From positions 1-56,961 of IMG/VR virus record IMGVR_UViG_3300037991_005841: a stretch of DNA of 56,961 nt. One strand, 5' to 3'. Positions 1 through 56,961 of the stretch are shown here, in pieces. Position 1 is the stretch's first letter; the number at the start of each line of letters is the position of its first letter. The position numbers were made by a program, and so were the translations under genes. Under the pieces are notes generated by a model, which ran no database searches, was not told where the DNA came from, and saw only the letters and a list, made by a program, of their open reading frames with translations. Source of the DNA: a virus (Duplodnaviria; Caudoviricetes).

Positions 1-1
1 T

Positions 2-55
2 TTTTCAGCGGATTGTGTAATCAGTAATATAAGAATAGAAAATGCAAGCGATTAA
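2..55 (+). CDS. 3' end of a probable phage GroEL-like chaperonin (partial)
   Basis: Frame 2 reads FSADCVISNIRIENASD*, resembling the GroEL C-terminal strand (TILxxDCVI). It overlaps the start of a GroES-like gene. Confidence 0.5.
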   Translation, partial: FSADCVISNIRIENASD

Positions 56-299
56 TTACTACGTAGTCTTTGAAAAAATTAAAGAACAACCTAAAAAGAT
101 AGGGGGTTTTGAATTAACAGAAGATCAAAATACCGATGTTAGGTATTTAAAAGGAAAAGTTGTATCAGTAGGTAACCTTGTTGAGGTTGTAAAACCTGGT
201 GATATAATACACTATGACAAGCACGCGGGTCATGGTATTGAATGGAATGATAAACTATATTATGTTATTAAAATGGCAGATATAGTTATTATTGAATAA
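42..299 (+). CDS. groES: Co-chaperonin GroES-like protein
   Basis: 85 aa; mobile-loop KKIGGFELT and GKVVSVGN..VKPGDIIHY..HAG motifs typical of Cpn10. Confidence 0.8.
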   Translation: MQAINYYVVFEKIKEQPKKIGGFELTEDQNTDVRYLKGKVVSVGNLVEVVKPGDIIHYDKHAGHGIEWNDKLYYVIKMADIVIIE

Positions 300-359
300 A
301 CAATTGAAATTTAATTTAGTCGTGCTGAATTTATTGTTTAACCCTTAAAAATTATTGAA

Positions 360-692
360 ATGGCAAAAATACAAGAAAAATTTTTGATTTTTATTGACGG
401 CGCAGATGATGCTGCAATGTTTCCGTTATCAAACCTACAGTCTATGACTTTAGCTGCTGACGGTCAATTAATAATCAAATTTGCTCCTGGGTCTCTTGGA
501 GACGGGCAAGCTGCTAGCGTCGATAGTGTTGCATTAACAATTACTGCTGATACTGAAAAAACAGTTATGCAAGCAATTGCTGATGCATGTGCTGATGCTT
601 ATTCTGCTGCTTCTATTGTTATCGCTGATGATGTAAACTCAGTTTACCTGCATAGCAATATTACAGCATGTGCTATCACACTTGATGCATAA
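360..692 (+). CDS. Hypothetical Ala/Asp-rich protein, possibly virion-associated
   Basis: 110 aa ORF with A-rich leader; its stop overlaps the next start (TAATG). Confidence 0.6.
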   Translation: MAKIQEKFLIFIDGADDAAMFPLSNLQSMTLAADGQLIIKFAPGSLGDGQAASVDSVALTITADTEKTVMQAIADACADAYSAASIVIADDVNSVYLHSNITACAITLDA

Positions 693-1132
693 TGAAATTA
701 GACGCGCATAGTTTGCGTGAACTAAACTTACTTAAGTATTACAGGCTCATTAGAAAGTGGGCCTGTAAAACTTATGGGTTAAAAGACGCAGACTTAGAAC
801 TTTTAATCTATTTAGATTGCAAATCACGATTTACACGTAATGAATTTATTGATGGCTCTTATACATATAGCTGGGACAAAGATAGATGGGAACGTTTAAG
901 ACGTGATGGTTGGATTGATGTATGGAGACAAAGAAACAGAACAACTATAAAATACAGTATATACAAAACCTCATTTAAATGTAGTCAACTTATATCTCGT
1001 ATATACAGAATAATGCTCGGTCAAGAAGACTTACCTACAAGCGAGCGAAGTGTATTTTATAATAATAAATCATATACCGATAAAGTCTATAACAAAGCTA
1101 TAGATGATATGATTAAAGATATAGATCGATAA
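692..1132 (+). CDS. Hypothetical protein, possible winged-helix DNA-binding fold
   Basis: 146 aa, translationally coupled; LKDADLELLIYL...RLRRDGWI pattern resembles MarR-like wHTH. Confidence 0.5.
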   Translation: MKLDAHSLRELNLLKYYRLIRKWACKTYGLKDADLELLIYLDCKSRFTRNEFIDGSYTYSWDKDRWERLRRDGWIDVWRQRNRTTIKYSIYKTSFKCSQLISRIYRIMLGQEDLPTSERSVFYNNKSYTDKVYNKAIDDMIKDIDR

Positions 1133-1500
1133 TGGGCTACACAATGAAAAGTAACATACCCGAACTATTAGGTATCAATCCTGAGTTATCAACTTACGAT
1201 ATACCTGTATTTGAGAAGGATTTAGAAAAAGGACATTGGGGAGCAGCGAATCGAGATAGAACGATACATGTTAATAAAAACATATCGGATAAAAATAAAA
1301 AGCATGCTGTTGAGCATGAAATGGAGCATATCAAACAATTTCGTAATGGAACTGTTAGATATGACAATAAAAATATATATTATAAACCTACGCTAAAATC
1401 ACCTATAAATATTATAGCTAGGAATTCAATAAAAGAGGGCGCTCACAACCTACCGTGGGAAAAAGCCATCTATGATAAAACAAAAAAGTATGCCAAGTAA
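1132..1500 (+). CDS. Zincin-like metallopeptidase with MGYxMK N-terminus
   Basis: HExxH motif (VEHEMEH) preceded by TIHVN and followed by LPWEK. Confidence 0.6.
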   Translation: MGYTMKSNIPELLGINPELSTYDIPVFEKDLEKGHWGAANRDRTIHVNKNISDKNKKHAVEHEMEHIKQFRNGTVRYDNKNIYYKPTLKSPINIIARNSIKEGAHNLPWEKAIYDKTKKYAK

Positions 1501-1777
1501 AAATGCACCATCAAGAAAAAAATCTTTAGGTTACTATAAAAAAGTAAACAAAAAAGGAGGAAGAGGGGCTAAAGCCGGAGGAGGTATGACCAAAAAAGGT
1601 GTAGCTAAATATAGAAGAGATAACCCAGGAAGTAAACTTAAAACTGCGGTTACAACACCACCATCTAAATTAAAAAGAGGTAGCAAAGCTTGGAAAAGAA
1701 GAAAATCATTCTGTGCTAGATCTCGTAGCTGGAAAAGCGAAAGAGGTAAAGCAGCTAGAAGAAAATGGAACTGTTAA
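1490..1777 (+). CDS. Small highly basic phage protein (DUF6321-like)
   Basis: GGMTKKGVAKYRRDNPGSKLKTAV..RRKSFCAR..ARRKWNC, a widespread marine phage motif; ATG at 1490 preferred over 1472. Confidence 0.65.
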   Translation: MPSKNAPSRKKSLGYYKKVNKKGGRGAKAGGGMTKKGVAKYRRDNPGSKLKTAVTTPPSKLKRGSKAWKRRKSFCARSRSWKSERGKAARRKWNC

Positions 1778-1778
1778 T

Positions 1779-1940
1779 ATGAAACCAAGAGGATTAGGAG
1801 ATAGTATACATAATTTTACAAAAGCAACAGGTATTAAAAAAATGGTAGATTCAGTATCTAACGGATTAAATATACCATGTGGATGCGAAGGCAGACGTAA
1901 AGCTATGAATGCTTTATTTCCATATAAATATAAAAAATAA
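1779..1940 (+). CDS. Small hypothetical protein with CGC motif
   Basis: MKPRGLGDSI..TGIKK..CGCEGRRKAMN; ATG 2 nt after the previous stop. Confidence 0.65.
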   Translation: MKPRGLGDSIHNFTKATGIKKMVDSVSNGLNIPCGCEGRRKAMNALFPYKYKK

Positions 1941-1944
1941 TAAA

Positions 1945-2481
1945 ATGGGTTATTCAATGAATATGGGATCTAGACAAAAAAATGATCCCAATAATTTTTC
2001 ACAAAAAGATCAGGGCACTATAAATCAAGCGCCTAATGCAATAACAAATATTGTAAGAAAAATAAAATTTAGTAAAAGTGGGCCTTATAATTTTGCTAGA
2101 AATATACTATCTGTTGGTGCAGCATTATTACCAGTACCATTTATTGGCAAAAAGAAGGTTGTTAAGCAAGTAGTACCTCAAGCGGCTGCAATTGCTAGAA
2201 AATTAAGAAATAATCCTAATTTATCAAATCTTGGTGGTACAGTTTATAAAAAGGGAGCAAAATTTAAATCGGTTTCAACAAAAGATAGAATTCAAAGTAA
2301 CATTGATAAACGTATTCAAAATTTAGTAAGTGATGTACCTAAAGTAAAAGGAGGTTATGTTCCTAAAGGTTATAAAAGTTATTCATCAAATATGTCAGAA
2401 TACAGAGTTGGTGGTAAACTATATGGTCATTATACAAAAGAAGGTAAATTGACAAATAAATTTATAAAAAAGGGAAAATAA
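1945..2481 (+). CDS. Basic protein with MGYSMNMGS leader motif
   Basis: ATG 1945 after TAATAAA; leader shared with neighbouring genes; Lys-rich. Confidence 0.6.
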   Translation: MGYSMNMGSRQKNDPNNFSQKDQGTINQAPNAITNIVRKIKFSKSGPYNFARNILSVGAALLPVPFIGKKKVVKQVVPQAAAIARKLRNNPNLSNLGGTVYKKGAKFKSVSTKDRIQSNIDKRIQNLVSDVPKVKGGYVPKGYKSYSSNMSEYRVGGKLYGHYTKEGKLTNKFIKKGK

Positions 2482-2482
2482 A

Positions 2483-3250
2483 ATGGGAAAAAAATATACA
2501 GTAAAAGATCTAAATAAAAACGGTAAGATAGACGGATGGGAGCAAGGAAAATACGATGCTATCAATTCAGCTACACCTATGAAAATGGATCATGGTAAAT
2601 CACCTATGAATAATTACAAAAAAGGTTATTATTCACCTATGAATAATTACAAGAAAGGTTATTATTCTATGAAAATGGGTAGCAAACAAATTGACTCACC
2701 AACAAACTTTAGTAGCAAATCTGCAATGCTAATGTCCAAATCACCTATGTATAATACCGATCCTTTTGTTGACAAACAAATGCAGAATCTTACTAGTCAA
2801 TATTCTTTACCAGACGTAAGTTCAAATTTAGACGCTATGAATAGTCAATATCAAATGAATGATTATAGGCTAGGTTCAAATGTTCAATCAGCTTCACCTG
2901 GCGGAGGTGGCGGAAGTGCTAATGATTTAATTATGGCTGGTGCTGGTGAAATCAAAAAAACAGCACAAAAAATAAAAGGTGTTGCTAAAAATATAGGACA
3001 AAAAATATTTAATCCTGATACAGAAGCTGGTAGGTATAGAAGACAAAACAGAGCTGTAAGACAAGAGCTAAGAAGAAACATGAGAACACAACGTGCCGAA
3101 GCAAGACAAGATGCAAGAACGGAAAGAGTTATAACTAGATATCAGCACAATGTTAATCCTAATAAATCTTCAAGTAGAATTAGCAAAATACAAAAAAGAC
3201 AGCAAAAAAGAAATCAAAAACTTCAACAAAGAAGAAATAAAAGAAAATAA
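2483..3250 (+). CDS. Basic protein with EF-hand-like N-terminus and internal SMKMGS/SPM repeats
   Basis: DLNKNGKIDGWE; SPMNNYKKGYY x2; Arg/Gln-rich C-terminus. Confidence 0.6.
   Translation: MGKKYTVKDLNKNGKIDGWEQGKYDAINSATPMKMDHGKSPMNNYKKGYYSPMNNYKKGYYSMKMGSKQIDSPTNFSSKSAMLMSKSPMYNTDPFVDKQMQNLTSQYSLPDVSSNLDAMNSQYQMNDYRLGSNVQSASPGGGGGSANDLIMAGAGEIKKTAQKIKGVAKNIGQKIFNPDTEAGRYRRQNRAVRQELRRNMRTQRAEARQDARTERVITRYQHNVNPNKSSSRISKIQKRQQKRNQKLQQRRNKRK
2600..2665 (+). repeat. 33-bp tandem duplication (2 copies, 1 mismatch)
   Basis: tcacctatgaataattacaa(a/g)aaaggttattat twice, encoding SPMNNYKKGYY. Confidence 0.95.
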
Positions 3251-3251
3251 A

Positions 3252-3620
3252 ATGGGATATTCAATGAAAATGGGGTCAAAAGAAAAACATTCACCCATAA
3301 ATTTTAAAGATAAAGATGCAATGTTAATGTATCAATCACCTATGTTGCGTCACCATCATGAAGGAAGAGGTGGCAAAGATGAAATTGAAGCTGAGAACAA
3401 ATCTGATATTAAGTTAAGTACTATTAAAAAGAAAAATATAGATGATTTTCCCGTTCTTAATTTTTCAAAAAAAGAAATAGATTCTATATCAAAAGATAGT
3501 TCCAAACAGTCTTATGATTTTTTATATTCAATAGTTGGTAAACCATTTGCTACAACCGAAAAGCCAAAAGGTTCAGTTCAATCAAGAATGGATGCATATT
3601 TAAAATCTATAAAAAAATAA
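3252..3620 (+). CDS. Protein with MGYSMKMGS leader motif
   Basis: ATG 3252 just after the previous stop; MGYSMKMGSKEKHSPINF..AMLMYQSPM. Confidence 0.6.
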   Translation: MGYSMKMGSKEKHSPINFKDKDAMLMYQSPMLRHHHEGRGGKDEIEAENKSDIKLSTIKKKNIDDFPVLNFSKKEIDSISKDSSKQSYDFLYSIVGKPFATTEKPKGSVQSRMDAYLKSIKK

Positions 3621-3624
3621 TAAA

Positions 3625-4296
3625 ATGGGATATAAAATGAAAAACCCTGGTATAGGGAAATTAATAAGAGGTAATATTCTTGGTGAACAAGCAATATTTT
3701 CAAGAGTTGAAAAAAAAGACGATCAAGGTTATAGATATTTAAATAGTAGATTTACAACAAATCCACCAAAAAATTTTAAAAACCCTATGGCTGGTTATGG
3801 ACGAGGACCATGGACTCAGTCTAAACAGGATAAATTTGAAGCTGATAACAAATTAAAATTTTATTTCGGAGGTAATCATAAACTTAGAAAAGATGCAAAT
3901 AAAGATGCAAAAATAGCTTCTAGGAATTATGATATAATGCAAAGACGTCTTTATAAAGCAGGAAAAACGTATGATAAAAATCCTGTAAAAGCATTAAGAA
4001 AGTTTGAAAAAACAATGCATAAAATACAAAAAAGAAGTAGTAAAATGCGTTTAAAAGGATCAGATATTGGATCAGTTGTTTATTATAATGATAAACTAAT
4101 GCAAAAAAGGTTTGCAAAATCATTTTTGGCTCCGCAAATTTTAGGTGGTACATTTGGTAAAACAATGGGTTCTTATAAAAAGAAATATGGTAGATATTTA
4201 AATTTAGATCGTGATATGGCTACTTTAAAACCAGGATCTACATATTATAAATATAAAGTTTCTCAAGGATACGATAAAGACTATTTAAATAAATAG
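3625..4296 (+). CDS. Basic protein with MGYKMK leader
   Basis: 223 aa Lys-rich ORF, tightly packed. Confidence 0.6.
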   Translation: MGYKMKNPGIGKLIRGNILGEQAIFSRVEKKDDQGYRYLNSRFTTNPPKNFKNPMAGYGRGPWTQSKQDKFEADNKLKFYFGGNHKLRKDANKDAKIASRNYDIMQRRLYKAGKTYDKNPVKALRKFEKTMHKIQKRSSKMRLKGSDIGSVVYYNDKLMQKRFAKSFLAPQILGGTFGKTMGSYKKKYGRYLNLDRDMATLKPGSTYYKYKVSQGYDKDYLNK

Positions 4297-4298
4297 AC

Positions 4299-4757
4299 AT
4301 GAGTGATAAAAAGAAATTTAAAGACACAACAGTCGGAAAATTATTATTTGGTGCCGCTTCAGTTGTTTCACCGCAACTTGGTGCCGTATTAAACGGTGTA
4401 ACTTCACCTAAAGATGCAATTGCTGAAATAGGCAAAGCAAAAATATCTACAGACGATAAAATAAAATTACAACAATTAATATACGATCAGCAAAACAAAG
4501 AAATGGAGTCAATAAGTATGAGGTGGAAAGCAGATTCCGCATCAGACTCATGGCTTTCAAAAAACGTGCGACCTATGGTTTTAATATGGTGTATCGTTGT
4601 TTTTTCATTTGCTGGTATACTAGACTCGGTAAATTCAATAGATTTTCAAATCAACGCATTGTGGAATGACACCTTTGAAAAAGTTATGATGGCTGTTGTT
4701 ATTTCCTATTTCGGTTCGAGAGGGATTGAAAAGTCTACAAATATAATCAAAAAGTAA
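4299..4757 (+). CDS. Holin-like membrane protein (3TM GTA-holin family)
   Basis: RWKAD..SDSWLSKNVRP, TM helices and C-terminal YFGSRGIEK, typical of this family. Confidence 0.7.
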   Translation: MSDKKKFKDTTVGKLLFGAASVVSPQLGAVLNGVTSPKDAIAEIGKAKISTDDKIKLQQLIYDQQNKEMESISMRWKADSASDSWLSKNVRPMVLIWCIVVFSFAGILDSVNSIDFQINALWNDTFEKVMMAVVISYFGSRGIEKSTNIIKK

Positions 4758-5113
4758 TGCCTAGAATAAAAAATTATGCTCAAGACACAGCCGTTACAGC
4801 AGCAGATACTGTAATAGGAACAGATGAATCAGGAAATACAGTTACATTTACTATGCAACAAATTGCTGATTTTTCAAATAATGATGGTAGCACTAGTAAT
4901 TATAAACATCATCAAAATAGTGCGGCAACTACATGGACTATAACGCATAATTTAGATTTGGTGGATTACTTACCACATGTAAATATAAAATTATCCGGAG
5001 GTGGTACATATAATAATGTACAAGCAATGGGTATAGTTACTTATGTAACAAAAGATCAATTAACAATAAGCTTAGCAGATGCCCAAAGTGGCTATGCTTA
5101 TATATTAAAATAA
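4757..5113 (+). CDS. Putative fibre/virion structural protein
   Basis: HHQNSAATTWTITHNL...SGYAYI motif seen in phage fibre-associated proteins. Confidence 0.5.
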   Translation: MPRIKNYAQDTAVTAADTVIGTDESGNTVTFTMQQIADFSNNDGSTSNYKHHQNSAATTWTITHNLDLVDYLPHVNIKLSGGGTYNNVQAMGIVTYVTKDQLTISLADAQSGYAYILK

Positions 5114-5115
5114 CA

Positions 5116-5129
5116 GCGAGTAGTCTCGC
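5116..5129 (+). other. Short intergenic hairpin
   Basis: GCGAG-TAGT-CTCGC. Confidence 0.4.
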
Positions 5130-5149
5130 ATTTAACTAAAAAAAAAATT

Positions 5150-6565
5150 ATGGCAATACCAATTTTAAATCACATGGATTTCCAAAAATCGGCGGAAATC
5201 AGAAACGTGAGGCTACACAATACAACAAGTGGCGGCGTCACATCACCAGGAACTGGTCAAATAATATACGATACCGGAGGTAGTAGTATAAAATTTTACA
5301 ATGGGTCTTCTTGGGTTGAAGTTGGGTCTGGATCTGGTACAGTAACATCTGTAACTGCTGGTGACGGTATGACTCAAACAGGTACATCAACAATTAATCC
5401 TACTTTAAATGTTGTAGGTGGTGATGGTATCACATCTAGTGCTAATGAAATAGAAGTAGCAGTAGATGATTCAACAATAGGATTATCTGCAACTAATGGG
5501 TCAGGAAATGTATTCGTTAAAAATGGCGGTATTGGTACTACTCAAATAGCAGACGACGCAGTAACTGAAGATAAATTAGCTGACGACTCTGTTAATAGCG
5601 AACACTATGTTGACGGATCTATTGATACAGCTCACATTGCAAATGATCAAGTAACATATGTTAAAATGCAAAATGTTGCAACAGCAAATAGGGTATTAGG
5701 TTCTGCATCAGCGGATGGTGTAATTAGTGAAATCCAAGTTGCAACAGCAATGATTGCTGACGATGCTGTAACCAGCGCTAAATTAGCACATGACATTACA
5801 ATTGCTAATGATTTAACAGTTAGCGGTAATTTAACTGTATCGGGTGATACTATAACAGCAAATGTTGGAACATTAAATGTTGAAGATAAAAATATAACAT
5901 TAAATCAAGCAGGAAGTGATACGAGCTCAACAGCAGATGGAGCGGGTCTTACTATTCAAGATGCAATAGATGCTTCAACTGATGCTACTCTTTTATGGGA
6001 TCAAAGTGATGAGGCATTTGATTTTTCTCATAAAGTTACAGCTCCAGATCTTGTAATTGATAATATTAGAATTAATGGAAGTAATATTGGTCATACATCA
6101 GATACTGATTTAATGGCTTTATCTGCAGGATCGGTAACTGTTGCTGGTAATATAGTTGCAGCAAATTTTAATGCTAGCGGTAATATTAATTTAACAGGAA
6201 CCGGTAATATAACCTATGAGGGTACAGCTAATGATCATGAACAAACAATATCATTTACAGATCCGACTGCTGATAAAACAATAACTGTACCAAATGCAAC
6301 TGGTGGTATGGTAGTGGGTATTACTAAAAAACTATCTGGTGATGGTACAAACACAACATACACAATAACACATAGCTTTGGTTCACCAATAGTTTCCGTG
6401 ACAGTTTTAGATTATGGAAATGATGGTTCAGGCGCTACTTATGACCAAGTGCTTGTTGAAATTCAAAGAAATAGTGATGATGCTGTTGATTTAATATTCG
6501 CTAGTGCCCCTTCGGCAACACAGGATTATTTAGTACTTATATCTAAATTTCCAGCAATATCTTAA
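5150..6565 (+). CDS. Tail/capsid fibre protein
   Basis: GQIIYDT..KFYNGSSW, IADDAVTxxKLA repeats, LTVSGNLTVSG, LNVEDKNITLN, typical of marine phage fibres. Confidence 0.75.
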   Translation: MAIPILNHMDFQKSAEIRNVRLHNTTSGGVTSPGTGQIIYDTGGSSIKFYNGSSWVEVGSGSGTVTSVTAGDGMTQTGTSTINPTLNVVGGDGITSSANEIEVAVDDSTIGLSATNGSGNVFVKNGGIGTTQIADDAVTEDKLADDSVNSEHYVDGSIDTAHIANDQVTYVKMQNVATANRVLGSASADGVISEIQVATAMIADDAVTSAKLAHDITIANDLTVSGNLTVSGDTITANVGTLNVEDKNITLNQAGSDTSSTADGAGLTIQDAIDASTDATLLWDQSDEAFDFSHKVTAPDLVIDNIRINGSNIGHTSDTDLMALSAGSVTVAGNIVAANFNASGNINLTGTGNITYEGTANDHEQTISFTDPTADKTITVPNATGGMVVGITKKLSGDGTNTTYTITHSFGSPIVSVTVLDYGNDGSGATYDQVLVEIQRNSDDAVDLIFASAPSATQDYLVLISKFPAIS

Positions 6566-6576
6566 TAAATAATTAA

Positions 6577-6607
6577 AATACAGCGGCACTTCGGTGCCGT
6601 CAGTATT
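6577..6607 (+). terminator. cUUCGg hairpin (terminator or RNA-stability element)
   Basis: GCGGCAC-TTCG-GTGCCGT with AATAC/GTATT extension; weak U tail. Confidence 0.55.
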
Positions 6608-6624
6608 AATTTCAATATAATAAT

Positions 6625-7044
6625 ATGGCTATACCTACATTAAGTAATCTCGCTCCATTTAATTTTGGTGGAACAGGTTTTAAAACTATTGATGCTAATA
6701 GTAGCACAGGTAAAATAACTATTGATTTATCCGATTCTGAAAATAACTTTATTTTAAATGCTAGAAATGGTAATAATAACTATTTATTTTTTACGGGTAT
6801 TTCTTCAGCTGAATATGGAAAATCAGGAACATGCTTTTTAGTAAATGGTGGCTCAAGTACAGAATGGCTGAGTAGTTGTTTTTATAATGGTACAACTAAT
6901 GAAACCTATACACCCGGAGGTTCTGTCCCGGGTATACCACCTTCAGGGGCTAATAAGGTATCTATGCTAACTTATTTTATTAATAACAGCGGTGATATAT
7001 ATATTAATGTAGTTAACGATTGGCAAGCTCATCCAGCACCATAA
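6625..7044 (+). CDS. Putative fibre base/adaptor protein
   Basis: 139 aa beta-rich; ITIDLSDSENNF..SGT..LVN..SMLTYF; MAIP start shared with 5150. Confidence 0.5.
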   Translation: MAIPTLSNLAPFNFGGTGFKTIDANSSTGKITIDLSDSENNFILNARNGNNNYLFFTGISSAEYGKSGTCFLVNGGSSTEWLSSCFYNGTTNETYTPGGSVPGIPPSGANKVSMLTYFINNSGDIYINVVNDWQAHPAP

Positions 7045-7056
7045 AATATTTTTAGT

Positions 7057-9156
7057 ATGAGGTGGTTGTGGAACAGAATTTACCTATTTAATACTACTGA
7101 ATCAAGAACAACCAGTAAGACAACTAGTAGGTCAACTTCTACATCTAGATCTACATCTACAAGTCGATCTACATCTACAAGCAGATCTACAGCAACTACA
7201 ATTAGCACATCTAGAACAACTACTTTTAGTACTAGTAGAACAACTACATTTAGTACATCTAAAGAAACTTCAACTGTTTATAATACAAGTACCGCAACAG
7301 CTACATCTAGGTCAACCACTTTTTCGACCAGTAAATCTACAACAACTACATTTGCAACATCTAAAAGTACAAATACAACTTTTTCAACTCAAAAAGATAC
7401 TACCACAGTATATACAACTTCATTTAGTACCTCTAGAACAACAAATACTATAACTATAACATATTATTCTACAAATAAAACAACAACAGTTGGGACTACT
7501 AGATCAACAACAACAACGTTCAATACAAGTACTATAACAAGCAAAGCAACTACAACTAATTATAATACTAGTACTACTACAACTATATTTGATACAGGTA
7601 GAGACACTACAACTATATACAGTACAACTTTTTCTACATTTGTAAGAAACTCAATTGGTACATTAATAACAGCATATAATACAAGTACGACTACAACAAC
7701 AGTATATAATACATCTACAAATACTACAACCACTTTTAGTACAAGTCTTATAACAAGTAAATCTACAACAACTACATTTAATACATCTAGAACAACAGTA
7801 TATAATACTTCTACCACAACAAGCACAAGTAGAAGTACAAGCACAATATATACTACAACAACAGTATATAATACTACGAGATCTACTACTACAACATTTT
7901 CTACTAGTAAACCAACAACTACAACGTTCAATACAAGTACCGTAACAACAACAGCGTATACAACTACATTTAACACCACAAGATCTACTACGACTACGTT
8001 TTCTACTAGCAAATCAACAACAACTACGTTTGCTACAAGTAGATCAACTACTACGTCGTTTACAACAACATTTGGTACTAGTAAATCAACTACTACTACA
8101 TTTAGTACAAATAGAAATACAACTGAAAGTAGAAATACAACAACAACGTATACAACAACGACTACATTTGCAACATCTAAAACAACAACTAGGTCAACGA
8201 CTACGACATTTGCAACATCTAGAACAACAACATTTGCAACATCAAGAGGAACTAGTAGAAGTACAACAACTACGTTTGCAACTTCAAGAACAACTACGTT
8301 TGCAACTTCTAGGTCTACAACTAGATCAACAACAACAACATATAACACGTCTAAAAGTACAACAGAATCGAGAAGTACGACAACAACGTATACAACTACG
8401 ACAACATATAATACGTCTAAATCAACGACTACAACTTATAATACAACTAGATCAACAACTACCACGTTTAATACAACAAGAAGTACAAGCACAGTATATA
8501 CTACAAGTATTATAACATCTAGAACAACGACGTTTAATACAAGTAAAGCTACAGGAACATCTAAGTCAACAACAACAGCTTACGCTACTACGACAACATA
8601 TAATACAAGTAAATCTACAACAACTGTGTATGCTACGTCAGTTTCAGTAACTCAAGTAGGGTATAATTCAAGTGCCACAACATATTTTGATGCATGTAAT
8701 GAATTTATTTGTTGTAACCTTTGGATTACTAACCCGCAGCCAGGCGGTGTTCCTACAGCAAACTCTTCTGTAGCATATACAAATTCTAGTGCTACATCAA
8801 CATTAGCAAATGGATTATATGCATATCAAGATACTACTGGTGGTTTTGGTGCAACACATTTTATTACTGTTACAGGTGGTTCTGGATTAATTACAGCTGT
8901 AAATAACTGTAGTGGTGGTGGTTTTTCAGATAGAAGAATTAAAAAAGATATTAAACTAATAGGTGTATCACCAAAAGGAATTAATATTTATGAATTTAGA
9001 TTTATAAATAATATATATGAAGGATTGTGGCAAGGTGTTATGGCAGATGAGGTTAAAGACATGCACCCTAATTTAGTTTCAAAAATAGGTGGTTATGATT
9101 ACGTAAACTACGGAAATTATGGATTAGATGTTGAATTTAAACAAATTGGTAAGTAA
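7057..9156 (+). CDS. Thr-rich fibre chain A with Cys-containing tip domain and C-terminal intramolecular chaperone (Peptidase_S74-like)
   Basis: aa 11-530 Thr/Ser repeats; C-terminal FSDRRIKKDIKLIG..IYEF..GVMADEV..VNY is the S74 autocleaving chaperone signature. Confidence 0.8.
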   Translation: MRWLWNRIYLFNTTESRTTSKTTSRSTSTSRSTSTSRSTSTSRSTATTISTSRTTTFSTSRTTTFSTSKETSTVYNTSTATATSRSTTFSTSKSTTTTFATSKSTNTTFSTQKDTTTVYTTSFSTSRTTNTITITYYSTNKTTTVGTTRSTTTTFNTSTITSKATTTNYNTSTTTTIFDTGRDTTTIYSTTFSTFVRNSIGTLITAYNTSTTTTTVYNTSTNTTTTFSTSLITSKSTTTTFNTSRTTVYNTSTTTSTSRSTSTIYTTTTVYNTTRSTTTTFSTSKPTTTTFNTSTVTTTAYTTTFNTTRSTTTTFSTSKSTTTTFATSRSTTTSFTTTFGTSKSTTTTFSTNRNTTESRNTTTTYTTTTTFATSKTTTRSTTTTFATSRTTTFATSRGTSRSTTTTFATSRTTTFATSRSTTRSTTTTYNTSKSTTESRSTTTTYTTTTTYNTSKSTTTTYNTTRSTTTTFNTTRSTSTVYTTSIITSRTTTFNTSKATGTSKSTTTAYATTTTYNTSKSTTTVYATSVSVTQVGYNSSATTYFDACNEFICCNLWITNPQPGGVPTANSSVAYTNSSATSTLANGLYAYQDTTGGFGATHFITVTGGSGLITAVNNCSGGGFSDRRIKKDIKLIGVSPKGINIYEFRFINNIYEGLWQGVMADEVKDMHPNLVSKIGGYDYVNYGNYGLDVEFKQIGK

Positions 9157-9725
9157 TGGAAAATTATTTTAATGAAAGCGAAATAGCTGCTACAAATAAA
9201 ACCAACTTTGTTATAGAAAAAGTAACGAAAGACAAAAGCGCAACAGAAACAATAACAATTTCTACATTTAAGTATAAAAGTGACGTGTTTCATTGTAAAC
9301 AAAATCTTAACGTTGCACATAAAAAAATTGCTGGCGATGGTGATGATTTAGGGTGGGATTTAACAAGTGATCAATATGATAATGCAACATGGGGAGATAT
9401 TTTATATTTAGGTTTATATTTGGGTTGTACACCTGATTATATATATAATAATAAATCTGTAACGAGTATTGATGTAATTGAAAATGACCAGCAAATTATA
9501 GACTATGTAGATTGGATTAATAATAATATAACAGTAATACAAGGAGACGAATGGACATATGTTCCAGCAAATAGCAAAACATATGATATTATAATATGTG
9601 ATTTATGGGCTTTACCAAGCGATATAACACAAGATCATAAAACAAATTTAGTAAATCATTATACTACGCATTTAAAAACGGGTGGTAAAATAATAATACC
9701 TATATCAGGTGAAACAATAAGTTAA
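9156..9725 (+). CDS. Class I SAM-dependent methyltransferase-fold protein (spermidine synthase-like)
   Basis: DILYLGLYLG (degenerate motif I), IDVIEND, IQGD, YDIIICDLW, LKTGGKIII. Confidence 0.65.
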   Translation: MENYFNESEIAATNKTNFVIEKVTKDKSATETITISTFKYKSDVFHCKQNLNVAHKKIAGDGDDLGWDLTSDQYDNATWGDILYLGLYLGCTPDYIYNNKSVTSIDVIENDQQIIDYVDWINNNITVIQGDEWTYVPANSKTYDIIICDLWALPSDITQDHKTNLVNHYTTHLKTGGKIIIPISGETIS

Positions 9726-9726
9726 A

Positions 9727-11313
9727 ATGCCAAATACAAGTAGAAGTACAACAACGGTTTTCGCTACCAGTGATTTAACAGCTGAGAGCAGGAATACAAC
9801 GACTTCGTTTAACACGACTACGACGTATAATACAAGTAGAACAACTACATATACTAGTTATTTTTCTACTGGTAGATCTACAACTACAACATTTTCAACT
9901 TCTAAGTCAACTACAACTACTTTTAACACATCTAAAAGTACAACAACAACATTTGCTACAAGTAGATCAACAACAGAGTCTAGATCAACAACTACAGTAT
10001 ATACTACTACTACAACATATAATACTAGTAAAAGTACTACAACAACATTTACTACTACATTCAACACGTCGAGAACAACAACGTTTAACACGAGCACCAC
10101 TACTACCACTGCCTATACAACAACTTTTAATACAAGTAGAACGACAACATTTAATACAAGTACTGCGACTATAACTACTTATACAACTACTTTTAATACG
10201 ACTAGATCGACTTCTGAATCTAGGTCTACGACAACCGTATATACAACTAATACTGTATTTAATACAAGTACTGCAACTACAACTGCGTATAATACATCAA
10301 CAACAACGTCTAGAAGTACAACAACAACATTTAATACGTCAAAAAGTACAACTACAGTTTATAATACGTCTACTACAACTACAACAACATTTTCAACTAG
10401 TAGGGGAACCAGCAAAAGCACAACGACAACTTTTAGTACTAGTAGAAGTACAACTACGACGTTTAATACAAGTACTACTACTGTAACTACTTTCAATACC
10501 TCAACAACCACAACTGAAGGTAGAAGTACAACAACTGTTTTTACCACTACAACAACATATAATACATCTAAAACAACAACATTTAATACTAGTACTACTA
10601 CAACAACTGTATATACCACAACTTTTAATACAACAAGAAGTACAAGTACTAGTAAATCTACAAGTAAATCTACGTCTACAACGTTTGATACATTTAGAGA
10701 TACATTGTCGACAGTTGCAATAAATAGAAATACAACCAGAATAACAGATACTATAACAATTACAGCGTTTAATACAAGTACTACTACGGCATATAATACA
10801 AGTACCACTACAACTACTGTTTATACCACAACATTTGCAACTAATACAAGCACTACAACTGCTTTTAATACAAGTACGATAACCGCGTATAATACTCAAA
10901 CAGACACAACTACTGTTTATACAACAACATTTAATACGTCAACTATAACCAATACAATAACTATAACTGTATTTAACACAACAACGTCAACTACTACTAC
11001 GTATAATACAAGTACAAATACAACTACTGTATATAATACTAGTACAACAACAACGTTTAACACAACAACAGCGTATAATACTAGCACAAATACAACAACA
11101 ACATTTAACACTAGTACAACAACAGTATTTAATACTCAAACTACTACTGTGTTTAATACAAGTACAAATACAACAACGACATTTAATACAACGACAACTT
11201 ATAATACTACAACAACGTATAATACTACAACAACGTATACTACTAGTTTTACAACAACATATACTACTCAGACTAGTTTTTATTCACCTTCGTCGTCGTT
11301 TGGGCAGGTGTAG
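9727..11313 (+). CDS. Thr-rich fibre chain B (mirror partner of chain A)
   Basis: 528 aa almost entirely (F/Y)NTS(R/K/T)STTTT-type units; Thr codons vary, as expected of a real coding sequence. Confidence 0.8.
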   Translation: MPNTSRSTTTVFATSDLTAESRNTTTSFNTTTTYNTSRTTTYTSYFSTGRSTTTTFSTSKSTTTTFNTSKSTTTTFATSRSTTESRSTTTVYTTTTTYNTSKSTTTTFTTTFNTSRTTTFNTSTTTTTAYTTTFNTSRTTTFNTSTATITTYTTTFNTTRSTSESRSTTTVYTTNTVFNTSTATTTAYNTSTTTSRSTTTTFNTSKSTTTVYNTSTTTTTTFSTSRGTSKSTTTTFSTSRSTTTTFNTSTTTVTTFNTSTTTTEGRSTTTVFTTTTTYNTSKTTTFNTSTTTTTVYTTTFNTTRSTSTSKSTSKSTSTTFDTFRDTLSTVAINRNTTRITDTITITAFNTSTTTAYNTSTTTTTVYTTTFATNTSTTTAFNTSTITAYNTQTDTTTVYTTTFNTSTITNTITITVFNTTTSTTTTYNTSTNTTTVYNTSTTTTFNTTTAYNTSTNTTTTFNTSTTTVFNTQTTTVFNTSTNTTTTFNTTTTYNTTTTYNTTTTYTTSFTTTYTTQTSFYSPSSSFGQV

Positions 11314-11368
11314 TTAGTATTGTATAAATATATGTAATTAATTATATAGACAATTTAAATTTAATTTT

Positions 11369-12280
11369 ATGGAAATGTTTAATAAGAATGAGCTTGATAA
11401 AAGAATCGGGCCATTAAAGAAAAACAAAAAATTATATGATCTTGAAGCGGTTGAAGGTTATGTAATTAGAAAATGTAGTGAAAACGGCATAGAAGCAGCG
11501 TATGATGTTATGGCTGAAGAGATGCCACACTTTAGAACGATGGGTTATACAGAATATGCTGGTAACTTTTATTTACAACCGTTAAATTATAAATTAAGAA
11601 ACGAACAATTAATAGATGCTTATTATGATAATAGTAAGCAGAGTGTTGTTGATTATTCAGATTGGTTAGTAAACAAAATAGTAAGTAATGATGCAAATAA
11701 GTATCAAGATAGAGACGAAAAAGCTTTATCAAGATATGCACCTAAAGATTATATTGTTGTATTACCAGGTTCAAACAAAGTGAGAGAAAACGTTTGTCTA
11801 AATAGATTAAAAGCAATATCTCACGAACATGGTGATAATATATATTTTAAACCACATCCAATAACAACACATCAAATTATTGGCGAATTGAAAGATTTTT
11901 TTGGTGAAGAAAATATATTACCAAGAAATATAAACATGTATTATTATTTACAAAAAGCTAAAGGTGTTTATACTACACATATTAGTGAAAGTTGTTTATA
12001 TGGTGTTATATTAGGTAAAGATACACAACCAATAGACGTTTGGAATAATATACAAAGAGGTTCTTTTTATTGTATAAATAATCATTTATTATATCATCAA
12101 AAAAACGCAAAAAGTTATGTAAACAAAACTTTTTCACATTATAAATCAGGTATTATAAATCCTGAATTAGATAAAAACTGGAAAGAAAAAGTTGACAAAT
12201 ACTTTGATTACATATTAGAAAAAAGAGCATCATATAAAAATTGGTTTGTAGATACTCACCCAAAAGCAAATAAAAAATAA
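11369..12280 (+). CDS. Capsule-biosynthesis-like glycosyltransferase (KpsS/KpsC-like GT-B)
   Basis: IYFKPHP motif, then LQKAKGVYTTHISES..YGVILGK, resembling the xKxHP and 'V.TxxS..G.EA...GK' motifs. Confidence 0.5.
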   Translation: MEMFNKNELDKRIGPLKKNKKLYDLEAVEGYVIRKCSENGIEAAYDVMAEEMPHFRTMGYTEYAGNFYLQPLNYKLRNEQLIDAYYDNSKQSVVDYSDWLVNKIVSNDANKYQDRDEKALSRYAPKDYIVVLPGSNKVRENVCLNRLKAISHEHGDNIYFKPHPITTHQIIGELKDFFGEENILPRNINMYYYLQKAKGVYTTHISESCLYGVILGKDTQPIDVWNNIQRGSFYCINNHLLYHQKNAKSYVNKTFSHYKSGIINPELDKNWKEKVDKYFDYILEKRASYKNWFVDTHPKANKK

Positions 12281-12294
12281 TTAAATTAAATATA

Positions 12295-12552
12295 ATGGCA
12301 AATAATTACAAAAAGAAAGCTAGTAAAAAACTTAGCAAAGATGAACTAGAACAAATGCGAAATTTTTTACAGCAATTAAATAATGCGTCAACACAAGTAG
12401 GAAATTTAGAATTACAAAAACATAAAATATTACATTCAATGGATTTAATTGAGCGTGATTTTTCTGTATTTCAAAATAATCTTAAAGAAAAATATGGTGA
12501 CGTTTCAGTAAATACACAAACTGGAGAATTAAAATATAATATAGTTGAATAA
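12295..12552 (+). CDS. Small coiled-coil hypothetical protein
   Basis: 85 aa heptad pattern ending LKEKYGDVSVNTQTGE. Confidence 0.65.
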   Translation: MANNYKKKASKKLSKDELEQMRNFLQQLNNASTQVGNLELQKHKILHSMDLIERDFSVFQNNLKEKYGDVSVNTQTGELKYNIVE

Positions 12553-12770
12553 TGTCACTCGTAAGAAAAATAAGTATAGGTAGAGATTATAAAAACGATG
12601 CAATGCATTATTCGGTTGGGCAAGAGGTATATGGTCACCATATTATTTGCGATATAGTTGAACAACCGGATAAGTTTTCTATCTTTATAAAAAAAGATGG
12701 AAATGTATTACCTTGGAAAGATTTTAATAAAAACATGGCAATAGCCGTGGAATACAATTTAGAATATTAA
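12552..12770 (+). CDS. Hypothetical phage protein
   Basis: 72 aa, coupled at both ends; RKISIGRDYKNDAMHY. Confidence 0.7.
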   Translation: MSLVRKISIGRDYKNDAMHYSVGQEVYGHHIICDIVEQPDKFSIFIKKDGNVLPWKDFNKNMAIAVEYNLEY

Positions 12771-13363
12771 TGCAAAGTTTATCAGACTTTATAATTAAAC
12801 CTAAAAATAAAAGATATAACAATACAAAACAAATTGGTGATTCAGAGTTGCTATTAAATTCAGAAATCTCTGATCACCGGTATGTTAGCCGATCTGGAAT
12901 AGTACTTACTACACCAAAAGCATTTAATACTGAAATAAAAATAGGTGATGAAGTTATTGTACACCACAATATTTTTCGCCGTTGGTATGACGTTAGGGGT
13001 GTAGAAAGAAACGGTAGAGCATATTATAAAGAAGATAAATATTTTGTAAAGTTAGATCAAATATTTTTATATAAACGAAACAATAAATGGCATGCGCCCA
13101 AAGGTTATTGTTTTGTTAAACCAATTCAATCAAATGATATTATAGAAAAAGAAGTTCCGCTACGTGGTATTATAAAACATGTTGACAAAGAACTTAAAGA
13201 TATACACAAAGGAGATTTAGTTGGTTTTACACCGAGCAGTGAATATGAATTCATTGTTGACGGTGAAAGAATGTATAGAGTACCAACAGATTCAATATCT
13301 ATTAAGTATGAACGTAAAGGAACAGAAAAAGAGTATAATCCAAGCTGGACACACAGCAGTTAA
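12770..13363 (+). CDS. Tandem GroES-like domain protein
   Basis: Two Cpn10-like units (GIVL..IKIGDEVIVHH; FVKP..GIIKH..IHKGDLVGF..EF.VDGE). Confidence 0.6.
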   Translation: MQSLSDFIIKPKNKRYNNTKQIGDSELLLNSEISDHRYVSRSGIVLTTPKAFNTEIKIGDEVIVHHNIFRRWYDVRGVERNGRAYYKEDKYFVKLDQIFLYKRNNKWHAPKGYCFVKPIQSNDIIEKEVPLRGIIKHVDKELKDIHKGDLVGFTPSSEYEFIVDGERMYRVPTDSISIKYERKGTEKEYNPSWTHSS

Positions 13364-13580
13364 AGAACTAATTAAGGTTGCAAAAGAACCTATAGTTGAA
13401 ACTGAAGATGATGTTTCAGCAGACAGATTAAAAAATGCTGCAGCTACAAAGAAGCTTGCAATATTTGATGCTTTTGAAATATTAAATAGAATAGAAGCTG
13501 AAAACGCATTACTAGAAGGTAAGACTATAGAAGAGAAACAAGAGTCATTTAAAGGCTTTGCAGAAAGAAGATCTAGATAA
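13308..13580 (+). CDS. Putative terminase small subunit
   Basis: Helical 90 aa protein coupled to terL; ATG at 13308. Confidence 0.5.
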   Translation: MNVKEQKKSIIQAGHTAVKELIKVAKEPIVETEDDVSADRLKNAAATKKLAIFDAFEILNRIEAENALLEGKTIEEKQESFKGFAERRSR

Positions 13581-15793
13581 TGTACAAACAATCATTATAT
13601 GAGGTTATAGAGCCTATAAAAATCAATACGATTAAAAGGCTTAATAAATCAAAAAAGTGGAAATACGGATACGATAAGGATCATGACGTAGTTGTTATCA
13701 GCAAGACGGGGCAGATAGGTGAGGTGTATAGCATACAGAATTTAAAAATAGCATTGCCTCTAGCGCCGAAAGATTTAGAAAAGGGAAATAATAAATGGCG
13801 GGTACAAGAATATCCAAAAGATTTAGCAAAGTTAAAAACTATATTTGATTGGAAAGATTTGCCAGCTGAATTCAAAAATAAATGGCATGGGTATATTGAT
13901 AGCGAATTTACCAAACGCGATGAAGGTTATTGGTTCTACAACAAGGATGTTCCTACTTATATTACTGGGACTCACTATATGTACTTGCAGTGGACCAAAA
14001 TTGATGTTGGGAAGCCAGACTATAGGGAAGCCAACAGACTCTTCTTCATCTTTTGGGAAGCTTGTAAAGCCGATTCCAGATCTTATGGAATGTGCTATCT
14101 CAAAAACCGTCGATCAGGATTTTCGTTTATGGCCAGCGGAGAAGTGGTTAATTCAGCAACAATTAGTTCCGATTCACGGTTTGGAATATTGTCCAAATCT
14201 GGGGCGGATGCCAAGAAAATGTTCACAGATAAGGTTGTCCCAATATCGGTCAATTATCCGTTCTTTTTTAAACCCATTCAAGATGGAATGGATCGTCCCA
14301 AAACCGAGCTGGCATATAGAGTACCGGCGTCAAAATTTACAAGGAGGAAGATTATCACCAATGAAAGGACCGAGGAGCTCACGGGACTCGATACAACCAT
14401 TGACTGGAAAAATACCGGGGACAACTCGTATGATGGAGAAAAGCTTTCCCTCTTGGTTCACGACGAAGCCGGGAAATGGGAAAGACCCGAAAACATCCTC
14501 AATAACTGGAGAGTCACGAAAACCACGTTAAGATTAGGTTCAAGGATTATAGGAAAATGTATGATGGGTTCAACAAGTAACTCATTAGATAAGGGAGGCG
14601 GAAACTTTAAAAAATTATATAATGATTCAGACGTTACAAAAAGAAACAGAAACGGACAAACTCGTTCGGGATTATATAGTTTGTTCATACCTATGGAATG
14701 GAACTTCGAGGGATTCATTGATTCTTATGGATTACCTGTATTCAACACTCCCGAAGAGCCGGTTAAAGACAATTACGGGGACTATATTGATGTCGGGGTT
14801 ATCGAACATTGGGAAAACGAAGTTGAAGGTTTAAAAGGAGATCAAGACGCATTAAATGAATTTTATAGACAATTTCCAAGGACTGAAGAACATGCTTTCA
14901 GAGATGAAACTAAAAATAGCATATTTAATCTTGCTAAGATTTACGAACAGATTGATTTTAATGAAGAAGCTAGATACGATGGTGCAGTCACTCGTGGAGG
15001 TTTTTCGTGGAAGAATGGGGTGCAAGACACGGAAGTCCAATTCACACCAAACTTAAATGGAAGATTTAATATATCTTGGGTTCCTGAAGTTGAATTACAA
15101 AATAAAGTAATAATAAAAAATGGAATTAAGTATCCTGGAAACGAACATATTGGTGCATTTGGCTGCGATAGCTATGATATATCCGGTACTACCGACGGCA
15201 AAGGATCTAAAGGTGCCTTGCATGGTCTTACTAAATTTAGTATGGAAAACGCACCGGCAAACCAATTCTTTTTAGAATATATAGCCCGACCGCAAACAGC
15301 GGAAATGTTTTTTGAAGATATACTTATGGCATTACATTTTTATGGTATGCCAATACTTGCAGAAAACAATAAACCAAGATTATTATACTATTTAAAAAGA
15401 AGAGGATATAGAGGATATTCAATGAATAGACCTGATAAAGTTTGGAATAAATTATCTGTTACAGAAAAAGAAATAGGTGGTATACCAAACTCGAGTGAAG
15501 ATATAAGGCAAGCACATGCTGCAGCAATTGAAAGTTATATAAATTCATATGTGGGTATAAAGCATGATGGTACTCATGGAAATTTATATTTTAATGAAAC
15601 ATTAAATGATTGGGCTGGATTTGATATAAATAAAAGAACAAAATTTGATGCAGCAATAAGTTCTGGGTTAGCAATTATGGCATGTAATAAAAATTTATAT
15701 ACACCTAGACCTAAAATACAACTAAATAATAAACTAAATTTTAGTTTTGCTAAATACGATAATAAAGGCAATTTTTCAAAAATAATAAAATAA
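13580..15793 (+). CDS. terL: Terminase large subunit
   Basis: Walker A-like KNRRSGFS, Walker B LLVHDEAGK, motif III GST, nuclease GCDSYD and FDAAIS. Confidence 0.9.
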   Translation: MYKQSLYEVIEPIKINTIKRLNKSKKWKYGYDKDHDVVVISKTGQIGEVYSIQNLKIALPLAPKDLEKGNNKWRVQEYPKDLAKLKTIFDWKDLPAEFKNKWHGYIDSEFTKRDEGYWFYNKDVPTYITGTHYMYLQWTKIDVGKPDYREANRLFFIFWEACKADSRSYGMCYLKNRRSGFSFMASGEVVNSATISSDSRFGILSKSGADAKKMFTDKVVPISVNYPFFFKPIQDGMDRPKTELAYRVPASKFTRRKIITNERTEELTGLDTTIDWKNTGDNSYDGEKLSLLVHDEAGKWERPENILNNWRVTKTTLRLGSRIIGKCMMGSTSNSLDKGGGNFKKLYNDSDVTKRNRNGQTRSGLYSLFIPMEWNFEGFIDSYGLPVFNTPEEPVKDNYGDYIDVGVIEHWENEVEGLKGDQDALNEFYRQFPRTEEHAFRDETKNSIFNLAKIYEQIDFNEEARYDGAVTRGGFSWKNGVQDTEVQFTPNLNGRFNISWVPEVELQNKVIIKNGIKYPGNEHIGAFGCDSYDISGTTDGKGSKGALHGLTKFSMENAPANQFFLEYIARPQTAEMFFEDILMALHFYGMPILAENNKPRLLYYLKRRGYRGYSMNRPDKVWNKLSVTEKEIGGIPNSSEDIRQAHAAAIESYINSYVGIKHDGTHGNLYFNETLNDWAGFDINKRTKFDAAISSGLAIMACNKNLYTPRPKIQLNNKLNFSFAKYDNKGNFSKIIK

Positions 15794-18205
15794 ATGGCAA
15801 AAACATTTAAAAACGGTATATTCCCGAGTCAATCGGTGCCTGATGCTGAAAAAGCATCTACAGAATATGGATTGCAAGTTGCAAGAGCCATAGAGTCTGA
15901 GTGGTTTAAGAAAGATTCCGGTACTACACGTTACTTTGCAAATAGAGATAACTTTCATAGGTTAAGATTATATGCAAGAGGAGAACAAAGTATACAAAAG
16001 TATAAAGATGAGTTATCTATAAACGGTGATTTGTCATATCTTAATTTAGATTGGAAACCTGTACCTATTATACCTAAGTTTGTAGATATAGTTGTAAATG
16101 GTATTTCAAATAGAACATACGATTTAAAGGCATACTCAGTTGATCCTATTGCTACAAAACGTAGAACGGATTTTGTTGAAAAACTATTAAATGATATGTA
16201 TGCTAATGATTTTGCCGACAAAATACAAAAAACTTTAGGTGTAAGTACATTATTTAATGCACCTGAAATTATACCACAAGACGAAGAAGAATTACAATTA
16301 CATATGCAGCTTAGCTATAAACAAGCTGTTGAAATAGCACAAGAGCAGGCTTTAACAAATGTTTTTGATTTAAATAAATATGATTTACTAAAAAGAAGAG
16401 TTGATTATGATATAACTGTTATTGGAATGGGTGCTATAAAAAATAGTTTTAATACTGCAGATGGTATTAAACTTGAATATGTAGATCCAGCTAATTTAGT
16501 TTATTCATATTCTGATTCACCTTATTTTGATGATATATATTATGTAGGTGAAGTAAAAAGTATTACAATTACAGAATTAAAAAAACAATACCCTTACTTA
16601 ACTGAAGAGGACATAAAAGAAATTGAAGGTAAAGGTAACGATATAAGATTACATAAAACATATAGCGTAGATAATCAAGATAAAAATTATGTTGATATAA
16701 TATATTTTGAATATAAAACTTTTGAAAATCAAGTTTACAAAATAAAAAAGACATCTACAGGTGCAGAAAAAGCAATTGAAAAAACAGATCAATTTGACCC
16801 ACCAAAAGATGCTAGATCACGATTTGAAAAAGTAAATAGATCAATTGAATGTTTATATGAAGGTGCAAAAATAGTAGGCCATAATAAATTGTTAAAATGG
16901 CAAAAGGCTATTAATATGACAAGACCTAAGTCTGATATTACAAAAGTTCAGATGAGTTACAATATAGTTGCACCAAGAATTTATAAAGGAAAGCCTGAAT
17001 CTTTAGTAAGCAGAATGACGTCTTTTGCTGATATGATTCAAATAACGCATCTTAAATTACAACAAGTACTTTCAAGATTGGTTCCCGATGGAGTATTCTT
17101 AGATGCGGATGGTATTGCTGAAGTGGATTTAGGTAACGGTACAAATTACAATCCACAAGAAGCATTAAATATGTATTTCCAAACTGGTTCTGTTATTGGT
17201 AGATCAATGACACAAGATGGTGACTTTAATAACGCAAGAGTGCCAATTCAAGAACTTAGAGCATCGGGAGGAAATACAAAGATAGCTAGTTTAATACAGT
17301 CTTATAATTATTATTTACAAATGATGAGAGATGTAACTGGATTAAATGAAGCAAGGGATGGAAGTAATCCTGATAAAAACGCATTAGTTGGTTTACAAAA
17401 ATTAGCAGCAGCTAATAGTAATACAGCTACAAGACATATATTACAAGCAGGATTATATCTTACATTAAAAACAGCAGAAGCTATTTCGTTAAGAGTGTCT
17501 GATGTTTTAGAATATAGTAATACAAAAAGGTCATTTATACAATCATTAGGTAAGTTTAATGTAGGTACATTAGAAGAATTGTATACTTTACATTTGCATG
17601 ACTTTGGTATATTTTTAGAATTAGCGCCGGATGAAGAAGAAAAACAATTATTAGAAAATAATATACAAATGGCAATAACTCAAAAACAAATTGAGTTAGA
17701 AGATGCTATTGATGTAAGAGAAATTAAAAATCTTAAATTAGCTAATCAGCTATTAAAATTAAGAAGAAAAAGAAAACAAGAAAGAGATAGGGCTATGCAG
17801 CTTGAAAATATACAAGCACAATCGCAAGCTAACGCTCAATCAGCGCAAGCAGCGGCTCAGGCTGACATGCAGAAACAGCAGGGTATAGCTCAAAGTAAAG
17901 TACAAATTGCGCAAGCACAATCACAGTTTGATATTCAAAAATTAGAAAAAGAAGCTCAGATTAAAAAAGAATTAATGGAATATGAGTTTCAATTGAATAT
18001 GCAGCTTAAACAAGTTGAGTCTGACGTAATTAAAAATAAAGAGAAATATAAGGAAGATAGAAAAGATGAAAGAACGAAAATACAAGCATCTCAACAAAGC
18101 GAATTAATAAACCAGAGACAATCTGGAACACCACCAAAAAACTTTGAATCTGCAGGGTTTGATAACTTGGGTGGATTTGGTTTAGAACAATTTGAACCAA
18201 GATAA
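15794..18205 (+). CDS. Portal protein
   Basis: 803 aa after terL; PIIPKFVDIVV, RDVTGLNEARDG, Gln-rich C-terminal barrel helix. Confidence 0.85.
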   Translation: MAKTFKNGIFPSQSVPDAEKASTEYGLQVARAIESEWFKKDSGTTRYFANRDNFHRLRLYARGEQSIQKYKDELSINGDLSYLNLDWKPVPIIPKFVDIVVNGISNRTYDLKAYSVDPIATKRRTDFVEKLLNDMYANDFADKIQKTLGVSTLFNAPEIIPQDEEELQLHMQLSYKQAVEIAQEQALTNVFDLNKYDLLKRRVDYDITVIGMGAIKNSFNTADGIKLEYVDPANLVYSYSDSPYFDDIYYVGEVKSITITELKKQYPYLTEEDIKEIEGKGNDIRLHKTYSVDNQDKNYVDIIYFEYKTFENQVYKIKKTSTGAEKAIEKTDQFDPPKDARSRFEKVNRSIECLYEGAKIVGHNKLLKWQKAINMTRPKSDITKVQMSYNIVAPRIYKGKPESLVSRMTSFADMIQITHLKLQQVLSRLVPDGVFLDADGIAEVDLGNGTNYNPQEALNMYFQTGSVIGRSMTQDGDFNNARVPIQELRASGGNTKIASLIQSYNYYLQMMRDVTGLNEARDGSNPDKNALVGLQKLAAANSNTATRHILQAGLYLTLKTAEAISLRVSDVLEYSNTKRSFIQSLGKFNVGTLEELYTLHLHDFGIFLELAPDEEEKQLLENNIQMAITQKQIELEDAIDVREIKNLKLANQLLKLRRKRKQERDRAMQLENIQAQSQANAQSAQAAAQADMQKQQGIAQSKVQIAQAQSQFDIQKLEKEAQIKKELMEYEFQLNMQLKQVESDVIKNKEKYKEDRKDERTKIQASQQSELINQRQSGTPPKNFESAGFDNLGGFGLEQFEPR

Positions 18206-18224
18206 CTAAATAAATAATAAAACT

Positions 18225-18581
18225 ATGGGAGTAAGAGGAACTGATTTTCCGCACAATATCGTAGGATCTGTATTTACTACAGCAAGTAGTGATGCAATTA
18301 AACCACCATTGAATCACGTATTCATTGCTTTTGATGTATTAGCTAACGCTACATTTGATGCAAGTGGAGGATTAGTTGCTGAAACTGCAACACAATTTGC
18401 AAATACAGAAGACGCTGCAGGTGATTTAGCAGCTGGATCTGAAACAAACGATGAAGGATCTGGTGGTGTACAAATCACAAATTCAAATGTTACGTTTCCT
18501 GCAGGTATAACTATTCACGGTAGATATACCGAAATAGATGTTGCAGGCGGTAGCATTCTTGCATATTACGCAAGAAAATAA
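18225..18581 (+). CDS. Hypothetical virion protein
   Basis: 118 aa; TFPAGITIHGRYTEI..GSILAYY. Confidence 0.55.
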   Translation: MGVRGTDFPHNIVGSVFTTASSDAIKPPLNHVFIAFDVLANATFDASGGLVAETATQFANTEDAAGDLAAGSETNDEGSGGVQITNSNVTFPAGITIHGRYTEIDVAGGSILAYYARK

Positions 18582-18613
18582 AAAAACTTTTAATAATTAT
18601 ATAATATTTTATC

Positions 18614-19834
18614 ATGGCAGAAGAAGTAAAAGTATCAGCTGTTGAAGCTGAAGAGCCAAAAACTATGGCTGAAAAAGAAGAGGCGGTAGCTGAGAACGCC
18701 GGTATGCCCATCACTGAAGATGGAGTATATAAATTAGATCTCAATAAGTTTAACGAAGAAAATCAACAAGATGCCGTTCAAGAACAAGAAACAGAAGATG
18801 GCGTGCTACGCGGAAGCGGCGAGAATGAAGAAGCTGGGCAAGAAGCCGAAGTGGAATTGCAAGGAGTACGCGAAGAAGAAGAAGTAGAAACACCTGTATT
18901 AGAAGAGGTTGTTGAAGAAGAAACGGTAAAAGAAGAAGAAGCTCCAGTTGTTGAAGAGCCGCAACAAGAGGTTGAAGAAGTTCAAGAAACACAAGAGCCA
19001 GAATTAAACTTACCTGAAAACATTGAGGACTTAGTTAAGTTCATGAATGAAACAGGCGGAACAATAGAGGACTATGCTAGATTAAGCACAGATTATTCTA
19101 ATGTTGATGATGATACTCTATTAATTGAGTATTATAAACAAACTAAACCTCATCTAAGTTATGAAGAAATTCAATTCCTTATGGAAGATGAATTTGATTA
19201 TGATCAAGAAGTAGATGAGCCAAGATTTATAAAAAGAAAACAATTAGCTCGGAAAGAAGCGATTGCACAAGCTAAAAACCATTTAGCAGGATTGAAGGAT
19301 CAGTATTACAAAGAAGTCAAGTTGGGTTCTAAGTTGCTACCTGAACAGCAAAAGGCCATAGATTTTTTCAATCGTTATAATAACGAGCAAAAACAAGCTG
19401 AAGAATTATTATCGAAGCAGACAAATCATTTTAAATCTGAAACGAATAAAGTTTTCAATGATGAATTTAAAGGTTTTAATTTCAAAGTTGGAGATAAAAA
19501 ATATCGTTTTAATTTAAATGATGTAAATAAAACAAAAGAAGCCAGCAACATAACAAATGTTTTTGATAAGTATATTGATGACAATAATTTGTTAACAAAT
19601 GCAGGCGACTTTCATAAAGCTTTATTTGCTGCTTCCAATCCTGACGCAATAGCTAATCATTTTTATGAGCAAGGCAAAGCAGACGCTATAAAGCAAATGA
19701 CTGCTGACGCTAAAAACATAGACATGAACCCTAGAAAAACTGCCGATGGCGTAGTTGATGCTGGTGGTGTAAAAGTTAGAGCAGTAGGTGGTACTAATAG
19801 TTCAGGGCTTAAATTAAAACTGAAAAACTATTAA
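18614..19834 (+). CDS. Scaffolding protein
   Basis: Glu-rich N-terminus and coiled-coils; directly upstream of the major capsid gene. Confidence 0.7.
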   Translation: MAEEVKVSAVEAEEPKTMAEKEEAVAENAGMPITEDGVYKLDLNKFNEENQQDAVQEQETEDGVLRGSGENEEAGQEAEVELQGVREEEEVETPVLEEVVEEETVKEEEAPVVEEPQQEVEEVQETQEPELNLPENIEDLVKFMNETGGTIEDYARLSTDYSNVDDDTLLIEYYKQTKPHLSYEEIQFLMEDEFDYDQEVDEPRFIKRKQLARKEAIAQAKNHLAGLKDQYYKEVKLGSKLLPEQQKAIDFFNRYNNEQKQAEELLSKQTNHFKSETNKVFNDEFKGFNFKVGDKKYRFNLNDVNKTKEASNITNVFDKYIDDNNLLTNAGDFHKALFAASNPDAIANHFYEQGKADAIKQMTADAKNIDMNPRKTADGVVDAGGVKVRAVGGTNSSGLKLKLKNY

Positions 19835-19847
19835 AAATTAATTAAAA

Positions 19848-21284
19848 ATGGCAAATGTATCATTTTCATTACCTAGCGAATTAACTCCTTATGCGAGTAA
19901 AGTTGCTACGTATTCGAATTATTTAAACTTCCACGGTTCAGGTGGTAGCAACTGGTCACAACAATATTTACCAGAGCTATATGCACAAGAAGTGGAAAGA
20001 TATGGAAACAGATCTGTATCTTCGTTTTTAAGAATGATAGGTGCTGAGATGCCTATGGCTTCTGATCAAGTTATTTGGTCTGAGCAAGGTAGATTACACT
20101 TAGCTTACGAAGGTGCTTCTGTTACAGACGCTGGTGTTATTACTATTGCAAGTAGTGGTACACACGCGGTAAGAGTTGGTCAAACAATTGTATTATCTGA
20201 CAACCAAGCTTCTCCAACAATCATAAAATGTTATGTATCAGCTGTTGCTGCTGACAATACTACTTTAACTGTATTACCTTATAAAGGTGCTACTGTTGGT
20301 GCTATTTCAGGATTTGACACGGCTACTGATGACTCAGGGAACACATGTTCGTTCTTTGTTTATGGTTCTGAATTTGCAAAAGGAGCTGGCGCTATGTCAG
20401 GTGCTGTAAAACCAGAATTCCAATCTTTTACTAACAAACCAATTATCTTAAAAGATAAATTTGAGGTTAACGGTTCTGACGCTGCTCAAATCGGTTGGAT
20501 TGAAGTATCAGGTGAAGGAGGACAAAATGGTTACTTATGGTACTTAAAAGCAGAAGGTGACACAAGAACTAGATTTGAAGATTATTTAGAAACAGCTCTA
20601 ATTGAGTCTGTTAAAGGTGTAGACGCATCTACTATTGAAGTAGAGCTTGGCGGAAGTGCTTCTAATAATGATCCAGTTGGTTCTGAAGGTCTTTTTGCAG
20701 CAATTGAAAACAGAGGTATCGTTGCAACTGGCGCATATGACGCGGTTAACGATGTTATTTCTGATTTTGACTTAATTCTTAAAGAATTAGATAAGCAAGG
20801 ATCTATTGAAGAAAACATGTTATTCTTAGATAGAGACTCAAACTTAAAAGTTGATGACGCTCTAGCGGCTGTTAACAGTAACTGGAACGGTGGATCATCT
20901 TTTGGTGTATTTGAAAACTCTGAAGATATGGCGTTAAATTTAGGTTTCAACGGATTTAGAAGAGGTTCTTATGACTTCTATAAAACTGACTGGAAATATC
21001 TTAACAACAAATCTACAAGAGGATTATTCGCAGACATCAAAGGTGTGCTAGTACCAGCTGGAACATCATCAGTATATGACCAAGTACTTGGTTCTAACAT
21101 CAGAAGACCTTTCTTACACGTAAGATATAGAGCTAATGAAGCTGATGACAGAAGAATGAAGTCTTGGATTACAGGTTCAGTAGGTGGAGCTGCTACATCT
21201 GGGGATGACAAAATGGAAGTACATTACTTGTCTGAAAGATGTTTAGTAACTCAAGCTGCTAACAATTTCGTATTATTTAAATAA
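19848..21284 (+). CDS. Major capsid protein
   Basis: 478 aa, highly expressed-type codons (ttc, aac), WSEQGRLH and YLSERCL motifs; strong terminator follows. Confidence 0.85.
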   Translation: MANVSFSLPSELTPYASKVATYSNYLNFHGSGGSNWSQQYLPELYAQEVERYGNRSVSSFLRMIGAEMPMASDQVIWSEQGRLHLAYEGASVTDAGVITIASSGTHAVRVGQTIVLSDNQASPTIIKCYVSAVAADNTTLTVLPYKGATVGAISGFDTATDDSGNTCSFFVYGSEFAKGAGAMSGAVKPEFQSFTNKPIILKDKFEVNGSDAAQIGWIEVSGEGGQNGYLWYLKAEGDTRTRFEDYLETALIESVKGVDASTIEVELGGSASNNDPVGSEGLFAAIENRGIVATGAYDAVNDVISDFDLILKELDKQGSIEENMLFLDRDSNLKVDDALAAVNSNWNGGSSFGVFENSEDMALNLGFNGFRRGSYDFYKTDWKYLNNKSTRGLFADIKGVLVPAGTSSVYDQVLGSNIRRPFLHVRYRANEADDRRMKSWITGSVGGAATSGDDKMEVHYLSERCLVTQAANNFVLFK

Positions 21285-21296
21285 TACATTAATATA

Positions 21297-21330
21297 GGCT
21301 AGGGTGTTTCGGCACCCTGCCTTTATTTTT
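21297..21330 (+). terminator. Rho-independent terminator after the capsid gene
   Basis: GGCTAGGGTGT-TTCG-GCACCCTGCC followed by TTTATTTTT. Confidence 0.85.
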
Positions 21331-21350
21331 AATTTTTATTATATTATATC

Positions 21351-22154
21351 ATGGCAAAAAAGAAAATAGCAGAGGTGGCTGTTGAGGAACCTGTAGTGGT
21401 TACCCCACCAAAAAAAGAATCAAAACCAAAAAGTACTTGGGAATATAAAGATAGACAATATTATTTAGCAGGTGACGATTCACCAATTGTATTTATATTA
21501 AAATCAAAAGGATTTTTTTGGTTTGATGAAAAACAAGGATTTGAAAGAGAAATAAAATATACATTAAATCAAAAAACACCATTTGTAGATGAATTTAAAG
21601 GTGACGCAAGATTAGATCATATTATTTTTAGAGATGGTGTATTAAATGTTCCAAAAGAAAAAGTTGTTTTACAACAAATTTTATCTTTATATCATCCTGA
21701 TAAAGATCATTTATATTATGAAGCTGATAATGAAAAAGCTGCACAAGATGATCTTGAAATTTTAAATCTTGAATTTGAAGCAATACAAGCAGCTATGCAA
21801 ATTGATATAGATCATGCAGAAGCTATTGTAAGAACAGAAAGAGGTTCACAAATTTCAAAAATGAGTTCAAAAGAAATAAAAAGAGATTTATTCCTTATGG
21901 CTAGACAGGATCCGCAATTGTTTTTAGAATTAGTTAATGATGAAAACATTAGCATTAGAAACATGGGTATTAAAGCAGTTGAAATGCAATTAATAAAGCT
22001 TTCACCTGATCAAAGAACATTTTATTGGGCAAGTAATAATAGAAAATTATTAACTGTTCCGTTTGACGAAAATCCATATTCAGCTTTAACAGCATATCTT
22101 AAAACTGATGAAGGTATTGACGTTTATAAAGTAATAGAAAAGAAACTTAAATAG
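21351..22154 (+). CDS. Hypothetical protein in the head-tail region
   Basis: 267 aa ORF. Confidence 0.7.
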   Translation: MAKKKIAEVAVEEPVVVTPPKKESKPKSTWEYKDRQYYLAGDDSPIVFILKSKGFFWFDEKQGFEREIKYTLNQKTPFVDEFKGDARLDHIIFRDGVLNVPKEKVVLQQILSLYHPDKDHLYYEADNEKAAQDDLEILNLEFEAIQAAMQIDIDHAEAIVRTERGSQISKMSSKEIKRDLFLMARQDPQLFLELVNDENISIRNMGIKAVEMQLIKLSPDQRTFYWASNNRKLLTVPFDENPYSALTAYLKTDEGIDVYKVIEKKLK

Positions 22155-22157
22155 TCG

Positions 22158-22197
22158 TTATAGTGGTTATGCCGCTTCGGCGGCTTAATCATTATAA
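22158..22197 (+). other. Long cUUCGg hairpin
   Basis: TTATAGTGGTTA-T-GCCGC-TTCG-GCGGC-T-TAATCATTATAA; 17 bp with G-U pairs and one mismatch. Confidence 0.7.
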
Positions 22198-22205
22198 AAA
22201 ATATT

Positions 22206-22919
22206 ATGGCAATATCAGTTGATAACGTATATAAAACAGTATTATCAATATTAAATAAAGAAGGTAGAGGTTGGTTAACCCCTGATGAGTTTAATAAAAT
22301 TGGAACTCAAGTTCAACTTGATATACTAGATCAAAATTTTCATGACTATAACAGATCAGTTGTAAAGCATAATGCTGGAAGATCTGTAGAAGACTATGGT
22401 AATATACCAGAAAAAATTCAAGAAAAAATAGATGCGTTTTTTAAGCAAGCAGATATTACCTTAACAAACGGTATTGGTACTTTACCTACCGATTTATATA
22501 GAACAATTAATATTAGTATAACTAATAAAACTATTCAATTAGAAAAAGTAAATAAACGTAAATTATCATATTTACTATCTTCACCTTTAACAAAACCCAC
22601 AACATCATTTCCTGTATATTATCAGAGAGCAGAAGATATAATCGTTGAGCCTGCTTTAACAGATGGTAGTTGGACATTAGGTAATTTACTTATTGAATAT
22701 ATAAAAGTTCCTACAGCACCAAAATGGGCTTTTTCTGGAACAACTGGTGAATATACATTTAATACTAGTTCAGCACAAGATTTTACATTACACCCTTCTG
22801 ATCAGGTACAATTAATTTTAGGTATATTAAAATATGCTGGTGTAGTTGTTTCTGATCCAACGGTAATACAAGCAGCAAGTAGTGAGGAAGCAAAAATAAC
22901 ACAATTAGAAAACTTATAA
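22206..22919 (+). CDS. Head-tail adaptor/ring protein
   Basis: LNKE.RG.LTP.EFN, LPTDLY, YIKVP.APKW pattern; position in the tail module. Confidence 0.6.
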   Translation: MAISVDNVYKTVLSILNKEGRGWLTPDEFNKIGTQVQLDILDQNFHDYNRSVVKHNAGRSVEDYGNIPEKIQEKIDAFFKQADITLTNGIGTLPTDLYRTINISITNKTIQLEKVNKRKLSYLLSSPLTKPTTSFPVYYQRAEDIIVEPALTDGSWTLGNLLIEYIKVPTAPKWAFSGTTGEYTFNTSSAQDFTLHPSDQVQLILGILKYAGVVVSDPTVIQAASSEEAKITQLENL

Positions 22920-22922
22920 TAA

Positions 22923-24071
22923 ATGGGACTTATAACACAAACAGCAGAAGCATATTACAGCCAACAGCAGTCCTTTACTGGTAATGGTAGCACTACAGCA
23001 TTTACGTTAACAACAACATATTTTCCCACTTTACCTGCGGCTAAATCTAACATAATTATATTTGTTAATGGTAAAAGAATAAATAGTGGTAATTTTTCAT
23101 ATTCCTCCCCGACAATAACATTTTCAAGTAATACAAATAATTCAGATGTATTAGAATCTAATGGTGCTCCTAAAAATGGTTTATCAATTATTGTAAAAGA
23201 ATCTGACAAAGCTGAAAAATTTGGAAGTTATAGATATATATCTTTAGCAAATATAATTAATAATTATATAATTGCTTTTGTTGGTGATGGTAAGTTAATA
23301 CAAAGAACAAATAGAACAGAAGTTTTATTTCATGCAAAAAGAGGCATACAGGAATTTGCATATGATATAAGTCGTGTTGAAAAAATTCAAGAAGTTGAAA
23401 TAGGCTCTTCGTTATCAATACCTTTTCCTCAAGATTATGTAAATTACGTTCAACTTTCTAGAGTTGATGATGCAGGTATCGAACATATATTGTATCCTGC
23501 AAGACATACATCAGTACCTTCAGAATCAATATTGCAAGATAACAATGCTGATTATTTATTTGATAATGATGGTAGTTTACTTACTGGTATACCATATACA
23601 TCTGAAGAATTTAAAAAATTAGATCATAATAATGTAGCAGGCGCATATAATAATGATGATTTAACATATGATAATCATAAGGATATAGATAGAATAGGTG
23701 AGTTTGGAAAAAGATATGGTTTGAATCCAGAGTTATCACAAAAAAATGGTGTATTTGTTATTGATGAAGCAAATGGCAAGTTTTCATTTAGTGCTGATTT
23801 AGTAAATAAAATTATTACAATAAAATATGTATCAGATGGTTTAGGTACAGATGATGAAATGCAAGTACATAAATTAGCTGAAGACGCAATATATAAATAT
23901 ATAACGCATGCTATTGCAAGTTCTCAAAACAATTTTCCTGAATATATTATAAATAGATTTAGAAAAGAAAGAAGAGCTGCAATGCGAAATGCTAAATTAA
24001 GATTATCAAATATTAACTTAGGTGAGCTTGCTCAAGTAATGAGAAACAAATCTAAACACATAAAACATTAA
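22923..24071 (+). CDS. Tail ring/tubular structural protein
   Basis: FHAKRGIQEF, PQDYVNYV, YVSDGL; inserted FTGNGSTTAFTL domain. Confidence 0.6.
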   Translation: MGLITQTAEAYYSQQQSFTGNGSTTAFTLTTTYFPTLPAAKSNIIIFVNGKRINSGNFSYSSPTITFSSNTNNSDVLESNGAPKNGLSIIVKESDKAEKFGSYRYISLANIINNYIIAFVGDGKLIQRTNRTEVLFHAKRGIQEFAYDISRVEKIQEVEIGSSLSIPFPQDYVNYVQLSRVDDAGIEHILYPARHTSVPSESILQDNNADYLFDNDGSLLTGIPYTSEEFKKLDHNNVAGAYNNDDLTYDNHKDIDRIGEFGKRYGLNPELSQKNGVFVIDEANGKFSFSADLVNKIITIKYVSDGLGTDDEMQVHKLAEDAIYKYITHAIASSQNNFPEYIINRFRKERRAAMRNAKLRLSNINLGELAQVMRNKSKHIKH

Positions 24072-24074
24072 TAG

Positions 24075-27000
24075 ATGCCGGAAATAAAGAATAATTTTCT
24101 TCAAGGTAAAATGAATAAAGACCTTGATGATAGACTATTACCTAACGGCCAGTATAGAGACGCTTTTAATATTAAAGTTTCCAAATCTGATAATTCAGAT
24201 GTGGGTACTGTGCAAAATATTAAAAGTAATGATAGAGATCACCCGTCACTTACTTTAGCATCAACTATAAAAACAATAGGTAAATATGTTGATCCATTAA
24301 ACGGTGATTGTTTTTGGTTTGTAACAGATTTTGAAGGTGTAGAAGAAGATGATCCAACAGTAATAACAAATAGATACGCAGGTAGTAGTAAAAAATGCAG
24401 AATATATTATACTCAATTAGGTTCAAATAACACACCTAAAGCATTAATTAATGACTATAGATTAAATTTTTCTACAAAGCATCCGATACTACATGTTAAT
24501 AAAATTGATGATTTATTATTTTGGACTGATAATTATAATCAACCAAGAAGAATAGATATAAAACTTGCAAAATCATCTTTTGATGCATCACTCAATAGTA
24601 ATACAGGGGGAAGTAGTATTTATCAAGGTGAATATTTAGAAGATTTAATAAGTGTTGCACAATACTCACCACCTTCAGCGGCTAAAGTTACTTTGTCCGC
24701 ACAAGCTACATCCACTGTAAAAAGTTTACATTTAAAAGATAAGTTTGTAAAATTTGCATATAGATTTCAATATGCAAATAATGAATTTTCTATAATATCA
24801 CCATTTACACAAACTTGTTTTTGTCCAGGCTATGGCCAGTCACAATTACCTTATGGAGAATACCAAAGTAGTGATGGCGGAGTAATACAGAGTGAACCAA
24901 ATATAATTGATTCAACTATAGTTGCAGAAATGCAAAATATGGTTAATAGAGTTGAATTATTTATTGATTTACCAAGCAATACAGACGAAGATAGTCATGC
25001 CTCATGTGATGTTGTTGCTGGTGTAACCGGCGGAGTTAGTGGAGCAGGACCTCATAGCATTGATACTAAACATGGCACTATAGCAGATGGCAATGTTATT
25101 TTAACTGAAAGAGGTGATAAATATATTGCAGCTATAGGTAGTGATAGTGGGGATGGTAATGGCACAACAACTGTAGGAACCACTACGTCTATTGACGCAA
25201 AAACACCCTTAATAGATAATCAGCGTTTATATTTTTTCACAACTTCACAAGCTGCTGCCTATACTAATCATTTAAAAATTAAAAAAATACAAATATTATA
25301 TAGTGAGTCCGATAGCTTAGCTTTAAAAGTTGTGGATACATTAAATTTTTCCGACGTAACTACAATCCATAGAGCAGAGCCTATTTCAACCAATGTAGCT
25401 AAGCTTATACACGGTTTTAAATTTACTTATGACTCTACAAAACCTGTACAAACTTTACCTGAAGCTGATTTAATAAGAGTTGCCGATATTGCACCTGTAA
25501 AAGCAAAAACACAAGAAGTGAGTGGTAATAGAGTTATATATGGTAACTTTTATCAAAATAGAAGTATATCAGATTTAACTTTAACTAAAGATCAATTTAC
25601 AGTTACACATGGCGATCAGAGCAATTGGAATGATCAATACTTAAATTCTTCTGTAAAATCAAATAGAGAATATTCTGTTGGTTTAGTTTTATCAGATAGA
25701 TATGGAAGACATTCAACTGTATTTTTACCAACTGATAATACTGAATTTGTAGATCCTAAGACGGGAAGTGTAAACGGATGGGACTTATACGCATTGAAGT
25801 TAAATTTTTCATCAGTAATAGGTGATGCTTATGCAAAAGACACAAATCCTTTAGGCTGGTATTCATATAAAGTTGTTGTAAAACAAGCAGAGCAAGAATT
25901 TTACAATGTTTATGCACCTACATTGGTTGATAATATTCCCTCAACTGAAAAAAGATCATGGCTTGTATTAACAGGTGATAATATAAATAAAGTACCAAGA
26001 GATGTAACAGATATTAACACGGAAGATGGCACCGTTGGTTCACAAACAAGTTTATTGCCTAAAATATTAGATACAACAGGTGCTCAAGCACAACAATCAG
26101 GCAATGATTTTATAGATATAATATCAATAGGCACAAAACATGAACATGGTTTAGAAGCTTTTAATGAATTTTACCAAAGTAATAAAAACCCATTATTAGC
26201 TGAATTGCCAGATGGTAGCGGCCGTAATAGAGTTGCAAATTCAACATTTAATAATTTAGTTGTTTTAGAAACAAAACCAATAAGTTCTGCTTTAGATATA
26301 TATTATGAAACATCAACAGCAGGACTAATATCACATTTAAATGCAGCTATTGAAGCATCACTTGGAACAGTTCCTAATGGCATAACATTAAGTACATCAA
26401 GCAGAGCTGAAAATGTTAATTTTAGTAGCACATCAAAAGTTGCAGATCTTACAACAACAGATACTGGAGGTGGTAATGTTAGTTCACCTACATATCAAAT
26501 ATTATCAATAACTGACGGTAATGGCACAGATAGATCTGGTGCCTTTGTAATAAATGGTGAAGATTTGGATGCTGCCGAAAATTTTGAATTTAGAAATAAC
26601 GCATCTGATAATTACACAATAAGAATAAAATCAACTGATAGCTCAAATAATTCAACTACACAAGATAAAAGTGTAAGCATAACTAATGTCGCGCCAACAA
26701 TATCCGTTGGTTCCGCATTAACTGGAGGAAACTCTTTAGCAGCGTCAACAACTGTAGGAACTGCAATTAGAACCGTTACAGCGGTTAATGGTACTGCCAA
26801 ATCAGGCGCAACAACAAATGATTTAACATATTCTATAACGGCTGGAAATACTGACAGTGATTTTACTATTGGTTCTAGTACAGGTATTATAACTACAGTA
26901 AATTCATTAACTTCTGGCGATACTTATACTTTAACTATAAAAGTAACAGATATTGGAGGTTTGACAGATACAGCTACATTATCAATTGCAGTTGCATCTA

Positions 27001-27299
27001 CAAATTATCAACATTTTTATATATCTGAAACTACACAAGGTGGAGGATCTGCTTCTGCTGCGTGTAGTCTAGCTGTTGGTAGTGATGCTTACTTTATACC
27101 TACAAGTTCTGAAACAACACCAGATGATGGTAAAACAATATACACTGATCAAGCTGGCACTGTATTAAACGGACAAGGTAATTGGTTCTCGTTCTTCCCA
27201 ACACCACACGATGGTGTTCCTGGATCTAGCGGTAGTAACACTTCATTTAGAGGTCAGATAAGTTCTTCAGGTGTATTATCTAATAAAGCGATTTGTTAA
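24075..27299 (+). CDS. Tail nozzle/stabilisation-like protein with C-terminal cadherin-like domains
   Basis: MNKDLDDRLLPNGQYRDA.N, LLFWTDNYNQPRRI; cadherin-like LTYSITAGN..FTI..TGIIT..YTLTIKVTD.GG. Confidence 0.7.
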   Translation: MPEIKNNFLQGKMNKDLDDRLLPNGQYRDAFNIKVSKSDNSDVGTVQNIKSNDRDHPSLTLASTIKTIGKYVDPLNGDCFWFVTDFEGVEEDDPTVITNRYAGSSKKCRIYYTQLGSNNTPKALINDYRLNFSTKHPILHVNKIDDLLFWTDNYNQPRRIDIKLAKSSFDASLNSNTGGSSIYQGEYLEDLISVAQYSPPSAAKVTLSAQATSTVKSLHLKDKFVKFAYRFQYANNEFSIISPFTQTCFCPGYGQSQLPYGEYQSSDGGVIQSEPNIIDSTIVAEMQNMVNRVELFIDLPSNTDEDSHASCDVVAGVTGGVSGAGPHSIDTKHGTIADGNVILTERGDKYIAAIGSDSGDGNGTTTVGTTTSIDAKTPLIDNQRLYFFTTSQAAAYTNHLKIKKIQILYSESDSLALKVVDTLNFSDVTTIHRAEPISTNVAKLIHGFKFTYDSTKPVQTLPEADLIRVADIAPVKAKTQEVSGNRVIYGNFYQNRSISDLTLTKDQFTVTHGDQSNWNDQYLNSSVKSNREYSVGLVLSDRYGRHSTVFLPTDNTEFVDPKTGSVNGWDLYALKLNFSSVIGDAYAKDTNPLGWYSYKVVVKQAEQEFYNVYAPTLVDNIPSTEKRSWLVLTGDNINKVPRDVTDINTEDGTVGSQTSLLPKILDTTGAQAQQSGNDFIDIISIGTKHEHGLEAFNEFYQSNKNPLLAELPDGSGRNRVANSTFNNLVVLETKPISSALDIYYETSTAGLISHLNAAIEASLGTVPNGITLSTSSRAENVNFSSTSKVADLTTTDTGGGNVSSPTYQILSITDGNGTDRSGAFVINGEDLDAAENFEFRNNASDNYTIRIKSTDSSNNSTTQDKSVSITNVAPTISVGSALTGGNSLAASTTVGTAIRTVTAVNGTAKSGATTNDLTYSITAGNTDSDFTIGSSTGIITTVNSLTSGDTYTLTIKVTDIGGLTDTATLSIAVASTNYQHFYISETTQGGGSASAACSLAVGSDAYFIPTSSETTPDDGKTIYTDQAGTVLNGQGNWFSFFPTPHDGVPGSSGSNTSFRGQISSSGVLSNKAIC

Positions 27300-27325
27300 A
27301 CAACTAAAACATGTAATAATTAATT

Positions 27326-28576
27326 ATGGCACATACTGTTGAAGTACAATTTTTTAATACCTTTATTATGTCTACTGCGTGTAATAATTTACACTTTGAA
27401 GAGTCAAGAATAAAAGGTGGTTTTAATGAACCATTCATAAGTATAGGGCCAAAAGCACATTTAGTTGACGAAAGCTATGCTGGAGTAAGAAGACAAAATG
27501 CTTTAATATATTCTGGTATTTATAATTCAAGAACAGATATAAACAGAACAAATGTTTATAATGCAGCTGAACCAATAACTAGAGCTGTAGACCCATCACA
27601 TGGTGAAATACAAAAACTTCATGCTGAAGACACTAACTTAAATATATTGCAAAATAATAAAGTTAGTTATGCCTTAATTGATAAAGATGCTTTATTCACA
27701 GCTGAAGGCGGACAATTAACAGCATCAGGCGCTGCAGTTATAGGACAAATAGTTGCTTATCAAGGTAAATATGGCACACAGAATCCTGAAAGCTTTGCTG
27801 TAAAGGGTGGTAGAAAATATTTTGTTGATAAAAATAGAGCGTCAGTATTAAGATTATCTAGAGACGGAATAACTGAAATATCAAATTATGGAATGAGAGA
27901 TTATTTCAGAGATTATTTAGATGAAATTGATAATTCTTTTGCTTCTGATGATAAAATTGTTGGCGGATATGATGATCACGATGATCATTATGTAGTAAGT
28001 TTGCAAGGATTACCATCAACTTTAGGCACTTATCAAACATTATCTTTTGATGATAGTGTAAACGGATGGGTTAGTAGATACGGATATGATCCTGATTTTG
28101 CTTTTAGCCATAATAAAAAGTTTTATACATTAAAAGACAGTAATATTTGGGAACATTATAAAAAAGCAACTTGTAACCAACATTATGGATCAAGCTTGCC
28201 GGCTTTTGTAGACATTATAGCAAATCAAGAACCTTCGTCAATTAAAAACTTTTTAACAATAAATTATGAAGGTGGTCGCTATTGGAAAGCAACAAATATA
28301 GGTACAGATATACAATCTGCATACGATGTAGATAATTCTAGCACAAGTTCAAGCGCTGATATATCAAACATATTTAAAAGAAAAGAAGAAAAGTTTTATT
28401 CTCATTTAGATTTTAAAGCAGAAACTGGAGGTGTATTTGGCAAAAGTAAAGCTAAGGTTGCTGGATTAGAAGTATCAGGAATAAGAGGTTACTTTAATAA
28501 AGTCAGAATGCAACATGATCTTTCTGACCCTACTGAATTATTTTCAGTATCACATAATATAACAAAATCAAGTTAA
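27326..28576 (+). CDS. Tail structural protein (beta-propeller-like, nozzle C-terminal part)
   Basis: GxYG..NPESFA, YFVDKNR..VLRLSRDGITEIS.YGM, GWVS. Confidence 0.65.
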   Translation: MAHTVEVQFFNTFIMSTACNNLHFEESRIKGGFNEPFISIGPKAHLVDESYAGVRRQNALIYSGIYNSRTDINRTNVYNAAEPITRAVDPSHGEIQKLHAEDTNLNILQNNKVSYALIDKDALFTAEGGQLTASGAAVIGQIVAYQGKYGTQNPESFAVKGGRKYFVDKNRASVLRLSRDGITEISNYGMRDYFRDYLDEIDNSFASDDKIVGGYDDHDDHYVVSLQGLPSTLGTYQTLSFDDSVNGWVSRYGYDPDFAFSHNKKFYTLKDSNIWEHYKKATCNQHYGSSLPAFVDIIANQEPSSIKNFLTINYEGGRYWKATNIGTDIQSAYDVDNSSTSSSADISNIFKRKEEKFYSHLDFKAETGGVFGKSKAKVAGLEVSGIRGYFNKVRMQHDLSDPTELFSVSHNITKSS

Positions 28577-28972
28577 ATGCAATTAAATATTCGTAGACTT
28601 ACTAGTGAAGACTACAGTACATTAGTAAAATGGTGGGATGCATGGAAATGGCAAGCACCACCTCAAACGTTTTTACCAGACACTGGTTTTATAGTTGAAA
28701 AAAACGATATTGGTATAGTAGCAGGTTATATTTATATGACCAATTCTAAGGCTGCTTTACTTGAATGGGTTATATCTAACCCAGATTACAGAGAAAGTGA
28801 CAGAAAAGACGCGATAGAGCTCTTAATTCAAGCCGTAGAGCGTGTTTTACAAGATCAAGGTATTGTACATGTGTTTACAATAGGCCGAAACAAACATTTG
28901 ATTAATACACATAAAAAATTAGGATGGATTGTAGATGAAAAACCATCTTATGAAATAATAAAAAATTTATAG
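28577..28972 (+). CDS. GNAT-family acetyltransferase-like protein
   Basis: IRRL..DY..L..WW, EWVISNPDYR, KKLGW; typical position before podovirus ejection genes. Confidence 0.6.
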   Translation: MQLNIRRLTSEDYSTLVKWWDAWKWQAPPQTFLPDTGFIVEKNDIGIVAGYIYMTNSKAALLEWVISNPDYRESDRKDAIELLIQAVERVLQDQGIVHVFTIGRNKHLINTHKKLGWIVDEKPSYEIIKNL

Positions 28973-28973
28973 T

Positions 28974-29555
28974 ATGGCAATATTTAGCGCAATGAATGCG
29001 AATAAAGCTAAACGAGCACAGCGTGGAGCTCAGAGAAGACTTGATGCAGCCTTAGCTAGTAGAGATGCAAGAGAGGTTATAAATCCTTATGATCAAGTAT
29101 CAGATTTAAGTAGCATGATTAGTAATCCTTTTGCTAATTTACAAGTTGCTACAGGCGCTGCTGAATTTCAAGCTGAACAAGCAGATATATCTTTAGCTAA
29201 TACGTTAGATACATTAAGGGCAACAGGCGCAGGTGCCGGAGGGGCAACAGCTTTAGCTCAAGCAGCATTACAAAGTAAAAGAGAAATTTCTAATACAATA
29301 CAACAACAAGAAGCTCAAAACGCACAATTAAGAGCACAAGGAGCACAGGCTGCTCAAAATGCTAGAATAGCTGAACAACAAAGATTACAACAAGCTAATA
29401 TATTAGGTAGAACATTTCAATTCCAAGGACAGGAGGCTAGAAACATTGCAGATATTTCAAGGCAAGCTGCATTGGTTCAACAATATGGACAACAAAGAAT
29501 GGATGCCTTAGGAGGTATGGGAGCAAACACAGCTGCTTTATTTAGCGGAGGTTAA
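28974..29555 (+). CDS. Internal virion/ejection protein
   Basis: Ala/Gln-rich helical protein with GAGAGGATALAQAA. Confidence 0.6.
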   Translation: MAIFSAMNANKAKRAQRGAQRRLDAALASRDAREVINPYDQVSDLSSMISNPFANLQVATGAAEFQAEQADISLANTLDTLRATGAGAGGATALAQAALQSKREISNTIQQQEAQNAQLRAQGAQAAQNARIAEQQRLQQANILGRTFQFQGQEARNIADISRQAALVQQYGQQRMDALGGMGANTAALFSGG

Positions 29556-29568
29556 AATATAATAAATT

Positions 29569-31338
29569 ATGAGTTTACCACAAGTATCATACGGAACATA
29601 TAGTTATGGACAATACGCTAATCCAACACCTATACAATATAAAGGAGGATTAGGGCAGGTTGCTGCAGTTGCATATGCTGGTATTAGAAATATACAGAAG
29701 AAGCAGGAAGAAAAAATAAGAAAAGCTAATGAAGATTCTTATATTGTTAGCTCACAGTTTAATGCCAGAATGAATGAAATTTTTGGCAAAGCTGCTTCAT
29801 ATAATAGAAAATTCTTAACAGATTTAAAAGTTGAAGTTGGAAATAATTATAAAGATTATAAATTAGGTAAGAAATCATTTGATGAGTATAGAGAACAGCA
29901 AGATTATTACGATAAAATATTAAATGACGCGGCATTGTTAGCAAGCACAATGCAACCTGTTATAGAAGATGATAAAACTTTAAAATATGCAGATGTAAGA
30001 GGAAACCAAGATGACCAAGCTGCTAATACAATGCGTTTTGGTGTACAAAATGGTAAATATATATTAGATAGAAACGAAGACGGTTTACAAATTGTTGTTC
30101 CACATGGAACACCTACTAACTTTACACCTAAAGCAGTACAAGCGTCTGAGGTTATTAACAATCCAAGATATATAACACCTGAATTAGCTTACGAAAACGA
30201 AAACAATCCGTTTTTCTTAAGTCATGCAACTGTATTAGCTGACGCACTTATTGCTAATGAAAATGCTAATTCTTACGTAACTAGATCTGATAATGCTAAT
30301 ACAAAACTTTCAACATTCCAATTACAAGATAATCCTGAAATAAAAGATTTTCTTTTAAATCAGCCGTTAGCCTTAAATACTTCTGTATTTAGATCAGGTG
30401 AAGATAAAATGTTTGATGAAAATTTACAAAGAATTTATTATGAAGATGAAGTATTAGGTGATTTAGATGAAAAAGATAGAATAGGTGCATATAAAGGAAC
30501 GCCTGAGCAAATAGCTGAAATAAATAAAGCATTAGCTGAAGATTATTTTGAATTTTTGAAAAAAGCTCCAAGTATTAAATCATTTAGCTTTACACCTGGT
30601 GGTGACGATGATCCTTATACTAGAACGCAAAAACAAAGAATACGTGAAAATTTAGAAAACTTTAATATGTATAAAGATGATGCTGAAAGCTTGGCTAGAT
30701 ATATAGCAACAAATCCTAATGATTATGAAGCTATTATTGCTAAAGGAGCGGCTATAGGATTAGAAGTTGGTGTTGAACAACTTGGTGATAGTGAAAATTA
30801 TACATATAGTTTTAAAAATACAAATCCTTTTTCTAGAGGTTTTGCTAAATTTATGGGAGGAGGCAATTATAATGTAGCTAGCGGTATAGAGCAATTATGG
30901 AGAGCTATTGGTGCTGTAGAAGGTAATATAAATTATAATTCACTGCCTTTATCAGATGGTGAAACACTTAATAATTTATTGAGCGAAAATAGAAAAAGAG
31001 AGCAAGCTATAGTTAATATACAAGCTGAAAGAAAAAAAGAAAGCGATGCAACAAATGACCCTCTTTATAATTTAGGAGTAAGAGGTATAGCTAATTATGA
31101 TGGAGACCGATATTCTGTTTATGATACTGGCGATGAAGAAGCTGATTTAGATAGAATGATGGCTGATAATTACAAAAAATATTTTATACAACAAAGTTCA
31201 GGAAAATTAAAGTATTTCCCTGTAGTTGCAAGCCAAGAATCTTACGATGAAGATAGAAAATTAATGGAAAAATTAAGAAAAGATAAAATAGCCGCTTTAA
31301 AACAACTTAAAGTTAAATATCCCGGCGTAGAATTTTAA
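29569..31338 (+). CDS. Putative internal virion/ejection protein
   Basis: 589 aa; lies between ejection-like genes. Confidence 0.5.
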   Translation: MSLPQVSYGTYSYGQYANPTPIQYKGGLGQVAAVAYAGIRNIQKKQEEKIRKANEDSYIVSSQFNARMNEIFGKAASYNRKFLTDLKVEVGNNYKDYKLGKKSFDEYREQQDYYDKILNDAALLASTMQPVIEDDKTLKYADVRGNQDDQAANTMRFGVQNGKYILDRNEDGLQIVVPHGTPTNFTPKAVQASEVINNPRYITPELAYENENNPFFLSHATVLADALIANENANSYVTRSDNANTKLSTFQLQDNPEIKDFLLNQPLALNTSVFRSGEDKMFDENLQRIYYEDEVLGDLDEKDRIGAYKGTPEQIAEINKALAEDYFEFLKKAPSIKSFSFTPGGDDDPYTRTQKQRIRENLENFNMYKDDAESLARYIATNPNDYEAIIAKGAAIGLEVGVEQLGDSENYTYSFKNTNPFSRGFAKFMGGGNYNVASGIEQLWRAIGAVEGNINYNSLPLSDGETLNNLLSENRKREQAIVNIQAERKKESDATNDPLYNLGVRGIANYDGDRYSVYDTGDEEADLDRMMADNYKKYFIQQSSGKLKYFPVVASQESYDEDRKLMEKLRKDKIAALKQLKVKYPGVEF

Positions 31339-31341
31339 TAA

Positions 31342-34300
31342 ATGGAGGAACAATTACGACAGTATGCTGATCAGCTTATAAAACAAAATCCTTCTATCAC
31401 ACAGGAAGAGCTCGAGCAAAAGCTTAGAGAATTTAAACCTCTTGGTATGATTCCTGGGGCATCAACTGGATTTAATCCTTTAGACAGGGGAAGCATAACT
31501 CAATTTGGAGTAGATTTAATAAAACCTGGAGGAGGATTTGGAACTGCTGCTACAGGTTTGTTAGGTGACATGGCTGTAGAAGATCCTAAAGAATTTAAAA
31601 CATTTTTACAATCTTTTGCAAAGCCGGCACTTGCAGGTATAACTAATACATTTTTAGAAATAGGTAAAGGATTGCCAGCTGTTAAAAATGCGTTTCTTAC
31701 ACATGCTTCTATCGAAGCTATGGAGTTAATTGGTGATAAAGACCTTTCAGCAAAAGAAAAATTAGTTGTTAGGGATTATGTTAATAATATACAATCCGCT
31801 ATAAATAGTGTTTCAAATGTAGGTGGTATGGGTTTATATATACCAACTGTTGATGATATTGCAGCGAAACAAAAAAAGTTACAAAAACATATACCTATTT
31901 ATGATAAAACAATAACAGAATCTATTGGTGCTGCTACTTTAAGCGGAGAGGGTTGGGGTGAAATTGGTGGAAGAATAGCTTCTCAAACTATTTCTAGTTT
32001 ACCTTATACGCTTGCTTCATTTTGGGCGCCAACATTAATTTTAACAGGTGCTAGTGTAGCAGGTAATAAATGGGAAGAAGAATTTGCAAAAAATCCAGAT
32101 GAATCAGCAGGTAAATTATTAAGCAATGCAGCTATAACAGGAGCTGTTGAAATTTTAGACGGTTTAGCTACTAGATATATATTTAAAAATTCAGGTTTAT
32201 TAAAAGCAACAAGAGGCGAAAAAGCTGCAAAAGAAATGTATAGAGGATTTTGGAATAGAATGGGAAGAGTTGCAGGTGCAGAGGGCTTAACGGAAATGGG
32301 GCAAGCAACACTTAATAGATTTAATGATTCAGCATTTTTTGGTAAAGGCGGATTTTTTGATGAAGAAAGATGGATTAATGATGAAAGAGGTTTTAGTTGG
32401 AAAGCTTTTTATCAAACTTTAGATGAGGGTATTATAGGTGCTTTTTCAGGTGGTGGAATTACAATGGCAAGTCAAGCAATACAAGGTAATGCTGGAAGAA
32501 AAAACAGAGCTATTGCTTTATTAACGCCTAAATCTGTACAAAGAGAGCAAAGAAACGCTATGAATGAAGTTTTAGAATTGCATACTCAATTAAAACAAGA
32601 AACGGATCCTGCTGCAAGAAATTTAATACAAAAAGAAATAAACAAAGGTATTGCTAAAATAAACATGATAAATAGAAAAGCTAGAGTAGCTGTTGAAAAT
32701 TTATCAGAAGACCAAATAATACAATATGCTAAAAATATTGATCTTATAAATAAGATTGATAGAATGAAAGACCCATCGGCTATATTTAAAAAGCAAAAAC
32801 AAGATGCTATTGAAGAAAATGAATTTGTATATAAGCAAGTATTAGAAGAAAAATTATCAAATGATTTAAATTTTGCCAAAGAAGTACAAGAGCAAACAGG
32901 CTTAGAAACTACTGTTGTTAACAGTGAAAAAGCTTTACAAAAAGCAATAGCAAATGAAACAGGAAGAGTTATTGAAGCAGATGGTGTAGCGGGTGTATTT
33001 ATAGGACAAGGTAGAATATATATAAATAAAGACGTTGCGTTAAAACAAGGTAATGTTACTGTAGGTAGTCATGAAATATTGCACCCTATATTAAACGCTA
33101 TGGTTGGTAATATTAAATCACAAGAAAGCGTAGTAAAAGGATTTAAAAATATTATAGGAACAAGTAAAAATTCACTAGTTGAAAATTTATTAAAAAGAAG
33201 AGGTATAACATTAGAAAAAAATCCTCAAAAATATTACGGCGAATATATAACTGCTTTTTCTGATTTAATGAATAATAATCAAATAAGTTTTGAACAACAA
33301 TCATATTGGGAAAGACTAGTTAACTTTTTAGATAGTATATTTAGACCAAAAGGCTTTGAAAACATATCGTTTCAAGATGGTAGAGGTGTTTATAACTTTT
33401 TAAAAGAATATTCAAAAAGTGTAAAAGAAGGAAAGCTTAGCGATAAGATAATGTCTAAAATAGATGTTGAAAGAGTTAAAAATATTGGCAATGTTTCAAG
33501 TGAATTTCAAAATTCAAAAGAAGCTAACGAAGTTAACGAATTATATGAGCAAAGCGGAAGAGAAGCTGCTTTTACTATATCTGAAAAATATAGAGGTATG
33601 GCTCAAAAAATTGCATCTAAATATAGAGATGTACCCGGTTATATTACAATGCAGGATATTTTAGTTGATGAAATATTAACTGGGCCAAGAGGTGTAATTG
33701 ATTTAGTTAATTCTTACAATCCACAATCAGGAGTTCCTTTAGCAGCATATATAAATAAATTTTTACCTTCAAGATCTATAGAAGCGGCTAATAGTATTTT
33801 AGATACAAAATTTAAATCTGATGTTACTGAAGTTAGAGGAATAACTGAAAAAGCTGAACAAGAAGCTGCGGTTGAAGAACAAAGAACAAGTTTAAGAAAT
33901 AGTTTAGGCTTAACTGATGCGGTAGTTACTAAAGTTAAAAACTCTGTTATAAAAACATTTGGTACAAAACTTCCAAATGTAACAACCCCACAATTTTTTA
34001 AATCATTGCAACAAAGTTATAGAACTGAATTAAAACCAACTATAGCTAAAATGATGGGCAGACAAGAAGGTTATAGAGAATTTTTAGAAAATAACTTTCA
34101 GCTTATATACGATGTAATTCCTCAAGGTACATTTAATAAAAGATTTAAAGACTTTGTACAGCCCGTTGTTGATGAAACAGGTAAACAATTAAGAGAAAAA
34201 ACAGCAGAGGGTAAAGGTATATTTAAGAAAAAGAAAATATCGAAACAACAATTTGTAGATTATTTTTTAGGTGATAATGTTGGTGCATCAACAAAAGGCA

Positions 34301-37300
34301 CAAGAAAAACAGCTTTAGCTGAGGCATTAGCACAAGAAATTGCTTTTGATGCAACTATGGATGTTATTAAAACGCCTGAGGTTGTTGAAAAAATAAATTT
34401 TGTAAATGGATTTACTGAAAATTTTGCAATGGAAGTTGCAAAACAAATTGATAGAGGTGTAGATTTTCAATTTATGAAAGAATCAATGGCGATGGAGCAA
34501 GCTATTGTTCAATCAAGATCTATTTTAGATGGAAATAAATTAGAAAATTTTGAAGATTATAAAGCGGTTGTTGATAAAATATTAGAATTTGGAAATATAA
34601 AAATAAAAGGATTTGGAGGTACTATATTTGAATATTATGTACAACAAAAAGGAAATTCTTTAAATATACCAGGTGTTACTTTTGAAGGTGAAGCTTTAAT
34701 GGGTAATACAGGTGTTGACATGATTATGACCATAACAGATAAAAATGGTACAAAAACAGCAATACCTATAGAATTAAAAGCAGATGGTACAGCACAAATG
34801 GGATCTGGAAGTTTTAAAATAACTGAAGACGGAAAAGTTTCTACTACTAAAGATGGTAAAGCATTAAATGAATATGTATCTGATGTAAAAGCTATGATGC
34901 CTATTTATAGAGAAATGCACGCACTTGCAGAAGAAATTCAAAATGAAAAAATACCATTTGGGTTTCCTCAAACGGGTTATTTAACAGAAACTTATAATAC
35001 TGTAATGAAAGCATTCGATACTAGATTAAGAAATATCGATTTAAAAAATTCTACAGTTGAAAAAATTATAAGTCATTATAATAAAAAAGGTGTATACTAC
35101 ATGTACTTAGGAGATAAAGGTCTTGTATATTTAGGTAGCAATCCAAATAAATTAAATGTAAAACCTTTAGCAGCGGATACTAAAGTTTATATTTCACCAA
35201 GCAATAGTAATGGAAGTACCGATACTAATGCAAATGTAACCATAAGAGGGCGACTAAATATTAACCCTAAAACACAAGAACAAAGTGTTACTTTAGAAAG
35301 TGGTAAATTTGCTGATATATATGAATATAGTAAAGAAACAGGCGATTTAAGCAGTGAATTTAATGCAATACTTGAACAAAAAACAGGTATACTATCTGAT
35401 AAAATATATACTCCTGTAACCGCTAGAAATGAAAAATCTAAAAAAAGATTTAATTATTTTATACCTCATTCGGCTGAAGACTTTGTGGGTATGTTATATA
35501 CAACATTACCAAAAGGCAAAGAAGGTGATAAAGCACTAGCATGGTATAAAAGTAATTTGTTAAATCCATATTCAATTGCGATGGAAAATATAAATCGTGA
35601 TAGAATGCAGTTAATGAATGATTTTAAAGCATTAAAAAAGAAATTAAAAAACGTACCTAAACAATTAACTAAAAAAGTTGGTAATACTAATTATACAAAT
35701 GAAACTGCTTTAAGAGTATGGATGTGGAATCAACAAGGTATGGAAATACCAGGTTTAGATAATGCTACTAAACAAACATTATTAGATCAAGTAAATAATA
35801 ATAAAGATTTTGTTGATTTTGGAAATCAATTAATTCAAATAAATAAAGCAGAAGGATACGTAAAGCCTGATAATAATTGGGATGTTGGAACTATTCAAAC
35901 AGATTTATTATCAAATTTAAATGATGCTAAAAGAAAAAAACATTTAGAACAATGGAAAAACAACGTTGATCAAATTTTTTCTGCTGAAAATAAACTTAAA
36001 TTAGAAGCTGCTTTTGGTAAAGGCTATGTAAAAAATTTAAATAACATACTTAAACGTATGGAAAGCGGCCGAAACAGAACAGGAGGAGGCGATACTCAAA
36101 TTGATAACTGGTTAGATTGGCTTAATAATTCTGTAGGTGCTATTATGTTTATAAACGTAAGATCAGCTGTGCTGCAGACTATATCGTCTGTTAACTATAT
36201 GAATTGGCACGATAATAATCCATTGAAAGCTGCTAAAGCATTTGCAAATCAAAAACAATATTGGAAAGATTTTTCAATGATAATGAATTCTGATTTTTTA
36301 GTTGAAAGAAGAGGAGGCACTAAATTAAATGTACAAGAAAATGAAATTGCTGAAATGGCAAATAAAGGTGGTGTTAAAGGTGCTATTAGTTATTTATTAA
36401 ATAAAGGTTTTGTTTTAACAAGAGCTGCAGATAGTTTTGCTATTGCATCAGGTGGAGCATCTATGTATAGAAACAGAGTTAATTCTTACATAAAGCAGGG
36501 TATGGATCAAAAGCAAGCTGAGCAACAAGCATTTAGAGATTTTAGAGAATTAACTGAAGAAGCACAGCAATCATCAAGACCAGATAGAATATCAGCTGAA
36601 CAAGCAGGAGGGTTTGGTAGATTTATGTTAGCATTTGCTAATACACCTATGCAGTATACTAGATTAATGAAAAGAGCTGCTCAAGATATTGTAAATGGAA
36701 GAGGCGATCAAAAAACTAATTGGTCAAAATTTGTGTACTATGGCGCTATTCAAAATTTCATTTTTAACGCAATGCAAAAAGCTTTATTTGCTTTAGGATT
36801 TGAAGATGAAAAAGATGAAAATCAAAGTGCAAAAGTTGAAAAGGTAGCTGAGGGTATGTTAGATTCTATACTTAGAGGAACTGGTTTATATGGAAATGCT
36901 GTTGTTGCAGGTAAAAACTTTACTTTAGATTTAGCAAAAAGAGTTAAAGCAGGCAAAGCATTAGAGCCGTCTGTATGGAAATTATTTGATGTAGCTCCTC
37001 CATTAGATTCTAAGATAACAAAAATGAGATCAGCATTAAACACATTAGATTGGTCTGGTGATGAAATTAAAGAAGCAGGACTTACTTTAGAAAATCCTGC
37101 AGCAATGGCTTCGGCTCAAATTATATCAGCAACAACAAACGTGCCGTTAGATAGAGTATTAAGAATATATGATAATACAAGAGCGGCAGTAGCATCAGAT
37201 ACAGAAGCATGGCAAAGAGTTGCATTAATATTAGGTTGGTCTAGCTGGGAGTTAGGAATGAAAAAAGAAGAAGACGAAAAGCTTACAACTAAAGGTATTA

Positions 37301-37344
37301 AGCAATCAAAACTAAATAAAAAAATAAAAAAGAAAAAATTATAA
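31342..37344 (+). CDS. Large polyvalent internal virion protein (zincin, sigma-region-2-like and PD-(D/E)xK-like segments)
   Basis: 2000 aa; SHEILH, YNPQSGVPLAAYI, GVDMIM..IELK motifs. Confidence 0.65.
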   Translation: MEEQLRQYADQLIKQNPSITQEELEQKLREFKPLGMIPGASTGFNPLDRGSITQFGVDLIKPGGGFGTAATGLLGDMAVEDPKEFKTFLQSFAKPALAGITNTFLEIGKGLPAVKNAFLTHASIEAMELIGDKDLSAKEKLVVRDYVNNIQSAINSVSNVGGMGLYIPTVDDIAAKQKKLQKHIPIYDKTITESIGAATLSGEGWGEIGGRIASQTISSLPYTLASFWAPTLILTGASVAGNKWEEEFAKNPDESAGKLLSNAAITGAVEILDGLATRYIFKNSGLLKATRGEKAAKEMYRGFWNRMGRVAGAEGLTEMGQATLNRFNDSAFFGKGGFFDEERWINDERGFSWKAFYQTLDEGIIGAFSGGGITMASQAIQGNAGRKNRAIALLTPKSVQREQRNAMNEVLELHTQLKQETDPAARNLIQKEINKGIAKINMINRKARVAVENLSEDQIIQYAKNIDLINKIDRMKDPSAIFKKQKQDAIEENEFVYKQVLEEKLSNDLNFAKEVQEQTGLETTVVNSEKALQKAIANETGRVIEADGVAGVFIGQGRIYINKDVALKQGNVTVGSHEILHPILNAMVGNIKSQESVVKGFKNIIGTSKNSLVENLLKRRGITLEKNPQKYYGEYITAFSDLMNNNQISFEQQSYWERLVNFLDSIFRPKGFENISFQDGRGVYNFLKEYSKSVKEGKLSDKIMSKIDVERVKNIGNVSSEFQNSKEANEVNELYEQSGREAAFTISEKYRGMAQKIASKYRDVPGYITMQDILVDEILTGPRGVIDLVNSYNPQSGVPLAAYINKFLPSRSIEAANSILDTKFKSDVTEVRGITEKAEQEAAVEEQRTSLRNSLGLTDAVVTKVKNSVIKTFGTKLPNVTTPQFFKSLQQSYRTELKPTIAKMMGRQEGYREFLENNFQLIYDVIPQGTFNKRFKDFVQPVVDETGKQLREKTAEGKGIFKKKKISKQQFVDYFLGDNVGASTKGTRKTALAEALAQEIAFDATMDVIKTPEVVEKINFVNGFTENFAMEVAKQIDRGVDFQFMKESMAMEQAIVQSRSILDGNKLENFEDYKAVVDKILEFGNIKIKGFGGTIFEYYVQQKGNSLNIPGVTFEGEALMGNTGVDMIMTITDKNGTKTAIPIELKADGTAQMGSGSFKITEDGKVSTTKDGKALNEYVSDVKAMMPIYREMHALAEEIQNEKIPFGFPQTGYLTETYNTVMKAFDTRLRNIDLKNSTVEKIISHYNKKGVYYMYLGDKGLVYLGSNPNKLNVKPLAADTKVYISPSNSNGSTDTNANVTIRGRLNINPKTQEQSVTLESGKFADIYEYSKETGDLSSEFNAILEQKTGILSDKIYTPVTARNEKSKKRFNYFIPHSAEDFVGMLYTTLPKGKEGDKALAWYKSNLLNPYSIAMENINRDRMQLMNDFKALKKKLKNVPKQLTKKVGNTNYTNETALRVWMWNQQGMEIPGLDNATKQTLLDQVNNNKDFVDFGNQLIQINKAEGYVKPDNNWDVGTIQTDLLSNLNDAKRKKHLEQWKNNVDQIFSAENKLKLEAAFGKGYVKNLNNILKRMESGRNRTGGGDTQIDNWLDWLNNSVGAIMFINVRSAVLQTISSVNYMNWHDNNPLKAAKAFANQKQYWKDFSMIMNSDFLVERRGGTKLNVQENEIAEMANKGGVKGAISYLLNKGFVLTRAADSFAIASGGASMYRNRVNSYIKQGMDQKQAEQQAFRDFRELTEEAQQSSRPDRISAEQAGGFGRFMLAFANTPMQYTRLMKRAAQDIVNGRGDQKTNWSKFVYYGAIQNFIFNAMQKALFALGFEDEKDENQSAKVEKVAEGMLDSILRGTGLYGNAVVAGKNFTLDLAKRVKAGKALEPSVWKLFDVAPPLDSKITKMRSALNTLDWSGDEIKEAGLTLENPAAMASAQIISATTNVPLDRVLRIYDNTRAAVASDTEAWQRVALILGWSSWELGMKKEEDEKLTTKGIKQSKLNKKIKKKKL

Positions 37345-37347
37345 GTT

Positions 37348-37482
37348 ATGGCAAAAGACGCATGTTATCACAAAGTAAAAGCAAGATATAAAGTATTCCC
37401 GTCAGCATATGCTTCAGGTGCATTATCAAAATGCAGAAAAGTTGGTGCTGCTAATTGGGGTAATAAATCAAAGAAAAAATAA
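37348..37482 (+). CDS. Small basic protein (not in ORF track)
   Basis: MAKDACYHKVKARYKVFPSAYASGALSKCRKVGAANWGNKSKKK; the PSAYA motif is common in marine phages. Confidence 0.75.
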   Translation: MAKDACYHKVKARYKVFPSAYASGALSKCRKVGAANWGNKSKKK

Positions 37483-37598
37483 TGAAAAATAAAAAATTAA
37501 AATCTCGCCCGGCGGTTCCACCTAGAAGAGCAAAATTAAAACATAAAAAAGTTACAGTAAAAAAAAGACCTGCAAAATATGGAAGAAAAAAAGTATAA
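37482..37598 (+). CDS. Very basic 38-aa peptide (not in ORF track)
   Basis: MKNKKLKSRPAVPPRRAKLKHKKVTVKKRPAKYGRKKV; TAATG coupling. Confidence 0.45.
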   Translation: MKNKKLKSRPAVPPRRAKLKHKKVTVKKRPAKYGRKKV

Positions 37599-37722
37599 AC
37601 CTCATATGATGTATTGTAAAGATGGCTCATCATCTAAAGCAATGACATACAAAGAACATTTAGCATTAAAGAAAAAAGGCTGCGGCCATAAACCATTTAA
37701 AAATGGCGGTAAGAAAAACTAA
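37579..37722 (+). CDS. Small basic protein (not in ORF track)
   Basis: MEEKKYKPHMMYCKDG..AMTYKEHLALKKKGCGHK. Confidence 0.6.
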   Translation: MEEKKYKPHMMYCKDGSSSKAMTYKEHLALKKKGCGHKPFKNGGKKN

Positions 37723-37978
37723 AGAAGGCTTAGCATTAAAACGTTGGTTCAAAGAAAAATGGGTTGATGTTAGAACAGGCAAACCATGCGGAAGACGTAA
37801 AGGTGAAAAGAGAGGTACGCCGTATTGTAGACCAAGTAAAAGAATATCCAGCAAAACCCCAAAAACTTCAGGTGAAATGTCATCTTCTGAAAAAGCAAAA
37901 AAGATCAGAGAAAAGAAATCATTAGGACAACCAGCCGGTAAACCAAGAAGAGTCAAATCACTTAAAAGAAGAAAATGA
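37703..37978 (+). CDS. Basic Cys-containing phage protein
   Basis: LKRWFKEKWVDV.TGKPCGR..PYCRP..RISSKTPKT. Confidence 0.75.
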   Translation: MAVRKTKEGLALKRWFKEKWVDVRTGKPCGRRKGEKRGTPYCRPSKRISSKTPKTSGEMSSSEKAKKIREKKSLGQPAGKPRRVKSLKRRK

Positions 37979-38145
37979 AAGGTTTAGATATAGAAACGTT
38001 AAAAATTTATACAATGAATACAAGCGCTATGGCAATTAGCTTTACTCAAATTGAAATGGCACTTAAATTAATTTTATTACTGTTAACTATAGGTTATACA
38101 GCAAGTAAATGGTATGAATTACATAAAAAAAATAATAAGTCTTAG
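37975..38145 (+). CDS. Small membrane protein, holin-like (not in ORF track)
   Basis: 56 aa; ..IEMALKLILLLLTIGYTASKW..; ATGA overlap. Confidence 0.6.
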   Translation: MKGLDIETLKIYTMNTSAMAISFTQIEMALKLILLLLTIGYTASKWYELHKKNNKS

Positions 38146-38584
38146 TTTACTTACAACATTCTGTGCTACAGCACAAGATATAAAAATTGAAGACGTACAA
38201 AATAATATCATAACTATGCAGCCGTATAATGCGAGAAGCTTGAGTTTTGGTATTAAAAATATTTTAGAAGAACTTGTACAAGATGAAGGTTATTATCTTA
38301 ACGATAAGAGTACCAATAAGTTAGAGGTTGAACTTGTGTATTTTGGCGGTAAAAGAACATCGACAAATATAGGAGTGTATAGCAAAAAAACGAATTCAAT
38401 TGAAATAATAGCAAAGTGCAAATGCAACGGTAAAATCATAACAGCCAAAGGAACGGGCAAAGATGTTTCAACCGCAACAATATTATTAAACGAACAAGGT
38501 GAATTTTCGCAGACCAGCCTTAGTTCAGCAATTAAGAAAATGTGCGAACAAATAATCAAAAAATGTAAATATGCAAAAAATTAA
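38114..38584 (+). CDS. Secreted protein, possibly CsgG/LptE-like alpha-beta fold
   Basis: Signal peptide ending ATA-Q; FGIKNILEELV..LSSAIKK. Confidence 0.5.
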   Translation: MNYIKKIISLSLLTTFCATAQDIKIEDVQNNIITMQPYNARSLSFGIKNILEELVQDEGYYLNDKSTNKLEVELVYFGGKRTSTNIGVYSKKTNSIEIIAKCKCNGKIITAKGTGKDVSTATILLNEQGEFSQTSLSSAIKKMCEQIIKKCKYAKN

Positions 38585-40328
38585 AGAACTATTTATTAAA
38601 TTTGATAAATGGTTAACTAAATTAGGATATAAAATGTATCCTGAGTTGACTAAACATATGAAAGTAATATTTCTTTTGTTTTTACCTACAATGCTTATAG
38701 CTCAAACATCTAGCGACGGTGCAGATATAAGTATTGAATATTTAGGCACAACATTAGATTCAAGCAAACCACTAAGTAAAGTACAAGTAAATGATACTAT
38801 TGTATTAGGTTTAGATATTAATAATCTAGATAGTGCACATGATGTAACATATGCACATATAGATTTAATGTATCATACCTCTGCTTTTGCTAGAGTAGGT
38901 ACTCCAACATGGAAAACACCTAGTAATGCACAAAATAGTTTGTTTTCATGGACTAATGTAGGTTTTACACCTAGTAGTAATTATGATGTTAATGATATGT
39001 GGGCACAATGGAATCATGGTACATATGCTACATCAAGCGGGTGGAATGTAGATCATTGGCAATCAATATCAACTACACCATTTGGTGACGACACATACGG
39101 ACATTTTGTTGAATTGAAATTTAAAGTAAAAGATGCAGGTTCAGCGCATGATTATACTAAAAACATATATGCAACAATGGCAAGAGTTGCAGATAATACT
39201 GGTAATTCAGAATATGTATATCCTTTTGGTGAAGTACGTGCACATCCTACACAGCATATATCGCATACACCATTAGAAGATTTAGACAGTAATTTATATA
39301 TAAGCGTAGATACAAACGATAATGTTGATCCTACGAAATTAAAAGTTATTATAAAAGAAGACGGTACAGTTGTTGCAAGCTTACCATTGGATGGTAGCGG
39401 TGATGTAACTGTAACTGATTATATAATATCATCAACCAAAACATATACTATGGAGCTTGCGTATAACGGAAGCGGTGATGATAATTATAAAACAGATTGG
39501 TTAGATAATGCGTTTACAATATCTGACGTTGCATATTTATTAACAGAAACAGAAGGTGGAGTTGGTCACGGTAATGCTGGTGCAGTAATCAGTAATGGTA
39601 TATCTGCATACAATGGTGACTTAGCAGATCCTAAGCATGAACTAACACCGCAGGATGCTTATAAGATGTTAACACATGTTTTAGGTACTGATATATTTTC
39701 TGATAGTTATTATAGTAAAAGTTTTTATGCTGTAAAAGCTGATGATTATGACGGATTTACAATGTCGAAATTTGTAAACAAAGACACTTTAGATGTTAAA
39801 CTAGTTGACACACTTACACCTAACTGGTCACAAACACAAAATAAATGGGAATATAAAACTGGTATACTTGGTGATGTAAATCTTAATTATAGTTCTGCGC
39901 AAGCACAACAGCAAGAGCAAGCAACTATAACAAGACAAACAAGTAGCGAAGTTAAAAAAGCTAATTCAAAATCAGATGTTACTTTTGAAAGTAAAATTGA
40001 AGACGATAAATTAGTTGTTGAAATAAAAACAAATGATGAAAATCTTTCAGCTGCACAATTTAAAGTTAAGTATGATGATACAAGAATAACATTTAATGAA
40101 ATAATATATGATACTGGAAACCTTACAACAAACTTTGCGTTTGCTGAAAATGGTTTAATTAACTTAGGTTCAATAAATCAACAAGGTAAAGGTATTAAAA
40201 CAGAAAGTACATATAAAATTGTATTTGATAAACCTGCAAGTATTACAAGCCCTGTAGGTTTAGTGTCGATAAGAAATTACGATGCAGCAAATCTTAGTGG
40301 TGAATTAGTAATCTTAGAATTTAAATAA
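38571..40328 (+). CDS. Secreted multi-domain protein with cohesin-like and dockerin-like segments
   Basis: Signal-like MKVIFLLFLPTMLIAQ (internal ATG 38658 may be the start); LSAAQFKVKYD cohesin-like; GDL....LTPQDAY and GDVNL. Confidence 0.55.
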   Translation: MQKIKELFIKFDKWLTKLGYKMYPELTKHMKVIFLLFLPTMLIAQTSSDGADISIEYLGTTLDSSKPLSKVQVNDTIVLGLDINNLDSAHDVTYAHIDLMYHTSAFARVGTPTWKTPSNAQNSLFSWTNVGFTPSSNYDVNDMWAQWNHGTYATSSGWNVDHWQSISTTPFGDDTYGHFVELKFKVKDAGSAHDYTKNIYATMARVADNTGNSEYVYPFGEVRAHPTQHISHTPLEDLDSNLYISVDTNDNVDPTKLKVIIKEDGTVVASLPLDGSGDVTVTDYIISSTKTYTMELAYNGSGDDNYKTDWLDNAFTISDVAYLLTETEGGVGHGNAGAVISNGISAYNGDLADPKHELTPQDAYKMLTHVLGTDIFSDSYYSKSFYAVKADDYDGFTMSKFVNKDTLDVKLVDTLTPNWSQTQNKWEYKTGILGDVNLNYSSAQAQQQEQATITRQTSSEVKKANSKSDVTFESKIEDDKLVVEIKTNDENLSAAQFKVKYDDTRITFNEIIYDTGNLTTNFAFAENGLINLGSINQQGKGIKTESTYKIVFDKPASITSPVGLVSIRNYDAANLSGELVILEFK

Positions 40329-40684
40329 TGAAAAAAATACTATTTATATTTTTACTTCTTGTTAGTTGTTATATTGAACCTTATGAGGAAAAAATATATC
40401 CAATTGAACAAGATATAACAATAGCAGAAAATGAAGGTCTAAAATTTCAAGGACCAAGTATAACCGATGGCTCACTATTTAACTTTAAAGTTATGGAAGC
40501 TGGACAGTATGAGTTAGTTATAAAAGATCATTTTAAAAATACCATATCAAAAAGTATATTAGATATACAATATGGTAATAATGTAATGACATTTTATACT
40601 AATGCAATCTTAGATGGAGATTATACTGTTCAATTTATAAAAAATAACGAAATTGTTAGGAGTCAAAAAATTACTATCCAATGA
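40328..40684 (+). CDS. Lipoprotein with Ig-like (FlgD/T9SS-CTD-like) domain
   Basis: Lipobox LLVSC; YELVIKD..G.N....LDGDYTVQF...KITI. Confidence 0.6.
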   Translation: MKKILFIFLLLVSCYIEPYEEKIYPIEQDITIAENEGLKFQGPSITDGSLFNFKVMEAGQYELVIKDHFKNTISKSILDIQYGNNVMTFYTNAILDGDYTVQFIKNNEIVRSQKITIQ

Positions 40685-40956
40685 GCGAAGAAGGGAACAA
40701 AAGCTTTTTTGGGCAAATAAAAAACCAACTAATTGCTACTATAGGTTTAATAATAACCGCAGCAGGAGGTTTGTTCATTGCAAACATGGAAGCTATTTTC
40801 AGTCCAAAAGAAGAAGTTGTTGAAGAACAACCTATGCTAGAACAAAAAATTAATATACCAACTGGTACTTTTGTAAAAGACACGATGGTTATAACAAAAA
40901 CAATCGTAACACCACCGCCACCACCAGTTGAAAAAGAAAAAGAATACGATTGGTAA
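40681..40956 (+). CDS. Single-TM membrane protein with Pro-rich tail
   Basis: LIATIGLIITAAGGLFI; PPPPP. Confidence 0.6.
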   Translation: MSEEGNKSFFGQIKNQLIATIGLIITAAGGLFIANMEAIFSPKEEVVEEQPMLEQKINIPTGTFVKDTMVITKTIVTPPPPPVEKEKEYDW

Positions 40957-41672
40957 TGAAATACATATGTGCGATTTTAATTGTCCTTTTTGCAACGCAT
41001 GCTAATGCGCAAGTAATAGGTAAAACAACAAGCGAAGATTACGTAGCTGATTTTGAAAAGCAAGCAAGTATATGGAGTATACCAGAATATAATGGTGATC
41101 CTGTAAGTGTAGCTTTATTGAACATCGGTATTACAGATGATATATTACAACAATATCCTGAGTTAGGCGATTATAGAGTTGGCTTAGGCTTGAGTAATAT
41201 TACCGTTGCGTTTTTAGATGAAACATTTCGTTTTGAGTTTGTAGAAACAAAAGATGAAATAAAAGAAAGAATGATAAAACAATTTAAAGCAAGTGAAAAA
41301 GGTTTTACAGCAAACGTTGTAAATCCTATAGGTAAAATTGTTTTAGCTAAATACTTTGGTTATATAGAAGTATATGACTTTAGTATATCAGAAGATGAAA
41401 CAATAAATTTAAAAGACGGTATAAAAAACAAACTTGTAACTAGACTAGGTTTACAAGTTAAGTTAGTTGATTCTGAAACAGGTTTGTATATGACAGGATC
41501 TGGTTTAGGTAAAGCTACAACACAAAGAGAATTAACTTTATTAAATAATGAAAACCTTGAAGAAGTAAAATTTAATCAATCTTCGATAGGTGTTTCAACA
41601 CGTAAAGCATTAGAAACAGCAGTTGCGAAAGTTGTTAAAAGAATGATTCGCAAAGGTATATTCGATCACTAA
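40950..41672 (+). CDS. CsgG-like (curli/TolB-N family) secreted protein
   Basis: Signal peptide; L.ETFRFEFVE, LQVKLVDSETG..GSGLG, RKALETAV. Confidence 0.6.
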   Translation: MVMKYICAILIVLFATHANAQVIGKTTSEDYVADFEKQASIWSIPEYNGDPVSVALLNIGITDDILQQYPELGDYRVGLGLSNITVAFLDETFRFEFVETKDEIKERMIKQFKASEKGFTANVVNPIGKIVLAKYFGYIEVYDFSISEDETINLKDGIKNKLVTRLGLQVKLVDSETGLYMTGSGLGKATTQRELTLLNNENLEEVKFNQSSIGVSTRKALETAVAKVVKRMIRKGIFDH

Positions 41673-43024
41673 TGAGATGGTTAATAGTATTACTATTTTC
41701 TGCATCCGCGTATTCACAAGTATTAACACAAACCTTTACAGATAGATGTACTGGTCAAGTTAAAACTGTACAGATACAAATGCAAGGCACAACAACAGTT
41801 GCATTTTATAATCAAGTACAAACATTTACAGCACAAGACTTTTATAGTGGTGCAGTAAAAGCATGGATGGAAAAAACATATGCTTGGTGGTATAATTTAT
41901 CACCATGCTCTACAGCTCAAACTACACAAACTACAGCCACTACATCTACAAATACGGCTAATAATAGTTCATCATCAACAGATAATTCATCGAATAATAA
42001 TTCAGACAATAGCGGATCTAGCGGTAGCTCTGACAACAGTGATTCCGGTGGATCTGATTCTGGTGGCGATAGTGGAGATAATGGATCTGATAGCGATGGT
42101 GGAGGTAGCGATGATGACGGAGGAGGAAGCGACGACGGTGGTGGAGATGATGATGGTGGTGATGATAATGATAATGATAATGATAACGAAGAAAAAGAAG
42201 AAGAGCAAGAGCAGGAAGAAGAACAAGAAGAAGAGGAACAAGAGGAAGAATCTGAAGAGGAAGAGGAAGAAGAAGAGTCTGATGAGGAGGAAGAAGAAAG
42301 TGAAGAAGAAGAAAAGAAAAAGCGTAATCCTATATTAATATCAGCAAACCTTATGGCTATGTCTGGTTTAGACGGCACATTAAGCAATATAGCGAGTTTT
42401 GGATATAGCCAGACGGCTTTAAACGGAGTTGACTCATATTCTGCTAACTTAATGATTTGGGACAATTTAAAGCAGTTTACGTTAGGTGGCGCAAAATCAC
42501 ATATAATATATAATTATGACAGACCTATAGACTTTATAATACGTGAGAATGGTAAAGAATATAAATTTGGTACATTTTACGGTAAAGGGTCTATACATTC
42601 TATACAATCAATATCATTATCTACAATGTATATGTATGGTATAGTTAATATTAGCACAGGTTTGAGTAATGTATATATAAGAAACGGTTTAATTGCAGGT
42701 TATTCATTATCAAATAATGTTTTGTTTGGTAATGGTAATTATACAATTATGCCTTCAGCATCTTTTTTTGGTACAAAACCATATAAAGTAAATAGATTTA
42801 CTATATCACCAATGGTAGCATTAGCTTTAAATCCTATATACTTTAGTTCAATAGAAGATAAGATTGGTTATAACGAACATGTCGTTGGCGTATTAGGTGC
42901 CAACTTTGATTTTCCATTAACAGAAAATTTTAAAGCAAACATAGGTGGGAATATTGTAAAAAGCACCGACAATTTTCCTTTAACATACTCAATAACAATT
43001 GGTGCTAAGTTTAAATTATATTAA
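41672..43024 (+). CDS. Outer-membrane beta-barrel-like protein with long acidic linker
   Basis: Signal peptide AYS-Q, S/G/D/E low-complexity linker, amphipathic strands ending YSITIGAKFKLY. Confidence 0.6.
   Translation: MRWLIVLLFSASAYSQVLTQTFTDRCTGQVKTVQIQMQGTTTVAFYNQVQTFTAQDFYSGAVKAWMEKTYAWWYNLSPCSTAQTTQTTATTSTNTANNSSSSTDNSSNNNSDNSGSSGSSDNSDSGGSDSGGDSGDNGSDSDGGGSDDDGGGSDDGGGDDDGGDDNDNDNDNEEKEEEQEQEEEQEEEEQEEESEEEEEEEESDEEEEESEEEEKKKRNPILISANLMAMSGLDGTLSNIASFGYSQTALNGVDSYSANLMIWDNLKQFTLGGAKSHIIYNYDRPIDFIIRENGKEYKFGTFYGKGSIHSIQSISLSTMYMYGIVNISTGLSNVYIRNGLIAGYSLSNNVLFGNGNYTIMPSASFFGTKPYKVNRFTISPMVALALNPIYFSSIEDKIGYNEHVVGVLGANFDFPLTENFKANIGGNIVKSTDNFPLTYSITIGAKFKLY
41960..42320 (+). repeat. 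Low-complexity GAT/GGT/GAA triplet tract
   Basis: Encodes Ser/Asn, then Gly/Asp, then a poly-Glu linker. Confidence 0.8.
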
Positions 43025-43026
43025 TT

Positions 43027-43491
43027 ATGAAAAATATTAGTGAACATATTTCATATAAAGAAGGTACATATAGTGTTACAGCATTAAGATTAGGATTAAA
43101 TAATGATCCTACAAAAACACATTTAAGCAATATGGAATTGCTAGCAGAAAAAATATTTGAACCATTAAGAAAACACGTAGGTGGCCCTATAAAAATAAAT
43201 TCATTTTATCGCGGACCTGAATTAAATAAAGCAATTGGCGGGTCAAGTAAATCACAACATTGTGAAGGACGTGCAATTGATTTAGATGATACTTATGGTT
43301 ATATGAGTAATGCTGATATGTATGAATATATAAAGAATAACTTATCGTTCGATCAGATGATATGGGAATTTGGAAACTCTGATAACCCGGATTGGGTTCA
43401 TGTAAGTTATGTAAATGAAGAGGCTAATAGAAATAGATGTTTATTAGCATATAAAGATGAAAACAATAAAACTTCTTATAAAGTAATATAA
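43027..43491 (+). CDS. Peptidase M15-family endolysin
   Basis: INSFYRGPELNKAIGGSSKSQHCEGRAID and WVHVS Zn-binding motifs. Confidence 0.85.
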   Translation: MKNISEHISYKEGTYSVTALRLGLNNDPTKTHLSNMELLAEKIFEPLRKHVGGPIKINSFYRGPELNKAIGGSSKSQHCEGRAIDLDDTYGYMSNADMYEYIKNNLSFDQMIWEFGNSDNPDWVHVSYVNEEANRNRCLLAYKDENNKTSYKVI

Positions 43492-43634
43492 TGAAGTTTT
43501 TTGATTTTAATAATAATGGGAAGTATGATTGGTGGGAATATATATTACCTATAGTAATTATACTTTTTATAGAAATTATTGCTGAGATCGTGGTACAATT
43601 TTTGATGTTTTGGAATATTTTGGAGCTGTCCTAA
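43491..43634 (+). CDS. 47-aa membrane peptide with EF-hand-like loop (not in ORF track)
   Basis: MKFFDFNNNGKYDWWEYILPIVIILFIEIIAEIVVQFLMFWNILELS; coupled to the endolysin. Confidence 0.5.
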   Translation: MKFFDFNNNGKYDWWEYILPIVIILFIEIIAEIVVQFLMFWNILELS

Positions 43635-44382
43635 TTATTTTCATATTATGCATCCATCCTGTATATTTTAACTTTTCTCTTTTTAGATTACTTAACTTAT
43701 GCCAATTAATTATTCCTCTACGATTTAAAAAACTCATATAATGTTCTTCCATATCTCTGTCATGAGCCGGTCTATCTAAAACATATACTGGTAAATGCCA
43801 ACTATGAGGATTACAATTACTAACTTTACCTCTTTTATCTTTCGGCACAAAGTCAGCTTGTTTATGAAAAAAATCAAAACCTATAAGATCAATACTTTTA
43901 TAGGTTTTTATTTTATCTATAAACCATATAATACTTATAAAACCAGCACTAGGCCTATAATCATTTATACCTAATAAATCTTTATCAAATTCTTTCATTA
44001 TTCTAACTAAATCATTGTCAGAATACATTTGAGTATATTTAGGAAAGTCTTTTGGTAATCTATCTTCTAATACCCAATTTTTTAATTTTAAGTTTCCTCT
44101 GCATCTATTAATTAATATTTTTGTATTTTTAAATTTACCTGTAGTAAATTTTTTTTTAACATTATTAAACGCTGGTGCTCTAAATTGACCTGTAATCCAT
44201 ATATCACATTTAGTACCTATAGACTCTTCTTGTAAAGGCGTAGCTTCAATAGCTCTACCAAATCTTACAACAATATCATATTCGTCAATAACTTTGCCAA
44301 GTTTATGTTTCATAATCTCGACAGAGTTACCAACAAATACAATACGTTTATTTTTTACAAACTGTTGTATACTCTCCACCAT
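43576..44382 (-). CDS. GT29 sialyltransferase-like glycosyltransferase
   Basis: Sialylmotif L-like VFVGNS..LGKVIDEYDIVVRF, S-like PSAGF..GFDFF, VS-like HDRDMEE. Confidence 0.7.
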   Translation of the reverse strand: MVESIQQFVKNKRIVFVGNSVEIMKHKLGKVIDEYDIVVRFGRAIEATPLQEESIGTKCDIWITGQFRAPAFNNVKKKFTTGKFKNTKILINRCRGNLKLKNWVLEDRLPKDFPKYTQMYSDNDLVRIMKEFDKDLLGINDYRPSAGFISIIWFIDKIKTYKSIDLIGFDFFHKQADFVPKDKRGKVSNCNPHSWHLPVYVLDRPAHDRDMEEHYMSFLNRRGIINWHKLSNLKREKLKYTGWMHNMKIIRTAPKYSKTSKIVPRSQQ

Positions 44383-45017
44383 AGTTGAGAATAATTTGAA
44401 TCTTTATATTTATCAAACCATGGTCCACCATTTGTATAATGTAATGCTTTGGCGTTATCCATATCGTAACCTTGTACATTAACTAAACAGTTATATTGTT
44501 TAGGTATAGAGGCTATGTTATCTTCATGTATAAAGTGAAACTCATGAAGCTGTGCTGGTGTAGCATTATCTAAATATTCTTTAGTAAGTTTATTTTTAAA
44601 CCAAGCATTATTAAATACCATTAAGCTTGACCAATTTTTTTTTGGATATGTTTTATTTACTATCCCATCCATTTTATTTGCTGCAACTTTATAATCATCA
44701 TGTTTTACAACTGCTAAAGGCTTATCTTTAATAAATCTTTTAGCTTGATTAATATCACATTTCCATAAAAAATCATTATCACAAAATATAGCTCTACCTT
44801 CATAGTTACACAAAAGCGGCACATAAAATCTTGTAAAAGAAAATTCTGTTGACTCACCTTCAATATCTTTTCTACCATATACTCCAATTTCTTTTAATTT
44901 AGATTTATCTAACCATGTTATATCTGCTTCTGGAAAGTAATCTTTAATTGATTTTTCACAAACTTTAGTTGCTTGTTTATATCGGGAATCATGCCCTATA
45001 AATATTCTTAAACTCAT
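44355..45017 (-). CDS. GT-A (GT8/CDI-like) glycosyltransferase
   Basis: IFIGHDSR, STEFSFTRF, DxD (CDNDF), KNWSS, LHYTNGGPWF; ATG 45017. Confidence 0.8.
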   Translation of the reverse strand: MSLRIFIGHDSRYKQATKVCEKSIKDYFPEADITWLDKSKLKEIGVYGRKDIEGESTEFSFTRFYVPLLCNYEGRAIFCDNDFLWKCDINQAKRFIKDKPLAVVKHDDYKVAANKMDGIVNKTYPKKNWSSLMVFNNAWFKNKLTKEYLDNATPAQLHEFHFIHEDNIASIPKQYNCLVNVQGYDMDNAKALHYTNGGPWFDKYKDSNYSQLWWRVYNSL

Positions 45018-45018
45018 T

Positions 45019-45363
45019 TTATACTTTTTTACCTGATGTTCTTCTATTAATATCGTCGTGATTAAATTCAGCCCAATACAATTCAAAAGCAACACCATCT
45101 TCTAACCCTTCAAACTGATGAAACTTACCTGGTTTAACCATTGTAAAATCACCTGCTTCTAATATTGTTTCGTCAACCAAGTCCTGGTCGTCTTGCCAAA
45201 CTCTAACGAGCATTTTACCGGACTCTACAAAAAATCCGTTCCATTTAAATTTATGTTCATGCTCTGAACATTTAAATCCTTTATTAAATTCTATTCTATG
45301 AAATTCTAATACACCATTTTTGTGTATCATTTCGGTTTTACCCCAAATTTTTCCTGCTTTCAT
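45019..45363 (-). CDS. Cupin-domain protein (sugar isomerase-like)
   Basis: KIWG, CSEHEH, PGKFHQF, FELY. Confidence 0.75.
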   Translation of the reverse strand: MKAGKIWGKTEMIHKNGVLEFHRIEFNKGFKCSEHEHKFKWNGFFVESGKMLVRVWQDDQDLVDETILEAGDFTMVKPGKFHQFEGLEDGVAFELYWAEFNHDDINRRTSGKKV

Positions 45364-46172
45364 TTTAAATTATTAAAATATGGTTTTTTCCAAGTTCTTG
45401 ATTTCATTCTTGGATGCTGTATTTTTTTTATAACTTTAATTTTTTTAAACGGAGCCCAGTTGTACCATTTTGATCTTTTATTATTCTCAATAGTGGTAAT
45501 TTTAAAATTACTTAAAGTTTGATTTTTCTTATTATTAAAATGTATACTTAATAATATTCTTGGCCCTATTGTATCAACTTTATGATATTGATAAGACGGT
45601 ATGTATAGCAAATCGCCAGGCTCTAAAATAAATTCATCTATAATTGTTTCCGGTTTATTAGGTATATATTCTTTATATATTGTCCATTTAGTTTTGCCTT
45701 CTGTATGAAATAAAAAGTTTTCAGTAGCATCACCATGAGCTGGAAATGATTTTGATTTTTCATTTGGTGAAGCATATACATTTACTTGACCATGACCAAA
45801 ATATTTTTCAAATTCAAAACATATATCTACAAGACTTTTCTTTTCATATTCTGCAAATGGTATTACAAAAGTTTTATTTTGATTTTTCCAATAATCAAAT
45901 AGCTGATCTTTATTAATCATTGGTAATTTTAATTTACCATTCCTAACTTTATCTAAGCACCATCTGCCATCTTTTGTTTTATCAGTACCTTCAATTATTT
46001 GAAGACTTTTTACATTTGGAAATCTGTTTAAATAATTTTCTAAATCATCCCAAGTAAATAAATTTTTAAATTTATTTCTTCTAATAACTAAATGTTTTTT
46101 GCCCCAATAATTTTGAAAAAAGTTTTTAACGCTTACGGGTTCCAGTATGTTTTCTAATGTTATCTTATCCAT
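45360..46172 (-). CDS. JmjC/cupin_4 2OG-Fe(II) oxygenase (YcfD/RoxA-like)
   Basis: FFQNYWGKK, NVYASP..FPAHGD..F..EGKTKW, LEPGDLLYIP..YH. Confidence 0.8.
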   Translation of the reverse strand: MDKITLENILEPVSVKNFFQNYWGKKHLVIRRNKFKNLFTWDDLENYLNRFPNVKSLQIIEGTDKTKDGRWCLDKVRNGKLKLPMINKDQLFDYWKNQNKTFVIPFAEYEKKSLVDICFEFEKYFGHGQVNVYASPNEKSKSFPAHGDATENFLFHTEGKTKWTIYKEYIPNKPETIIDEFILEPGDLLYIPSYQYHKVDTIGPRILLSIHFNNKKNQTLSNFKITTIENNKRSKWYNWAPFKKIKVIKKIQHPRMKSRTWKKPYFNNLK

Positions 46173-47898
46173 CGCATGCTAAACAGTTTTCATCCATAGC
46201 TGATTCAGCAATATCACCTCTCAGTACAGATTCGGTTCTCATATAATATAATGTTTTAATTCCTTTTTTCCATGCAGCCATATGTACTTTATTAATCCAT
46301 TTAGGTGTAGCTACTGCTGGAAAAGCTAAATTTAATGAAACAGATTGATCAATATATTGTTGACGTATACCTGCTTGATTAACTAATTCTAATTGATTTA
46401 TTTCTTTAAATGTTTTAAAGACTTCTTTAAGTGGTATATCATTGTACTTACCTAACATAATGTTATCAAGTTCTTTTATACCTTGTACTGAACCTCCGTC
46501 TTTTAAGATTTTGTTCCAGATTTTTTCTGTGTCGAGTTTATTTCTTCTGAGTATCTTTTTAAGCGTAGGGTTCTTGCGAATAAATGTACCTTTCGCAGAC
46601 TGTTCTGTGAATACGTTAGCAGCCCACGGCTCAATTCCGGGAGACACGTTACCACTAAGTTTGCTATTGCTGACAGTAGGTGCGATAGCACGAAGATGAG
46701 TGTTACGATACCCAGAGCCACGACACCAAAGAGGCTCGCCAAAAGTCTCAGCAAGCGCCATGGAAGCTCTTTCACTTTCAATTTTAATTTGTGAAAATAT
46801 TCTTCTAGTTTCATATTGTGATAGTAGTCCTTCAAACGGTAAACCTTTTTCTTGTAAGTATGTATGCCATCCAAGAACGCCAAGCCCCAGAGCTCTACCT
46901 TTTTCAGCAGACCTAACTGAATTATGGAATCCCACTTTGCCTTTACTCTTTTGAATAAATTCTTCAAGGACTCCGTCAAGAAACCATATACTATCATATA
47001 TAAGGTTTGTATTTTTCCATTCTTCATATTTTGCTAAATTTAATGATGATAAACAACAAACAAATGAATGAGACTCGTCAGTATGTAATGTAATCTCGCT
47101 ACATATATTTGTCATGTGTACTTTTAATCCATGTTTTCTGTAATGTTCCGGATTAGCTTTGTTTGTATTTCCCTTAAATAAAATATAAGGTTCGCCAGTT
47201 GCTTTTCGCTTTTGTAATAATTTTCCCCATAATCTTCTTGCATTTTTATCACCCGCATCAAGTCTTCGCATGAACTTATCGCCGACCACAGCACACTGGT
47301 GGAGGTTGAGCGATTGACGATTAACATCTCCTTTAGGTTCTCGTATTTCCAACCACTCTTCAAAGTCGGGGTGGTCAATATTAATATTAATGCTTGCAGC
47401 TCCTCTACGGACAGATCCTTGATTCGTGGCAAGTATAGTGCTATCGTAGATTTTACAAAACGGCACAGTTCCGTCAGATGTTCCATTACCTGTAATTTTT
47501 GCTCCGGCTGGTCTAATCATATTTAATCCGATACCAACTCCGCCTCCATGCTTTGCGAGCAGCATCATTTCGAGATTTTTCATTCCAATTTCATATATAG
47601 AGTCTCCTACGTCTATACCAAAACATGATATAGGTAAACCTCGATCTGTACCTGTATTAGATAACACAGGAGACGCTAAACATAACCAACCCTTCCATAT
47701 ATATTCAAAAAAGGTTTCAGCTAATTCTGGACGTTGTAAACGCTTTGCAACAGCATTACAAACTCTCATGTACGCATCACGAGGAGACTCACCTGGTAAC
47801 AAGTAGCCTCCTGCGATTGTTTTTTTGTATACATCTGTATCTCCCCAAGCTGGGTAGTCTACATTTTTTTTCCATTCATTATTCCACATACCTACCAT
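46165..47898 (-). CDS. nrdA: Ribonucleotide reductase class I alpha subunit
   Basis: LPISCF, NQGSVRRG, TNICSEI, AIAPT, KTLYY, CLACDG; no ATP cone; start may be 47889. Confidence 0.95.
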   Translation of the reverse strand: MVGMWNNEWKKNVDYPAWGDTDVYKKTIAGGYLLPGESPRDAYMRVCNAVAKRLQRPELAETFFEYIWKGWLCLASPVLSNTGTDRGLPISCFGIDVGDSIYEIGMKNLEMMLLAKHGGGVGIGLNMIRPAGAKITGNGTSDGTVPFCKIYDSTILATNQGSVRRGAASININIDHPDFEEWLEIREPKGDVNRQSLNLHQCAVVGDKFMRRLDAGDKNARRLWGKLLQKRKATGEPYILFKGNTNKANPEHYRKHGLKVHMTNICSEITLHTDESHSFVCCLSSLNLAKYEEWKNTNLIYDSIWFLDGVLEEFIQKSKGKVGFHNSVRSAEKGRALGLGVLGWHTYLQEKGLPFEGLLSQYETRRIFSQIKIESERASMALAETFGEPLWCRGSGYRNTHLRAIAPTVSNSKLSGNVSPGIEPWAANVFTEQSAKGTFIRKNPTLKKILRRNKLDTEKIWNKILKDGGSVQGIKELDNIMLGKYNDIPLKEVFKTFKEINQLELVNQAGIRQQYIDQSVSLNLAFPAVATPKWINKVHMAAWKKGIKTLYYMRTESVLRGDIAESAMDENCLACDG

Positions 47899-48851
47899 AT
47901 ATCTTCAAAATCTTCTCCTTCGTTTGCTTTGGAATAATCCGTTGGCCTAATAGCGAAAAAATCAGTATGGGTATGGCCCCCGGTAAGATGATAAAACCAA
48001 TCAAGATTTTTAGCTGCTTCTTTGTTATAATCAAAGATAGGTTTGTAGCCAAGCTCTTCAAGTTTTTCATTCAATCTCTTTTTAATAAATTGTTTAAGGT
48101 CATAAGCTTTTAAGTTTTCAATATCACCCATCTCAAACATTTTATCTATATATTTCATTTCAGCATCATGCATTAAGTTTGCTGCTGCATATATAGATTC
48201 TTGTGCATCATTTTTTAAATTATGTATTTCACTACACATATGTCTAAATAATTTACAACCCATTTTACTGTGTAAGGATTCATCTCTTACAGACCATTTC
48301 ATTTGTTGGCCTATACCTTTGAGAAGATTCCGTAACTGAAAACTATACAGTACTGCAAAAGCAGAGTATAAAGAAACTCCTTCTGCGAAAGCACTGAAAA
48401 TAGCCAATGACTTTCCAATACCAATGGGATCATTGCCGTTATATGCAACGAGGTTATCAAAACGCTCAGCCGTAGCTGGCTCATGTAAAAATGCTGAAAA
48501 GTCTTCAAGTCCCAATGTTTCATTTAAATAACTATATGCTACTGCATGTATTGTTTCTTGTGAACCAAACATCATAGCCATTTGTTGTATCTCGTGTTTT
48601 GGAAACCAACCCACAACTTTCTGAGTCCAGTAATCTGATACTGCACACTCAGTCTGCGCAAAACCTAACAATATGTTTCCAACTAAATGTTTTTCTGCAT
48701 CTGTTAATTTTTCATTCCAGTCTTTAACATCACCTGACATAGGTATTTCTGTATGTAACCAAAATGCTTGCGCTTGAGGTAACCATCCTTCTGTATAATA
48801 CTCAGGATATTCAAAAGGTTTATATGGTATTCTTTCTTTAAATAGGCTCAT
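47892..48851 (-). CDS. nrdB: Ribonucleotide reductase class I beta subunit
   Basis: ETIHAVAYS, EGVSLYSAF, RDESLH, HTDFF. Confidence 0.95.
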   Translation of the reverse strand: MSLFKERIPYKPFEYPEYYTEGWLPQAQAFWLHTEIPMSGDVKDWNEKLTDAEKHLVGNILLGFAQTECAVSDYWTQKVVGWFPKHEIQQMAMMFGSQETIHAVAYSYLNETLGLEDFSAFLHEPATAERFDNLVAYNGNDPIGIGKSLAIFSAFAEGVSLYSAFAVLYSFQLRNLLKGIGQQMKWSVRDESLHSKMGCKLFRHMCSEIHNLKNDAQESIYAAANLMHDAEMKYIDKMFEMGDIENLKAYDLKQFIKKRLNEKLEELGYKPIFDYNKEAAKNLDWFYHLTGGHTHTDFFAIRPTDYSKANEGEDFEDIW

Positions 48852-49011
48852 TTTCTATTTCTATTGCTAAGTCAACAAAAGGTAAATAAAATACATGCTG
48901 TGAATGTGTTGGTCCGTGATAGCTTCTCATTCCAAATAATATACCTGGATATAAGCCTAAGGCCATAGACCAATCTCTTTTACCTCCCTTGTGCTCTATA
49001 TTGTTTGACAT
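48838..49011 (-). CDS. Small hypothetical protein (not in ORF track)
   Basis: 57 aa; ..GLYPGILFGMRSY..HVFYLPFVDL.. Confidence 0.6.
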   Translation of the reverse strand: MSNNIEHKGGKRDWSMALGLYPGILFGMRSYHGPTHSQHVFYLPFVDLAIEIENEPI

Positions 49012-49117
49012 AATTTTTGCTTGATTTTAAATTTGACGTCTTAGATTTGGCATGAATTCCTGGTCGACGTTTTTTTGCTTTTTTTCTATATTGATATATA
49101 TTTATTTTTTTAGCCAT
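48980..49117 (-). CDS. Small basic protein (not in ORF track)
   Basis: 45 aa; MAKK..RRPGIHAKSK.S..KSSKNY.KQYRAQGR. Confidence 0.6.
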   Translation of the reverse strand: MAKKINIYQYRKKAKKRRPGIHAKSKTSNLKSSKNYVKQYRAQGR

Positions 49118-49283
49118 AACATTTAATGTTATATTTTTTATGTATAAATTCTAAATCTTTCCATCTTAAGTAGCCACGACTATTTATTGACCACTTAATA
49201 AATGTATCGATCTTTCTTTCTTTATACTTTCGTCTAGCTATGTGCTTGGCTGACTCTGTATTATTTCTATTACGCGATCGCAT
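49110..49283 (-). CDS. Small hypothetical protein (not in ORF track)
   Basis: 57 aa ORF that fills the gap and overlaps both neighbours. Confidence 0.45.
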   Translation of the reverse strand: MRSRNRNNTESAKHIARRKYKERKIDTFIKWSINSRGYLRWKDLEFIHKKYNIKCYG

Positions 49284-49693
49284 TCTTTTTGATTTTGTGG
49301 TTTAAATAATGTGTAACTTGGAAATTGTTGCATAACTAATTTTTTAAACAACTTCCATCTCATCGGAAAAGATTCATTAGGTCTACCTTTAGTTTCAATT
49401 ATAAAATTTTTACCAATAAAATCTGGTGTGTACTTTATAGGTAATATTCTTTTTTCACCTCTATTTTTAAATAATCCTTTGCTGTTTGACTGTCGTTCCC
49501 AACATTCATTATCAAAGTGAAAGCCATTTAATAATACAAACGTTTCGCCTTCGTATGTAGCTTTTATACCTGCTTTTTTCAAAGCACAATACATATATTT
49601 TTCTAAGCCAGATGCAAAAGTAATTCCGTCGTGTGTAACTTTTTTTGAAACTACAGGACCTCTTTTTCTTTTATATGTCCTTCTTTTTCTCAT
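49238..49693 (-). CDS. T7 endonuclease I-like Holliday junction resolvase
   Basis: FASGLE, YE, YTPDF, IIETKG. Confidence 0.8.
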   Translation of the reverse strand: MRKRRTYKRKRGPVVSKKVTHDGITFASGLEKYMYCALKKAGIKATYEGETFVLLNGFHFDNECWERQSNSKGLFKNRGEKRILPIKYTPDFIGKNFIIETKGRPNESFPMRWKLFKKLVMQQFPSYTLFKPQNQKECDRVIEIIQSQPST

Positions 49694-50486
49694 CTTTAAC
49701 AAATGTGCCATTAATCATCTTACCTTTCCTGTTTGCTATTTCGTTGTAAGCATGAGTAATACATTCTTCTATAGTTAAGAATTCCATGTACGCTAAATTA
49801 GTAAGCACAACTACAATATCACCAATAGCATCTTTAACTTCCATATTATTATCTTTTAATAATGCTTTAGCTAATTCGCCAACTTCTTCTTGTAGTTTTA
49901 TAAATTGTGTTTTACTATCACCTTTCTCATACAAACCTCTTTCTTTAGCCCATTTTCTAATAGGTTCAAATACTATAGAAAACGGTTGTTCTTCCATTTT
50001 TCTTCTTTTAATTTCGTATTCTAAAGAATCTAAGCTATTAATATCTGTAAACGCTTCCCATAAAGCTTTATTGTATACATAACTTCTGTCACTATTATAC
50101 ATTGATACGTGAGCATTGTTTGCTATCCAATCAGCTAATTCTGAGTCTAAGTGTATTTTACCAAATTCAGTTTGCCAATTTAAGCCAACCTCATCGTGTA
50201 ATCTACCTTTTAATTTTGTAAGCGGCACAGGAAATGTTGTAGTTTGTGCGGTTACGTTAATTTTCATTTTAAATAAATTTTTATAAAGTTTGTGATCTTT
50301 TCTATAGCCATAAGACTTTTGAAGTTCTATCTCTCTGTTTGATATATAATCTATATCATCTGATTGATCAAGAACTTCATATTCTCCAGGCTTATAACCC
50401 TGTGTTAACGTAACTCTTTTATTAAGATCACGTGTAACACCAATTTTTTTACCCGGAATGTGGTATAAATAATAAGTTTCTGTCAT
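49671..50486 (-). CDS. MazG-like NTP pyrophosphohydrolase with N-terminal GIY-YIG-like extension
   Basis: C-terminal KLQEEVGEL..DAIGDIVVVL..AYNEI..RKG; N-terminal YYLYHIPGKKIGVT..RE..LQ. Confidence 0.75.
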   Translation of the reverse strand: MTETYYLYHIPGKKIGVTRDLNKRVTLTQGYKPGEYEVLDQSDDIDYISNREIELQKSYGYRKDHKLYKNLFKMKINVTAQTTTFPVPLTKLKGRLHDEVGLNWQTEFGKIHLDSELADWIANNAHVSMYNSDRSYVYNKALWEAFTDINSLDSLEYEIKRRKMEEQPFSIVFEPIRKWAKERGLYEKGDSKTQFIKLQEEVGELAKALLKDNNMEVKDAIGDIVVVLTNLAYMEFLTIEECITHAYNEIANRKGKMINGTFVKDEKKKDI

Positions 50487-51319
50487 TAGTTCCCAACGTT
50501 TAATGGAGCTGATATTGCGCCCATGTGTTCATACCCGTGTAATATCATGCTATCCAGTGATGGAATATTAATTTCATTATGTGAATTAATACCAACACCA
50601 ATAGTATCTAATTGTAATACTGGACAGTGAAATACATCAGGGTCTCTATACATTACTGTTTTTGCTTGATCAATATGATTATTATAAATATGACAATCAC
50701 CAAGCTGACCAATCAATCTACCGGGTTTGAAACCGTGACCCTTAGCTAACAGCTCTAATAATAAACCATACATAGCTATATCATAAGGCAAACCTAAGAA
50801 TACATCAACTGATCTTTGTTGCCACATTAAATCAAGCTTGCCTTCGTTTACATAAACTTGAAAGCCATAATGGCATGGTGGTAAAGCCATATCCTTCATA
50901 TCAGCAGGATTCCAAGCTGATACAATCATTCTTCTTGAATTAGGATTATTATGTAACTGTAAAGATAAATCATACATTTGATCGATACCATTAAAGTTAC
51001 GCCATTGTTTACCATATACTGGACCTAATGTTTCATCAGTTCTGCCAGATCTTTCATAATCTGCTCGCCAGTATTTAACACCGTTATCTTCTAAATACTT
51101 TAAATCAGTTCTGCCTTGTAATATCCACATAAGCTCAACTTTAGCTGCTTTAAAAGAAACTTTCTTTATATTTAACAATGGAAAACCTAATGCCATATTA
51201 TGCTCAATAGTATACCCAAACTTTGATAATGTACCAATACCGGTTCTATCATTTTTTGGTTTACCATTATTAAGTATTTCAGCTATTAAAGTTCTGTATT
51301 CACTATTTATATTTCTCAT
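50486..51319 (-). CDS. thyA: Thymidylate synthase
   Basis: DRTGIGT, LGPVYGKQWR, MALPPCH, QRSVDVFLGLPYD, HIYNNH; ATG 51319. Confidence 0.95.
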   Translation of the reverse strand: MRNINSEYRTLIAEILNNGKPKNDRTGIGTLSKFGYTIEHNMALGFPLLNIKKVSFKAAKVELMWILQGRTDLKYLEDNGVKYWRADYERSGRTDETLGPVYGKQWRNFNGIDQMYDLSLQLHNNPNSRRMIVSAWNPADMKDMALPPCHYGFQVYVNEGKLDLMWQQRSVDVFLGLPYDIAMYGLLLELLAKGHGFKPGRLIGQLGDCHIYNNHIDQAKTVMYRDPDVFHCPVLQLDTIGVGINSHNEINIPSLDSMILHGYEHMGAISAPLNVGN

Positions 51320-51569
51320 AATAATATTTTTGATACTGTGCAATTTTTTTCCATATCTCTCCTGGACCAAATGTTTCAGGGCTTGTGCCTAATAATCTTC
51401 TATTAGGATACTTACCTTGTTCTATATCTATATACCATTCATTTACACCCCAAGCAGCTTGCCTCGGCGTTATAACCATATCATTTGCTATACACCATTG
51501 ACTAGCGGCACATTCTTCTGTACTCCGCATATACCTGCCCATTGTAAATGTTTTCTTTTTCTTTGGCAT
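51303..51569 (-). CDS. Hypothetical protein
   Basis: 88 aa coupled ORF. Confidence 0.6.
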   Translation of the reverse strand: MPKKKKTFTMGRYMRSTEECAASQWCIANDMVITPRQAAWGVNEWYIDIEQGKYPNRRLLGTSPETFGPGEIWKKIAQYQKYYYEKYK

Positions 51570-53293
51570 TATTCCCAGGGCATTGCTTCCTCACCAATAT
51601 CAATTACTTCGTGAGGCATAAAACAACCTGATCTTGGTTCCCATTTAAAATGAGCCTCAGCTCCATTCTCACCAAGATTCTGAAACTTAACTTTTAAAAC
51701 TTTTGCTTTAACAGTTTTGTCTTCATAATTTCTGTGTACTAATAAACCGTGATAAGATGCATCATACCATTCACCTCCGCCTTTAATGTTATACATTGTT
51801 GGTTCTTCAATCTTGCCATCGGAACCTTTATACATTTTAGTAGGGTGCGCTACAATAAATACTAAGACATCAAACTTCTTTGCAAAGATTTCAATCTTCT
51901 GTAAATATTCCATTGTGTATCTGTTTACATCTTCAGACTTACAATCAACATCACGTATTTTATTAAATGGGTCTATGACTAAACATTTAATACCTTTACG
52001 TTTCACCAGCTCTGCACCTTTACGTAATACAGATTCAAGTGTGTATCTTTCCATGTCAATGAAAAAGAAATTGTCGTTAACATGTTCAGCTACTTGTTTC
52101 CATTTATCTGTACCAATATCCGTTTGCCTTGGCATATCTTGCCATACTTTTCTCATTAATTTATGAGCATGCAAATACGTTGGTGCATTTTCTGGTGATG
52201 CAAATGCAGTCTTCCAGCCATAATTCATATTATAGCCAACACACATTTGGTCTACAAAATCAGACTTTCCACTACTAGGTATACCAGTAACTGTAATAAA
52301 TTGACCAGTATAAGTACTAAAAATACGATCAAAATTACTAAGGCCAACTTGGAAACCAGGTTTAAAACCGTGTTTAACAAAGTCAGTAACTTCATGTTCT
52401 ATATCTTTAAATGTTGTAACATTTTCTAACGGTACAGGTCTACAATCATTAATTACATTAGCTAAGTCTTTTGTACCATACTTAAGTAAGTATTCATTTG
52501 CATCTTTACAATCTACAAAGTTTACTAAGTAACATACTTCAGCACCAAGCCTTCTAATTAATTCTTGTTGCAATGCAGCACCTGCATCATCTTGATCAAC
52601 AGCTAATATTATTTTTTCTTTGTCTGTAAAATAATCTATACAGTTATCAAGATAATCTAAATTGTTGTGGTTTAATGTTGCACCATTTGGAACTGATACT
52701 ACATTTTTAATACCAGCTTCATGAAATGCTAATACATCCATTTCACCTTCAACAATAATACATGTATCGGTATTTACGATACTATTTAAATTATAAAAGA
52801 CTTTCTCAGCACCTTTATATAGTTTAAAGTTCTTTCGTCCGTCTCTGTATTTCACATTAATAAGCTGATCACCTATAATGTAGTTGAATTTAATTGTATT
52901 TTCAACCTTGCCAGTTTGTGGCATGAACTCTGGGCCTTCAGATATATTTAAATCTAAAAGCGTTTGGTGACTTATACCTCGTTGTTTAAACCATTCAATA
53001 ACTTTATCAGCTACAGGTTTATGTGTTTTAGTTGAATAGTCTGGTAAGACATATTCTTTATCACTACCGCCTTTACGTTGATAAGTATGTAATTGAAATG
53101 TTGAGTCACAGTTGTGGCAAGTTCCTAACCCACGTTCCCAATCATAGCTAGCACACTGTTGCTTTCTATTTTCAGGCTTTCGTGTATGCGAACACAGGGG
53201 ACAAATCCCCTGCGCTGCACCCACTTTCAAATCGTGTTGGTTAAACTGGTCGATTAAAAATCCGTTAATCTCCGTATTGTTTACTTGCATCAA
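51569..53293 (-). CDS. DNA primase-helicase (T7 gp4/Twinkle-like)
   Basis: Zn ribbon CPLC..CHNC, TOPRIM IVEGEMD and D.D.AG, Walker A GIPSSGKS, IDP, VAHP. Confidence 0.9.
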   Translation of the reverse strand: MMQVNNTEINGFLIDQFNQHDLKVGAAQGICPLCSHTRKPENRKQQCASYDWERGLGTCHNCDSTFQLHTYQRKGGSDKEYVLPDYSTKTHKPVADKVIEWFKQRGISHQTLLDLNISEGPEFMPQTGKVENTIKFNYIIGDQLINVKYRDGRKNFKLYKGAEKVFYNLNSIVNTDTCIIVEGEMDVLAFHEAGIKNVVSVPNGATLNHNNLDYLDNCIDYFTDKEKIILAVDQDDAGAALQQELIRRLGAEVCYLVNFVDCKDANEYLLKYGTKDLANVINDCRPVPLENVTTFKDIEHEVTDFVKHGFKPGFQVGLSNFDRIFSTYTGQFITVTGIPSSGKSDFVDQMCVGYNMNYGWKTAFASPENAPTYLHAHKLMRKVWQDMPRQTDIGTDKWKQVAEHVNDNFFFIDMERYTLESVLRKGAELVKRKGIKCLVIDPFNKIRDVDCKSEDVNRYTMEYLQKIEIFAKKFDVLVFIVAHPTKMYKGSDGKIEEPTMYNIKGGGEWYDASYHGLLVHRNYEDKTVKAKVLKVKFQNLGENGAEAHFKWEPRSGCFMPHEVIDIGEEAMPWE

Positions 53294-53301
53294 CTAATAG
53301 T

Positions 53302-53610
53302 TTAAAATGGTAAATCGTCTACTGGTTGTGGTGGTGGCGGTGTTGCCGCTGCGGGCTGATCCTGTCTGTTAGGCTCAGGAAAAGCTCCGTTCGTCCACAC
53401 GACTTGAGCATTACCTAAATATACTTTTTCAGTTTTCATTTCTCTTTCTTCCTTTGATTGTGATACAACCACAGGTCCGTGATTACCAAACTGATCAACG
53501 TCATCATTAACTGTGATCGTGATCGGTAAATACTTACCTTTCGCACCATCAATGATTTTATCTTTAGGTATCTTTGTTAGGTTAATACTTGTTTTAATTA
53601 TTCCTGCCAT
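53302..53610 (-). CDS. Putative single-stranded DNA-binding protein
   Basis: OB-like core, Pro-rich linker and acidic C-terminal DDLPF. Confidence 0.65.
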   Translation of the reverse strand: MAGIIKTSINLTKIPKDKIIDGAKGKYLPITITVNDDVDQFGNHGPVVVSQSKEEREMKTEKVYLGNAQVVWTNGAFPEPNRQDQPAAATPPPPQPVDDLPF

Positions 53611-53789
53611 TATACGTAAGCGTTAATTTGTTGAAACATTCTTTGCAACTGATCTTTTGTAGCACCAGTTGTTCTTCTTAAATTGTCTACAGCTTTTACA
53701 TGGTTCTGCCCTTTGTAAAAGTTAGTCGCACTAGTTTCCATTCCTGTAACTGTGCATAATTTTGTTTGAATAGTTTTTCTTCTAGCCAT
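53610..53789 (-). CDS. Small hypothetical protein (not in ORF track)
   Basis: 59 aa; MARRKTIQTKLCTVTG..; coupled to the SSB gene. Confidence 0.6.
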   Translation of the reverse strand: MARRKTIQTKLCTVTGMETSATNFYKGQNHVKAVDNLRRTTGATKDQLQRMFQQINAYV

Positions 53790-53796
53790 AATTAAA

Positions 53797-54528
53797 TTAA
53801 AGTGTTAAGTTAATAAAATATTGTGAAGGTTCGAAACCTTCGGTTTTGTAAAATAAATCGTAAGCATCACATGCTCTCTTTACCTTGTCTTTACCTGACT
53901 CATAAAAATCAGGTGAACAATCCATAACTGCAATCTGATGTGTTTCTTTGTCAATTACAATAAACACAAATTCATAACCAAATAGTTTGCTGTAAATATA
54001 AGCTTGACTATCGTAATTAAAACGGTTTGCAGACCACTTGAACGCATTAATATCTTTGGTTGTTTTCAAATCTATTATAAGCTTTTCATCATGGTTTACT
54101 ATATCAGCTTTACCCTTCCACATAACGCCTTCAAGCTCCGCAATACCCGGCTTCTCATACTCAACATCAATACCGTTTATTAGTCCACGACATACATCGT
54201 TTTCTAATATTTTACTTTTCATCAATTCTATTTGGTCAACTTCATGTTGTAATAAACATAGTTCACCACCAGACATTTCTTTGTAATGTTTTGTATTTCT
54301 TGTGCTGCTTTCAATAACCTTATACTTTTTTAGTTTATCAGGTTCAAGTATTGCAGTGTGGAAATAACCACCTACAAGAAATGCTGGACTTGGTTTAGAT
54401 TGTTCGCCAAGTGCTAAAGGATTAGTTAGTAAAGTTTTAATATCACTATTGCTAAGAAATTGTTTACCAAAGTCTCCATAATAGTTTTCATCTAACTTTA
54501 ATTTTTCTAATACCTTTTGTTTGTCCAT
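53797..54528 (-). CDS. RecE/exonuclease VIII-like PD-(D/E)xK nuclease
   Basis: LSNSDIK, G..FHTAILEP, KGKAD, IIDLKTT, YDSQAYIY. Confidence 0.85.
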   Translation of the reverse strand: MDKQKVLEKLKLDENYYGDFGKQFLSNSDIKTLLTNPLALGEQSKPSPAFLVGGYFHTAILEPDKLKKYKVIESSTRNTKHYKEMSGGELCLLQHEVDQIELMKSKILENDVCRGLINGIDVEYEKPGIAELEGVMWKGKADIVNHDEKLIIDLKTTKDINAFKWSANRFNYDSQAYIYSKLFGYEFVFIVIDKETHQIAVMDCSPDFYESGKDKVKRACDAYDLFYKTEGFEPSQYFINLTL

Positions 54529-54529
54529 A

Positions 54530-55075
54530 CTAAAGTGTTGTTAACTTCTTTTCTTGTTCTGAAGTTAATTGATACTTAGCTTTGATTGCTTCAAGTTTAC
54601 CACCGGCTTTGATATAGTCTATAGCTTTTTGTACATCAGCTAAAGCTTGTTTAGGCTTTGCTTTGAAAGCTGAACTCTTTTTGCCGTGATCGTTTGTTGC
54701 ATCACTGTCTTGAGTATCATCAATTAATAATAAATTACCTAGCGCATATTTTTTTGCGTAACTCGATGCACTACCAAATTGTTGTGGTGTCTGCATACCT
54801 TTCTGGTTGAGATCCACACCAACTATCGCAATAGCCTCCAGTTCCATACCATCTTGATCTAATAACTTTGCAGTTGTTTTGATTATAGGCATAGGTTCTG
54901 TTGCAATTAATTCTTCATTAATTGTGACTGCCACTCCTAACTCTAAGAGAAAGGGTTTTATGCTTTCGAGAATGTCTTCGGCTGACCTAAAGTAATATTT
55001 ACCGAATGAATTAAATCTACTTTTCTTCGACTTAAATTTTGTTTGTAAGGTTGCTAGTTTCTGGTTTATGGTCAT
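54530..55075 (-). CDS. ERF-family ssDNA annealing protein
   Basis: FNSFGKYYFRSAEDI, QQFGSASSYAKKYAL..L.IDD..DSD. Confidence 0.85.
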   Translation of the reverse strand: MTINQKLATLQTKFKSKKSRFNSFGKYYFRSAEDILESIKPFLLELGVAVTINEELIATEPMPIIKTTAKLLDQDGMELEAIAIVGVDLNQKGMQTPQQFGSASSYAKKYALGNLLLIDDTQDSDATNDHGKKSSAFKAKPKQALADVQKAIDYIKAGGKLEAIKAKYQLTSEQEKKLTTL

Positions 55076-55129
55076 ACTAATATAATTACATAAATTAAAT
55101 TAAACTTAAACGGTATTTTACACCGTAAC

Positions 55130-55894
55130 TCACAGGTAATCAAGCACTTGCGTACTATCTACATTATCGATAAGGCACTGTATAGCATCCCGTTTTATCT
55201 GTGAAATGCGTACGTGTGCAGTGCTTACATTGATACCTAATTGATCTGCAATTTCATTAGCTGAATGTTTATTACAGTCAAGTCCATAACTTAGTCTTAA
55301 CACATCATATTGCACTGGTGTTAAATGTTGTTTCATCAGTGATAATAAGTATGCGTTAAGCAAAGCTATATTATATGGTTCAGACTTATCAACAACTTGA
55401 TAAGCTGGATTATCTTCGTTCAAAGGTTTAGCATCAATACTACTAAATACACTATTAAAAAACATAGCTACCATTTTTTCATCTTTTGGATTACGTCTAA
55501 TTTCATTTAGCTTATGTTCAGGAATACGTATGTCGCCTCTATTAATATCTACGGACCTTCGTATTGAGCCTTTAATTCTTTTTGATAGAAATGACTTAAT
55601 TGTTTTTTCTTGGTCATCAGACTCAGCTAAAAGCGTTCGGTCAAGTTTATTAACTGCTGCTGTTAAGCCTGCGTTGCCCTCTTGCAATAAATCATTTATA
55701 CTTAATACACCTGACGCTTGATCAGACGTAGATTGTTTTCTTGCTAGTGTTTCAACTAAAGGTAAAAAGTTAATAATGATTTCTTCATTTGTTAATTGTG
55801 TATAATCACCGTCAACTGGTTTTTTAACTCTGTCTAACAAAGCTTTTACATCTTCTTTGTAACGAATATAATTTTGTATATTATATTTTCTCAT
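55130..55894 (-). CDS. Phage sigma-70-family RNA polymerase sigma factor
   Basis: LPLVETLARK, DLLQEGNAGL, IRIP, region 4 VLRLSYGL..EIA..LG..RISQIK. Confidence 0.85.
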   Translation of the reverse strand: MRKYNIQNYIRYKEDVKALLDRVKKPVDGDYTQLTNEEIIINFLPLVETLARKQSTSDQASGVLSINDLLQEGNAGLTAAVNKLDRTLLAESDDQEKTIKSFLSKRIKGSIRRSVDINRGDIRIPEHKLNEIRRNPKDEKMVAMFFNSVFSSIDAKPLNEDNPAYQVVDKSEPYNIALLNAYLLSLMKQHLTPVQYDVLRLSYGLDCNKHSANEIADQLGINVSTAHVRISQIKRDAIQCLIDNVDSTQVLDYL

Positions 55895-56589
55895 AATTCT
55901 TTATTTAGTAATTCTTTTTCAAGTTTAAGTTGATTGCCCATATTCCTGTATATAGTGCGTGTTGAGCAACCAAAATATTCTGCAATTTTTTTAATAGTTA
56001 TTTTTTGGCGCATATCATTTATTGATAACATCGCATCATATATTTGGTCTTCGGTAACCATTTTACTTTTACCAATTAGCTGACCAACTATACTTAGCTT
56101 TTCACTTAGTGTTAGCATTACATGCGGTTTGAATATAACTTTTCTAATCCTATTCTTTGGTGGTCGTTCAGCATCAGTTAAAAATACTTCTTCAACTAAA
56201 CGATCAAATGCTTGATTAGACATAGTAAAGGTAACAAAACCATTTTTAATATTAGTTATATATTTAAAAACTTTTTTTAGTTCCGCCATGTTCAAATCTT
56301 CATTGACATGTTGCAATACTAAGAAATGCCATTTTAAACTTTTATATGTAGTAATCTTTGCTTTACTACGAAATAAACTGTAACACTGATATGTACCATT
56401 TTCATAATAATCATATGCTTTGGTAGATATAGTTGGTACATCAGTCAAAGGATATCTCTGGTATATAATTCTGTTGTCATGCAGGTATTTAAAATTTCTT
56501 TGTGACATTAGCTTGTTACTAATATTATCTTTTAGCTCGTGTCGCCCTCGTTCTCTTTCTTTGCTTTTTAATCTTGTCTCGTAATCCAA
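55891..56589 (-). CDS. Hypothetical protein with C-terminal HTH
   Basis: ITIKKIAEYFGCSTRTIYR; start uncertain (MSQRNF downstream). Confidence 0.65.
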   Translation of the reverse strand: MDYETRLKSKERERGRHELKDNISNKLMSQRNFKYLHDNRIIYQRYPLTDVPTISTKAYDYYENGTYQCYSLFRSKAKITTYKSLKWHFLVLQHVNEDLNMAELKKVFKYITNIKNGFVTFTMSNQAFDRLVEEVFLTDAERPPKNRIRKVIFKPHVMLTLSEKLSIVGQLIGKSKMVTEDQIYDAMLSINDMRQKITIKKIAEYFGCSTRTIYRNMGNQLKLEKELLNKEL

Positions 56590-56855
56590 ACAAATTTACT
56601 CCAATTTGATGCAGGATATGTTTTCTCGTTTTGCTCATCTTGTGGTCCGTTTAAAATTAATTCAACTTCAATTGCATTATAGCAATCTTTTTCCGGCCAA
56701 TTGGCCCATCTATTCTGCATCTGCATATACTCGTATTGATCTGCAGGCAGGTTAGTTACGTTTATCATCGTCATAATAGATGATACTGTCGCTACCAACG
56801 CCATTAAAGTAATCGTCCATAACGCGGAGCGGAGGTGTTTTGTAAGGTACTTCAT
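56568..56855 (-). CDS. Small membrane-anchored hypothetical protein
   Basis: Hydrophobic N-terminus ALWTITLMALVATVSSIM; overlaps the neighbouring gene. Confidence 0.4.
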   Translation of the reverse strand: MKYLTKHLRSALWTITLMALVATVSSIMTMINVTNLPADQYEYMQMQNRWANWPEKDCYNAIEVELILNGPQDEQNEKTYPASNWSKFVWITRQD

Positions 56856-56961
56856 TTTTATTACATACTTTATGTTTGTCATTTATATAATAGTTCCAAT
56901 AACCGTGTATAGCATGCGGTCGTTTGTATTCGTCAGGCATACACTGAGGTGGATGTTTATA
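56752..56961 (-). CDS. C-terminus of a pyrimidine-dimer glycosylase-like phage protein (partial)
   Basis: HPPQCMPDEYK....GYWNYYINDK motif; frame is open to the window edge. Confidence 0.55.
   Translation of the reverse strand, partial: YKHPPQCMPDEYKRPHAIHGYWNYYINDKHKVCNKNEVPYKTPPLRVMDDYFNGVGSDSIIYYDDDKRN

What the first reader, a model, noticed from the sequence alone, without database searches (positions are those of the whole stretch)
7057..11313. Two Thr-rich proteins are antiparallel mirror complements with a Lys/Arg-to-Phe/Tyr pairing code
Seen in sequence (hand-indexed, spot-checked against the DNA): chain A (7057) and chain B (9727) have Thr-rich tracts of matching length (~520 aa). 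All 17 K/R of A from residue 17 to 163 face an F/Y of B at i+j=529 (R17-Y512, K21-F508, R25-Y504, R31-Y498 ... K163-Y366). All 28 K/R of A from 235 to 519 face an F/Y of B at i+j=531 (K235-Y296 ... K503-F28, K519-F12). Reciprocally, 23 of 24 K/R in B6-324 face an F/Y of A at 531 (R6-Y525, R22-Y509 ... R324-Y207; exception K310). The spacings are irregular (A: 4,4,6,6,6,10,8,8,16,8,10,10,14,14,8,14), so simple periodicity should not produce this. The large residues share one parity, i.e. one strand face, with mostly small residues on the other. Established: cross-strand cation-pi pairs stabilise antiparallel beta-hairpins, and Thr favours beta strands. Inference: A and B zip into one long antiparallel heteromeric beta fibre (up to ~170 nm at ~0.33 nm per residue), with a base-pairing-like code fixing the register. 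I know of no described system like this.
Basis: partly seen in the sequence, partly recalled or inferred. Interest (0 to 1): 0.97.

Follow-up and report, generated by a model that had tools for sequence, protein, structure and literature searches.

The report
Two phage fibre proteins that zip antiparallel
Two neighbouring threonine-rich genes of a marine phage encode chains whose lysines and arginines line up, read in opposite directions, with the other chain's aromatic residues, and related phages keep this match through mirror-image insertions and deletions, which points to a two-protein beta fibre whose register is set by a residue pairing code.

Summary
Every count it gave was reproduced: 17 of 17 at i+j=529, 28 of 28 at 531, and 23 of 24 in B. 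Offset 531 gives 51 basic-aromatic pairs, the next best offset 28. None of 2000 shuffles in each of four controls, two of them unit shuffles, reached 51.

The genes are not DNA inverted repeats, so the relation lies in the proteins.

Forty-four non-identical homologous gene pairs from viral and marine metagenome contigs keep the gene order A, methyltransferase-like gene, B.
- Chain lengths covary (r=0.991; B is 439-1191 aa).
- Each pair has one dominant antiparallel offset.
- After gapped alignment, 2115 of 2301 K/R in the A tracts and 1828 of 1975 K/R in B face F/Y/W.
- Indels are mirrored. One example is a 68-aa deletion in both genes of a 98%-identical pair.
- The cognate B is the best partner for 39 of 44 A chains.

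A ends in an S74-like chaperone domain typical of trimeric fibres.

Best reading: A and B pair as very long antiparallel beta strands in a heteromeric virion fibre. I found no description of such a system. Structure and stoichiometry remain untested.

The parts
7057..9156 (+). Gene A (699 aa). It has a short conserved N-terminus, a Thr-rich tract, a small globular domain and an S74-like C-terminal domain.
   Evidence: ORF. Homologues lie in the same position in 44 loci.
7057..8646 (+). Thr-rich tract of A (residues 1-530) with a strict two-residue alternation. One face carries T/K/R/F/Y, the other T/S/N/A/V/I.
   Evidence: Composition. Parity counts: odd positions T151 R29 F25 Y19 K17; even positions T95 S92 N26 A17 V9 I8.
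7105..7545 (+). A residues 17-163. This segment is basic-rich and pairs with B366-512 at i+j=529.
   Evidence: 17 of 17 K/R face F/Y.
7585..7701 (+). The 'node' in A (about residues 177-215), a stretch that is not Thr-rich and contains hydrophobic residues. The register shifts from 529 to 531 here.
   Evidence: The same motif recurs about every 98 aa in the long homologues and is present in both chains.
7648..8646 (+). A residues 198-530, which pair with B1-333 at i+j=531 without a gap.
   Evidence: Block structure. 28 of 28 K/R of A235-519 and 23 of 24 K/R of B6-324 are paired.
8647..8925 (+). Small globular domain of A (residues 531-623), presumed to be the distal tip.
   Evidence: Not Thr-rich. 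Conserved C, G and P columns in alignment A2. PHROG hits to the C-termini of tail fibres. The function is inferred.
8926..9153 (+). S74-like intramolecular chaperone domain of A (residue 624 to the end).
   Evidence: Pfam PF13884 at E=3.3e-4 and 21.3 bits (cut-off 22), covering model positions 1-57 of 58. S624 and K629 are invariant in 18 homologues.
9156..9725 (+). Middle gene (189 aa), a small protein with a class I SAM-methyltransferase / aminopropyltransferase fold. It lies between A and B in all 44 loci where both genes are complete.
   Evidence: AF2 model with pLDDT 95.1. Foldseek against PDB gives E about 1e-5 to methyltransferases and spermidine synthases. Relatives match methyltransferase Pfams. 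Synteny.
9727..11313 (+). Gene B (528 aa). It is Thr-rich from end to end, has no globular domain, and is the antiparallel complement of the A tract.
   Evidence: No Pfam, PHROG or NCBIfam family.
10678..10776 (+). The 'node' in B (about residues 318-350). It has the same motif type as the node in A, in forward orientation, and faces it.
10822..11262 (+). B residues 366-512. This segment has aromatic residues and no K/R, and faces the basic-rich A17-163.
   Evidence: All K/R of B lie at residues 6-338.
11369..12280 (+). Conserved 303-aa gene directly downstream of B, in all loci that extend that far. Whether it belongs to the system is open.
   Evidence: Synteny. PHROG 26179, function unknown. 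The Atlas gives a feature-level likeness to KpsS/LipB capsule-synthesis clusters, which is only a lead.

Best explanation
A and B are the two chains of one very long heteromeric beta fibre of a marine podophage related to Flavobacterium/Cellulophaga phages.

Inferred structure. Each chain is, for about 520 residues (440 to 1190 in relatives), an almost unbroken beta strand. One face carries Thr plus the large residues (K/R/H and F/Y/W); the other carries small residues (T/S/N/A/V). The chains lie side by side in opposite directions. The N-terminus of B starts at the junction between A's shaft and its tip domain, and the C-terminus of B ends at A's N-terminus.

The rule shown by the sequences. 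On the shared face, every basic residue of one chain sits opposite an aromatic residue of the other. Aromatic residues may also face Thr. Basic never faces basic, and aromatic almost never faces aromatic. The spacing of these pairs is irregular (4, 6, 8, 10, 14, 16 ...), so the pattern works as a barcode that allows only one register. That solves the slippage problem of a repetitive strand.

Further inference. A's C-terminal S74-like domain probably trimerises the assembly and is then cleaved off. The likely mature object is therefore A3B3, either three ribbons or one six-stranded bundle or tube, 150-400 nm long if fully extended.

What is shown and what is inferred. Shown: the residue-level mirror coupling and its maintenance in evolution. 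Inferred: beta conformation, direct contact, the presence of B in the mature virion, the stoichiometry, and the role as a host-binding appendage.
For: (1) Window. Offset 531 gives 51 pairs against 28 for the next best, and 0 of 2000 shuffles reach 51 in each of four controls.

(2) The relation is at protein level.
- A codons against the reverse complement of B codons, at register 531, are 45/15/43% identical by codon position, the same as at other registers.
- Only short, imperfect inverted repeats are present.
- Both tracts are 10% G, 22% C, 43% A and 25% T, so they cannot form a duplex with each other.

(3) The 44 non-identical homologous pairs.
- Length of A against length of B has r=0.991.
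- Each pair has one dominant antiparallel offset near the length of B.
- With 1-10 register blocks per pair, 2115 of 2301 A-tract K/R and 1828 of 1975 B K/R face F/Y/W.

(4) Mirror-image indels.
- L008/L009 (98% identical): 68 aa at A126-193 and at B304-371. The residue sums are 497 and 497; the offset is 496.
- L002/L003: two 12-aa indels in each gene at mirrored places.
- L002/L006: a 54-aa indel near the start of A and near the end of B.
- Window/L001: five indels in exactly mirrored order.

(5) Direction of change, in 11 comparisons that are not independent. The basic residue was lost or gained while the aromatic stayed 90 times. The aromatic was lost, leaving a basic residue unpaired, 5 times. 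The pair swapped orientation 9 times.

(6) Partner specificity. The cognate B is the top-scoring partner for 39 of 44 A chains, and the 5 exceptions are close relatives.

(7) Hold-out test. His was not scored as basic in the alignment, yet it faces an aromatic residue in 21 of 38 cases in A and 26 of 43 in B.

(8) Period-2 pattern. 5093 of 5299 K/R/F/Y/W of the A chains lie on one parity within register blocks. Thr is 47-50% of residues, and Pro, Gly and Leu are scarce.

(9) Fibre context. The S74-like domain, PHROG tail-fibre hits, a DUF5907 fibre-like gene upstream, and the position next to the terminase, portal and structural genes.
Against: - There is no experimental evidence and no cultured relative. 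The middle gene has no match in 50,697 phage records.
- No confident structure exists. The Atlas's own model of B has pLDDT 0.40.
- I know of no ribbon hundreds of residues long without a hydrophobic core, so its stability is an open question.
- About 7-8% of basic residues are unpaired after alignment.
- One of the 44 pairs (L044) lacks 28 aa in A with no matching change in B. Repeat collapse during assembly could explain this, but I did not show it.
- The gapped alignment was optimised for basic-aromatic pairs, so its percentages lean towards the code. The ungapped scans, the indel mapping and the His result do not share that bias.
- The S74 match is 0.7 bits below Pfam's cut-off.
Confidence: 0.72

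Rival explanations
1. B is not a structural subunit. It is a full-length template or chaperone that pairs with the A strand in the same antiparallel register while the fibre folds, keeping the repetitive shaft in register and soluble. It is then released or degraded, leaving a fibre made only of A.
For: - Phage fibre chaperones are commonly encoded just downstream of the fibre gene (established knowledge; the search listings show such cases).
- B has no globular or attachment domain.
- All the covariation evidence requires contact but does not say when it occurs.
Against: - A chaperone matched 1:1 in length and residue by residue over 440-1190 aa would be costly, and I know of none (recalled).
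- Without B, A's large-residue face would leave about 49 K/R with no partner in an A-only shaft, and A scores poorly against itself: best 34 against 51 plus a further 17 with B.
- The C-terminal tails of B are conserved within subfamilies, as expected of a virion-attached end.
Confidence: 0.17
2. The mirror relation is a nucleic-acid feature. On this view the two coding regions are arms of a long inverted repeat or pair as RNA, and the protein pattern (K=AAA opposite F=TTT) is a by-product.
For: In-frame reverse complementation maps AAA to TTT. This was the reason to test the idea.
Against: - At the paired register the identity of A to the reverse complement of B is no higher than at other registers.
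- Only 4 of the 51 paired sites use AAA/TTT. Most are AGA/TTT, AGA/TAT or AAA/TAT.
- Thr codons (ACN) cannot pair with Thr codons.
- Both tracts are 10% G and 22% C.
- The inverted repeats found are 14-32 nt long and 71-93% complementary, and they are scattered.
Confidence: 0.01
3. The two genes encode independent low-complexity (mucin-like or disordered) Thr-rich proteins. The apparent complementarity then comes from shared, internally symmetric repeat units.
For: - Many units (K/R-x5-F/Y, and K/R-x3-F/Y) are individually self-complementary.
- A and B share several unit types.
- The structural neighbours of the Atlas model include mucins, at low confidence.
Against: - Shuffling the order of units abolishes the signal (0 of 2000).
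- A17-163 is basic-rich and faces a segment of B that has only aromatic residues, which self-symmetric units cannot produce.
- Indels are mirrored and lengths covary with r=0.99.
- Partners are specific.
- The period-2 pattern held over about 520 residues does not fit a disordered linker.
Confidence: 0.02

Closest known systems
Trimeric phage tail fibres and spikes with a C-terminal intramolecular chaperone (Peptidase_S74: K1F endosialidase, T5 pb1 L-shaped fibre)
   Same: - A ends in an S74-like domain with an invariant Ser and an invariant Lys five residues later.
- It lies in a structural gene cluster beside another fibre-like gene.
- It has a long repetitive shaft ahead of a small distal domain.
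- For T5 pb1 I saw only the search listing and the start of the abstract (PMC4690869).
   Different: Known members are homotrimers whose shafts are built from three copies of one chain (triple beta-helix and similar folds; recalled). Here a second gene product, matched in length, is coupled residue by residue to the shaft in the opposite direction. The Pfam score is just under the cut-off.
Chain-like fibres of podophages A1002, GP4 and VP1 (an extended 'rope' protein decorated with fibre dimers by beta-sheet augmentation)
   Same: A phage fibre made of more than one protein, in which an extended strand-like segment of one protein is completed by beta-augmentation from a partner (PMC13730344; passages read).
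   Different: There the partners are many copies of globular dimers docked in a row on a rope domain. Here there is one partner chain as long as the shaft, running antiparallel, with a basic-aromatic pairing rule. The paper describes no such code and no such length matching.
Heteromeric coiled coils and collagen heterotrimers (register and partner set by charge pairs)
   Same: Works alike. Long fibrous chains choose their partner and register through a simple side-chain pairing rule repeated along the fibre (recalled textbook knowledge).
   Different: The secondary structure is different: period 2, Thr-rich, and with neither heptads nor Gly-X-Y repeats. The pair type is different too, being cation or His with aromatic, not acid with base. 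Acidic residues face Thr or Ser here. This is not a member of either family.
Single-layer beta-sheet rods and designed beta-hairpins with cross-strand cation-pi pairs (OspA, SasG G5-E repeats, Trp/Lys hairpin peptides)
   Same: Extended beta structure without a conventional hydrophobic core, and cross-strand Lys/Arg-aromatic and Thr-Thr pairs as stabilising contacts. All of this is recalled and was not tested here.
   Different: Those are single chains, or short peptides of tens of residues. Here there are two separate gene products of 440-1190 residues with an evolutionarily maintained barcode.
Tail fibre assembly chaperones encoded downstream of the fibre gene (T4 gp38/gp57A, Tfa of Mu and lambda)
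   Same: The gene lies downstream of the fibre gene and the coupling is specific to the cognate fibre.
   Different: Known chaperones are small and act on the distal tip (recalled). B matches the whole shaft in length, has no similarity to any family, and is a repetitive strand itself.

Membership tests
Peptidase_S74 intramolecular-chaperone fibre/spike proteins (gene A) | Match to Pfam PF13884 at or above the gathering score | tested here: inconclusive
   21.3 bits against a cut-off of 22, E=3.3e-4, with model positions 1-57 of 58 covered when the C-terminal 78 aa are scanned alone. The score is 19.1 bits on the last 169 aa. There is no hit when the whole protein is scanned at E<=0.01.
Peptidase_S74 intramolecular-chaperone fibre/spike proteins (gene A) | Conserved cleavage-site Ser with a Lys a few residues downstream (the Ser-Lys dyad is recalled from endosialidase work) | tested here: met
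   S624 and K629 are invariant in the 18-sequence alignment A2. That these two residues form the catalytic dyad rests on recall.
Peptidase_S74 intramolecular-chaperone fibre/spike proteins (gene A) | Trimerisation and autocleavage of the C-terminal domain | not testable with these tools
   This needs expression and mass spectrometry or SDS-PAGE.
Homotrimeric tail fibre shaft folds (triple beta-helix, beta-spiral) | A shaft made of one gene product with a regular repeat length | tested here: not met
   The spacing is irregular, and a second chain covaries with the shaft.
Tail fibre assembly chaperones (gene B) | Sequence membership of a known chaperone family | tested here: not met
   No Pfam, PHROG or NCBIfam match for B. 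The Atlas neighbours are unnamed viral clusters.
Tail fibre assembly chaperones (gene B) | Absent from, or sub-stoichiometric in, the mature fibre | not testable with these tools
   This needs virion proteomics.
Disordered mucin-like Thr-rich linkers (A tract, B) | No fixed positional pattern, with length free to vary | tested here: not met
   90 of 95 large residues in A and 82 of 86 in B lie on one parity. The lengths of the two genes are locked together, r=0.991.
DNA inverted repeat / cruciform | Reverse-complement identity between the two arms | tested here: not met
Class I SAM-dependent methyltransferases (middle gene) | Rossmann-type methyltransferase fold | tested here: met
   AF2 model with pLDDT 95.1. 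Foldseek probability is 1.00 and E is about 1e-5 to CcbJ, TylM1, phosphoethanolamine methyltransferase and spermidine synthases, with TMq 0.45-0.55.
Class I SAM-dependent methyltransferases (middle gene) | Pfam match above the cut-off, and a glycine-rich motif I (GxGxG; motif recalled) | tested here: not met
   The best Pfam hit, Spermine_synth, scores 17.3 bits against a cut-off of 22.9. Copies in the cassette read G-L-Y/H-L/M-G where more distant relatives read G-L-G-L-G. Catalytic competence is therefore open.

The most novel reading that the evidence does not exclude
Nature has a protein counterpart of base pairing. Two separately encoded strands, hundreds to over a thousand residues long, recognise each other in antiparallel orientation through a two-letter code: {K,R,H} opposite {F,Y,W}, with Thr as a neutral spacer. 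The irregular spacing of the pairs is a barcode that fixes a unique register. Trimerised by the S74 domain, they would form an A3B3 beta nanofibre or tube of 150-400 nm. Phages lengthen, shorten and recombine it by mirrored indels. The nested gene order (A distal end, then B start) would let one exchange replace matched inner segments of both chains.
Probability: 0.5. Interest if true: 0.96.

Novelty: categorically new. Interest (0 to 1): 0.93.

Why it matters
If the reading holds, this is a new principle for building fibrous proteins. A heteromeric antiparallel beta fibre would have its partner choice and register written in a simple, readable side-chain code, and the rule is maintained across at least 44 natural variants that differ nearly threefold in length.

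It would matter in three ways.
- It gives structural biology a natural test bed for cross-strand cation-pi and Thr-Thr energetics at very large scale.
- It gives protein design a ready rule set for length-programmable, register-specific beta ribbons or nanotubes.
- It gives phage biology a new kind of host-reaching appendage in abundant marine phages of Flavobacteriia-like hosts.

It is also a rare case where inter-protein contacts can be read directly from sequence covariation, indels included, without any structure.

Tried and rejected
1. DNA or RNA palindrome. Rejected.

2. Self-symmetric repeat units as the whole explanation. Rejected by the unit shuffles and by the basic-only against aromatic-only segments.

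3. Tandem duplication as the source of the 68-aa indels in L008/L009. The segments are not tandem copies; identity to the flanking stretches is 22-41%.

4. Complex prediction. I sent A371-480 in three copies with B51-160 in three copies, using alignments A2 and A3. The result was 'no answer' (ipSAE 0.00 in two runs, and the controls were not run). Choosing a 3+3 design instead of 1+1 may have made the only job harder.

5. AF2 model of the middle protein from 8 sequences. It was poor (pLDDT 46.9) and I did not use it. The 80-sequence alignment gave pLDDT 95.1.

6. A second strand-strand interface, as an A3B3 tube would need. At shifts of +2 or -2 residues from the main register, basic and aromatic residues face Thr almost exclusively. 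At -4 there are 712 aromatic-aromatic contacts. Intra-chain periodicity confounds this, so I drew no conclusion.

7. The downstream 303-aa gene. Pfam and NCBIfam gave nothing meaningful and a profile search against PDB sequences gave no hit. Only the feature-level Atlas lead to KpsS/LipB-like clusters remains.

8. Search for A homologues through its C-terminal domain in the 5.8-billion-protein set. Only 2 hits, which were not informative.

9. Solved-structure search with the C-terminal 189 aa of A. One hit, with E=0.51.

10. Literature. Eight full-text searches found no description of such a pair. Subscription journals are largely outside that library.

Full report
What is there. The window is a 56,961-base IMG/VR virus record, linear, with a CheckV completeness estimate of 89%. 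Its terminase DNA is 64-71% identical to that of Flavobacterium phages and an uncultured virus; Cellulophaga, Tenacibaculum and Maribacter phages are among the other records matched. A portal gene and virion structural genes follow downstream. Upstream of the terminase lie, in order and all on the + strand:
- a fibre-like gene, 5150..6565, with DUF5907 and PHROG tail-fibre hits;
- a 139-aa gene;
- gene A, 7057..9156, 699 aa;
- a 189-aa gene, 9156..9725;
- gene B, 9727..11313, 528 aa;
- a 303-aa gene, 11369..12280.

Residues 1-530 of A and all of B are 47-50% Thr. They contain almost no Pro, Gly or Leu.

Checking the observation.
- 17 of 17 K/R of A17-163 face F/Y of B at i+j=529, with the stated irregular spacings;
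- 28 of 28 K/R of A235-519 face F/Y at 531;
- 23 of 24 K/R of B6-324 face F/Y of A at 531, the exception being K310.

A scan of all antiparallel offsets gives 51 reciprocal pairs at 531 and 28 at the next best offset. In 2000 shuffles of each of four kinds, none reached 51. The four kinds were B repeat units, units of both chains, residues, and residues within parity. The highest unit-shuffle value was 38. A against its own reverse (34), B against its own reverse (26) and the parallel comparison (about 24) are far weaker. The large residues keep one parity over the whole tract: 90 of 95 in A and 82 of 86 in B.

It is not a nucleic-acid feature. In-frame reverse complementation turns AAA (Lys) into TTT (Phe), so I tested for a hidden inverted repeat.
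- At register 531, A codons are 45/15/43% identical, by codon position, to the reverse complement of the facing B codons. Other registers give the same values.
- The paired sites mostly use AGA with TTT or TAT, not AAA with TTT.
- The repeat finder reports only scattered arms of 14-32 nt.
- Both tracts are 10% G and 22% C.

The symmetry therefore lies in the proteins.

Relatives. I used the 189-aa middle gene as a handle, because it is not low-complexity. With it I fetched 10 viral contigs, 58 metagenome contigs and 80 more viral contigs through a broader alignment. Forty-four non-identical loci carry complete A and B genes, and all have the order A, middle gene, B. Several of these loci are near-identical to one another. 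Two loci have one extra gene between A and the middle gene.

B ranges from 439 to 1191 aa, and the lengths of A and B correlate with r=0.991. Each pair has a single dominant antiparallel offset close to the length of B.

I then made a banded, gapped 'complement' alignment, which needed 1-10 register blocks per pair. In it, 2115 of 2301 K/R in the A tracts face F/Y/W of B, and 1828 of 1975 K/R of B face F/Y/W of A. This alignment was optimised for such pairs, so the percentages lean towards the rule. The ungapped scans and the next three tests do not share that bias.

Three independent tests.

First, indels are mirrored.
- L008 and L009 are 98% identical. They differ by one 68-aa indel in A (residues 126-193) and one 68-aa indel in B (304-371). 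The end positions sum to 497 and 497, and the pair's offset is 496.
- L002 and L003 differ by two 12-aa indels in each gene, at mirrored places.
- L002 and L006 share a 54-aa indel near the start of A and near the end of B.
- The window and L001 differ in A by +14, -8, +12, +10, -2, and in B by -2, +10, +12, -8, +14.
- The 68-aa segments are not tandem copies of their neighbours.

Second, the cognate B gives the highest score for 39 of 44 A chains. In the other five the better-scoring B belongs to a close relative.

Third, His was treated as a neutral residue in the alignment. It nevertheless faces an aromatic residue in 21 of 38 cases in A and 26 of 43 in B. Aromatic residues make up only about a tenth of positions.

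One pair, L044, is an exception. Its A lacks 28 aa near the end of the tract while its B is unchanged. The segment lies between direct repeats, so it may be an assembly collapse, but I did not show that.

The rule. Pair frequencies over 17,173 aligned cells were tabulated for the first 22 pairs.
- K/R opposite F/Y occurs at 8-13 times expectation.
- K/R opposite anything else is near zero.
- Aromatic opposite aromatic is near zero.
- Aromatic residues that do not face a basic residue face Thr.
- Acidic residues face Thr or Ser.

Between related pairs the rule is asymmetric. This comes from 11 comparisons that are not independent of one another. A basic residue came or went while the facing aromatic stayed 90 times. 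An aromatic disappeared, leaving a basic residue unpaired, only 5 times. The pair swapped orientation 9 times. A basic residue therefore needs an aromatic partner, but an aromatic residue does not need a basic one.

The complementarity is not only a matter of symmetric units. A17-163 is rich in basic residues, and the facing B366-512 has aromatic residues and no K/R at all.

Both chains also contain a 'node' that is not Thr-rich and has hydrophobic residues. It lies at about A177-215 and B318-350 in the window. The node has the same motif in forward orientation in both chains, with one end of it facing the other end of the partner's copy. In the long homologues it recurs about every 98 residues, and the register steps by one residue there.

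Interpretation. Two chains that stay in contact at i+j=constant over hundreds of residues must run antiparallel with the same rise per residue. The period-2 pattern and the composition point to beta strands and rule out helices. The most economical reading is a two-chain antiparallel beta ribbon. All basic-aromatic pairs would lie on one face, as cross-strand cation-pi or His-aromatic contacts between Thr-Thr pairs. Small residues would lie on the other face. That such contacts stabilise beta-hairpins, and that Thr favours strands, is recalled knowledge.

The irregular spacing would act as a barcode that excludes out-of-register pairing of an otherwise repetitive strand.

A ends in a domain that matches Pfam Peptidase_S74 at 21.3 bits, against a cut-off of 22, over model positions 1-57 of 58. 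Its Ser624 and Lys629 are invariant. Such domains trimerise fibres and are then cut off. That is recalled; for T5 pb1 I saw only the listing and the start of the abstract of PMC4690869. An A3B3 assembly is therefore likely, but I could not decide between three ribbons and one six-stranded tube.

At 0.33 nm per residue the shafts would be about 145 to 390 nm long if fully extended, and shorter if the strands coil. The tracts are strongly cationic: 49 K/R against 7 D/E in A, and 26 against 9 in B.

B may instead be a full-length template that is not kept in the mature fibre. The sequences cannot exclude this (rival 1).

Neighbouring genes. The middle protein folds confidently (pLDDT 95.1 with an 80-sequence alignment). 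The fold is that of class I SAM methyltransferases and aminopropyltransferases (Foldseek E about 1e-5). It has 290 relatives in the representative library, and some of the 80 aligned members match methyltransferase Pfams.

The copies inside this cassette have Tyr or His where relatives have the central Gly of the glycine-rich loop. Whether they are active is therefore open. More distant relatives of this gene follow very large Gly/Ser/Thr-rich fibre-like genes that have no B-like partner. The gene thus seems to be tied to fibre genes in general.

The 303-aa gene after B is conserved in all loci that extend that far. It has distant relatives in Caulobacter and Vibrio phages. At the level of language-model features it resembles KpsS/LipB capsule-synthesis clusters. 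This is only a lead; a profile search against PDB sequences found nothing.

Comparison with what is known. Eight full-text searches found no description of such a pair. The nearest published architecture I found is the chain-like fibre of podophages A1002, GP4 and VP1. There an extended rope segment is completed by beta-augmentation from many globular dimers (PMC13730344; passages read). That system has no length-matched partner strand and no pairing code.

Heteromeric coiled coils and collagen heterotrimers work on a similar principle, with side-chain pairs setting partner and register. They use a different secondary structure and a different pair type (recalled). The middle gene has no match among 50,697 deposited phage genomes, so there is no cultured representative in that collection. 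The Atlas lists only unnamed viral clusters for B.

Limits.
- Nothing here shows the physical structure.
- The single complex-prediction job returned no answer (see Tried and rejected).
- Supplementary files of papers were closed and not used.
- The sample of 44 pairs contains close relatives, so counts of cells are not counts of independent events. The mirrored indels listed above are at least ten separate events.

Verdict. The system is, to my knowledge and within my searches, undescribed.

Noticed in passing
window 9156-9725; L001-L148: The 189-aa gene between A and B has a confident class I SAM-methyltransferase / spermidine-synthase-like fold. Copies in the cassette carry Tyr or His in place of the central Gly of the glycine-rich loop. 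Four of the 80 aligned family members match the N-terminal Pro methyltransferase Pfam (PF05891), and B starts with a conserved Met-Pro. Whether this protein modifies the fibre chains or acts as a chaperone is unknown.
   Followed up: partly
L100, L101, L106, L109, L110, L112, L116, L117, L120, L122, L125, L126, L133, L135, L144: More distant relatives of the middle gene sit just downstream of Gly/Ser/Thr-rich fibre-like genes of 515-2073 aa, mostly with a smaller gene in between, and have no B-like gene after them. The gene is therefore linked to fibre genes more widely than to this cassette.
   Followed up: partly
window 11369-12280: The conserved 303-aa gene directly after B has distant relatives in Caulobacter and Vibrio phages. 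By language-model features it resembles KpsS/LipB capsule-polysaccharide synthesis clusters (score 0.95). Pfam and a PDB profile search give nothing. A role in glycosylating the Thr/Ser-rich fibre is conceivable but untested.
   Followed up: partly
window 7585-7701 and 10678-10776; L002 A residues 100-480: Both chains contain a hydrophobic 'node' motif that is not Thr-rich, in the same forward orientation, with the two copies facing each other head to tail. In the 1100-1360-aa homologues it recurs about every 98 residues, and the register steps by one residue at each node. This suggests a segmented shaft with joints.
   Followed up: partly
L044 against L042 (A residues 780-807 of L042): This is the only uncompensated length difference found. 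L044 A lacks a 28-aa segment lying between direct repeats, while B has the same length (849 aa) in both. It could be an assembly collapse, or a real variant in which the N-terminus of B overhangs.
   Followed up: partly
L096 and other loci: His takes the place of K/R opposite Tyr, Phe or Trp in some families. One example is a run of Ser-His-Gly-Thr units facing a run of Tyr. His is therefore a third 'basic' letter of the code.
   Followed up: yes
window 7560-8348 (-), 8030-8515 (+), 9858-10109 (-), 10359-10899 (-): Long Val-rich ORFs on the minus strand, and Leu/Gln-rich ORFs in another plus frame, overlap the Thr tracts. They are shadows of the ACN codon repeats, and in the homologues they are broken into pieces while the Thr frame stays open.
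   Followed up: partly
window 7057-7095 and 11263-11313; all loci: The first ~13 residues of A (rich in Trp, Arg and Phe) are conserved in nearly all loci. The C-terminal tail of B comes in a few conserved types that differ between subfamilies. The two ends meet in the antiparallel model and may form the foot that attaches to the virion.
   Followed up: no
window 7057-8646 and 9727-11313: GC skew drops to about -0.4 over both tracts and G falls to 10%. This compositional signature could be used to find further members of this gene class.
   Followed up: no
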